Source: Perna viridis
Taxonomy: Eukaryota
Assembly: GCA_037379345.1 (NCBI GenBank)
Contig: CM074511.1
Coordinates: 49,296,862-49,360,861, forward strand
DNA: 64,000 nucleotides
Direction of reading: 5' to 3'
Part shown: in pieces, positions 1-64,000 of the stretch
Numbering within the stretch: the stretch's first letter is position 1
How the letters are laid out: each line of letters begins with the position of its first letter
Notes under the pieces: generated by a model
The model's input: the letters and a program-made list of their open reading frames with translations, nothing else
The model's database searches: none
What the model was told of the DNA's origin: nothing
Made by a program: the position numbers and the translations under genes

Positions 1-270
1 ATTTTGGTATGGAGTACTGTGGAACAATATCTTAGACATTATTATCCTTTTATTGGTGTTATGTACTTAAATTCCATGAAATGCTTGTTTTAGGCCCCTT
101 TTTGACCCTTAATTCTACAAATATTGAGGCCATTCCCCGAAAAATCAATACTAACCTTCCTTTTGTGGTATGGAATATTGTTCTAAAATTTTATAAAGAT
201 CAACCAAATAATACTTAAGTTATCATATGAAAACCAAGAGTCTAAGGACGACCTATCATAATTAGCAATT
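1..270. mobile_element. Degraded HINE/Helentron-type non-autonomous repeat, truncated by the window edge
   Basis: Shares blocks with 16220-16872: 'tgtggaacaatatc', 'ggcccc..ttttg', 'aaaatcaat..caaccttccttt(t)gtggt' and 'ggacgac' near the right end. Family assignment is from recall of bivalve repeats. Confidence 0.55.
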
Positions 271-3200
271 TGTAAAATGACATATTTTCGAAAATTGCAC
301 TATTTTCTGTAATTTATTAAAGAGCTTATCAAGTTTTTTTTTTCATTATTGTTAAATTCTAAAATACCCTACTTTTTTATACAGCAGTTGAAATGCTCAT
401 ATTTAGGTCAAGCATGCCAGGACTGACTTGACCTCAGTTATTGCAGCAGGTATTATTTAGTTAAATTGTAGTCAGCATCAGAACAACACTGAAAATGCCT
501 TAAAACTAAGGTTTTATACCTCTTTTATGTATTTATTGACAGTATAGAGATCTTGGTATCAAAATGATTGGAAATAAAATGGTACAGGAATAATCTTAAC
601 TGCTACGGGGGATGTGTAATAAACCTGACCAGTAATAACCCTAAAACCATCAATCGACAATCCTCAGATTAACAGGGTCAAGCAAACAATCATTCATGCC
701 CACCTCTGTCATATCACATGCCTTCAATGAAATGACCACTAATTCAACACCACAGGGAACTTTATCAAACAATTTCCTGTTTCATTCAATGTAAAGATGC
801 AAGGTGAATGCTGGACGCCATAGTGTCATCAATTATGAAGTCGGCCTGTACTCACAAGACAAGGTTAACATGATCAAGACTTTCCCATGTCATTCTAGGA
901 ATGACCATCAAATTACCCTACATGCAATATCTAATTTGTCAAATTTCAAATCTAAGATTTCAAGGACGACATGTAAACTAAATTAAACAGGGAAAAGATT
1001 GCACCAAAAGTCACAGCCATAGCTGAGGATAGGGTTTGACAAGAACTTTTCAAAGCTTGGCTCCCAGTGGAATAGGAATCAGACGGCATTAGCTAGAGTT
1101 GGGATAAAATCCCTGAAAATCTCCAATATCTTAATTAAATATCACTAGCAGCATAAAGGTTTAGGTTCTTAATAGTACACCAAGACATGCCATCAGACCT
1201 GGAAAAGTCATTTATTTATAAAAATCCATCATCCCCAAGTCTTAAATAAGCCAGATCCACAAATTCCATTTATTTATTTATCCTGAGTTAGCTCTAATGC
1301 CTGACCTTGCCTTCAACCTGAAAAACCATCAGGAAACTAGAATAATTGCTTCTTCAGAGAGCGAGCCCCAATAAAAGCTGAAGCAAATCATAACCTATAA
1401 CTGTATCATGCTCACAGCATATTAAATAGGATGGATAAGAGAAGACTGTTATTGGAGAAACAATAAACTCAAAGCCACTTTCTATATTTACAACATGCAC
1501 TAACTGGAGACAAAACATGCAAAATATTTAAGTTTAATGGTAAAAGGAATTTTGTATCTCCCATTCCATTTATCATATATTTTTGGTTTGATATTGATTT
1601 TTTGATTTAGTCAATAAAGAATATCATTACATCATCCTAATGTACTTTAATATATCCGATTGAGGTTATGTATGCAGTTCATATATAAACATTTTGTAAG
1701 TTCATGTACCATGCTTGATGTAAACAAATTATTAATATTTATTATCTACACACAGTGTCCAATCCTGATAATTCAGTGATTAAGTAGTTTACATGAACTT
1801 AAATATAATATTCAAATTTTCAATTGAGTGTATTAGCTTAGAGTCATTTAAAAAAACAAACAAATTGTTTTTTAAGTGATGGAATAATTTAATCTTTTCC
1901 AATTTAATGATTATTTAGACTTATCATTGACTGCCAATATTTCACACTTATGGTTATGACATAATCGTAAATTTGTCACCAAGGTTGGCAGTCTAATCAA
2001 GGACTAATGCATTGGCCAACCTGTCAACAACTACCTGAACATAAATTGATTGACAGTTCAGGTGAGAAAATGCAATTAGCCTTTCATCATGTTATTGACA
2101 TGGGAAATAAAAGGTTACCATTTGTAATATTTGGTGCTAATGTGTTAACTCTGTAAGGACCTTCCCAGAAAGTTAGATTATTTAACTGAGAAAAAAAATT
2201 GGACAGGCTACTGAAATGAACTGCATCAAAATTTAAAGAAATGCAAAGAATGAGGTTAAAATTATTTTAAAAAATGCCTCTGGAGAAAGACAAATAGAAT
2301 ATCCACTCTTTCATCAAATACATGTATAACCATATTGATATAAAGGTATTGGAACTAAATACGGTTAGGGGACAATTGTCCTCACTCGATTCAAACACAA
2401 TCAGAATTTTACAGTGGGACTAAAAAAATTATTGATTTAAAAACCTCGGGTTCTGAGGTTGAAATTCCATGACAAAAATTCCAAAATGTTGAAATTTGAG
2501 TTTTATGATTTATTGCATGTAATATAAAAAATTAATAGGATGCTAATATAGAAATGATTTAATGTTTCTAATGTAGAACTTTAATTTTATTTTATTTGTA
2601 TTTTTCCTAATGTTTATCGTAAATGTATTACTTAAATTAGATTATCCTTACATAGTGTATTGAAACTGGAAGGTACCACAGAATAGATAAAAATAATAGA
2701 TATTGTTATATGTGTGATTTGAATATAACAGAGAATGAATTTCATTTCATTTCGCAATGTTAACGTTATAAAGAGTTACCTAGAAAATATATAAAAAAAG
2801 GTTTTATTGGTGTAAGCCATCTGCATTCAAACTTGTCTGGTTACTTTCTGTCTAGAATGTAAAAGATCTTTATAACTTGGGGAAAAAATTATATAAGGCA
2901 TTCAATATTAGAAATATATTGTAACTCAATAATTTCAGACCTATCATGATTTATGATTTACATTTCAAAGCGTATCTTACTGCTGTAACCTATATAACAA
3001 TGAACTGTGTTAGTTTAAGGTAATAAAGAATTGAACATTTTATTTACGTGGTTTTGTGGACATTGGGAATTTTTTTGTACTTAAATGTCTCGGCAGTAAT
3101 TCAGTAAAACATTCCAAATATTGTAAAAATTGCCAAAAACAAAAAACAAAAGAAATAAAAGCAATAACTTGTTTAAATTACAACTTGATTGTTTTGGGAA

Positions 3201-4383
3201 TCTTTTTTTTACCGAGATAGTGTTTTCAGTATACAGTTTTATAATCACTCTTTATGGAGAGTTTTATGCTTTATATTACAGGCGATGATTCTAAAAATGC
3301 ATGCATGAGTATTCCAATATTTTAAGTTGACAAAAGCAAACTCAAGCACTTCATTTTGAAATAAATATTAGATAATGCAAAAAGATACAGATCTTTACAA
3401 AATCAGACTGATTTAAGCCATTACCCATGCATGTTCAGCAAACTGAGATAAAGCAATTAAATTTATAAACCTTCACATTGATAGTATCAAGATTCCAAAT
3501 TATTCAAAATCAACTCCTGATTTTACTGCCATGTTTCAATTAAACTAAAAATAAAACTGCCACATCTTTATTTTCAACCAATCAGTAAACACAATATAAA
3601 TATCACACCTTATTAAAATTCACCAGATTCCAATTAGAATCATCAATACTAATTAACATGTTTATTACATAAAACAGGGATGGCTCAGTGGCCTGCCAAT
3701 CAAATGTCAGATAAGGAGTTGAAATTTACAAGAATTGTCAATATCTTTACTAATCAGCTGATCCATTTACATGTAACACACAACTTGCCAATGTCAAATA
3801 TCAGTCTGAATATACAACCAACAGATATGTCAATAAATTAATTAATCAACCAACTATATCTGTTATGTGACAATTATGTATTCATTAATCTGTGGTAATA
3901 AGTGGTTAATGCTTAAATAAATGACCCAAGGCTATGGATAAACTCTATCATGGGGAAGTCTAAGTGGCTTTGAGGTCAACCATACTAGCTACACAAATTT
4001 TTTTTGAATTTTTATAAAATTCCCCCCTTTTTTTTGGGAAAAATGTTCTCATAATAGAAATCCTATGTTTCTGCCTGAAGAATGTATGAAAGTACAAACT
4101 GTTAAGCCAAAAAGTTTAAAAAATGGAAACAAATCCAATCAAAATTGTCAGGATAAGGGCAATAACCTAATGATGAATCTTATGGTGAACACAAAAAAGG
4201 AATACTGGTAATGATATAGATACCCAAATTATATCATGCTCAGATATACATACATACAGAAGCCAGTGGGTTAGGGAAGTTATCATTCATATCTACAGTT
4301 TTTCAATGATACTGGTACATGTTTTTTTTTAATCATTGTTTTTTAATCATTTCTTTAGGTGAGTAAGACAAAATAATGCTTAC

Positions 4384-4967
4384 TAAAGGCATTCCTGAAT
4401 TACCCAAGGATCTACCAGCTGAAACACTTTCTGCCATAAGTTAGAGGCACTCCTGACCTACCCAAAGATCTATCAGCTGAAACACTTTCTGCCGTAAGTT
4501 AGAGCCACTCCTGACCTACCCATAGATCTACAAGCTGAAACTCTTTCTACCATTAGTTAAAGGCACTTCTGACCTACCCACTGACCTACCATCTGAAACA
4601 CCTTCTGGCATTAGTTAAAGGCACTCCTGACCTACCCAAGGATCTACCAGCTGAAACACTTTCTACCATTAGTTAAAGGCACTCCTGACCTACCCAAGGA
4701 TCTACCAGCTGAAACATTTTCTACCATTAGTTAAAGGCACTCCTGACCTACCCAAGGATCTGCCAGCTGAAACACTTTCTGCCATAAGTTAGAGGCACTC
4801 CTGACCTACCCAAAGATCTACAAGCTGAAACACTTTCTGCCATTAGTTAAAGGCACTTCTGACCTACCCAAAGACTACCAGCTGAAACACTTTCTGGCAT
4901 TAGTTAAAGGCACTTCTGACCTACCCAAGAACCTACCAGCTGAAACACTTTCTGGCATTTGTTAAAG
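4384..4967. repeat. 58-bp minisatellite, ~10 copies
   Basis: Unit ggcactcctgacctacccaaggatctaccagctgaaacactttctgccattagttaaa starts at 4388, 4446, 4504, 4562, 4620, 4678, 4736, 4794, 4852 and 4909. Confidence 0.97.
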
Positions 4968-7366
4968 AAATAAAACACAACAATCTGACTCTCGTTTCCT
5001 GTTCATGATTCGATGGGTTTTATATAATATAACCAGACTTTCCCATCAAAATATTCTCATCACATGGCAACGCTTCCAATACACAATACATATCCCTTAA
5101 TACACATCCCTTAAACATCTGTCACCCTAACTTACTCTAACTGAAGAAAAACAGGTCTCTAAGGACAAGTTTGATAAAAGAACAAACAGCCAGATGATTA
5201 AAAACTACTGATAAAACAAGAGAAATTGATGAGCTGTTTCAATGAAAGACACTTCAAGCAGTGATATCTCAGAATTGAAGTTTTTTCCATTCAAAATCAA
5301 ACCTTGACCTTTCAAAATGAAACTTACAACTATTAAAATTTAAAGTTGATATGGAATAGGAAAGGGTAAAACCATGTCACAGAACCTACAACTAGTAATT
5401 GAATTGTAGATGAACCAGACATGTATGGAAAAGTCATTTATCACTCTGAAGTTTTGCATTTCATTAAGGTTGCAAATCATTCTTTAGACTAGTGCCAATC
5501 ACTTGAAACCATTAAACCTGTATCCCTCTAGATGCCTTATCTAATGCAGTAACAAGTTTTTATGCTAACTGTTTAATAACTTCCATGTCATTAGTCAACA
5601 TGACAAAACTGCAGATATTTCATTACTTTTTTGCAAGAAAAAATCATGTAAGTATTGACTTTGGGCAGTAAATAGTACAAGACATCATTTCTATGAGGCT
5701 ATACAGACATGGAAGAGAAGGGTAATATACTTGGATATTTCATCACGTTTTTGCTAATTTTTCATGCTAGATGTACTTGAGTACAAGTATCAGGACTTCC
5801 TAGTCAGTGGGTATATTTGAGTCACAATTGGGCAAATTAGAAATTCTTCTAAAAAAAAGCTAAGGTTCATTTTATTTAAATATGCAGTTTTTGCAAAAAT
5901 GTTATAAGTATAATAACATATAAAAAAGACAAGGTGAAAAGATGGGTAAATGTCCTGTGTCTTTATAGACCATAAAATGTTTCAGATCTACAGCATTGGT
6001 CCCTATAAACATCTATGTGTTATGACCATTATATGAACCCCCACACATCATTAGCCACAATCCTGACAAGACCAGACCCCATGGTAATGAGATGACTGCC
6101 CATATAACTGTCAAGTAGGACTATTCCATGCCAAATCAATCTGCCCACCATACATTATTAGATTAATTATGTATGGTGTGCTGAAGTCAGACCCTGGTAT
6201 TCCACACCTGTCACAGGGACTATCTATAAAATTTTTGTACCAATCAATATAACATCTAATCATCAATAATTAGCAAGGCATGGGATTTAGTCTTCACAAG
6301 GTTAAGGACATTTATGCAGCTGTTTCTGTACACCTGAAAGGCACTACCACACACAGTAATATTAGCTATGTATGCGTAGTAACAGACAATTCTGTTGCCT
6401 GTACCTGGTCAAAATAAGATGAATTCATTCAAGCTGTACCTGTCAACATTTGATTTTTGTTGCCACCTATCATCATGCAATCCTTGTCATATAAAAAGCA
6501 TATATAATATGTAAAGCAACATGCTTGTGATGAAAAAAGTAAACATACAATATGCAAGGCTAGAAGAATCTATCAACAGTCAGACACCTTTACAGCTGGT
6601 GTGCTTTTGTATTGTTAATTATTGAGAACCGTTCCAAACTCATACCCATAGTCTTTACCTGGACAAGGGCAGATAAAATTGCTTACAGCATGTTTTAAGA
6701 GCCTCATCCCAGTTCCATCAATGACAGAATACAGGAATAAACAGCTGTGCAATGAGTGCATAATACAACAGAACCTATGATAGAAGGAAATGGAGTTTTT
6801 TTTTTAAACATTACAAATCATATGTTATGATGAAGTTTACCCTTACAATACAGGGATTTTTGTATCATACAAGACTTCTTAATAAATGAGATGGTTGAGT
6901 AGCAATACTGGAAATTTTGTTCTCAAGTTACAGTGTAACGTGAAAAAAACTGTACGTAAAGTATGAAAAAGTCCCATTACATAAAATCTAAAAACCTGAT
7001 TTTCTCAAAAAAGTATACAGACAATTAGACTATCATAACAAACAATTTTGTACAGTTTAGAGTTAATTGAAGAAGTGGTTCTCAAGATATGGTGTAACAT
7101 GTTAACATGGACCGACATTTGCGTAAATGACCCATCTTTTTTTAACTTCCTGAGTGCCTAGGCATTAGAAAAATTCATTTGACAAATATGCCACCAAACC
7201 CCTACTCATAGTGGTGTAGGTGCTGAATGTGAACCCCAAAGCCTAAAACACAGTAGTATAACATATCTGGCTGAAGCTTAATGCCAAATTTCAAATTATT
7301 CTGATGAACTGTCCCCAAATTTTAACTGATGGAAATTTAACAGCAAGATGTAAACAGCAATAAAAC

Positions 7367-7769
7367 TTAAGTAGCACTCCAGCTAAGAATCATGCAGAAT
7401 GTGATACATGGTTGGAAAGCTTAAATGTTTTTATTTTTGATATCTTGTTTAAAATGCTCTAGTAAACAGAAATTAACATTTGGTTTTTCATATAACCCGT
7501 GCTCAAAAGAGATAACAATTGTATAGAATGCACGGTAGAATTCAAAAGTAAGGAAGATAACTCTTTAAATGACACTCAAATACAAAAGAATCTACTGGAT
7601 TTTCAATGTTGATTATCCCCTTAGAGCAGGCAGATTTGAATGAATAATTACACACTTCGTAATATAACCCACAAAACAACTTAATTACAAAAATAAAAAT
7701 ATGTAGTCTTTTTTGGGGTGTATCACATTTTTCAGATTTTGCATGATTCTTACAAAGACAGCTACTTAA
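7367..7769 (+). mobile_element. 395-bp TTAA-bounded non-autonomous DNA element, family A copy 1 (Crypton- or Kolobok-like)
   Basis: TTAA (7367-70) GTAGC ... GCTAC TTAA (7766-69). Subterminal inverted repeat taagaatcatgca/tgcatgattctta. Colinear copies at 34222-34625, 37109-37511 and, inverted, 27777-28140. Confidence 0.9.
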
Positions 7770-7859
7770 TGCCTCAAATTCATTAAGATAGAATGATCAA
7801 ACCATTTTATACTGTAGTGTCACTAAACTGTGTGAAGCTTTCAAGAGATGTCATCAGAG

Positions 7860-8069
7860 TACTGTGAAGGTACTTTTATTCATAGGTACCAATTTTCATG
7901 GTTTAGGGAAAAAAAGTCAGTTCGTGGATTCTTGAATTTGTGGATTGAAGACTCTATCACACAGACAAATGGAAAATTTCCTCTTCGTTGGGTTTCAATT
8001 TTCATGGTTTACCAGACCCATGAAAACCACAAAAATTGGTACCCCACGAACAATAATACTTTCACAGTA
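7860..8069. mobile_element. ~210-bp MITE with TA ends (Tc1/mariner-type)
   Basis: Termini TACTGTGAA...TTCACAGTA. The imperfect TIR extends ~45 bp (ggtaccaattttcatggttt vs aaaccacaaaaattggtacc). No coding capacity. Confidence 0.8.
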
Positions 8070-8330
8070 ACTTTTAGTTAAGGAAGTATTAGGAACCTTA
8101 GTTCAACAGCCGGTAGTAGAATGACCCATTTCCATACAAACTCTCATTTTCGGCTTGAAGCGATCCTGTGAATAACACAGGTAGTGATACAAGAACTCTT
8201 CAAAATAGATAAGTTTAAAAAAACCCTAAATGCAAAAATATCCTGATATAAACATAAAGAACATAAACTGAAATGGGAAACCATGAAAAAGAAAATGGAA
8301 GACAAGTACAATTCAGTTTAAAGTGGGTAC

Positions 8331-8452
8331 TATGGCAAGCCAAAGTGGACAAAAATCAACATTTTGTAATATTAGAAAATGAATTTGTAATATTAAACAA
8401 TCATTTTTTAATATTAGAAAATGCTCATTTTTGTCCACTTTGGCTTGCCATA
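8331..8452. mobile_element. 122-bp palindromic MITE, IS3EU-like
   Basis: Perfect 26-bp TIR tatggcaagccaaagtggacaaaaat / atttttgtccactttggcttgccata. Flanks gggtac / ggatac form a 6-bp TSD with one mismatch. Internal ~21-bp taatatta subrepeats. Confidence 0.8.
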
Positions 8453-11400
8453 GGATACTGTAATATAATGATACATTGATGAACTGTGGACAGGCACAGT
8501 ATTACAATTAGCAATTCATAGTGTTCCCTACTACCACATCCCCAATAAAAATCAAGTTCAAAAACTCTTTCAAATACCATTTGACCATACCGTAATAATG
8601 AAGGCGAGTTTTTGAACTTTGACTGCATGTTACTCAACTCAGGTAGTTAAAGACTTAATATTAAATTAGTACATTAAAGGAGTTCCAAATATGGCCTGAA
8701 CTGAACATTCAATCAAAATTACAAGTTCAAAGGCCACAACTCAGCTCAAGTTCATTCCACTAGAACAAAACAAACTAGATATAGGTATATTAGAGTTCTG
8801 GAAAAATGAAGGACAATCAACATGACAAAGGGTGAACAAACAGCAGACAGATCCTAAAAGATATCCCCCTTTGGCTTTGACAATGTCTGACTGACAGCCA
8901 TTCTTAATACAAATGCAAGTTTTATTGCATGCTAAATTCAGCTCCCATTATGCATTGATGTGAAAAATATTGCTAAACTTCATTTATACATAGCAGGCAA
9001 AAGGTGATTTCCCACTTATATCAGTTATAAGTCAAAAATAATCATCAAGCTCTTCTCACATTATAAGGGTAAGACAGAAACATCAAGATATTGTAAATAA
9101 AAACATAATAGTTAACAAAAAAATCAGAGTAATATCATCTACCAATCAACCAATATTAGTGATTAAATTGACCTCCACATTAAAAATAAAATGTTTCACA
9201 CAGTATTCAGTATGTTTGAAGTGAACAGTACAAATGACATTTCAGCACCTTACAATTTAGTAGAGGTATATTTAGCAATATGAGAAGTGTGATAGAAACC
9301 TTAAACAGTGTTAAAAACAACCAGTAACAAAACAATAATTAATTTCTCAACCTTGGTATGCATTTCCATACCCAGTATTAAAGATATTCGCTTGTCATAT
9401 TCACACATTTCTGTCAGATTTTCAGACTCCTCTGGTTTTATCCACTTAATAGCATTAATACCTTTTGTCCATTGACCCCCACTTTTCTTTCCATAACTTC
9501 ATTAGACACACCTTAAAATGTTATTTGGCAAGTTTTTATGAAATTCTTGTTATTTCTTCAGTATTTTTAATACATAAAATCTACTAAGACAAATCCTATG
9601 GAAAATCGAAAAAAAACCGTTTCACGCCAAAATTTTTCAAATGCTTATATCTAAAAAACCAGCACACTGACCAATCTATTTCTACTTCTAATATTGTACT
9701 AGCATGAAAGACCTTCACAACTATCTGAAATCCTCCTTATTTTCAAACAGAGCATCCAACATCCTTAAGATTTCTTCCTGGAGACATCTTAGTCCCCATC
9801 AATAATCATGACTAATTTTGAAATTGGTCAACTTATTAGAGAAATCCCTCACCACTTGCATCAAGATAATGCACGGAAATTGTTGGCTATCAAAAAGACC
9901 ATGTCACTCTTTGACAAGCTGGCTCTGAGGTGATACTTAAATCATTAATTAAAATAATTAAAGAAAACAGTTTCCTTGATCCAATAGTTATACTGATGGT
10001 GTATTGCATTTTATTGATAAGAAATCCTCTATATTGATAGGCTGTGTTGACAGTGAAAAATGGACATGGATTTTCCACTGATCCCTGGGGATGTTGTCAG
10101 GAATAAACAATATAACATTCAACTCATTAAATCTCTTCTTATAACATGAAGTTATTGGGTCCCACTAGAGCATGCAATTTTTTCATTTCACATCTGTTCT
10201 TGGAATTAGATAACTCTGAGAAATAGAGGAAAGTGAAATTAATGACACATACAATTCAATAACTGAATCTGGCTAAAAAAAGTTAGAATTAACTTGATAA
10301 ATTTGAAGAGTGAAGTGAACTATCACTTGACCAAGGTCTTCAATATCTAAGGCATTACATCAGAAACAAGATGCACATATATATTTTGTAAGAAATTTTC
10401 AAAAAGCAAAAATGGTGAATTATAGCAATTTTAGACATCAAACATAATTTATGAAATTCAACATTTTTTAAGTTATAACCTAAGCTGAATCTCCAGCGGT
10501 CTTTAACCTTTATCTTGACCTAAGTTAAAGGTTGACCTTGATTTTGGAACTTTCATTATCTTCCTTTTACCCTCACTATACATTTAAAACAGAAACTGCT
10601 TTGCTTATGAACAATTCTATAAACATGATATAAACTCATGTACTATAAATCATAATTTCAAAGATTTAGCCTATGGTTTTATATTAATTTTAAAGGCCAT
10701 CAATATAGAAAAAAAAACTGGAGGTCTGATCGTGTTTAGAACCAGGGCCCATTAATGTACATGTCAGGTCTAATTAGTGCACAGCTGTGGAAACTGAAGG
10801 AAGCCTTGGGCAGATTACTGCTGAAATTCTAGAAGATGCCTATAATTGCAGACATTATTCTTCTGATTATGTTGTCACCATGGTAACTATTGTTCATGTC
10901 ACAAGCCAATTTCCTCCCCTTTCCATTTGGTCTGATTGTGTTACACTCGTCTTATAAAAAAGGATTATTATTAACTTTCAAATTAAAAAAAAATATCCTC
11001 GTTTTTCTGATAAAAGTGACTCATCTTGTTAAGCCATCGTTGAAGAGCGGGATACACAGTTTTAAGGATGACAAATGTTAATATTATGGAAATTACTAAT
11101 TATCTTGACATTTTCAATATCAGTTTACGGAATGAAAAATAAACGATTGATTTTTTTATGTGAAATAGAAGATACTTTTAGCTAGATAGTCAGGGTTTAC
11201 GAGCTTCCATTGTAGAGGAAGCTGACATAACGGGTAATCATCCAGTGTGAAAATCCTCATTTGGCTAAAATAAGTACCGAAATATCATCCTATATGATCA
11301 AAGTAATATTGATCAATGGGTAAATTAATGGCACGCGATGAGATGCAATAGTTCATACAATCATTTAAAACCTTTTTTGGTGTCACCTCACTTGAGATCA

Positions 11401-12314
11401 ACATAAGATAACGGACATCTGTCTATATATTAAAATAATACTCTGATCTATAGAATGAGGAATTTACTATCAGAGTCACATCTGCTTCAGTCCCTTCTGT
11501 AAACATATGAAATAAGAATACTATCACAGCAGGTTTTACCTTCTGTTGCCATAAAAAAGCAATTTATCTACTGCTCAAATGCACAAATAATAACCTATCT
11601 AAATCTATATGTGTAACACTTGACAAAATTAATAATAATAAAAATGTAAAAACTTGAAAACTTAAATTACAAACTTTTCTATGAAATCCATGTCACATGC
11701 TGAACAGACTGTTTCAGTTTGATACATGTAACATGCTTAAGATTGTATTATGATTATCAACAAAAGTCTTGGGTGTTCATGACAAGTATAACATGTATTC
11801 TTAGAGTGTTGGCCTAAGTTTCCTTCAACATATTTTCCCCACTCATTGCCCTGATTTTGCTACAAAAGCTAGAAATACATTAATAAAAATAAAAATAAAT
11901 AAAACACCAATGATTTCTTAAGAAGTTAAGGCTTTTCTCTGAATCAGAATGAAATCAGTCCAAGTCACTTTGATGCTTACACGAGATTGATGTAAAATAA
12001 TGAATACAAACGTTTCAATGATTTCTAAGAGTTGTGTACCTTACCCTAGGTCTACCTCCTTAAATAAATATTTTCCGAATGGAAAATGACAAGCAACAGA
12101 ATCAAGTCTTAATGTGGAATAAATGTATTTTTCTATATACCACATATATATACATGAAGTGTTAATTTATACATTCATTACTATATAGAAGTACATACAT
12201 GAAGTTTGTATTCATAGGCATTATTAGCTCATATTATGTTCAATATTTTAATAAATTGCTCTTTTCATTAAGAATGGCAAATAACAAGAAAAGTTATTAA
12301 GTACCATCCATGTG

Positions 12315-12852
12315 AAAGAGTAATCAAGGGAACCAAAGTTCTAGCAGTGATCAAAAGAATGTAATCCAGGGATAAAGACCAGACATGGAAAACAGACATA
12401 CACAAGAAAGAATATAAAGTAACTAAAATCATACATACAAAGTAACAAAGCAAAAGAGCAACTCGAACTCCACTAAAAACTGGGAGCATGAACCAGGTGC
12501 ACCGGTAGGGTAAGCGTCTTCTGCTTTTCTTGAAACACCTGCCGAGTTGCTCATAAAAAGTCAAGTCTGGGGTAGACGAAAGAGGAAAGGAAAACTATGA
12601 CAAGTTGAACAAATCAGTTTTTAATGGCGCAGATGGATATACTGTAATGATCCACGAGTTTCATGATGACGACCTTAAAACTTCTGTAGTGATGACTTCA
12701 ATCTTGTAGCAACATAACCCTGTTCCAGAAGCCTATTTGTTAGAATTCTAGCATGTAGATTCAGCAAGCTCTGGCATGACATGAGTTGTGATATGAATAC
12801 TCCATACGCAGGTGCTGAAGGGATGTTGCCACAGATGATAGTAAAGTTTGTG
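12315..12852 (-). mobile_element. Penelope-like (Naiad-type) retroelement 3' fragment: RT C-terminus plus 3' UTR, frameshifted
   Basis: Minus-strand translation gives GNIPSAPAYGVFISQL...ARILTNRLLEQGYVATRLKSSLQKF, which resembles the PLE RT thumb/C-terminal region. It is highly similar to the forward copy at 24321-24720. Confidence 0.8.
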
Positions 12853-15800
12853 AAGCCCTTTGTAGAAAACATTTGTTAAAAACCAAGCAGGACATACAAA
12901 AACTTAACAATGAAATACATACAGATCACAAACACAGCAGCATTACTGTTTTTGCTAAAATTGGGTGTAAAACTAATTTTGTAAGAAAAAATAACTAAAA
13001 TAGGCTCAAGGTTCATAGGTTTATCAATATTGTAATTTTTGTATTAAGTCTGTGAAACAGGGAAAATTTAGAGACAAATTTAAAATGTTCAGTGGGACGG
13101 CCATATACATAACTTTTAAGTCTCTACTCTGATCTTTGCACAGCCACTTCTTGCATTTTTTTGCTGATGTCATTCTGATGTCATATACACTCAGAAATAG
13201 AACATTCAATATCTAACTGCAACATACCAGTACAACATAATACATATGTATCTGCCTTTGATCTCAAAGATAAAAACAAATCAATATGTATCAATCATTC
13301 TAATGAAGTTTTATATTTGAATCAATCTTCCCTTGTATCAGAATGATTGTCAGTATGTATGACTTGACACAGTACCAATGAACTTTCTTTTAGGTCATGT
13401 TAACATGACATGTTTTTTTACAACAACTCTTATACAACCAATTCATTTTTACAAGATTTTTGACCTATATTTATATCAAGTACAACTTGAAAGTAATCTT
13501 AAGACATCCTGAATTGAAATAGGACTGCTGCACAGAATATTTTATGAGAAGCATCAGTTTAATAGAGGTCTGATAATAAAACCTCAGACCCACCATGGCA
13601 GAACCATGAAGTTATTTTTTTCTTCCTAGAAAATTGTAAAAAAATGAGGTTAATATTCACATGTGTTATAATGTACACAATAATGAATTATGCAAGATTA
13701 TTTATTGAACTCTATTCCTTTCAAAATATTTTCATGTTACAACATTAAAAAATTGAAACACCAAAATGAGACCATAAAGTACATGTAACTGATAAGCAAC
13801 TGAGTCAGTTCTTGCTCAGAATTTGTAGCTGACAGCTCCTGCTGATTGGGCCTCCTTTTCTCTCTTGGCCATCTCTCTATTAAAGTTGATATGGTCTTTC
13901 TTTTTGTTTTCTATTTATGAATGTTGTATCTTCAATTACCTTTCTATAAGTTAAGTAACGACGTCAGTAAATATAATTAATATATATATATATTAACAAG
14001 ATTTTGCCTATGAAATTTCAAAAGACATTCCAAATGCTTGTTTTCATACTGCAAGCTTGTCATATCATTGTAACAAAATAAAATGTCGGATCAGGACATT
14101 GCTTGTCTTATGAGCAGAGCATAATTTATCGAACCTCTAGAAAAGAACAAACCAAAGTCAATTCAATAGCTGACAGAAGCTATGTAAAGGTTTTACAGAC
14201 CAGCAGAAATAGTAAACAACCATAAACTGTACAAAGAGACACTATAAACATGGTGTACAAGTGGCTTGTATCAAACTTTGTTGAACTTGAAATGACTAAT
14301 TCAAGCAAGGATCCATATTGAATATCTGTATGTTTAACATAAGATTCAATGTTCCATCCATGTCCCAGTTGTGTAGTGATTGTAATAGACCAACGAAGTA
14401 CAAAAACATCGAAAAGTATTTATGTTTCAATTAAAAGTTTAACAAATTTATACATATTTATTGAATATAAACACAGTCAAAAGAAAACAACAGTCATACT
14501 GCATTAATGCTTATATCGGACCTAGTGCAATATCAGAATAATGTGTAAAAATTGGTTATTACACAGTATCATATTGCATTTGCATGCTCATACAATATTA
14601 CAAATATTTACCAATAGTCATGCAATAACCCTATGATATTGTTGGATGACATTAAGTTTCTACCCTATTGTTAGTTCTAAAGTTATATATTTTATACTTT
14701 TTTAAGTTATAATTTGATATTATATGGGACTGTATACAGTGCACATGCAATTACAGGTTAGGAGCACTAAGGGATAACAAAAATATCTAGGATCCAAACA
14801 CATATATTTTTATTGCCTAAACCTATACTATGACAGAGACAATTTTAGCCAAAAAGTAACCTGCACCAACATTGATTAAGCTCAATTATCAGTTATCTCT
14901 CTCAGTTAACTGGATAAGAATATAACTGAAGTTCAGGCCTATTATCTCATAGGAGAAAAACACATGTTGGGATTGAGTTTTTGAAATAGGAACTCTGGGA
15001 GGTACTACAATCAGAACTGTTTCAAAGGCTATCAGGTTTCTTATTTCAAAACGTTATTTTACACATTTACAGATGGGTGGCTTAAACAAGGAAGCAGATG
15101 CACACGACCTTCAAAGAAATTAGTTATCACATTTAGATCAGTTGACACAACCTGATACTAAGGACTAGTGATATTTATTTCCTGTTTTTGGTGGCAAACA
15201 CTCATAAACAAGTGACATGTGTCTAAATTAATTTTAAGCTCATGCACAAAACTTTGAGGTAAAACTATTGCCTTATGATAACAAGCATGAAGAGGTGGTG
15301 ACTAATGGAGGTCAAATTTAAGGTGTCAGGAATAAAAACCAAATCTAATGATGAATGGACCATGAAAATAACTGTTATTCATATATATTCAGTGTTTAGG
15401 TTCACTTATAGTGTAGACTTCATGAATCATCTTGGAACTCATTTAATACCTTAATAAAATGCCTTGCATGTCATGGCTTAATACATCCACATAGATCTGA
15501 AAGTATGGACAACACAGTTCATGCTAGATACAGCTTTGAAGTTTGATTGAGGTTGGATATTGACACAGGATGAGTTTGACTATTCCCGTTTAATCAGATA
15601 AACATATATGCAGATAAAAAATGCTTGTTTCAGACCCTGTGTTGCGAATAAACGATCACCACGTTACCAAATGCTAATAAACTGTTTGTGTGGCAAATTC
15701 ATTTTATTAATAAGAAGCCACTTTGTAAAATGATCTTTTGCAGTCGGACTCAGTCTACTTTTATAAAAAAAAAAAAAAAAAAAAACATTAAATCACTATC

Positions 15801-16219
15801 AAACAGAAGTCAGACTCAGTCCCCTGTAAGTAGTAACGCAGAAACTGTGTTTAATATTGGAACAAATCATACATGAAGAAATTCTGGATTGTTGCTCAAA
15901 AATTTGTTCAAAACTGGAAATGTGATACCACAACTGACTTAGTTTTGAATTCATTCCTTCCATTTAAAAAAAAGCATGGTGAATCTGCAAGCTTCCATTG
16001 CACCATACCAAAAGTCACCCATCAATCTCCAATAACTACTCAGAAAACCAACACACCAAAGGGCAGAATGCAAATGCCATGAAATATATATTTACAATGG
16101 TTGTATCAAAAAAAGCAGGATGATTCAATGTGGCTAATGAAAGGTTGTTATGGCTAAAGAAAATATGTAGCTATTAGCAAAAATGGCTAACAGATTTTTT
16201 TAATTTACTGCTAACACTG

Positions 16220-16872
16220 AGACCCCTTTTTTGGCCTTTAATTCCTAAAAGGGGTCATGCCACAACCCAAAAATTAATCCCAGCCTTCCTTTGGAGGTAT
16301 GAATTTCAAAGAGATCCATTTACTTTTAGTCAACTTATTGTCCAGATTTCAGCCGAGATGATTTCACGAGGTCAACAAACAAAGCAGAAATTGGCAATAT
16401 CGGAAGTAAATAGACAGCAAAAAAAGAATCGTAACAGTAAATCCAGATTTGAAAGAGGAAATTGGCTAAAAATAGAAAGAAAATCACGTCTACTTTAGGA
16501 AAAAATTCTTTTTTTCTAGGCCCATTTTGGTCCACTAATCATCAATGGTTTAAGTCTGAACACCCAAAATCAATTCCAGCCTGACCGAAGTGGTAAAGAA
16601 TATTGTGGAACAATATCATTCATATCCGAATGCTTTTTTTGAGTTCTTTAGTTAAATCCTGAAATGTCTGTTCTAACCCCATTTTGAGTCTGAACTCCAA
16701 AACAGTTAGTACTATAACCCAAAAAATCCATATCAACCTTCCTTTGTGGTTTATAACTTTATAGTAAAAATTTACAAAAATCAACTAATATTTAGTACAT
16801 GAAAACTCAGTAACTATGGACGACAGCACCATACCATTATACAACTGCAAAATATTTTACTCTTATAGAAAA
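16220..16872. mobile_element. Degraded HINE/Helentron-type element with diverged internal tandem subunits
   Basis: Three diverged 'cccaaaatcaatcccaaccttcc'-like subunits. Ends in 'ggacgac...atacc..tatac' plus a degenerate terminal hairpin and A-run. Related to 1-270. Confidence 0.55.
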
Positions 16873-17180
16873 ACAATATAAAGTAATGCTGAAATCAGTA
16901 AAAACATAGTCTATTTATGACTTTCAGCCAATATACAATGTGAGTTTTATTCCACATTTCTTCATATATTTAAGGAGTTTTTTGGAAAGGAATAAGTGCA
17001 ACCTATGAAGCCATAACTGTACTGACCTTATTCAATTCTTTACAGGTTGCTGCATATGCAATGCTTGATCAACAATTTAACTGCAAAAGTCAAATGAAAG
17101 TATTTTGAAGAATGATTATTTGAAAATAATTTTACTTCTTAAAAAAGATATTTCATGCATATCAGAATGAAAAAATTTAA

Positions 17181-17467
17181 ACAATCAAACAGACCCTGAT
17201 ACGTACTAGTCCAATACCCAGACAATCAAACAGACCCTGATATGTACTAGTCCAATACCCAGACAATCAAACAGACCCTGATATGTACTAGTCCAATACC
17301 CAGACAATCAAACAGACCCTGATACGTACTAGTCCAATACCCAGACAATCAAACAGACCCTGATATGTACTAGTCCAATACCCTGACAATCAAACAGACC
17401 CTGATATGTACTAGTCCAATACCCAGACAATCAAACAGACCCTGATATGTACTAGTCCAATACCCTG
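17181..17467. repeat. 41-bp minisatellite, 7 near-identical copies
   Basis: Unit acaatcaaacagaccctgatatgtactagtccaatacccag at 17181, 17222, 17263, 17304, 17345, 17386 and 17427. Confidence 0.97.
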
Positions 17468-17530
17468 AGCCATATTTTCATTGTGCTGACTTAAAGCAAA
17501 AACAGCCTACAGATAGGCAAGTCACCGGAC
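17438..17530 (-). mobile_element. Relic of the SINE family seen at 20040-20347, overlapping the last minisatellite unit
   Basis: 17438-17526 aligns without gaps to 20095-20183, with 61/89 identities by hand count. Confidence 0.6.
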
Positions 17531-17834
17531 ATAAACAACAACAAGACAGAATAAATATAAAAAATGTTTGGTTTAGGGCAACCATAGTTTTCAAAGTTTT
17601 GATGATACACTGCATTTAAAAGCACATGACATTCATGTCCTATTTTTCAGAGCTGAAGTCCAATAACTCCTATAATTAAAAAAGAGCTGGGAAAAAATTA
17701 ATAAATTCCTCATAATATTTTTGATTCATCATATTATACTTGGACAGATGGAAGAAAGGAGCATGGTTACCATAAAATTGGCATCAAGAATCTAAACAAA
17801 CCATTACAAATTTAACTAGAAAACAGTAGGCAAT

Positions 17835-17918
17835 GCTCAAGAAAACCCCCACTACCCATGAAATTGTATGGTCAAAGCTCAAGATACCACCCACTACCCA
17901 TGAAATTGTATGGTCAAA
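17835..17918. repeat. 42-bp tandem duplication (2 copies)
   Basis: gctcaaga....cccactacccatgaaattgtatggtcaaa at 17835 and 17877. Confidence 0.9.
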
Positions 17919-18947
17919 ATACAAAAATAAAGGAAGTGAAACAAAAAGAAATCACACCATACCTATATAAAGCATGCATTAAAATATCAAGTAACTGTGA
18001 TAATTAGCTGCAAAAAACTGATATGAAAATTTTTATTAAACTGATATGGGCAAAATAAAAACAAGGACTATTATACAGGAAGATATGGATACAACATATT
18101 AAGGGCAAGTTCGTGATAAACTATGCTTAGAGTACTAGTACAGAGAAATGTCAGTTTGTATAATTCTGGAAAGCTCTTGCATAAGAAGTTACCAATAACA
18201 TTCCGCAGATGAATATTGAAAGGGAATGGCTAAAAAAATTCATCAAAATGCTCCACTTTTAAAATGTTAAAACCTAATCTTAAATAAAAGTGACATTTCC
18301 TTTGGTTTATCACCTATCTATCTTGACCAGCATGTGTTATAATAACATACATTCGATATTCATATATAATAATATAAAAAGGTGTCTAATGTCTAATTTT
18401 AATAAATGTTGAACAATGGCAAGGAAGAGTAGGCATAGATGACAAAAGGATTAACAAAACTAGATTCTACTTTATCCATAATTTGATTATCAAACATAAA
18501 ACAACATGCGTACATAACATTTGCTCAACTCAAATGTGCAATATGAAAGCAATAATTTTTGCAAACCAATTTTGTCTCCCACATTCTGTATAGTATATGG
18601 TACATTTACATTCCACAATTTAAAAAAAACCACTTTCTATGATTTAAAACCAGCATACACCATACTGAGGTAAACCAATGGGGTTTAAAGTTACTATCAA
18701 ACAAAACCAAAAATTCTGAGCTGGAAAGTCTCATGGAATTCATGTGGGACTTGTGCATTTTGAAGCTGAACTGGTGGCTCTATCATATTTTGCCAAATCT
18801 CTTACATTTGCTTCTTGAAAGCATGACAGCCCAAAAATAGACCTGTAACATCACAATAGCAGCATTGGTTAGAATAAAAATTAGCATCTCCCTAAAAGGT
18901 CCTTTAAAGCAAAACCATCATACCCAAATTAACCATTGTAAACTTAC

Positions 18948-18978
18948 CTTTATTTAAGCCTTCAGCTAGACTAGCATC
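18948..18978 (-). other. Candidate 31-nt micro-exon (DASLAEGLNK)
   Basis: Minus strand reads aaatttttgcag|GATGCTAGTCTAGCTGAAGGCTTAAATAAAG|gtaagt. Acceptor and donor are canonical and one frame is open. No homology support. Confidence 0.25.
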
Positions 18979-19715
18979 CTGCAAAAATTTAAAATTCATC
19001 AAAAACTGGCACCACAAAGCAGCAGATTTCATTAAAGAAGACAAAAGAAATTAACAATTGATTTTTTCTGGATTATGTGGTTAATTCAATGCATTCAACA
19101 ATTGGTAAATCAACATTCTTCGACATAACGGATATTAAGGCACTGAATACAGCAAATTATATTAAAGTACATACTACCTCATTATCAGAAAATGACTTTC
19201 CTTTATTTCCATGATTAAGGCAGGCAGTGGACAATGGTCGATGTACAACAATGAAATTCCAACACACTAAATATGCACACAAAACACACATGATATGCAC
19301 ATGTCATTAATGCATAACTCCTGTGTGAACAGAGTATTTTCATATTGATTATATTTTTAGCTCTCATAAGTTTTTTTTCATGAGTTATATAAGAGGTGTA
19401 GGCGTATCAGAGACAACAAAACTTAAATTAAAGAAAGATTTTTAAAATTTGAATTTAAAGCTTAGTACTGTAAAACTAAATCATGATGTATTACACTCCA
19501 TCTTAATTTGTCAGAATACCTCTAATTTTATGTAGTTCAATCGCCAGTAAAAAATCAAGTTCAATTCATTGTTGAATAAAGCATGAAATAGAACATTCTC
19601 AAGTTTTTTTAATGTATATGGTATACATGTACTATGAAACCAAGGACACTTGACCTCAGAATATCAGCAGCCATTTGAAATTGCATAAAAGGGATGATGT
19701 ACTAAAACATAACAC

Positions 19716-19943
19716 TATTGACCCCAGGTCTTAGAGGCTATAAAGATATGTGCATAAAGGCAAGTTTGAATGCAACTACAACTAGAATAAGACATCACAA
19801 AAAACAAAACAAATTAGATACTATGAGATATTGACCCCAGGTCTTAGAGGCTATAAAGATATGTGCATAAAGGCAAGTTTGAATGCAACTACAACTAGAA
19901 TAAGACATCACAAAAAACAAAACAAATTAGATACTATGAGATA
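19716..19943. repeat. 113-bp perfect tandem duplication
   Basis: tattgaccccaggtcttagagg...atactatgaga at 19716 and 19829. The copies appear identical. Confidence 0.95.
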
Positions 19944-20039
19944 GAATCATTCCCTGGGAATCTAGCTATCATTTAATTCTTGTGAAAAATTTGTAAAAAC
20001 AGACTAATGGCAAAAGCCTAGAATCAAAGAATTGATAGA

Positions 20040-20347
20040 TTATGGTTAATTGGCGTATAGCAGATCAGGACAAGATAGACTGACCAATAGAATAGACCCT
20101 GCATTGTACTAGTTCGACACAGTGGGCCAGACCTTCAATGGGCTAGCTCACAGTAGCAATAGCCCCCAGGTAAGCATGTAACCTCAATTGGACACATTAT
20201 TCTGACTCTGAGCTGACCAGTCTTCACTCTACCTCCTTAAATACTGTATGTTTGGTGGAAGTTCAGTCTTTTGTGTGAGTCTGTCATGGATTGAACCAAC
20301 AACCTCCTGCACTCAAGGAAAGCATGCTACCCAGAGACCAACGAGGC
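20040..20347 (-). mobile_element. tRNA-derived SINE (V-domain/BivaV-like), diverged
   Basis: The minus-strand head has A-box-like TGGTCTCTGGGTAG (20327-20340) and B-box GGTTCAATCC (20288-20297). It is followed by 'aaagact...cagtatttaaggag...gactggtcagctcagagtcagaataatgtgtcc', which I recall as a bivalve V-SINE body. Confidence 0.7.
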
Positions 20348-20886
20348 AATTCTTAGAATAGAAAAATTGTTGGCTAAACTTACTTGGTGATTCCTATCTC
20401 ATCCCACCCCAAAAACCATAAAGGAAATCCTGAAAATCATTCAGAAAAAAAAAAAATGAATGGGAGGTGAAAAATTGGCAAAAGTTTTTTGATTCAGTCT
20501 AAAAACAGGAAATCATCCAATTTTTGTACAAATAAAGTCCCATAACTTGTAAATACAGTCAAAAAATGGGAAAATTAATAACCTCCCAAGCAAACTGATA
20601 AAAGTAATCCCATCCAGAAAGAGGGGCATATTTATTCTGTCACAATCTTACCTGTGAAGATAAACGTGGAACCCTCTGAGGGTCAAGAATTACATTAAAC
20701 ACAGCACTAAGAAAAGTTTTTCACTGGGATAATCAACGTTTTTGCAATAAAATTCACCACAACCCTGTAGTATATGACAAACTGTCTTGAGGTTATATTA
20801 TACAAGTTCAATCTTTAAACAAACTGTATTACCAGCTAAATCAATGAATTTTCAAACAACCCTTTTTTAACCACATTAAGAAGTAG

Positions 20887-21276
20887 TTAAGAACTCATCT
20901 GTCTAAGAATCAGATAAATTGTGTGTAAGGTGTGGCACATGGAGAAAAAATACACAGATATTTGATTGCATTATCCTGTATTTATACCTCATAACCTCAA
21001 GAAACTACTGTCAGTGTTTGTAAAGTTTGCATTTTTTAGATATAGATAGATCAAATTTAGTTGAAATTCACTATGAAAAACTGGCGGGAAAATTGTCCAG
21101 AAGATTTTCCTTATATAAGCAGTCAAAAAATATCTATGTCACCAGTGCTTCAGGAGAAATTTAAATAGAATAATAGTTGTTTTCTTGATGTATTTGAATG
21201 TTTGAGGCAAAAAAGACCAAATTGAGAAAAATGATGTGCCACACCTTGCCTGATTCTTAAACAGATTGATTCAGAA
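20887..21276. mobile_element. ~382-bp TTAA-bounded element, family B
   Basis: Left end TTAA gaactcatctgtc taagaatcag...aaggtgtggcacat. Right end atgtgccacacctt..ctgattctta aacagattgattc, with the right TTAA degenerate (agaa). Confidence 0.7.
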
Positions 21277-24200
21277 TTCAAGTATTTCCACCATTATCAG
21301 ATCTACATTTTTTATTCATTCTGTTCTATAGCAACCTATGTTCAAGTGAAAAGTGTTAAAATTTACTTCCTGTATTGGAAGGTCTTGGTCTTTTTCATGT
21401 TTGAAATCAATAGTCCACTTGAGAAAAAGCAGAAGTCCTCAACAAAGTGTCAAAGAAAAGGGTTGAAGGTCCAAGACCTAGATAAATGAAATTATGAAGG
21501 TCTCAGATCAGAAACTGAGGGTTCTAGACCTCGGACCAACCTAAATTAACACTAATTCAAACCCCTGTTAAGTCTGACAAACAGACAGATGAATGCATAA
21601 GCAATCAGCTAGATGACAGAAGAATAAGAATACTGATGTTTTACATCTACTCTTAATGCAATAAAAACATAAAATTGTACATGGTGACTACCGAGTACAG
21701 ATTTCTAAATGAAGTCCTCAGAAATGCTATTAAACACAATCACTCTGAAGGACATTTTATGGCTTAAGAAATAGCTGATTATTTTTAGTTGTAAGTATGG
21801 GACAAATATATTATTTTGCTGGTTCAACGATAATTGTTTCCCTACTTTATGACTGATATCAGTTCCTGCAGACATGTCCATTTTTAAACTTCAAAGACAA
21901 TCATGTGACAACAGTGTAAAAAGTGGAGACAACTCCTGTTTAAATTGCTCAGTCATGCAAATGTTTTTTTCAAATACTAATGTAGCTTGTCAGACAAAGA
22001 ATGTACAGAGCCTTTGAACCATCAGGAAAGAGTTTGTTATCACCTTGTTTTTACCCCTAGGAGTATCATATATAACAATTACATTATTACTTATGATTTG
22101 CTTGATGAAAATGTGACAAAATCTTTTTTTTCCACCTGCGCTTCATGTACTTTAGAAAGTTTTTTGCCTAGACTTGTTCGTGTCTTATGTACATGTCTGG
22201 ATTAGAGCCGACAGACTGTCACGTTTAACTCCTGTGAATCTGCTACTGTCTATCTTTGTCTGAAACAGTACTAAACTTGTTCTATTAAAAGAGTACTGAT
22301 ATCAATGGAGTGCTGGAAATGCTTTTTCTGGTATCTGTTCCAAAGCAGCATCCTTTAATTATTAATAGTGACACTATCCTGGTTCATTCTTTTATAAGAA
22401 GTAAAGCTGACTGTTTAAGGGGAAGAATATCAACTTTAAATTTCTCTTTTCATCTGTTGGTTAAAGTATGCAATAAAGATATTTTGTATTAAAATAAGGT
22501 CTACAGGTTTAGAAACTAGAGCATCATAACACAAAGTTCAGGCCAAATATTGCTAATCAGGATATTTTTTGAACTGATTATTTTGGGGATGGAGTAGGGG
22601 TTGAAATGGTAAAAAGCCATCAAGTTAGACATGAAAAAACATTACAGTCATGATAGAACTGGAAATAACTGGAGAGGGCCCGACTTTTAGGAATTTCTAG
22701 GTTTAACACTGGAATATTTTGTGGATACAGCAATGTAACAAACCAAAAACAGTAAGGCCAAAAAAGCTAAATACAGAACTTCAGAAAATTGGCATGACCT
22801 GAAGTAAGGTAGAAATAGTGATAAAAGAAAAAACAGGTTGTCTATATAGACAAAGGGATTACAAAATAATAGCTTACATGTAATGAAAGGCCTTCACCCT
22901 GTAAAATTTCAATCATGGTTTTAATATGACATAATTCAAAGCACATCATTATGAAATAGGTCATAAAACTGAATACAATCTTGATGGTAATTTTATAAGC
23001 ATTTATGACTATCATTAATTTGACAATGTTAATCTTTATTCTCCCACTAAAGGTGGGACAGAAACATTAGACTTGATCAGTCTAAACTGTGCATGTCTCA
23101 CTACATGTATGAAAGATCCCATTCATTAACACGAACCAAATCGTATTTCACCTGTAGTTAAATATGCACCTAAAGTCTCATTTATGGTTTCAACTTTCTC
23201 ATCATCAAACTAAATGAACCTATTAAGTAAGGGTGGAACAATACTCAGTAAATGTACACTTGTCAAATGACCGTGACATTCTAAATCCTATTTTATACAA
23301 GACATTCATTATTAAAGGAGATATTTTATACTGTCTACATTCATTGCTCCAATAAAACTGTCTGACATGGAAATTTAAGCAGCAGGGGTTTTCAGTACTT
23401 AACACTCTTAAATGCTAAAAGTGAAAACCTGAATGATCCACCTTGTTCTAAAAAGATTTCCTCTAACCCTCTGACATTATAGCCTAATCTCCTAAAATGA
23501 GAAGTCAGCAAATTGCGTCAAAGGCATCAGTATAAAAGCTCCGACATTCTTTCTTCCACCCCTGGTGACTAACTTACTGGTAAGCTATAATTATAAGTAC
23601 TCCAATTGCTTTTTAAATGCTTGATATCACATTGAGATGACAATTCATTTGTACCCAATATAATAAAGTCCCCAATACACATAACTGATAATCTAATGAC
23701 TAAACAGGTCTGAGGCAGGTTCTTCATGCCACAAATTCTTCTGACTTGGCCTATCCCCTGTAGATCATCCATTTACAAAAGGACTGACCTCTTTAATATT
23801 TCATCTTTAAAGAGTCTTATTGTGAGAAAAGATCAACTTTTTAATCTTTTTTGGTTTACAGGAAAACTGACCTCGTATAATTTTTAGCAATATCACGACT
23901 AACGCAAGAATCAACCTGAATATACCACACATTAACGGCAAATATGCTAATCTCCATCTAAACTTGAGAAGGATCATTACATTTTTTTCACAATTATCTG
24001 TCCTTAAGGTTCAGATAACTGTATAAAGTGTTTAAAAGCAGTTTAATGTATAGATGCTGACAATAGAACATAAAATTTTAATTACTTTTTTTTTTAAATG
24101 TTTTAACTTGTACCTCACAAAATGCAAGTTTTATACATGTAATTTGGTAAACATATCCATTTCAAAACACTTATAAATCTCACAACCTTACATAAAATTC

Positions 24201-24320
24201 TATTATAAACAGATTATAAATGGTGCCATGTAGCTAATATTCTCTTGTCTGAACCAGCTGATTTTAATGGGTCACAAAATAGACCTATTTCAGGACAAAA
24301 CTTTATTAGCACATTTTCTT

Positions 24321-24720
24321 ATCACAACTCATACGTTATGCCAGATCTTGCCGAAACTACGCAAACTTTTTGTATCGTGCTAGAACTCTAACAAATAGGC
24401 TTCTGGAACAGGGTTATGTTGCTACAAGATTGAAGTCATCACTACAGAAGTTTTATGGTCGTCATCATGAACTTGTGGATCGTTACTGTGTATCCATCAG
24501 CACCATATAAACTGATTTATTCAACGGGTCATAGTTTTCCTTTCCTCGTTTGTCTACCCCGGACTTGACTTTTTATGAGCAACTTGGCGGGTGTTTCTAG
24601 AAAAGCAGAGGATGCTTACCCTACCAGTGCACCTGGTCCATGCTCCTAGTTTTTAGTGGAGTCCGAGTTGCTCATATACTTTTGTTACTTTGTATGTATG
24701 ATTTTAGTTACTTTATGTTT
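24321..24720 (+). mobile_element. Penelope-like (Naiad-type) retroelement 3' fragment
   Basis: Frame from 24322 reads SQLIRYARSCRNYANFLYRARTLTNRLLEQGYVATRLKSSLQKFYGRHHELVDRYCVSISTI*TDLFNGS*. The UTR that follows matches the 12315-12852 copy but is 3'-truncated relative to it. Confidence 0.85.
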
Positions 24721-24759
24721 TTATTTTTCAGAGAAAAACAACAGCAAGGTTCACATGTT

Positions 24760-25000
24760 GTGATAAGTATATTCCCACTCATTCCAAATAGATATAAAAA
24801 CAAGTTCCCCAAACAGCAGCCAAAATCATTCAAAACATAAGAACCATCTGTATAAAACAAAATTTCTGATAAATTTAATTTATATTTAATATATGCACTG
24901 GGAGCCATGATAATTGGGACAAAATTCAGTCAGATCTATGGACCAGCAGGTGGACAAGGTGATTCCAATATACTACCCACTCATTGAGTGAGGGCATACT
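24760..25000. mobile_element. Possible HINE relic abutting the truncated Penelope-like copy
   Basis: Ends in 'ggacaaggtgattccaatatac' and hairpin cactca-t-tgagtg / gggcata, typical of HINE termini. Heavily diverged. Confidence 0.35.
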
Positions 25001-25953
25001 TTATATCCAGGGGTAATCACTGGTGTGATAGAAATACTGTTACATACAGTCATTATAGGAATAAGTGCTTAAAATGATTATAATTGTGACATCTATCTTT
25101 TATGACTCATTTGTAATGAATTATAAATATACTGTAGTCCAACTATGGCCCTAATTTTGAAATGATTATTAACAAATGAGATATTTGAAAAACATTTAGA
25201 AATGCTTTTGGTATTTTGTGTCAAACCAATAAAAATAATTTCATATGCAGGTATCTATAAACCACCATAATAAACTAAAAATAAGAAACTTTAGCCCATT
25301 TTTTCCAACTTGCTAACAATATGTCTAATTAGAAACAGTTCCACAGCATGGTAATTCATAAGTCATCAATTCAAAATTTGAGAAGGCAACCAAGTGTCAA
25401 TTAGGTGTCCATTTCAACAAATTTGAAATACATATAATTATGACAAATAGATATATCTTTCTGAAATGAAACAGATTTCCTTTTCACAGTGATGGGCAAG
25501 ATAAAATTGATAAGATTTATCTCAACAAATATCATATCAAATAGCTCATGTAAATAGTCACCCATTTGTGAGCACAACTTGGTTATATTTCAGAACTTGA
25601 AATTTAAGACATAAATTGGTATTGATTGGCTGTGACAGAGCACATTTTAGAAATTTGAAATAGTTGATATTTTACCATATAATTACCCATAAGTTACATC
25701 ATATTTAATAGTGAATGCAGATGTTACCAAAACATCAGACATTTTTTGCAGGATATTTCTGTGCAAATATATTGAACTTTTTTCATATTAGAAACCATAT
25801 ACAGTTTACGTGTCCTCTATAGAAAACATTATACTTGGAATATCATAACAGTAATTATAGAACTTTTCTATTTCTACAATAAACATGCAATATATGGCCT
25901 ACAACAATGAAAAAAAACTACTGGTAATAATTGAGCGGGAATCAACAAAAATG

Positions 25954-26920
25954 AAACTCACAGAGGTTGGCAGTAGAACAACTCCCAATGGAGCAAACTC
26001 ACAGAGGTCGACGGTAGGAGAGCAACTACAACTGGAGCAAACTCACAGAGTTCGACAGTAGAAGAGCAACTCCAACTGGAGCAAACTCATAGAGGTTAGC
26101 AGTAGAACAACTCCCATTGCAGCAAACTTGCAGAGGTCGAGAGTAGAAGAGCAACTCCAATTGGAGCAAACTCACAGAGGTTAGCAGTAGAACAACTCCC
26201 ATTGCAGCAAACTTGCAGAGGTCGAGAGTAGAAGAGCAACTCCAATTGGAGCAAACTCACAGAGGTTAGCAGTAGAACAACTCCCATTGCAGCAAACTTG
26301 CAGAGGTCGAGAGTAGAAGAGCAACTCCAATTGGAGCAAACTCACAGAGGTTAGCAGTAGAACAACTCCCATTGCAGCAAACTTGCAGAGGTCGAGAGTA
26401 GAAGAGCAACTCCAATTGGAGCAAACTCACAGAGGTTAGCAGTAGAACAACTCCAATTGCAGCAAACTTGCAGAGGTCGAGAGTAGAAGAGCAACTCCAA
26501 TTGAAGCAAACTCACAGAGGTTAGCAGTAGAACAACTCCCAAGGGAGAAAATTTGCAGAGGCTGACAGTGGAAGAGCAACTCCAGTTGGAGCAAACTCAC
26601 AGAGGTTAGCAGTAGAACAACTCCCATTAGAGCAAACTTGCAGAGGTCGACAATAGGAGTGCATTCCAAATAGAGCAACTTACAGTGGTCAACAAGAGAA
26701 CAACTCCCACAGGAACATACTTACAGTGGTCAACAAGAGAACAACTCCCACAGGAACATACTTACAGTGGTCAACAAGAGAACAACTCCCATAGGAACAT
26801 ACTTACAGTGGTCAACATTCAAACAACTCCCAATGGAGGAAACTTACAGTGGTTGACAGTAGGAGAGCAACTCAAACTGTAGCAACTAACAGTGGCCAAT
26901 AGTAGAAAAACTCCCATTAG
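25954..26920. repeat. Compound minisatellite: 42/43-bp monomers forming an 85-bp dimer, grading into a 42-bp variant array
   Basis: Alternating 'ttagcagtagaacaactcccattgcagcaaacttgcagagg' and 'tcgagagtagaagagcaactccaattggagcaaactcacagagg'. The 85-bp period shows in ORF-track offsets 26096/26181/26351/26436. From ~26678 the unit is cttacagtggtcaacaagagaacaactcccacaggaacata. Confidence 0.95.
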
Positions 26921-27776
26921 AGGATAGCGGTTAACAGAGAAAAGAATTTAAATAAGGTAAAACTCACAATGGGGTATTTGAAGGACCATTTAGAGAATAT
27001 CAGTTTTTGATAAGACAAGCAGCTACTATTCCTGTTTGTACTTTATACTGGATACACAAACACTAGAAGCAATCATTAAAAAATGCAAATATCTAGTGTC
27101 ATGAAACAAGGATCCCATTTCAAAGCCACTGGTGAATTCTTTAAAACTGATATTAAAAATTTATAGAAATAACAAAATAAAACTGAAAATGATACAATCT
27201 CTAAGATAGAACAGATAAATTTGTAAGAAAAAGATTTTTCAATTAAATTTGAAATTTTCATTGATATAATCATGTTACTTGTACACAAAATATAATCAAA
27301 TTGACAAGTTTAAAACTTATCTGTAAATCTTAAATATTGTGCATCATTTTATTTCATTGATATTAAAATCTCCCATCAGTATAACAATCAGTCAATGGTG
27401 GAAAAATACAAATTATTGCAGCTGATTTTTTTCTATAATGCATTTAATTTCATTTAAATGCATTAACATCAGATTTCATTTATAAGATTTATGGCCTCTA
27501 CCATTACTCAATTATAGACACTCATAATTTACTTGATATACAAGATTCAATTTCTTCATTATGCAACAGTTGTGAAACACATCACCAGTCAGCATGCGAC
27601 CTTGTACCAATCTGTGCCCATACATTTCCAGTAATATGGAACTATATAGAAATATTATACCATAGTACACCTTTCCATTTAGAAATATTTCTTGATATAA
27701 CACATAAAATGTTACACACAGAAACAGTAAGTTTCTTCATTCAGTGACTTGTTTGGTATTTTCAGATGAATCATTT

Positions 27777-28140
27777 TAAGAATCATACAAATTGTGTAAT
27801 GTGTGATACATCCCAAAAAAGGTTACAAATTTTTATTGTTTAATTAAGTTACTTTATAGGTCTTTTTGATGAAATGTATAATCATTCATTCCAATCTGTC
27901 TGCTCTTAGGAGATACTTCACATTGAAAATCCAGTAATTTCTATTGCATTTTGGTATTATCTCCCTTAATTTTGAATTCTATAGCACATTCTATGTAATT
28001 TAAATAGGGTAATACATGAACAGCCACATGTCCATTTCTGTTTACTATAAAATTTTAAACAAAATATCAAAGATAAAAATATGTAGGCTTTCCAACTATG
28101 AATCACATATTGCATGATTCTTAGCTGGTGTACTACTTAA
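27777..28140 (-). mobile_element. Family A TTAA-bounded element, inverted and more diverged copy
   Basis: Reverse complement begins ttaagtagtacaccagctaagaatcatgcaatatgtgattcatagttggaaagcctacat. Internal blocks match copy 1. The distal terminus is degenerate. Confidence 0.8.
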
Positions 28141-29640
28141 CATTGCCAACCTGCACATTTGAAAGTTTCAGGTCTGACTGCAAAAAAATTGGCGAAACAT
28201 TTGCTTCAACAGCAAAATGAAATTGTTTCAATATTTTTTTTTTCTAAAGACTGTTTTTCTTTTTTTTAAGTCTATCAAAAACTACAAACATTAAATAATT
28301 CTGATATCTGTAAGCCATACGTCCTAGTTCAAGTTCAAGTACACCAGAACCCAGCACATGGCTGAAGAAATAAATTGTTACATCAGAAAAACTTCCAGAT
28401 CTTAATAGTCAAAGGACAGGTTTGTCTATGTACAATTGCATAATCACAGACAGGAAACGCCCACTTCAGATTCTAGTATTGAAATTTCTCAAATATTGAC
28501 TGAATTTTGTATTACAGAGGGTAAATATAATATGTCTGTTTGTGTTCCCAAACCCAACATAAGTGTCATTTGTCTACCCTTGGCTATTTAACTACTGTAT
28601 ATTGAAACTTAACAGGACAATCTTGAAAAAAATCACACAAGCAAAAAGTTGCTAATTTTAAACTATCCTTCTCTTTGTAAACATAATAGGTGACAATAGA
28701 GTTTTAATTCCTAATCCAAACTGTTAAATACCTCTCATATAAACCAAATTGTTGCTAAAAGGTTTCTTTTCATGTCAGACTTAACAATGTAGTGTTTTTA
28801 GCAGTTAGTGCTGTGTGTTTGTAAGATGTAGGAGCGTGCCTGCTTGTGAGGCCACCGGGTGTAGTCGTGTGGCTGTCACCTGGCCCACCTGTTTGTTACA
28901 CCAATATAAATCATCCTTGTAGTTACCTAAGAACATGAATACACAGGTTCTACTGGCTCCAGCAAAAATCCAAGGACCCTAATTATACTGGAACATCTGC
29001 TCCAGGTCTATGTGTTAGTCAACCATTATAATAACATTGAGACGTATCCTTAAGGAAAAAAAATAGAAAAGATAAAATCTTACTTTATGTAAAAGTATTA
29101 ATATTCATATTTCATGATCAAAACAATTTATTCTAATGACCAGTTTAATAGTTTTATTCACCTCAAGTTAAAAAAAACTCCTGGCCATGAGCAATTTAAC
29201 ACTATGTTGAAACCTCAATTTCCGTTAAGTATAATTTTTTGCACAACTGAACACATAAATTGTAACCTCAATCAGTGTGTGTAAGGATTACTAAGTACAC
29301 CTTCACACCTTGATCAATCAGCTACTTTGATGTTTACCTTTTATCAATTAATTATTTTTCCAAATAATTGTGGCAAAAAATATTCATTCAGAACTCTTTG
29401 AAATTCAATTTGTTTGAAAAAATCAACAGAGACTGCTTAAATGTGGCTTAGAATGTGTTGGTCTGGATAGTAATAATTAAAATTTATTGGAACAAACATG
29501 AAGTCTTACTGAAGGCTAATGCCACCAGCCGTGGCAAGTGTTAAAAGTTGATACTGACAAGTTTTATGGAGGAATCCTCTATCTTGTGTGTAGTTGACTT
29601 TTTCAACTCTTCAAATTTCATGACAATTAAACCCTGACCT

Positions 29641-29927
29641 AAAAATAGTCAGATAATTGGTGAAAAGGTCTGAAAATAGTCAGATAATTGGTGAAATGGT
29701 GAAAAGGTCGGAAAATAGTCAGATAATTGATGAAAAGGTCTGAAAATAGTCAGATAATTGGTGAAAAGGTCGGAAAATAGTCAGATAATTGGTGAAAAGG
29801 TCTGAAAATAGTCAGATAATTGATGAAAAGGTCTGAAAATAGTCAGATAATTGGTGAAAAGGTCGGAAAATAGTCAGATAATTGGTGAAAAGGTCTGAAA
29901 ATAGTCAGATAATTGATGAAAAGGTCT
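29641..29927. repeat. 31-bp minisatellite, 9 copies
   Basis: Unit gaaaatagtcagataattg(g/a)tgaaaaggtc(t/g), with one 8-bp internal duplication in unit 2. Confidence 0.97.
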
Positions 29928-31210
29928 GTTGCTTTCAAAAGATGTAAGATTCACAGTAGCTGTTGATAAACCATCCTAAAGACAAAAACTCCAAAATATG
30001 AAAAAAAAAAACAAAAAAAAAACAGTTGCTTCATATTACACCTTATTAGCAATAAATTTAAGAAATGACAGAAAAACATCTACAAAATCAGTTATTCATT
30101 TGCACCAACCTGAAGATAAAATATAAGTCAAACTTATTTAATCTAAAAGGCAGCATATATTGGCTATATATCAAAACTGTTTGCATGAACTGTGCAAAGC
30201 ATGCAAATATTAAATGTTGGAAAATGATTAAAATAGCATTCACCTGGATTCGTGCCCTAAGCATAAAGCTTCTTTCCATCCCTCAAACTTTTCAATGACC
30301 TACTATTTATTTCATCTTAATCGGAAATAGTGTCTGCAAAACAGTATACCTTCACATTTCAAATGTAAATCAAGCACTTGCAAATTTTCATTTTTATTTC
30401 TTTTTTATTCAAATGGAGGTTAAGTTTGAACATCAGCCCACAGGTATTGTGAGGATTTCTACCGACAACTAAATTGATAAATGTACCAACTGAGCTGAAT
30501 ATGAAAGAGATACCTGAATTAAAAGTACTTTCTTCCACAAATTACAGCCATAAAGTTGGATTGACAATACTTGATATGTACATAAACTGTCTACTAAACA
30601 TAGACTTTAGGAAGCTCACTATTGTTGTACTCTTTTTGATCCACAACATCATAGTAACAGATGCAGCTGCCAGCTGACTCCAAATTTTTGTACATTTTTT
30701 ATGGCTCGATGCTTAAAATCAACATCTATAAAAATGTATTGTAACATTTATCTCTACCTATAACAGGTCAAAATGGTCTATGAAAAAAATTGTTTCTGTC
30801 TGAAAAATCTGTGTAAAATGTCACACAATAACTTGTGCTGCTCCAGTTTTTTTTAAATAATGATTGGTTGAGGGTTAATGTGTAACAGTACAAGTTATAA
30901 TGCACTTTATATTGGGATTGAGCCAAAGAAGGTTGAATCATAATAGTAGCTGAATTGTCCAGGGACTCACAGTTTGCATGTAAACCAGCAACAAAAAGTT
31001 AATTTACTAGCACTGAGTGAGAAAACCTAATTTCTCAACACCAGACAATTCAATTTTGAACTAATAATTTTAGACTGAAATTCAGCAATTGTTCTTCATG
31101 AAGAGCATATCAATTTATATTAAGTACAAAAAAAATGTTTGCAATATTTACCCTTACAAATATCAAACTAACCATTTACATATAATTATTGGTCAAGTTC
31201 TGCACTATTT

Positions 31211-31355
31211 CAGTGGAAATTCTAAGGGGTTAGCACCCCTCTATTTTATTGGAAAATTTGGTGTTGTCATGTGTAAAATTGGAGAAAAAAAAAATGAAAA
31301 AAAATTCCTAAATCCAGGCTAGCACCCCTCCTTTTCAAACTGTCTGGACACCCTG
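31211..31355. mobile_element. Degraded short MITE with CAG...CTG ends
   Basis: cagtggaaattctaagggg ... ctggacaccctg, with internal direct repeat tagcacccctc twice. Confidence 0.35.
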
Positions 31356-33399
31356 CTTCTGCATCCATTCAAAAATCATTGCTCAACCAGTTAAGAGAGG
31401 AAATGATAACTTCTAACAAATGGAGATATCTTGTTAACAATATCAAGCAATGCCCAGATGACATCATCCATAGTTAGAGAAATCTGATATTCTGAGACTT
31501 AAAACAATATATAAAAGTTACATTACATGTGTGACCTTGACATTTTGACCTTTCATAACACCTGGAGTTTGATTCCTTCCCATTTCTGGCAGATCAATTG
31601 AAATAATTCTAGTTATATAATATGGACACCCAAGTTTGCCAAGTAATTCTGGCTCATACTCCAAAAAATCCCATGCATGTGTGACTCCTGATTTTGTGGC
31701 AAGAATAATATTCTCTCCAGATATTTTTTCCCAACTTGTCAGACAGTACAGTCTGTTCTAGTGCCAATACTTAGGTATTTGCAAGTTCTTTCTACCTTCA
31801 TTCCTTAATGCTAAGAATTTCCAAGTTAAACATGATGATTTGACTAAATTTGACATGATTGACAAGTCTGGCCAAGGTCAAAATCAAGTATGCTTTGAAG
31901 TTAGTAACAATTTGGCCATTCCCTATCAAGTTGCATCCACTGATAGACCCACACTGTTAGATAACCCAGGTTCAACAATGCAACAGAGGTCAGGTCATGG
32001 TGAACCCTTATTTTATACATAGTTGGCATAATTTTCACACTAATTAGTGATGGTATAATCTTTAACCATGAATATAATATTCATTTTACCAGAATAAATT
32101 ACATTTGTACAGCATAACATCAAATCATCAAGTATACATACCTACCAAAAACAGTTAAGTGATTTCCCAGAGGAAATATGGACATATTTTTTTCAGGACT
32201 ATGAAAGTTTTCTTAGTGACTACAGAACAGAGCAAGTAATGGAGTTCAAATGGAATATAATTAGATCCAAACTTCAAAATATGGTGATTTCAAACTGCCT
32301 GGAGTTAATTTTCCTTTCAAGAATACCATTTTCTAAGTTGTTTCTACAAATTCCATCAAATATGTGTTAAATCAAAATAAATATTTGTTTGGTCAATATT
32401 GACAGTTAATTTACATACAACTGTTAATAAGTAATTACAGCACCTCTGTGCTAATCCCTTTGATGTGGTGTTTAAGAATTAAATGGGTTTGAAATGAAAG
32501 GAAACAATTACTCAACATTTGATGTGGTTTTTTTTCTTACCGAATTATCTACAATATCAAATTAAAACAAATATTATTAGTGGTTTAATTGACATATATT
32601 TCATTAATTATTAATTGACCAATAAAATGTACTTTCATGGCTACTTCAAAATTTTGTAATATCATTTAACACTACTTGATAAGTCAAATTATATTATTTA
32701 ATACATAGTAAGGTCAGTCAGGTGTAGATTAAGTTACTCTAAAATATGAAATGAAATAGGATTTCAATATAAAGCCCTTATTGCATCAGAACACACTACT
32801 GTTTGGAGACATTGCTTAGATTATTAAATGCATTTTGAGTTAACACATGATTATAGAAAACTTCCAATAACTATAAAACTTTTAATAAAAAGGACATCAA
32901 GAGCATCCCTCTCAACGAAAAACCTGGATGTTCCTTATATTACACAAATCATGGCAAAATATTGCTTACAAAAGAGAACTTTCAATTGCATATCTGCTTA
33001 TAGTAATATGTATCAATCCCACATCAGAAAAAAAAGTTTCTGAGACGAACCATCATAAGTGGGCAGATAAAATACTACATACATCTATGGCAGTGAGAGG
33101 AATCTAGCTCAAGAATGTATTCCATGTAAAGTATGTTATTTATTGGCAATAATTGAATTATGTACATGTCATAAATTTGTTGAGTTCTTAAGGACACTTC
33201 AAGGTGAAACTTTGCATTATTCATACTAAATTATAACACTACAATCTAATCTACAAGATGTTTCATCAATCCCTTGCATTGGGCATTAAATAATAGCTCT
33301 TTTTTACTATCAGTAGGCAAAAAGATTAAAAAAATAATTCACTGATTGAAAGATAATAATTCAGACATTACATTTATGCATACAGTGACCAAATTATGG

Positions 33400-33860
33400 C
33401 TACTTTCAATTAAGAGTATTCTTATTATGCAAAACGTGGTTGCACATGTAGTGAACCCCCTCCCACTTGTTGTATATGAAGGAAAATGAGTCCTACGAAA
33501 CAGGAAGTTGATATCAGACAGCAACCACAATTGTTTACTACTAATTCCCTATTTATATAAAGCTACATGCCACATTTGAAGTCAATCCAACCATGAGTAG
33601 CCAAGTTAATGTAAAGAAATTTTCTTTACTATTTCTCATAGTGAAAAATGGCAATGTCCTCTGAAACAGAAGTTGATATCAGACAGCCACAAAAATCACT
33701 TACCCCAATTCCACTTATGCCCTATCTGTATAATGGCACATACCAAATTTAAAATCAATGCATTCATTTGGAGTTATAATTGATGCCACTAAAGTCAGAT
33801 GGATGGAAGGACAGAATAACAAATGGACAGACAGAGCCTCACAAGTTGGGGTATCATATA
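33400..33860. mobile_element. Degraded HINE-type element with 166-bp internal repeat and (GAYG/GACA)n tract
   Basis: gtcct..gaaacag(g)aagttgatatcagacagc recurs at 33497 and 33663 (166 bp apart). It is followed by the microsatellite-like tract gatggatggaaggacag...ggacagacag. Confidence 0.55.
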
Positions 33861-34221
33861 AATTGTTTAAATTCTTATGTTTTAAGGTACTTTTTTTACA
33901 TTCCCACAAAATATCTGCAACCCTTTACACAAAATATCTTAAGTACAAAATTAGTGGTAAGTGACATCATAATATATCAGAGTATTTAGATGTCATAACT
34001 AATTTTACACTTCAGATTTTATTGAGAAATCAGCTACTGTTATCTGGAATATACAGTCTGAAATGTTTTGATGTGACCAAATTCCAAATAAGTATCACAA
34101 CCCTTACACTCTTAAGATGTCTCATCATATAATACGAAATGAATACCAGTAGAAATTGCAATTAAAAAAAAAACACATCTTACTAAATAACACACAAAAA
34201 GGTATATAAAACAACAAACTA

Positions 34222-34625
34222 TTAAGTAGTACTCCGGCTAAGAATCATGCAAAATGCGATTCATGGGTGAAAAGCCTACATATTTTTATTTTTGATATTT
34301 TGTTTAAAATGCTTTAGTAAACAGAAATTAACATGTTGCTTTTCATATAACTCGTGCTCATAGGAGATAAAAATTGTATAGAATGCACTGCAGAATTCGA
34401 AAGTAAGGGAGATACCTCTGTAAATGACACTCAAATACAATGGAATCTACTGGATTTTCAATGTTGATTATCTCCTAAGAGCAGGAAGATTTGAATGAAT
34501 AATTACATATTTCATAATATAGACCCATAAAACAACTTAATTACAAAAACAAAAATATGTAGCCTTTTTTGGGGTGTATCACAGTTTTCAGATTTTGCAT
34601 GATTCTTACAAAGACAGCTATTTAA
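34222..34625 (+). mobile_element. Family A TTAA-bounded element, copy 3
   Basis: ttaa gtagtactccggctaagaatcatgcaaaat ... attttgcatgattcttacaaagacagctat ttaa. Colinear with 7367-7769. Confidence 0.9.
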
Positions 34626-35297
34626 AATCATGCATTACTTGATTATATGATTAAAGGTCCCTATTTACAAAATAAACAACACATAAAATGTAATAAATGA
34701 ACACATATATACAGAATAAAAACACATTCAATAAGACCAAACATAGCAATGTACCATTCTTCTGATGACAAACTGAATTATCTACTTATAATAAATTGGA
34801 TAAGTCTTTAAGGACATTTAAACATGAAAGGTAAAAACTTGCATCTAAATTAATCTGTTTATTAACTACAAAGTAACTAATTAATTTACATTGTACAGAG
34901 GTTTTTTGCCCTTTGCTTCAAAAATAAGGAACATAAAAGAAACAATACATTAGACAAATTTGATTAATTGATCTAGAATAATATTCTCTCTGAACTTGCA
35001 TCATACAAATGTGGACTAAGGGAAATAATTATTGTAACTTAATTGATTGGGTAAGTTAATTACTACAACCCTTGGCAGTGACAGGACATGACCACTGTGA
35101 CCTGACATGACTAACTGCTAACACAGCAGGAATGACCACATGTTTGACCTTTGACACCACAGGGTCAGGTTAACAGTGTAATAAAGATTATTACAGGATT
35201 ATCTGGAATCAAAGGATACAGCTGGAGTTTTAATCTGATAGATCATAATAATTAAAATGTTTTGGCTAAATAAAAAATAAAATCAGTAAAATTTTTG

Positions 35298-35800
35298 TTT
35301 GTTTGTTGGGGTTTAACGCCCGAGCAGCAATATTTCAGCTATATTCAGGCGATGAACATGAAGTGGATGAAAAAATGAACATGAAATGATGATGAAATGA
35401 AAAATGGGATGGGACACAAGGATAATGGGGTTGAGAAATTTTGATTGCCACTGGAGAGGTGGGTAGGGTCGGGCAATTTTGCCTCCTGTGGCGGAACCCT
35501 ATGGTTTCTACTTCGGGAGAATACCACAGTAGGGTTCTTTAACATGCGAGGAACATGGCATCTTTCCCAACATGGTGCAACACTATGGTTTGCGGTCAGG
35601 TTTTCCATATTATAGCCTGATAACCCCAGCATGTAACATGCAAGGGGTACCCCATTCCACAACCTGGGCAAAACCCAGTTGCTCTGTGGGCAGAGCGCCC
35701 TAGCCCCTAGCTAGATTTCTGAGCACTATTTAGTCGCCTTTTACGACAAGCTTAGCGCTGCTGCAGGCCTATTTTTTTTACACCCGGACCTGCACAGGGC
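35298..35800 (-). mobile_element. Full-length ~503-bp non-autonomous retroposon (SINE-like) with structured non-tRNA head and (CAAA)n tail
   Basis: 12-bp TSD gtaaaatttttg (35286-97) / gtaaaaattttg (35801-12). Minus-strand 3' end gctgaaatattgctgctcgggcgttaaaccccaacaaacaaac. The 5' part contains GCTTGTCGTAAAAGGCGACTAA. The element is GC/CpG-rich relative to its flanks. Confidence 0.85.
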
Positions 35801-37108
35801 GTAAAAATTTTGAGCATGGAGATAAAAATCAAACTAAAAATTAGGATAATACTGGCAACAGCTTTTCATAAAATATTACATTTATGAAAGAGTGAAATAT
35901 GCATTAACATGAGAGTAAGAAAATACAAATATCCAATTTTCATGCATTATTCGTTTAATGTATGATGAGACAGGAACATGTTATTCTTAATATTCCTCAA
36001 ACCATTAAATCCTGATTGATTTTCTCAACTTGTTTACAAGCTAGGCGATTGATTGGTGATCAGAAGATCTAAGGTCTAAAACTTTTATGAAAATGAACAG
36101 AGACAAGTGAAACATCAGACTGGGTAATAAATCGCAGCTGTTCTTTATCTTTTGTAAAGGACCATCATAAAAATGTGACAAAAAGACATTAGAAATTCTG
36201 GAATGTCAAAATCATATTATGTCGCCTTGCAGTGGTGTATTAGGCTGTATTGATTATGCGAAGATTCATAATTATCCTGTCCACGTGCCACTGGAAATTA
36301 AAAGCCTTATAAAGTCACGCTTCCACAAAAAGATAAATATGCGGGTTGAACTCGTACCCTTTCCCTGCATTGCTCCAAGCAAGTTATTTGAGTCTGCATG
36401 AATAATTGCATTGAGTCACAAGTGACAATAAATGAAAAATCGTTTGAAACCCTTAATAAGTTGTGCAATTATTGATATGAAACGGATTGGAAAAATTTTC
36501 ATCTGAAACCCTATACAAAGTCCATCTTGTAACTTAAACAACTGTCATTATTATAAAAATGCAAAAGTTGAAAAGTTGACATTTCATCTTAATCTTGATT
36601 GAATATGAAACCATTTGAGAGAGACTTTATAATTATGTCATATAAATAATCAATAGATCTGCATTGTCATGCACCTGAAGGGCATTGTTATTAAGTGCTT
36701 CAAGCGCTTATCATATTTCAATACAAAAAAAAGATATTAAAATGATTTTGAAATTAGCATTCTCAATAACAATGCTATAGAACAGTGACTTTAGTGTTGC
36801 CTCCGAGAGAGCTTTCAACATCCTGCAAAGTTTCATACACTTACATTTGGAAATTAATAAGAAATAAGAATCCATGGTGTGTTGCACAAAAGGGCTCTCG
36901 TACACAGCATTAAGGTGAAAGACCTAACAGATTTTCTATAATGCGACATAGAGAATTTGATTGATAAAAAAACAATTGTAAACTTCCTCATTGCTTCATG
37001 TTCACTCTATGTATCCAGAATGTATAATTGGTAAAAAATAACACTAGTCAAGTAATATTTGTATTTACCAATAATCCTTCAAACAAGGAAGATATAACTA
37101 ATTGTGAA

Positions 37109-37511
37109 TTAAGTAGCACTCCAGCTAAGAATCACGCAAAATGTGATATATGGTTGGAAAGCCTACATATTTTTATTTTTGATATTTTGTTTAAAATGCT
37201 TTAGTAAACAGAAATTAACATTTGGTTTTTCATATAACCGATGCTCATAGGAGATAAAAAATATATAGAATGCACTGTAGATTTCAAAATTAAGGGAGAT
37301 AACTCTGTAGATGACACTCAAATACAATAGAATCTATTGGATTTTCAATGTTGATTACCTCCTAAGAGCAGAGAGATCTGAATGAATAATTACACACTGC
37401 ATAATTTACACCCATAAAACAACTTAATTACAAAAATAAAAATATGTATGCTTTTTTGGGATGTATCACATTTTTCAGATTTGCATGATTCTTACAAAGA
37501 CAGCTACTTAA
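37109..37511 (+). mobile_element. Family A TTAA-bounded element, copy 4
   Basis: ttaa gtagcactccagctaagaatcacgcaaaat ... atttgcatgattcttacaaagacagctac ttaa. Confidence 0.9.
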
Positions 37512-40239
37512 AATACTAAACATCTTGTGATGAAAAAAAGTAAATCAAAATATTCAAAAATCATATGAAGCCAAAAAGGAAGTTGTCATAATCTGTACTG
37601 ATTACATGACAGACTACATGCTGACTTCCATCCTGTCGTAACTCTACAGCAAAATAAGCCAAATATTTCATAAACAAATTTCTTCCTTTTTCAGACTAGC
37701 TCAGTACAAAAATTAAAACTGAGTAGCTGTATGGCCTTACTAACCCTGTACATTTAGTACAAGTTAAAATTTAAAGATCACTCAGGAGACTGTCTACCTA
37801 ATATGAAAGAAATTCTACTTCAAGAGAAAAAAATGTGTGGTGACAAAACCTTAGTATTTGTAATGATTTGAATTAATATCAAACAATTTCTTTTTAAATA
37901 AAGTAAAAACCATGACAAATAAGGTAAAGTGGTAAATTTCATCAAGGGTTACTTGTGGCATATGGCTAAGAGCAATTGAGATATTGCTTATTCACATCAT
38001 GTCTCCAGATTTCTTATTCAGAGATAAGTAAGGGTGACAGTTTGCAACCACAAGAAGGAATACACTAATAACAGTTTTGGCAGCTGTGTATTAGTGTGAC
38101 AGCTGCATGGTGATAATAAATAAATCCCTATATAGGTATTAACTAGCTGTAGGGTGAACAATTAGTCAAAATGTTACCCAACTCCAGACAATTTAATTCA
38201 TCAACTCTAATAGAGTGACTATACTATAATTCTGCTGGATTTAAAAGCTTCTTCAACAATTGATACTGGTTTTGAACACATTTAATGATTTTCTATGGCC
38301 ACTCTTGTACTAACTTTGAAAAGATGACTTTTTAAACCTTATGTCCAATTTCCTGTTTAAACAATCTTTACAAAACTTCAATGTTAAGTTTGACTAGATA
38401 TCCATTTATTTAAATTCATTGATAATTTCTCAGTACCACCTAGCCAAAAAAAATCTTTGACCTTTCTATTCAAATGGTGCATGAATATACAGATTTGAAT
38501 TCTCCTGAGAAGTATGACCAATATCTATAACATACCAATGTCAAGGACAAATCAACAAAAGTTCACTATTCAGATCTAAAATATCTTTAAAAGAAAATTA
38601 ATTAAGTCATGAATCTGCAATAAATATATAGAAGAATGGGAAAATATGAGGTCTGCATAAGGAACTTTGTATCTTCTTTCAATGGCTTTACACAACTTAA
38701 TTTCATGGTAAATAAGGTAGTCATGTATAGTTTTAGTTCATATGAGGAGTAATACTGAAAGATGAACTTACTGAGTTTTGCTCATGAACTGTGTTCTCAT
38801 AAATTCAATATTCTAAATGAAATTTGGAATGACAAAGTCAATCCATAACAAAAACTTCATCAACTACTAGGTCATAGCAAATGTGCAATAAATTTAAGTT
38901 TTAATAGTCTTGAGTAAAGACACAGACAGAAAGCTAAGATAAAATAAACAGTTTTTTCAAGTCTACAAGTAAAAAACAATGTATTGCCAGTCATAAGTAT
39001 CTCCTTCCCTCTTCCAATCCACAACTGGTTCTGTTGCTAGGTATATAAAGGCACACGTATATCTAAAACCGTCACTATTTTCACAACAAAACTTCAAAAC
39101 ATGAAGTACTAGATTGAATTGTACAATTTTTATCATTATTTCTACTTTAACTTCAACTGAAGAACAACTACTGTATGTGTACTTTAGGTCTTGGACAACA
39201 ATTCCAACCTTTTTATGGCCTGCCACACAAAGTAACCATCATTCATCATTTATCAATAAATTCTATGATTACTTTATCTTTTCAAATCTGATTTCCTAAT
39301 TTCCTTATAAATTCCATTTTTATTTTTTTTTCTCACATATTTAACAAACTGCAATTTATAGCTTATAGAAAGATCAATTATGTGACAACTCATACATAAA
39401 GTCCACTTTCAAAGCCAACATACATAAAGGAAACTTTTATCTCTTCCTACATGTTTGATGTCATTTGAATATATGAAAATTATATTTTAGAACTTAGCAA
39501 TCCTCTAGGAACACTGAAAACAGATAACATTCAGAAATTATACATTTTACTGCTACATTAAAATCCTCTTAGTATAAAGTATTTATTTTTTAAAACTTCA
39601 TGGTTCCCTGAATTTTAAATGCTATTTGGGATAGAGACTTGAAACTACTAATTAAATACTTGAATTGTGACAAATCATTAACCTCGATAAATCTACACCT
39701 GTCAAGGTGTTCACCATGGCGGATGTGAGCCCCCATTTCTGTGTCAAAGATTGGGTGAATGTACTTCTCTTTTCAACCTTGCTATTTCCTTTGTCCCGCC
39801 TCTTCCAATGATCAAAGCTGGAAAATTTTATTTATTTTAGAAACTTACATAAGAAAAGTGTAAATCACTTTGAGACCATGTCAACTTTGTTCATAGTGGC
39901 AGACATTGTGATTAAAATAAAAAAGGTATTAAAAACGGGATATAAAGAAAAGGGTACACTAAGAATCGACACAGGATGTGTTGAATTACAATTGTTAAAA
40001 CAGTGAAATGAAAAGGCCTCTGCCAAAATATGTCAGCAACAAATCCTTTGATTTTAATCTCTCTAATGTGTATATTTGTCTAAGGAAGCCTTTCACATAA
40101 CAGATTAACACTGATTATTGTATTTGTCACTTAGGGCATCCTCAGAATTGTGTAAAAATTTGAACCAATTAACTCATTTTTTCCATTGGATATCAGCAAG
40201 AAAATACTGAAGCATCAATATGGGACAATTTAGATACAT

Positions 40240-40420
40240 CTAAATCCAAGAACATGGTCTAAACATGAAACAAACAGATCTACATACACAATGTACCAAA
40301 CAGAATAAAATATAAGTACATGTAAAAACTGAAGATAAGGAAAACAAGATGTCACACAAAAACTAAAGCTAAAACTAGCAATATGAACTCCTACAAAAAA
40401 CGGGAGTGACATTAGGTGAC
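40240..40420 (-). mobile_element. Diverged relic of the Penelope-like 3' UTR, cut off by a MITE
   Basis: 'tagcaatatgaactcctacaaaaaacgggagtgacattaggtg' resembles 12456-12500 'gagcaactcgaactccactaaaaactgggagcatgaaccaggtg'. Confidence 0.45.
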
Positions 40421-40424
40421 ATAC

Positions 40425-40585
40425 CATACCCGTAGCCAAGGGGGTTTGAATGACCCCCCCTCCCCACCCCCCGGAAACCAACAAGCACTATTAAACTCGG
40501 CATTTAGATTGAAATCTTGATTTGTATGATTCGCGAGTCGATGTAACCCCCCCCCCCCCCTCACAAATTACTACCTACAGGCATG
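40425..40585. mobile_element. ~160-bp MITE with G/C runs
   Basis: Imperfect TIR catacccgtag / ctacaggcatg, with internal G- and C-homopolymers. TSD unclear. Confidence 0.6.
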
Positions 40586-43500
40586 CATAACCAGAATCTA
40601 GTTTGTACCAATAATTGTGTCAAAACACAATGAAAGACCTCTCTGAAAAACAGCCCAGCAAAAATTAACAATGAACACTTTTAAACAGGCGAGCATTATT
40701 TTTTAAGACTTACTAAACTCAGAAATTAATATTGTATAGTAATAATGTTTCAACAAACATAATATATATACTACATTTATTGGTTGGTTTCCACCAGATT
40801 ATAAATGTTTTACTTTCTAAGTAATGCTTTAATGAAAAGGTAATTTGATAAGATAACTTTTATTATAAATGCCAAACTTTAAGCAAATAAATTAATAAAC
40901 TTGCTATCAATGCCTGTCATATCAATGTCCACAGGACAAGCAGCTATCAGACCAGTGGATCAACCATCAGTGAGGCTGCTAACTATTGTGTCACCCACAA
41001 GTGAAAATATGTCAGCCAATGACATGCTTCTATCAGTCAAGAACATGCACTTTAATCAAATCACTGCAATACACATTTGCCAATTATAATTGTCAAATGA
41101 CACATTTATATCAAGCCAGTAGCTACTGAATATTGGATATATATATGATAAAATTTCAGATAATTCTAAGCTTTCCATTTTTTTGTTAATTTTATTGTAG
41201 GGACATTATCTAATGAAATTTTCCATGATTTGACACGTGATCAGAAAAAATCACAGTGTGAAATCATAAAAGTACTGAAATTTAAGTATCGCCATCAGGC
41301 CCAAATAAAAACTCATTGTTTAATGTCTAAACCTATTCATCAATGCCAAGATTTGAATTGCAAATATGGTAAATTCAAAGCTGTTAATTTAGAAAGTAAT
41401 GAATGAATTAAGACTAAAAGTAGGAAGCAAACAGACTTCTTGCAATTTCCTGAGAATCACAGGAGATGGTGCCAAGCTTTAAAGACGTCAGTTAAAGAAA
41501 GTCGAGAGTTCACGTGGTCACATTTTTTATTCCAGCTGATTTTAGTTTTAATGCATTAGATTTGAAATAATTTTGAATATTAAATCTCAACAGGACACAA
41601 ATGTCTCATAAAACAACAAATTTTCACTATCAATGTCAATAATTATTCGTTTTATGGGAAAAAAACATCATGCACTTAAAAACAAACTTAAGTGAATAAA
41701 TAGGGCAATGTTCTAGTATGTACTTTGAATCCTAATGATAACAATTGATAATAGAATAAAAACAATAACAAAACTGAGGAAAGAGGTGCCTGGATGTGGA
41801 GGGAAATCATCCAACAAAAATTATGTCACTTAGAAATGTGACCATGTCATACTTTGTATTCAGTTGTTTGTCTCTTATTGTGCTAATTGTAATTGGGTTT
41901 TTTTACCCTCCAAAATTTTCACACTTAAGCATGCACATTTCTAAGAATATCTTTCTCATAAAAATGATAAATTGGTTAGTTTTACTTAGATTAAAAGATA
42001 CGTTGCATGCACACTTCTAAGAATACTTTAAAAAAAAATACATTGATCCCATGAACAATAAAACATGATATCAGTTTTGATTTGTTTTTGTATAGATGTT
42101 CCATCAGTATATTAAATCAGAGGTAATGTAATTTTGTCAGTGGATAACGTTATAGATTTCTGGGCATCTAAACTGAATATCTGTAAATTTCACCTGATTA
42201 TTAAAACACACCAAGGGATGGATATGATATTTATATACATGTCTTATCACTTTCATTATTTATAGGCAACAGATGGCAAATTGGACTATAAAAGTTTATA
42301 CTAAACTTGAGATTCACTGGGGTGGTCAGTTGATAGAGAATAGGTATTACTAGGGGTCATTTTTACCTAATTTGTCATCTGCGACACTATCTAATGAAAT
42401 CATTGTGAATATAGCCCCTAATATGCCTTTAGAAGTTTTATAGTCTTTTCTAAGTGTTAAGCAAATGTTCTAATTTGTAGAACTTGGTCAGAGGGTAAAG
42501 TTGTGGTTTGGACACCTGCCCGATGGACACATTAGGGGGCCATGATTAAAGGCCAGGCATGTTCTTGGCTCAAAATTGGTCCATGATTTCTAAAGGACCG
42601 CTTAAATGGTATAAATTTGGACAAACAATGTGGTAGAATATTTTTGTCTACTTTTATATTAAAGAATTAACACTTGTGCGAGGGTGTTATGAAAATAAAG
42701 TACGGGACAAATTGTTAATCAAACACAGATAATGAATTGTAATCTAATGTAAATAGTGATTTTAAATGTTTTTATAAAAAATCCATTTAAGATGTTAAGA
42801 CGAAGTGAGTTGAGCTCAAAGAACTTAAGAAAACGACAGACCGCTACCTTATTATTAACATAATTTGAAGGTGTTATAAGCACAAAAATACACAAAGGTG
42901 AAAGTTACCTATTAAATATTTTAACAACAACCAAATAAAGGTGTAAATTGTGTCAAATTGAATGAGACTTTATTCTCCTGATTGTTTACATTCAAAAGCA
43001 CCCCTAGCCTAGCAGGTGACAGTCCTGGTTTCTTTTCATTGTAAACATAAAAACGTAATAAATAAATATCTGCTTTAAATTTGGGTAGGAGTGAACAGAT
43101 AAATTTATACCTATTAAAAATGAAAATATTAGCACTTACTTTATTATTATTTATTTATACAAAATACTGTAACAAGCAGGTGACAGTTTGAGTTTCACTT
43201 CTCAAAAAAATATGAATAACAGTTGCTATTAGGCTGTGACAAATATTTAGTCATTAGAATAAATATTGCGGTCTGCTCCACAGATGCTAGCTTTACATTA
43301 TTCATGTACCAAATTACAGCCCCTGGATGTTTCTGGTCCATTTCACATCAATGGTTCTCAAACATGTCAAGGTTGGATAGAAACATGCTTCTAAAATGCC
43401 AAAAAGCACATGGACTATTTTCTACAACAATTAATAATAGGAAATACTTCAGCCACATAGTTTTATTACTTTGAAATTAAAATAGACTACATATGCAGCC

Positions 43501-46500
43501 ATATAACTTATCATCAATCTTCTTTGGAAATAATAACTAAACACACGTTTGAACCTAAGCACAGAAATCACATTGGATATTTATTAGCATGCATGTATAG
43601 TATGGTCCAGGTATTTTGTAAAAAGCCAGTAACCAAGTGGATCTGAAAGCTTTTTTTGAATCAATACTCAACCTGCCCATTTACCAATAGTAAAAGTTTC
43701 ACAGGTGACAAACAACCAGGAGAAATCAAGCTATTGAAATTCTAAATTTAATAAAATTTCACACAAAAGTTGTTAGTTACAGAGGATTAAGTCCAGTCTA
43801 TAACTTTATAGCCACTCATCAGGTGGAAATAGCCTTTATACAGCTATAAATAGGTTTTACATAACTGTCTCTTCAGGTGATTTCTCAAGTTTGTAGTCAT
43901 GCTGAATAAGCAGTTCTTGTAATACCAAAATTAGTACATGCAAGTCATGTATACTAAAATAATTAAATAGATTCCATTCATATTTCCAATCTAAAATGAA
44001 TGGTAAATAATACATTAGTTCTGAGACAGATAGTACTTTAACATGAATAATGATTAACAGTGATACTTATCAAACCCAAAATAAGCCTGAACTCTGTCTA
44101 TATAATTACTTACATGCAACTCTTATAAATTCTAGAATTATATTTTTTTTTGTCAAATTGCTATTATACTTCTAATTAAATTTAAGAATATTTTCCCACA
44201 TTAATAATTCAAACATAAAAATCTTGGAAAGTGTTATCTTTTTCCTGCATCATAGAAGCTCATTAATTATTGACAATATCCCATGTCACCATAAAATCAC
44301 TTGAGATATCCAAGATGAGATCACAAATAAATATTTGCTCTTAAATCTCGGAATTCAGCATAATCTGCCTATCTAAGGATTACTTTTCTTAGATACAGGA
44401 CTTGGATGTCAGAGAAGAATTATTGGCCAGCAGATTAAATAATATTAATTACAATGACTGGGTAAGATAAATGACTAAGACACATCAGCCTGTCACTTAT
44501 AACACTGGGCTCTTGGTTTTTTTCCGCTTTTTTTCTGCTCATGCTTCATCATTAAAAAAATTCAATATGGTAGGTTACTAGTAGTACAGACATAAGGTGC
44601 TGCATAATAGTCATTCTCCAAAGTATCATGAAAAATTCTGCTACCACCTATATTGATTTTTATTGCATTTTATCAAGCATAAAGTGATCAAGGCCTCGTA
44701 CCCAGATATGTCAAAGCTGGAAGTCAATTATTTATTCTATTTGATGTATTAGAAATCAATTTATCAACTTCAACTGTATATCCAGAACACCAGGATCCAA
44801 ATGTTTGAAAAGCTATATTTTCATTGGTCCAATTCGAAAATTCAAAAGTATTGACCTAAATTGTCTTGGTCATTATTCTTATCATATTACCAGATGCTCA
44901 TTAACTTATTTTGGCCCCTCATTGCTAAATCTAAGTTACAACAATATGATTATGAAATCTTTTTATCAACATAAATGAACCAATGAATGAGTGATTGGTC
45001 CACTAGAGGCTAGTGGTCATTTAGGAGGTAATGAGGTATAAAGCCATAGATAAAATTAGGATTTTTGACATAAATAATCTCACTTGGTGTTAAACAAGCT
45101 ATTCTGACCATTGGATACCCTACTTTAAATTGGATTACATAATGTTATCTAAAATTTTCTACAATAAAAGTTTAAATAAGGCTTGGATGTAAATCCATAA
45201 TATAATCTAACAAATAAAACGAGTTTATTTGAAGTTTACAGTCAATAGTTTCAAAAACTTTTTCATCTGTTATTTTCCAATTACTGTAAACATTGCAGAC
45301 AAGAGGTCCACTTTTCTTCATTGGTCTCAAACCATGGACAGATTTTCAAAACTACAATTTCAATCAAGGGGCTATAGATTTTTTGAAATCAGAAACACAG
45401 AGACAATTAACAAGTTCAGATCAATAAAACAAGCACAGCCTTTAATATTTTGTTTTTATTCATTCTTTAGTTTCTATTAAACATGTCCACCTGCTAGTAT
45501 TCTCACAGACCTATGAACACGGATTTTACCGATCAAGTTGAAACAGTATACGGAATGCATTGTGCCACCCTGTTCAAAACACAATTACTTCTGTGTATCT
45601 AACATATTTGTGTCTAGAGTTTTACACAGAACAAACACCAAAAATTTATACAATTCAATCACATTTTCGATTTAAATGGGTCCTTGCCTTTTATGCTGGC
45701 GTCGCTTTCAACGAATAAACAAATACTTGAAAACTGAGTTGAAAAGTCTTAATAAGTATTTAACCTATTGAAAACCTATATAGATAATCTGAATTAAGTC
45801 TCTGATTCATTGAGATTTGATTATAGCACAGTATAGACAATAAAACACCCAGTCAGTGCAAAGGATCAGATAGTTAACCCATGGAAAGCAATTAATTCAT
45901 CATTTACTTTAACATCAGACACAATGCTATCGTAGATATCAACAAAATTTGAACAGTAGTGGGTAAATTTTCACCCACTAAGATCTGCCATCGAGTCACC
46001 TATACCTGATAAAAATCAGCAAGATTACAATCACATGCTAAGAATATATACGTGTGAACTAAAATCAGTCTCATTTTAGTGACTTTGTAACAAGTTCTTA
46101 AGTTGTAAGTGTCAGCCAAGGCACGCAATTTACAACAATGTGCGTTTTATCAACTTCTTAAATGATTTATTAATTTCTTTTATATGTGACCAGTGATAAA
46201 AAAATCTGATATGCATTATCATATTTCAATGAGCAAGTATGTCAGTCAAGAAAAGTATGAACCTATGGCAAAACATAATAATAAAAGGCAGAAAATAAAA
46301 AGAGATCAGTAATTTTTGAAGAACAAAATCAGTCCATAAAGAATATTAAAGTTCAAACTGTTATATTCTGTTAAGAAATTAGTACTATCACGGGAAATTC
46401 ATTGTTTTCAGGACAACTTTAGTAAAACTGATAGATTTAATGAACTAAATTAGTTCCTAAACATCCTAAATTTTAAACCAAAAAGTCCTTGACCCTTAAC

Positions 46501-46582
46501 ACTGACTGGGACAAAAATCACTATACCAAGAGTTTCAATTGAAGAGTTCAACTACTCTTCTCATGCCCTACAAATCAAATAC

Positions 46583-46643
46583 CTTTAGTGTTTCTATTGT
46601 AAGCTGTGCCAGACATGTCCTGATGCAGGCTTTTCTTTTCATC
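46583..46643 (-). other. Candidate 61-nt exon
   Basis: Minus strand reads tttgtcttgtttcttgcag|GATGAAAAG...CACTAAAG|gtattt. Strong polypyrimidine tract and two open frames. No homology support. Confidence 0.3.
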
Positions 46644-47570
46644 CTGCAAGAAACAAGACAAATATTGTTCTTTAATAAATAATAAAAAAAAAAAATGTTC
46701 TATGTGCTGAACAGCTTTTGGATATCTACGTCAGCCTGTCTGTTGTTCTAAGCTGTACCATGTACAAACTATATGTATAAAATATCATTAAATCTCTATA
46801 ATGTGATTATATTATTCATGTGTTTTTTTCTGACATTAATGAATATGTTATTTATTTGTGTTTTTTAAACAATTACACCTAGCCAAAGGCAGGACAACAC
46901 AATCTGGATGCATGTTCAGTGTTAAAAGTACATGTATAACTGTACGACCATGTACTACATACATGTACATAGCAGAAAAATCAAAGATCAAAAGGAAAGA
47001 GATTACTAAATATGTTCATTTCATGTCTAAGGGGACATTAAATAGTGATAGGATCTTATTTAAAGGACCATAAAACATGGACCAGGCAGAGAGGACTATT
47101 GAAGGAGATAAAAGGGGTATAAAACACAAGTCCTTGTAAAGTATCTAATCGTAAATCAGCAAATAAAAGTCCTAGGGACTAATGTTAACTAATTTTTACA
47201 TCATTTTCTATCATTAGTAAAACCCTCAATAATTCCAAAAATCTTGTGTCCTCAAGGTAGAAGTTATATATGTACCAATACACATCCCTCCCATGCTTAT
47301 AGTGCTAATTAGCTCATTTGAGTGAGAATGACCCATCTTTTGGTTAATATCTTGATAAGAACAGTCCATTATGTGAGGAATTAGATACTCAAATTCATTC
47401 ACATTTTTTAAAAATGGTGTCCTCCTGTTGTCACCCACAGGTCAACTTTAATAGGAAGACTAACCAGAAAAAACTGAGGTCTAGTAAGGAAAACATTAAG
47501 AGAATGACAAACCAGAAAACACAAGTCAAGTAAGAAAGCAGAATTATATATACACCATAAACAAAACACA

Positions 47571-48184
47571 AAGAAGAGGCTCTCAGGAGCCTGAATTGCC
47601 CAACTGGTTGAATTTTGCCTTTCACAGGCAATAAATTTAACAAGAAGTTGTCCAACAATTTTCACTCAAGAAGTCTTTGGTAGGGCTTATCATCAGGATC
47701 ATTTCAACAATTGAAAGTGTCTTTTAATCTATCATAGTTTTCAAGATATTGACTGAAAACTGTTAAATAAGTCATTTTTCCCCTTTCAAGGGCAATAACT
47801 TTTACAAGGAGTCATCTGACAACTTTTATTCCTGAAGACTTTTGTAGTCCTAATAATAAGGATCATTTCAGCTATTGAAAGAATTTGCCTAAACCTAACG
47901 GTTTCGGAGATACATGTGTATGCAAAAAACTCTGTCTGACCCCTATGTTCTATTTTTAGTAATGGTGGCCATGTTTTTTGATGAATCAAACATCCCCACA
48001 TCAGTTCTATGCAGGATACCCAACGAACATTTATACAAAGTTTGGTTCTAATCAGTTTACCAGTTCTCCAGTTTCAGAGGAGAAGAGTTTTGTATAATTG
48101 TTAACGACAAAGATGTACGATGACGACGACAGACGCCAAGTGATGGCAATAGCTCACCTGGCCTTTGGCCAGGTGAGCTAAAAA
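47571..48184 (-). mobile_element. HINE (Helentron-associated non-autonomous element)
   Basis: Terminal palindrome tagctcacctggcc-ttt-ggccaggtgagcta (48150-48180) next to an A-run, plus a (GAC)n tract. The other end has hairpin aggctc-tcag-gagcct and a degenerate subTIR. Homologous to 54681-55589. Confidence 0.85.
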
Positions 48185-51100
48185 TGAAAAAAAATGCCAT
48201 GAACACCATAGGTCAAAAGTCTTTTAGAACTTTCACATCTTCATTAGAAATTAACAGACCAAGACATGTACTCTTTCTACACCCATTTAACCAAATATCT
48301 GATAATTTACCTCCTTTCTAACTTTATACCATATGCTGAAGATTTTAATCACTAACATTCTAGATACTGATTTGTTTACAACTAACTAGGGATATTTAGC
48401 TCCCATTTGTAAATACAAGTAATGACAAAAGTTCCATTTTCTATGTAATTCACTCATCATAACTCAATACAAGTGATTACATTCACATTTTAAATTGTCC
48501 CTGATATGATATAAAATTAACATTGCCATTATCAGTAATAGGCAAAAATTGGTCCCTTTATTTATCAGTTGAGAGCATTTAATTAATGGCATTTAAAAAA
48601 TTGAGAACCATTTTTTATATGACATAACACAATGCGGGTTCTCCTGAGTTCTCAATGGACTACAAATGCTCTGATTAAATAATTGTCGCACAAAATAACA
48701 ATGCCTTTGGGGAATCGAAATGGTGACAGGGTTTATTATGACTATGGAGATAGGCTTCTTCAAACTGAGAGGAAATGGGATTACTATTGATTTTGCTTAA
48801 ACTTGGCAGATGGCAACTAATACTTGGTTCCAAGCTCTGCCATTTTTTTCCAGTTATTTAGCTTGGAAGGAATATCGGACCAACATCATGATTCCTGTTA
48901 ACGAATTCTATTATAATCCTAAATATTTAATTAATTCTTAGGACAGTAATCACATTTAAGATTTATTTAACCATTGATTGCATTCATATGATGATACATC
49001 CCCTTCTTTTAAAGTACAAGAATCCTACAGAAATATTGGTAAATTCAAGTCAATTTCAGTATAAACTTTAACTTCTTAAGCATCTATAAACTTTTAAAAT
49101 TTGTATTCTTTTATGGTAAATAAGGTTGCTAAATGCAAAAAATATGAAATAACCAGACTGATAAATATACAGACTAAGAGAGATAACTCCTACACAAAAT
49201 ACAAACAATACCGACATCTAAATATAGTTTTAATTGGTTACAGGACTGACCAGTTGATTGACATTGTCAATAATAATCAATGTCTACCCTGTAGGATATT
49301 CAGTTCACATCTAGTACAGGGCAATGACTTCATTCTTAGTACAATGACACTATTATAGTACATTTCTAGTCTATTTTTAAAGTGGTCATAATTCTACGGT
49401 TTTTTTTTTTGCTTTTTTTCGTTTAAATTTCAACAAGGAAGGAACATTCAAGTAACCTCCAAAAATATCTCAGTTTTCAAAATAACAAAATAAATTTCTG
49501 TGAATCTTTCAGAGGACACATGATCTCACTTCCTTTAACTATATATATGACACAGTAATAAGCATACATCATTATCAATATATTTTTTTTTTATCACAAG
49601 CCTGATTTGTTTTCCATAAAAAGGATATTGATAGCTGTAGGGGAAGCACAAATGAACAAATCTGTTACAATTTGATGATTATACAAGTAATGAGATGACC
49701 TACTGCACCACTAATCTAACATATAAACCCCAATAACATAGTACAGTCAACTGACATAAATCCAATTAAAGGGGGTATCAAAACTCTATTTGATGTTTGT
49801 ATTGGAGGTAAATTATAATTGATTTGTTTCAGAGCTAATTGTCAGTCAACTAGTCTCTAAGCTGATGGATATAATATCTAACCAAAGTGTACTGATATTG
49901 TATAAGAAGTTATTTAACCGAATATAAGTGCACTTTTAAAATAGTATTATTACAGAATTAATTTCTTAGAGAATCCTCACATGACATAACAGGATGAAAT
50001 ATACAGAGAGGAATTTATTTTGGCAGTACAGAAGCAAGGTGGAAACCTACAAAATTTGTGCTAATTGCCTATTGGAAAAAAAGAATGGTGAATAAGTAGT
50101 AATGGTACACACATGGTTTATCTATTGGTGAACAGAAAATAAACAGGGCATGCATGTAAAATAAATCACTAAAATGTTAATTCTAAACTAAGATAACAGG
50201 GGTCTATAAGGAAACATAACTGTAGGAAGCAATGTGGCAAAGTAATACATGAACATTATTGGAAGTTCTAGGCTAATCACCCCCTTCTTTTCTCCCTCAT
50301 CCAACAATGAGAGGTAAAACCATTGGTGATTGTGGCTTAATATATAGATAACAGTGAATTATCAACCATAGAATGTCCTGGTTTAATAAATTTCTACAAA
50401 TTTACTGTAAAATAAATTCTATACTTTCTCTGATTTTACTGATGAATTGGAATACCAATCCTCCAATCAAAAAATTAAAAATCGACCATAAATTATTTAG
50501 AAAACATATTTAATGAATGAGATAATCAATTTAAGATTATTGTAAATCACTTCCACTGAGAATGAGGATTTTAATTATGCACAGTACAAGGTGCAGAACT
50601 CGTGCACTCGTAAAATCTTGGCATTATTTCACACATGTGATCATATGTTGGTTATTCACTATTACCAATTTCTTGTCTTGAAAGACTTATTCAAAGATGT
50701 CAAGGACATTAAACTCAGGAAATATCAATGTGTTTATTACAGCAGAAAAGATTCAAAATTACCACATCCCTCCTTTAATACTCCGTAAGTTTACCTACCA
50801 TTGTCATTTTCTAAGCCAAAAAAAATGTATAATTGTCAACAATTAGAGTATTATAAATTGACTGTAATGATATTGTCCTACTTACAGAGATATTTACTAT
50901 AATGTTGAATGCCAACGACCAATGTACAGTGGATTATGTGTTAAATAATTAAGTTGTACATCACTAATATTGATGCATGATGAAATGATGATACCAAAAT
51001 TGAAAACCATAAATATTCTGATTTCTTGTACACATCATAATGGCTTTTCCATCTTATATGTCTGTTTAAGTCTATTTTCAGATTGGTGAGGAGAGGATTG

Positions 51101-52720
51101 ACCTACCTGAACTGAGTTTTATGTCAATATTTCCTGAAAACATTTGTATTATATTCATTTTTATATTTTTATTACCACAATTCTAAGCCGAACTAAAAGC
51201 TTCATTTAAAGGAAAGGTATTCAGTAACAAATGTAATAATTAATGATTAAATTGCATGAAAATTATAAAAAAAATTTTAAAAACTGACACATTTACTTCA
51301 ACAAAAACCTCAATTAAATTGAAATGATGGTTACAAAACCTTCCAAAAATCAAGACCTGAAATAGCCCTAAAACCATTATAGAGGCTTGGGTCCCTGATT
51401 GTACCTGGAAAATAGCATGGACAGCTTGAGAGTAAGCATTGCAAGGTAAGGAGATTTGATTTTATTATATTGGCTGTAGGAACAACTTAGGGTGCAGGTT
51501 AGAAGTCATGGGTCCATACAGAGAACAAACATAATTTTGCAAGGTCAACAAACAAAGCCGAAATTCACCAAATTGGAAGTTATATTATACAGGTAAAAAA
51601 AAGGCAACATAATGGTAAAATTTGGATTTAAAAAAATCAGATGAAAAGAAGATGTATGAGAAGCCTTCATTCTATGAATTTGGTTGCCTGTTGAAGTATG
51701 CTCCATTGAATTTATGGCTGAAATATAACCATAACCAAAAGAAAGGTTTTCTCGATTATCAGCAAATTTAAACTTGATCAATTTATAAACATGATGTCAA
51801 CAAACAGCATTCAAGGGTTGAAGGCAAATGATGAAGAACTCTGCCTCTGGTTGTGAGCCTCAGCATTTCATGTTCAATGATCATTGATTCAATTATATTT
51901 ATCAATGATTTATTTACACAGAACAAGATAGCATGGAGGAAAATATTCTCACGTTTCACTAACATCAGCAGATTCATCTTGTACAAGTAGATAACAGTAA
52001 ATATGTGGAACAAGATAGTCATAGCTACTTTCACTTGTAGGCAGAAGATTTGGCAATGTTGGACAATGTTCAAGTTCTACCACTACGATTATCTGACCAT
52101 ATACTTTGGTAAGATGAACCCCAGTACTCGGATTAATACAGTTATATAACAGATAGATTAAAACCTAATGATCCAATTTAATTGGTAATTGATTTTTAGT
52201 TGAAAGCATCTTTACCTTTATGGTGGTGCACAGGAGGTAGCAAAATTGTGGAGTTTTGGATGACAGCAAATTGTAAACTTAGTATGTTGTGGGAACAAAT
52301 CTGTCTGTGTCTAGGTGGGTATTAAAAAGGACTGTGGGGGGCACAAAAAAGAAGTTGTCAATGAAGGCACAAAAATAGAAATTGTCAGAAAGGACACAAG
52401 AACACTGTGTATAATAGATGACCCCATATTGAACTTTCAACCTTAAACATCAAATTATGATGGCATATGGTATTCTCATTAAAATATATTCCATTAAACC
52501 AGTTCCACATTCCAGGCCCACACTGTGTGCTATAAGTCTTACCAGACCATACACTCCTCAACTACCATAGCATAGTTTAATAGAGATAGGAGAATAAGTA
52601 TCAGTAACTTGTGTGATTTCATCATTACTATGAATTGTTTACTTAAAAAGAGGGCAATGATTCTTTTATGAAAGTTTTATATCTCTCTATTACTCCCAAT
52701 AAAATATGATAACAACTTAC

Positions 52721-52770
52721 CAGAAAGCCACAAGAATCATCACTTCAAAGATGTTTCTGACTTTCTCACA
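52721..52770 (-). other. Candidate 50-nt exon (CEKVRNIFEVMILVAF)
   Basis: Minus strand reads ccttttcgttag|TGTGAGAAA...GCTTTCTG|gtaagt. No homology support. Confidence 0.2.
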
Positions 52771-54054
52771 CTAACGAAAAGGTTCAAAGCAATGAACAGA
52801 AGGACTTTCTCATTCTTGACTCAAAGGTTAAACCAAAATCAGGCAGTTATGCCATTCAAATAACAAGAGTATCTACTCTTTGAACACTGAACTTTAATAT
52901 AATTAGTTCTGACTGATCTCTTGATAACCTAATGTTTATAAGGGTACCAGTTTCACAGTCAGAGCTGTCTGATCTTAATCAATATTCTAGTGATTAATTA
53001 TCACTTGTTAATTTGATGTTACATTAAACACTTTGATGATCAGAAATTGGCAAGAATGTCTTTGACCAAGATTAAATGGTCTGGCATGCAGAAAATGGAC
53101 AGAGTAAAGCCACAGTATGGACTTTGGTCACTAGGGACTTGGGGTGATCAATTTCACATCAAAGGATCAAATAGTAACTCTAGCATGATGAGCTTCTACC
53201 CAAAATATATCCTCAAATAACTTATTAATGAATGCCCTTGATATCTGATATTTGATTATTAAATGGATTATCAGTAAATAAACATAGTGTATTTCTTCAA
53301 TAGTTCAAAGGGAAATGTAACTAATTAATAAATTGATTAGCAAACCTGTAAATAAATATTTATCCAATGCCCAAAATTCAAAGAGAATATGGAACTTTTT
53401 GATAACTTATAATCTTTGCAATGGGGTGATAAATTACTTATGATTGAATCAAGGTTACCGCCCAAAGTTCAAGAATACCACAGAAAACAAAATCTTTCAT
53501 AACAATAAATAGACAACATAATTTATTATGCAATATCACCACATGATACATAGCACAAAAAATCAAAGCACTATGCACATTATCATTTGGCTCAATAAAA
53601 AAGCTAAGCCAAAATTATTTTTGTTAAATCAAAAGATATACTCAATGTTTTTTGCTAGCTGTAGTTAAATCCTAATATTATCAAGAATTTTAGAAATCTT
53701 CTCCAATCTGTTAGCCTTGATCTTGTATTATGTCAGGAGTTTTTACCAATCAAGTCCCAGCAGATGCTGCACCATCACTACAATAATTGTGTAATAGGAA
53801 GCATATTCTTCACATTTTCTATTAAAAACTCAGCAGGAGTTTCTTGTGTTCTATGCAAAAAATTGACTACAATGTTATGCAGATAACAACAGTTAGGCAA
53901 AGCATATAGTACATCTTAAAACAGGCCACTAATGTACATATTGTTAATACATGTATACTTAAATTTGGTCATTAAGACACAAACCAAACTACATACCTAT
54001 AGAACCACACACCATAAACACACAAGATTAACAGAATACAGAAAACAAAAGCAA

Positions 54055-54535
54055 ATACTGGTAAATATATACAGGGTAAAGACTGTACATACAGAATAAA
54101 ACAGTACACTGGTAAATACATATACAAAGCAAAGATTGTACACTGGCAATTATATATACAAAGCAAAGACTATACACTGGCAAATATTTATACAGGGCAA
54201 AATCTGTACACTAATGAATATATATACAGGGTACTGGCTGTACACGGGTCAATGCATATACAAGGTAAAGGCTTTACACTGGTAAAGATATATAAAGGGT
54301 AAAGACTGTACACTTGCTAAAACATATACAGGGCAAAAACTGTACACTAATGAATATATATACAGGGTACTGGCTGTACATGGGTAAATTCATATACAAA
54401 GTAAAGGCTTTACACTGGTAAACATATATAAAGGGTAAAGACTGTACACTGGTAAACATATATACAGGGTAAAAACTGTACACTGGTAAATATGTATACA
54501 GTGCAAAAATGATAAACATGCTAATATATACAAGG
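54055..54535. repeat. ~34-bp diverged minisatellite with a 136-bp (4-mer) higher-order duplication
   Basis: Unit tacactggtaaa(c/t)atatatacagggtaaagactg. The block at 54191 recurs at 54327 with shared variants (ctaatgaat, gtactggctg, aggcttt). Confidence 0.9.
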
Positions 54536-54680
54536 TGTAAAGGCTACTACACTATATGACACAAGAAAATAAAGAACATATTTACCGGTTAACTAATTAG
54601 GAAGTATAATAGGCATGAGTTGTAAGAAGAACGTTACAAACCAAGCACCATCATGATATGCAGCAAAGTAAAGTAAAGTG

Positions 54681-55589
54681 AACAACAGGCTACCAGGAGC
54701 CTGAATCACTCACCTGCTTAAATTTTTTGCTTTTCAAGGGCAATAACTAAAAAGGAGTTGTCCGACAATTTTGACTCAAAGAAGACTTTGGTAAGGCTTA
54801 TCATTAGGATCTTTTCAGCAGCTGAAAATTTCTTTCTATCATAGTTTTCAAGATATTGACTGAAAACTGTAAACATAAAAAATTTTTCACCTTTCAAGTG
54901 CAATAACTCTAACGAGGAGTTATCTGACAACTTTGACCCAATGCAGACTTTTGCTGGTCTTATATTGAGGATCATATCAACAATTGATAGCATTCAGCTA
55001 AACCTAATGGTGATTGAGATATATGCAAAAAACTTTTGTCTGACCCCTATGTTCTATTTTTAGTAACAGCAACCATCTTTTTTAACAGATTAAAAATCCT
55101 CATTACCATTCCATGAAGAACACTCTACGGAACATTCATACCAAGTTTGGTTTTAATTGGTCAAAAAGTTTCAGAGGAAAATAATTTTGAAAGAAATAAC
55201 ATTAAAAATAGCAAAAATTGTTGAAAATGGGCAATAACTCCAACATGACTTGACAGATTAAAATGAAAATTTACCACAGATAGATCTCATCAGGCTGAAC
55301 ACTTTTACCCATGTATTCAGCTTAACCTAAAGGTTTTGGAGACATATGTGAAAAACTTCCATCTAAACCCTATGTTCTATTTCCAGTAACTGCAACCATG
55401 TTTTTTTCAAAAATCCCCATAAACCATTCCATGAAGAACACCGTAAGGAACATTCATACCAAGTTTGGTTCTGATTGGTCTTGTAGTTTCAGAGGAGAAG
55501 AGTTTTGAAAAATTGTTAACGATGATGACGCCGATGGACACCAAGTGATGGTGATAGCTCACATGGCCTATGGCCAGGTGAGCTAAAAA
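54681..55589 (-). mobile_element. HINE (Helentron-associated element), longer copy with extra internal subunits
   Basis: Same termini as 47571-48184 (aggctaccaggagcct / ctcacctg at one end, tagctcacatggcc-tat-ggccaggtgagcta at the other). Internal block ccctatgttctattt...ccattccatgaagaacac...cattcataccaagtttgg is present twice. Confidence 0.85.
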
Positions 55590-55941
55590 GCATGTTGATC
55601 AATTCTATATAAGGATATAACAATAAGTAAGTCATACCATATTAATTTTTTGCCTTTTCTTTATCAAAATCAATAAAATACATGATACAACCTTGGTGAT
55701 ATAAAATACTGATTATTAATTTATGTAATACAAGAGATATACTTAAGTCAATGATGAAATAAATATACAAGAAATTCCCTGTTGCTTGGAACATGGTCAT
55801 CATAATGGACATTTAGGACTATTTTCTCATTATAATTTACATGTGTTCATATAAATCATTAAATCTGCTGTATAGTCTTTTTACATTTTGTGAATTAAAA
55901 ATTTTAAATCAACTTATAACATACAATTAATAGTACAACAT

Positions 55942-56302
55942 GTATCACATCTTGACAGTATCACATCGAGACAGCATCAAATCTTGACAGTATCACATCT
56001 TGACAGCATCAAGGCTTGACAGTATCACATCTTGAGAGTATCAAGTCTTGACAGCATCAAATCTTGACAGTATCACATCTTCACAGTATCAAGTCTTGAC
56101 AGCATCAAATCTTGACAGTATCACATCTTGACAGTATCAAGTCTTGACAGCATCAAATCTTGACAGTATCAAATCTTGACATTATCACATCTTGACAGCA
56201 TCAAGTCTTGACAGTATCACATCTTGACAGTATCAAGTCTTGACAGCATCAAATCTCGACACTATCAAGTCTTGACAGTATCATTCTTTGACACTACACA
56301 TC
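55942..56302. repeat. 16-bp minisatellite, ~22 copies
   Basis: Variants cttgacagtatcacat / cttgacagtatcaagt / cttgacagcatcaaat. Confidence 0.95.
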
Positions 56303-59300
56303 TAAATGTGATACAAGTAATTGTACCTTAACAAGCCTAACATAATGTATATAGCTGTTATTTTTTATAGTATTAAAATGAAAATATTTGATAAAATAAT
56401 AAGTTTAGTACAAGTACAAGTTGAGTACATGCATATGGACAGATTTTTCAGTCTGACAAAATCAAATGATCTTTTTAATTCAATTTTGTAATCTCATGAT
56501 GCAGACAAGCACATAATTTCTTTTTATTATAAGTGACATGAAGACCTCATCAATATAGATTACAGACAAGCGCTACTTTATAACGAAGAAATTTTGTGGC
56601 TTGCCCTAACCATATGTATGAGTTTTTTGGCACCACTGAATCTATACATAGGGTCAACACTCTTGAAACATTACAAGTATTTCAGGTGGGCAAGTTAATA
56701 TAATCTGATACAGAAGCATTCAAAATATCATAACCAAAATATCATGATTACCCTGGGTGGTCTACATATGAATATACCATCTTCAAAAAACACATTTATC
56801 CTATATCACACTTTGAAAAATATTCATTTTATCTAGATTATTCTAAATAATACCAAAACTGAGTAGCCTATAATACATAGGATTTAAGAAGAAAATTTCA
56901 ATATCTTAACCATGATTTAAATCGTTCTAATAAATCAAATTTCACAGCCGACCAGCAATCAGTCCGATCTAATTGAAATGAAAACTGCAAATCAAATACT
57001 TAAAATGTTGAGATTGTGGTCTTTATTTCCAACTTTATTAAATTTTAAAATTCATTTTCAATATTCATATCTGAAGATTGTTGTAAATTGCTTGTCACAT
57101 CAATAAAATCTATCCTTTCTTTGGAGTAAATTAATACTTATGTATGCAACCTTGCTTTATAAGAAATTATCTCTATCTTAAGTACAACCATGACACTGCA
57201 ATAATACAATTATATTCCATTCAATACTTTGGCAATATTACTTTTGTATGAAAACATCAAGCCAACATTAAAAATAATTACATCTATTGTAAAAAAGATC
57301 TCAAATCTATGCCATGTTATACTTTATTTTCAATATAGACATGATACAATCAACCACTTCAGAACATAGACCTACATAAGAAAAAAATGACCTTGTTTTT
57401 TTTTCAATTGAACTGCAATACATTTGTATTACTTGAAATCATGTGAAATAACAGCTGTTGTCATATGAATTTACAGGGAGGAAGGCAAAGCTGATATTGA
57501 TGTAAACAAACCCATTTAACTAATTCTCAACCAAGATTTTATCTGCAGGCCAAAATCTAGTGAAAAAAACTTTCGTTAGGACTTAAAGTGACATGACACT
57601 AAACCTGAAGATGTTCAAACTTGGTCCATTCAAGCCAAACTTACAGGAAAAGACATTAAAGGTGGATTTATAAAACTGACATTTGAACATGTGGAAGCTG
57701 AACTGTACTGGAGGACCAAATCCAATTTGGATGCACATCAGGATCAGCTCATAATTTTTCGACAAGTTTATTTTCATCTACTTTTCTAAATAGGCCAATA
57801 TACTAAATGCTAATGTCATTATATGTGCAATTATATGAAAGCCAAACATATAATTGGTAACCAGCACTTTTAAAGAGCATTAAAGCATTAAAACATTTCA
57901 AAAATACCAAACCAAAAATCTGAGAAGCTGAAATGATATAAAATTACAGGTTAGGGAAGTTTACATGTTGGGGAAGGTTACAAGCAAAAATGCACTTGAC
58001 AATCTTGACAAAGAAAAGCAGACTAATACTATAAACAGGACAGGAAGCATGAACTTTACTGACGTAGCAAAATAAAAATATCAACTTTACTGTGATTTAT
58101 ATCAGCTGACAAGTGCAAGATAAATTGAAGGCAAAAATTTGACACCTTTTCCTCCTTTTCAATTATAATTCACATTTTTTATTAGAAATTATGCAAATTT
58201 TTCTATATAAGTAACAACAGATCTAGAACACATTTCTCTAATTTCAATTTAATGTGTTTATGTTTATTTCCTGATCATATGTTTATATAAGAAATGTGAA
58301 TGAATAAGATATAATTATATTTGCATATATCATAATTAATTTGTAGTCATGATATAGTTATAAACTGTGTTAGATGTCAGCATCCTTGACTTTTAAACTG
58401 TTAAAGGTCATGTCTAACTGACAAACTGTGTAATGTATCAGATTACTAATGGAGTCTACCTTCCGCTTCTGGTTGTCAGTAAATACTTGTCACAAAACCC
58501 TAATAAGAGGATATCATAAAAACCTATAGGACTCAACTTCATCCTTTTTGTATGGAATGCCATTAAACTGTGTCACACATAAACTGTCATGCGTTTTTTG
58601 CCATCATAAGAGTGACCTGTCTCCTTCAGTACTGATTGCTGATACATGTGTTAAAATTTTCAATAAGTACCCAATAGGCCCATAGTACCATCACATGTAG
58701 GTAAAAAATATCTAATTAATCACACAGATTTTATTTTTTCATGCTTCTTGTGAAATGAGAGATAATAACAGCCATATTTCACGCTTAAGTGACAAGTTCA
58801 GAAGCCAAAATAAAGTGTATAGCAATTTTACAAAGTTTCTTTCAAAGTAAACTTGATAAGTCAGGTTTTGCTATTTTGTCTTTTTATCTCATTTTAATAA
58901 AAAGATAAAACTATAATTGAGGCAATACATAAAGTAATTTCAAGGTTGATATCTTTAGACAAGCTAAAAAATTACAGAGATGAAAGTATTTCAATTACTC
59001 ATAATCTTGACAAAACCCAGATTACCGATAACTGATTATTACAGATAGGAGAAAGGGAGATAACTCTAGATAAATTGTTGGGTATCAACTGGAAGGTGTG
59101 TGTTGCTATAATTTTACAGATAAATATAGCACTTCGGTGATATCATCTGTTAGCATTGAAGTCTGACAGAGGGTGGTAATAATTGCTATGCTAATGTAGT
59201 TGTAATTAATCTAGAAGAATTTATCAGGGGTTAATCTACCAGCTCTAACATAGACCTCTAATGATGTAAGGTTGTATAACCCTAGTGATAAATACCCTAA

Positions 59301-59418
59301 ATTATCTGATAATTCAAATTGTTTAAGACACTCAACTACCAGGGCTTGTCTAGCAGTATGTTTTACCTCACTTAGCTAAGTACTGTTTTAAATGTGTTTT
59401 AGTGAGGAAAAAAATAAA

Positions 59419-59789
59419 CTCAATGGCCCTAGGAGAAAGGGCTCAGAATGGCCCTAGGAGACAGCTCATAATGGCCATAGGAGACTAAGCTCAGAATGGC
59501 CCTAAAAGACAGAGCTCAGAATGCCCACAGAAGACAGGGCTCAGAATGGCCCTAGGAGACAGAGCTCAGAATGGCCCTATGAAGCAGAGCTCAGAATGGC
59601 CCTAGTAAACAGTGTTCAGAATAGCCCTGGGAGACAAAACTCAGAATGACCATAGGAGACAGAGCTCAGAATGACCCTAGGAGACAGCTCAGAATGGCCA
59701 TAGGATCCCTGAATGGCCCTAAAAACAGAGCTCACAATGGCCCTAGGAGACAGAGCTTAGAATGACCCTAGGAGAGAGAGCTCAGAATG
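59419..59789. repeat. 25-bp minisatellite, ~15 diverged copies
   Basis: Unit gagctcagaatggccctaggagaca. Confidence 0.95.
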
Positions 59790-62700
59790 CTTATATACAA
59801 AACTATAAGAAAATTTCTAAATCTTTGATTTAAAATTGTGATTTAATTTCATGATTTCATTATCATTTGACACTTGACCAAAATAACTGAAATCTAATTC
59901 ATGTCTTTATACAGATTATAACAGACAGAAGAGATTAGAGGAAGGATAGATAGGGTGTGTTCAATCCTTAAGTCAACATTTCCCAATCAAAAGCAATACT
60001 TGGTATTATTACATGAACCTGCACTAAGGGATAATAACAGAACAACCATTTCATGTCTACAGCTGATTTTTCTGTCGTCTTTAATCTTCATGTACTGTTA
60101 AATATATTTGAATAATACATCAAAAAATGAAAACATCAAATACATTTGATTAAACACACTAAAAAAATAATATCCTTACTAATCCCCCTTTTCCATCATA
60201 TTAAGTCCTTTTTTCATATTCAAATGTAGTTTCGATAAAATTGACATTTGATAAGACATTTGAACGTCTGTTTGAATAATTTAATTTCTATCAGTTTGTT
60301 ACTATTGGCTCAGATTAAAAGATCAATAATTTTCAGTAATATCTTTTTTTTTAACATAATAAGAGGTTGTACTTGACACATTGTCCTTACAAGGCAAAAC
60401 AGTTATCTGTCAATTTCGAAGTCCCATCTGTTCTGTTATTCTATAAGAGGCCCGGTGAAATAATTTAATTGGTAATTGGGAACCAGTTAATTAAGAAAAT
60501 GCATTAAAACATTAATAATTGATGAATCAATATTCATCCAAATCACTGTGCATGGCTAGGCATTTTCTCTCCATTATATTAAGTATGAAAAAGAAAGATT
60601 ATTTTTACATTTGAATGTGTATATGATTAATATTGCATGGGCTTATAACATATTTTATATCAATTCTAATCTGGGAGAGAAATGAAACTGCAAAAACTTA
60701 GCATTTAAAACAATTTAGATGAAGCTATTCATAAATCACATGGGGTTACCTAACTGATAGTGTTGTTTACTCGGTGTTCCTGACTTGTGCAACTGATACT
60801 GAAAGGCTTTTGATAAAGCAATCAGAGCAATGGATCTTAAAAGCAGAAAATATTAATGAATTTAACAGGTGTATTTTTTAAAGGTCTCTAGATTCAAGAC
60901 ATAGTAATGAAGTGCAATTGGTGAGAAATCAGCTTAAAGTATCTCCAATAAATGCATCAAACTAACCTTAAAAACTTTTACTTCATGATCAATTTATTTT
61001 TGCTAATTCATATGTAAGAAAAAAATTGCTGCAAATAATTCCCTGCATTATGGAATACATCAATTAAACTGAAATGAATATCATTGAAATGATATATTCT
61101 GAAATGTACAAAAAAGTATCTGCGAAAAAACTGGTTGGTCGAGGGAAACTATACATTGTCACTTCAGTCAAAATATGCAGATAATGTGTGTATGTATTGT
61201 TTTTTTACAAAAAAGTGGAAAAAAAACTTCAATATTACTTGCCCAAGATTATCTTGTCAACAAACATGAACTTATGACCATCAGGGTCATGACTACAGCA
61301 AACAGATATTTTTTTATCTGGCCTAAAAGTGTGTAGCATGACAAATCAACAATAAGCCAGGATTAAGCAGGGGTGATGAGTGACAATAAAGTCAGTCATC
61401 TCAAGCAATCTGCCACATGGCCGCAACATGCACCTGCCCTCTTCTTGTATGCAAATCTCTTCATTTTGATTGGTCAGTTTTCATTCCAGCATCACCCTCT
61501 CCAGTGAAATGTGACATATCATTTATTTTGTGTATTGATTAGAAAATAAAAGGAATTTAAAAGAAAACATAGAATATTCATGATTTGTAACGATTTGATC
61601 AACCTAATAGTTTTTTTTTTATAATGGTAACCATAAATGTTTCCACCTTACAGATCATACTTAACTTCATAAAGACTTCAATAAATTCATCAAATTTAAA
61701 AATCTTCAAATACCATTTAAAAGACATTAAATAATCATTATCAAGATCATCAACCTTTCACAGTCATTTTCATTAAACAAATTATCTAATATTCAGACTG
61801 GTTAGAATGATTTTAAATAATCTGAATGATAATAACACAATTTTAAGTCAAAATTATTGCCTATCAGAACAAAAGGCAAACTGTATGAGGTATTGTAAGA
61901 AAAATTTATTCATACCAAAAATCATGTTTCCATTTTCTGGTGTTTTTTCTCATGATCTTTTTTTTTTTTGAATCCATCTGATGTTTTGCAATGCATGAAG
62001 TTCTGACCATAGTGACCTTGCAACACCACTGTTCTTAGATACTGATCAGCTTCTGTGATCATCTTGTTAATGATGACATTTTTCACAATTTTAAGGAGTT
62101 AACTTCAAATAACCAACATAAAATGCACTTCTTCCAGATTTCTGTCTACTAGAATGTAAAATAATGATCATTTTGTAGTCATATTCTATTACAAAACCAA
62201 ATCACCAGGGAGTCACTATATAAATACATTGGGCAATACACATCAGACAGCTTTTGGTTTTTTACAAGTCGTTTTCAATTTCAAAGTCATTTCCTGGGCT
62301 ATCGCTTTAATTGATATAGCAGAAAATTAGGTGGCATCTGGCATTAAAAAATAACAAACTTATAATGAAAACCATGATGTAGAACTGTGTTTGACAAAGT
62401 TTACAAAATTGTATGTCAATGAGGTTACCCAAGGGGTTCATCCATAGCTGACTTTAAAAATCAGAAACTATTTAGGATTCCTGTTGTAATCACATTAATT
62501 ATGGTAATTCGCATTATAATACAAATAAAGCAAGAAATGCAAAATTAAACCTTATTAAAAAAAATAATTATATCACTACACTGAGCACTCTTGAACAAAA
62601 AATGGAATACGATTAAGAAAGTAAACAGACCTTGAGATTTTCATTTTCAAGCATTTGGCATTGGGGACTTGGGAAGTATGACCTCTTTTAAAGAGTTTTA

Positions 62701-64000
62701 AGTTCAACAACTCACCAACAAGTTTCATCAAAAAGAAAACACACATAAAACCAATTAGAAAGAATAGCTTTATAAAGTCTGACAGAGCGACACGTGAAAG
62801 AAAATCACCTTTTTAAAGATAAGTTTAATAACTCAGGACAAAATATTCCTTTACAGACCTTGAAACCATTAAAAGACCCATGTTGGGCTTGAAGCAATTT
62901 TGACAAGATGTTTAAATTATAAGACACTTGTCGGCACCATTTTATACTTTTATTGAAAAATTGAGGGTAGCAGTAAGATTCTGCAGTGCTGGGTACCAGG
63001 ATATAGGTATGAGGATAGAGTAGTTCCAGTCACCAACCCAACTTATGCTGAGGTTGTTGAGAAAAGTAATAAGAACTGTAATTATTAAAATCACTTTTTT
63101 CCTTCAACATACTAAACTGGTTCTCTTTAAAAAAAAAAATCATGCCTTGATCTAAATCCATTTTTGTATCACACTAATTACAAAACATGACTAATCTATT
63201 TTTATAAAAATGTCAAGCAAAAATAAATAAATGACACATTTCTCTGATTCCATGGTTCAACTCAACTTAATTAACTGTATGTAGAACTAGGAGCAGTGAA
63301 CCATTTGTCTTAAGCCAACATCTTGCTTAAAAGTATGCCAGTGATCTATTGATCAAGGTCAATCACCTACATCAATATCTAAATTGATGTCAGACCTATG
63401 ATAGATCTGATGGCCTTATTATCTAACAAACCATTAGGGAACTTTATACCTATCTAGATTCTTATAAAGCCTTTCACAGTAATTGACAAAATCAAAATTA
63501 TTGACATGATTCCAGCTCTTTTCATGACAAATCCCTTAGGTACCTCAGAATATCAAATATTAAAGCACTAAATGAAATAACTCTCCACATATTTTTCATA
63601 TTAAAAATAAAGATAAGACAAACATACACATCCTGTCAGAATCAAGATGTACTTCAAATTTTTCCTGTCCTGATTTTTATGAGGAAGCTTTACAAAAAAT
63701 ATGCCCTCGATTCGTGTCAAAAATTACCAATTTCTTATCCAAATATGATTTTTAATACTTTTAAGTCAAGAGTGCTTTTGACAGAAAGAAGGTGGAAGTA
63801 ATATACATCTTAATGTTCCCTTGTAATGGAACAACACAAGTAATTAATTCAAGCATCTTTTGATTTCAATATACATGTTGACATAAACCCAGACTTTAAA
63901 AAAAGTCATGCCATCAATGTATATACTGTTACATACAATAAAGAGACTCACCAAAGAAAACTTGGGTTACATATTAAGAGAACATTACAAGTGCATAGAC

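Follow-up and report, generated by a model that had tools for sequence, protein, structure and literature searches.

How a SINE that lacks an RNA polymerase III (Pol III) head comes to have a precise 5' end is the question raised by a copy lying on the minus strand at positions 35298–35800 of the window, the 64,000-nt stretch of DNA analysed here. The copy is full-length (≈505-bp type) and ≈88–91% identical to its best other copies; as the earlier note had described, it is bounded by a TSD and closed by a (CAAA)n tail, and every feature listed in that note, stems included, was found again at its position. One TSD copy abuts the first base of the SINE (35801–35812) and the 3' copy lies at 35286–35297; the length of 12 bp previously reported was confirmed, but the copies are not perfect, one mismatch leaving 11 of the 12 positions identical. 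The tail (35298–35360, minus strand), a Nimb-type 3' stem-loop plus (CAAA)n, can be aligned with those of two Nimb-type LINEs (L308 and L297) and folds in a similar manner. The body segment at 35530–35610 (minus strand) is Nin-DC-like, carries the shared GCACGTTAAAGA-type motif and resembles, by eye and without an alignment tool, the Lottia_Nin and Tgr_1 rows in the part of the PMC4758252 supplement considered. A Meta-domain identity for this body is not supported. With no coding capacity, TSDs directly flanking it and 3' tandem repeats of (CAAA)n, the element has the properties of an LP-SINE.

No tRNA was predicted in the SINE by ARAGORN, and a search of the window copy's head with A- and B-box patterns, allowing up to one mismatch, found neither box, in agreement with their previously reported absence; a tRNA-derived SINE was thus rejected. 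Moreover, runs of T5–T9 occur inside the element. Pol III terminates at T runs, so that transcription by this polymerase through to the SINE tail would be unlikely. By its sequence, the head is the one published as 'LP' (LINE-promoter) or 'Nimb-17 homology' head (PMC4758252). According to the parts of that paper covering it, the first ≈70 bp of LP SINEs match the 5' ends of Nimb-17_LMi, I-3_DR and RTE-9_CPB, the head replaces the tRNA head in Saccostrea (Sgl_LP) and is shared by Nimb and RTE LINEs, and its promoter function is presumed, being called untested by the authors themselves; the same parts contain neither an RNA structure nor a viral occurrence. The window copy shares with the 'Nimb-17 homology' rows the C-run, GCAGG, AAGAA and CGTAAGAGGCGACTAA motifs (by eye), and with Sgl_LP the flanking TSDs, the tandem-repeat tail and the Nin-DC-like body (PMC4758252, same parts). 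The LINE-derived nature of the head is supported, and the window SINE adds a new member to the LP type; its family matched no named consensus in a comparison that did not extend to Repbase and Dfam.

The first ≈80 nt of the SINE are a conserved pseudoknot-plus-hairpin RNA module, with the order S1 (4–5 bp), U, S2 (≈7 bp), S1', a loop ending in AGAAUA, S2', X, U, GUCG-UAARAGG-CGAC, UAA and Y. In the window copy, where all the parts are on the minus strand, a G1-C2 overhang (35799–35800) precedes the 5' strand of S1 (35795–35798; CCUG here, CCCG in most copies), which pairs, as judged on 20 homologues, with the CGGG at 35783–35786 lying within the loop of S2, thus forming pseudoknot 1. Loop 1 is a single U crossing S2 (35794; U in 18 of the 20 homologues), and the 7-nt 5' strand of S2 (35787–35793) pairs with its 3' strand at 35763–35769, both supported by covariation. 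Loop 3 (35770–35782), of 8–18 nt among homologues and ≈60 nt in one family, ends in AAAAUA in the window copy, a G-to-A change in the conserved AGAAUA linker, whose G is kept in 95 of 103 copies. Directly after S2 comes stem X (35749–35762; AGC at 35762–35760, GCU at 35751–35749, with an A-A mismatch at the fourth pair), which was absent from the earlier note; the strand 35753–35758 in its loop can pair with 35722–35728 (Y), a possible second pseudoknot or alternative fold. A conserved U (35748), the hairpin P4 (35733–35747; GUCG-UAAAAGG-CGAC), invariant in the alignment, and the UAA linker with the 3' strand of Y (35722–35732) complete the shared module. Stacked together, S1 and S2 amount to 11–12 bp. 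The stem 1 of the earlier note is real but shorter than proposed (7 bp, 35793–35787 / 35769–35763), its outer U being the unpaired loop-1 base and its outer A the start of stem X; similarly, the CCCUG/CGGG pseudoknot proposed there does pair, as covariation indicates, over 4 bp only (35798–35795 / 35786–35783). The consecutive hairpins described further downstream are present in the fold, as four hairpins (35624–35715, minus strand); by eye they are not common to other families and are family-specific.

Taken alone, the fold of the 181-nt head region is only modestly better than those of shuffled sequences (z = −2.0; 7 of 200 shuffles as good), and the structural case therefore rests on comparison. 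Homologues were collected by pattern scans of metagenomes (at least 122 stretches), viral contigs and genome bins, and anchors were set by sequence alone: the AGAAU anchor was present in 102 of 140 hairpin occurrences and missing in 38, leading to 23 groups that are not fully independent, several being degraded relatives of one family. Stem X is paired in 58 of 69 cells against a permuted mean of 36.1 (0/20000) and, in the 15 groups with the 5' anchor (the S1/S2 anchor being missing in the other 8), the core of S2 is paired in 67 of 75 cells against 48.5 (0/20000); Y is weaker (91 against 81.3; 290/20000) and missing from three viral copies. In 20 homologues registered by hand, 76 of the 80 cells of S1 are paired and G-C/C-G swaps occur. 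RNAalifold, given 14 hand-picked non-viral copies aligned with MAFFT, predicted S2, X and P4 without guidance, 8 of 16 pairs having compensatory changes; 92.9% of the cells were paired in the 14 copies, compared with 27–49% in slid controls, and two of five shuffle measures on the 14-copy alignment were not significant (152/500 and 77/500). Even within this genome, a compensatory A-U to G-C change in S2 was observed in 3 of 103 copies. P4 shows no covariation, and its invariance is largely due to the search patterns selecting it; when its loop was left free in one viral scan, UAAGAGG, UAAAAGG or UAUGAGG was found in the 8 true hits out of 11. The claim that the head is a real pseudoknotted RNA is thus upheld, and an absence of covariation in the stems, named beforehand as the result that would speak against it, was not what the test returned. 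One metagenome family (L110, L117, L123, L126, L128, L144, L147, L164 and L189) retains AGAAUA, S2', X and the hairpin, and has only a long pyrimidine-rich tract, with no 5' strands of S1/S2, within 150 nt upstream; a very long loop 3 or a half-module are candidate readings of it.

The SINE is present in at least 11,000 copies in this genome: the hairpin motif of the head gave 11,022 exact matches genome-wide and the tail motif 13,494, with none for either reversed control. Forty arbitrarily placed 10-kb stretches held seven copies, starting at nt 1 (four of them), 5, 11 and 291. Among 73 tail-intact copies, met incidentally in the flanks of fetched loci, 35 start at nt 1–3 and the remainder are scattered singly without a second peak, about half of the copies being full length. 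The 5' ends of genomic copies, whose coincidence the earlier note had proposed to check, do coincide at the first base of the head; copies running further 5' into a tRNA head or a LINE body were looked for and not found. TSDs are present in 55 of 68 full-length copies examined (9–16 bp, with a peak at 13–14); those described for Nimb-2_DR in the part of PMC4245944 concerned are 12–13 bp long. At the junctions of the 55 copies with TSDs, 34 are flush despite varied flanks, 9 overlap, 10 have one extra base and 2 have 2–3 extra bases. No cap signature was seen at these junctions, the single extra base being C in five copies, A in four and G in one of the ten. The first base of the SINE is G in 69 of 82 copies, and A in 11 of 14 copies of another family. 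A or C precedes the first G in 64 of the 82 copies and is the single extra junction base in 9 of 10. Copies stand in dense clusters, one every few kb, at G000:C1:3.33–3.55 Mb and around Nimb LINE copies, and are also nested within LINE copies and within the SINE itself. Assembled contigs of four presumed RNA runs cover the SINE, with the head joined to varied flanks; such contigs do not resolve ends, strand or level.

The module was also searched for in other elements. TSDs flush with the head were observed in four SINE copies from other animal families (L280, L122, L099 and L133). An intact LINE of Nimb type with APE, RT and RNase H (L308) carries the module 0.4 kb upstream of ORF1, with a score of 72.5 bits in a covariance model whose training set included it. 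This LINE stands in a symbiont assembly (L282/L308, G001:C4:518900–525000), beside bacterial DsrE-family genes and with no TSD found, and is probably host DNA that got there by contamination or misassembly. Five matches in prokaryote collections were rejected as bacterial, having the look of animal DNA in bins; similar animal repeats in prokaryote bins were observed at L278–L281. No RT or endonuclease domain was found in 15 ORFs of at least 110 aa downstream of metagenome heads. No LINE with this head was found in the SINE's own genome, where the loci viewed for three variant patterns (30 of 134, 9 of 9 and 30 of 160) were all SINE mutants and protein searches returned only a LINE family with a different head. 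This Nimb family (L297:1347–7409, with copies L296, L298–L307 and L389–L400) is abundant and young, its copies being ≈97–99% alike; it encodes an ORF1 of ≈490 aa and an ORF2 of 1247 aa with APE, RT and RNase H, and its endonuclease domain is 45% identical to that of L308. A descriptor of our own for an HDV-like nested double pseudoknot is matched by its first ≈60 nt (and by 2 of 150 shuffles), which, with no Rfam match in the head, represent a candidate ribozyme. A 5' G is present in only some copies of this family.

A covariance model built from non-viral copies only was run on 64 viral loci; as these had been fetched with related patterns, the result is a confirmation of the full module and not a blind discovery. 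Eight loci scored 40–69 bits (E ≤ 8e-9), all with the full module; the next one was a hairpin-only match at 27 bits and the others remained below 19 bits. Seven of the eight are small contigs from six different viruses, with Pfam matches to RdRp in L194, L196, L197 and L199, of tombus-type RdRP_3 in three of the module-bearing contigs, and to capsid in L191, L192 and L198. In all seven the module lies on the coding (sense) strand, after the last ORF and 14–119 nt from the contig end. A further, diverged copy lies directly upstream of it in L197, in tandem (E 7.8e-6), and a partial one downstream in L191. Since the same virus-module junction is found in two samples (L192 and L198) and each virus has its own stem sequences, a chimeric assembly with host SINE RNA is disfavoured. 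The eighth locus is a 212-kb DNA-virus contig, with the module between two co-oriented genes, ≈150 nt before an ORF of 1046 codons. Relaxed viral scans gave no convincing further member, the extra loci scoring below 19 bits, and no match was found in phage records; L265/L276 (17.6 bits, antisense at an ORF junction) and L195/L200/L201 (chance matches inside a phage ORF) were rejected as members. Another structured-looking segment with no Rfam match lies upstream of both modules in L197 (4092–4210), and two IMG/VR contigs of 16–19 kb (L065 and L069) lack the 5' pseudoknot and have the invariant hairpin together with a Y-like pairing. Since no DNA stage exists in RNA viruses, the conserved bases they carry act as RNA. 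From the conservation of its fold and from its occurrence in the 3' UTRs of RNA viruses it follows that the module works as RNA.

What this RNA does is best explained, in our tentative view, by a block to 5'-3' exoribonucleases resembling that of xrRNAs, by which host transcripts would be trimmed to the start of the element; we regard this reading as possible but short of probable. A nuclease degrading, from its 5' end, a host read-through RNA with a sense copy of the SINE would come to a halt at S1. The RNA left over would have no cap, would start with the element's first base and would need no Pol III promoter; the reverse transcriptase of a Nimb-type LINE would then copy this uncapped RNA from its 3' stem-loop. 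In viruses, a short 3' fragment would be protected by this same fold. This explanation is favoured because it would account for both a precise start without Pol III promoter and survival of the viral 3' UTR. Covariation, precise 5' ends, T5–T9 runs, viral context, tandem copies and the lack of a cap signature were all counted in its favour. As described in the relevant part of PMC11702639, class 3 xrRNA halts Xrn1 at the base of its first stem, which fits the flush SINE junctions. The xrRNAs of classes 1–3 and coremin are likewise compact pseudoknotted viral 3' UTR elements, sometimes in tandem (PMC8374639, PMC11702639, PMC10321173, in the parts concerned), as flaviviral xrRNAs often are (PMC8374639) and as the module is in L197 and partly in L191. 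The module differs from classes 1–3 in having no three-way junction, no class 3 stem-loop layout and no Rfam match. Moreover, its secondary structure gives no evident ring around the 5' end, and the ≈60-nt loop 3 insertions of one family fit badly the fixed ring of 15–16 nt known from xrRNAs (PMC8374639, part concerned). Against the exonuclease block also count the anchors missing in 38 of 140 occurrences and 8 of 23 groups, the family-specific purine that most element families have as first base, as expected of a transcription start, the viral 3'-terminal position and helix order, which fit the TSS of TCV equally well, and the HDV-like fold found at the same place in a related Nimb LINE, which favours a ribozyme.

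The likeness to the TSS raises the possibility, somewhat unlikely in our opinion though a serious rival, that the module is a TSS-like, tRNA-shaped fold binding either ribosomes or some other host factor. In viruses it would serve as a 3' translation or replication element and in LINEs as a translation aid; SINE RNA would be parked, as Alu RNA is, on those ribosomes that make LINE protein, and the 5' end would come from an overlapping internal Pol II start. A binding surface is suggested by the single-stranded loop and the linkers, which are invariant, and a +1 purine is seen in the elements, not in the viruses. The helix order is that of the TCV TSS, with stacked pseudoknots H4a/psi3 and H4b/psi2 followed by hairpin H5; as in the TSS 3'CITEs of TCV, CCFV and PEMV2, an H-type pseudoknot, an adjacent hairpin with a downstream-pairing loop and a third hairpin occur in a 3'-proximal position in tombusvirids and tombus-like viruses (PMC5336357, PMC5712577, PMC9780821, in the parts concerned), consistently with the three module contigs with RdRP_3. 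Measured against three hairpins and two stacked pseudoknots, however, the first pseudoknot and both hairpins are supported and the second pseudoknot, the psi2-like pairing Y, is weak overall and optional. The third hairpin is invariant and, with the 15 nt of P4, far smaller than H5 (predicted at −21.8 kcal/mol; PMC5336357, part concerned), AGAAUA is conserved, and the module also stands at retrotransposon 5' ends; a TSS-like fold alone would give no account of a head replacing the tRNA promoter, as in Sgl_LP (PMC4758252, part concerned). Unlikely, too, is a new class of self-cleaving ribozyme that would cut just 5' of S1 and free the element from host co-transcripts, as HDV-like ribozymes release R2, RTE and L1Tc elements (PMC3383444, PMC6765202, PMC5786205, in the parts concerned). 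Flush ends with varied flanks would be expected of it, and the same-position HDV-like fold of the Nimb LINE in this very genome makes the two modules look interchangeable. The module shares with HDV-like ribozymes (R2, RTE, Baggins, L1Tc/NARTc Pr77) a length of ≈77 nt, a position exactly at the 5' terminus of LINEs, an occurrence also in their short derivatives and a CUAA after the hairpin (same papers), its position and size matching those of Pr77 (PMC3383444); the order X/Y/P4/CUAA is that of HDV P1/P2/P4/J4-2. An HDV-like ribozyme was nonetheless rejected, as the module has no P3, L3 or P1.1 and has an extra 5' H-type pseudoknot, and our own descriptor gave no match on L025 and L308 and a single match in the window that requires flanking TSD bases. 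That no known ribozyme class fits, as the earlier note had it, agrees with the Rfam scans, run at E ≤ 10 for the copy in the window, at E ≤ 5 for 15 homologous loci and at E ≤ 3 for 6 viral contigs, in which no ribozyme family, twister, twister-sister, pistol, hatchet and hammerhead included, was matched. Twister and pistol registers, tried by eye, were rejected for want of a conserved catalytic G and of an internal 5'-end peak, and internal cleavage is excluded as the main route, given that just 3 of the 73 tail-intact copies start at nt 61–85. What makes self-cleavage less likely is the sense module in linear RNA-virus 3' UTRs, where a cut 5' of it would sever the 3' end of six genomes.

The same viral 3'-end problem would be met by endonucleolytic cutting, and recruitment by the fold of an RNase P-like host endonuclease, or of the LINE protein itself, to complete 5' joining is very improbable. 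The 11–12 bp stack of S1 and S2, a P4 loop resembling a T-loop and the full length of about half of the copies would be in keeping with such recruitment. The R2 protein, moreover, binds a 5' pseudoknot (PMC6765202, part concerned); binding by LINE protein would leave unexplained both the viral copies and the sharing of the module between the RTE and Nimb clades. Least probable of all appears a DNA-level internal LINE promoter only, the published reading of LP, with an incidental RNA fold. [quoted passage not shown] A purely DNA-level promoter would explain neither the viral copies nor the covariation; a dual promoter-plus-RNA role, by analogy with Pr77, is possible.

The xrRNAs described so far were characterised only in viruses, according to the part of a 2021 review concerned with this (PMC8374639). 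Were the module to block Xrn1, it would represent the first case of an xrRNA carried by cellular genomes, with more than 11,000 copies in this one alone, and would replace promoter or ribozyme by carving SINE and LINE RNAs from host transcripts, a third way, beside these two, to define the start of a retrotransposon. If cleaving, it would be a new ribozyme class and, if ribosome-binding, a minimal TSS outside plant viruses; in every reading, one module is common to mobile DNA and several unrelated virus groups. We tentatively propose, at less than even confidence, that RNA viruses and animal retrotransposons have exchanged an RNA of a new class, exonuclease-blocking or else self-processing. 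The head is known as sequence (Matetovici et al. 2016, the only paper found on LP-SINEs), and its structure and viral presence are apparently new, with a fair chance of a new RNA class: the hairpin motif, in four spellings, had no match in literature full texts, and neither the fold nor its viral occurrence was found in literature listings, a search that left aside subscription journals, figures, Repbase and Dfam. Pan_3, a snail SINE listed with the Snail/Nin-domain families in the part of the PMC4758252 supplement considered, also begins with the module by eye, and two diverged heads stand in tandem at the start of one element (L105:1416–1507).
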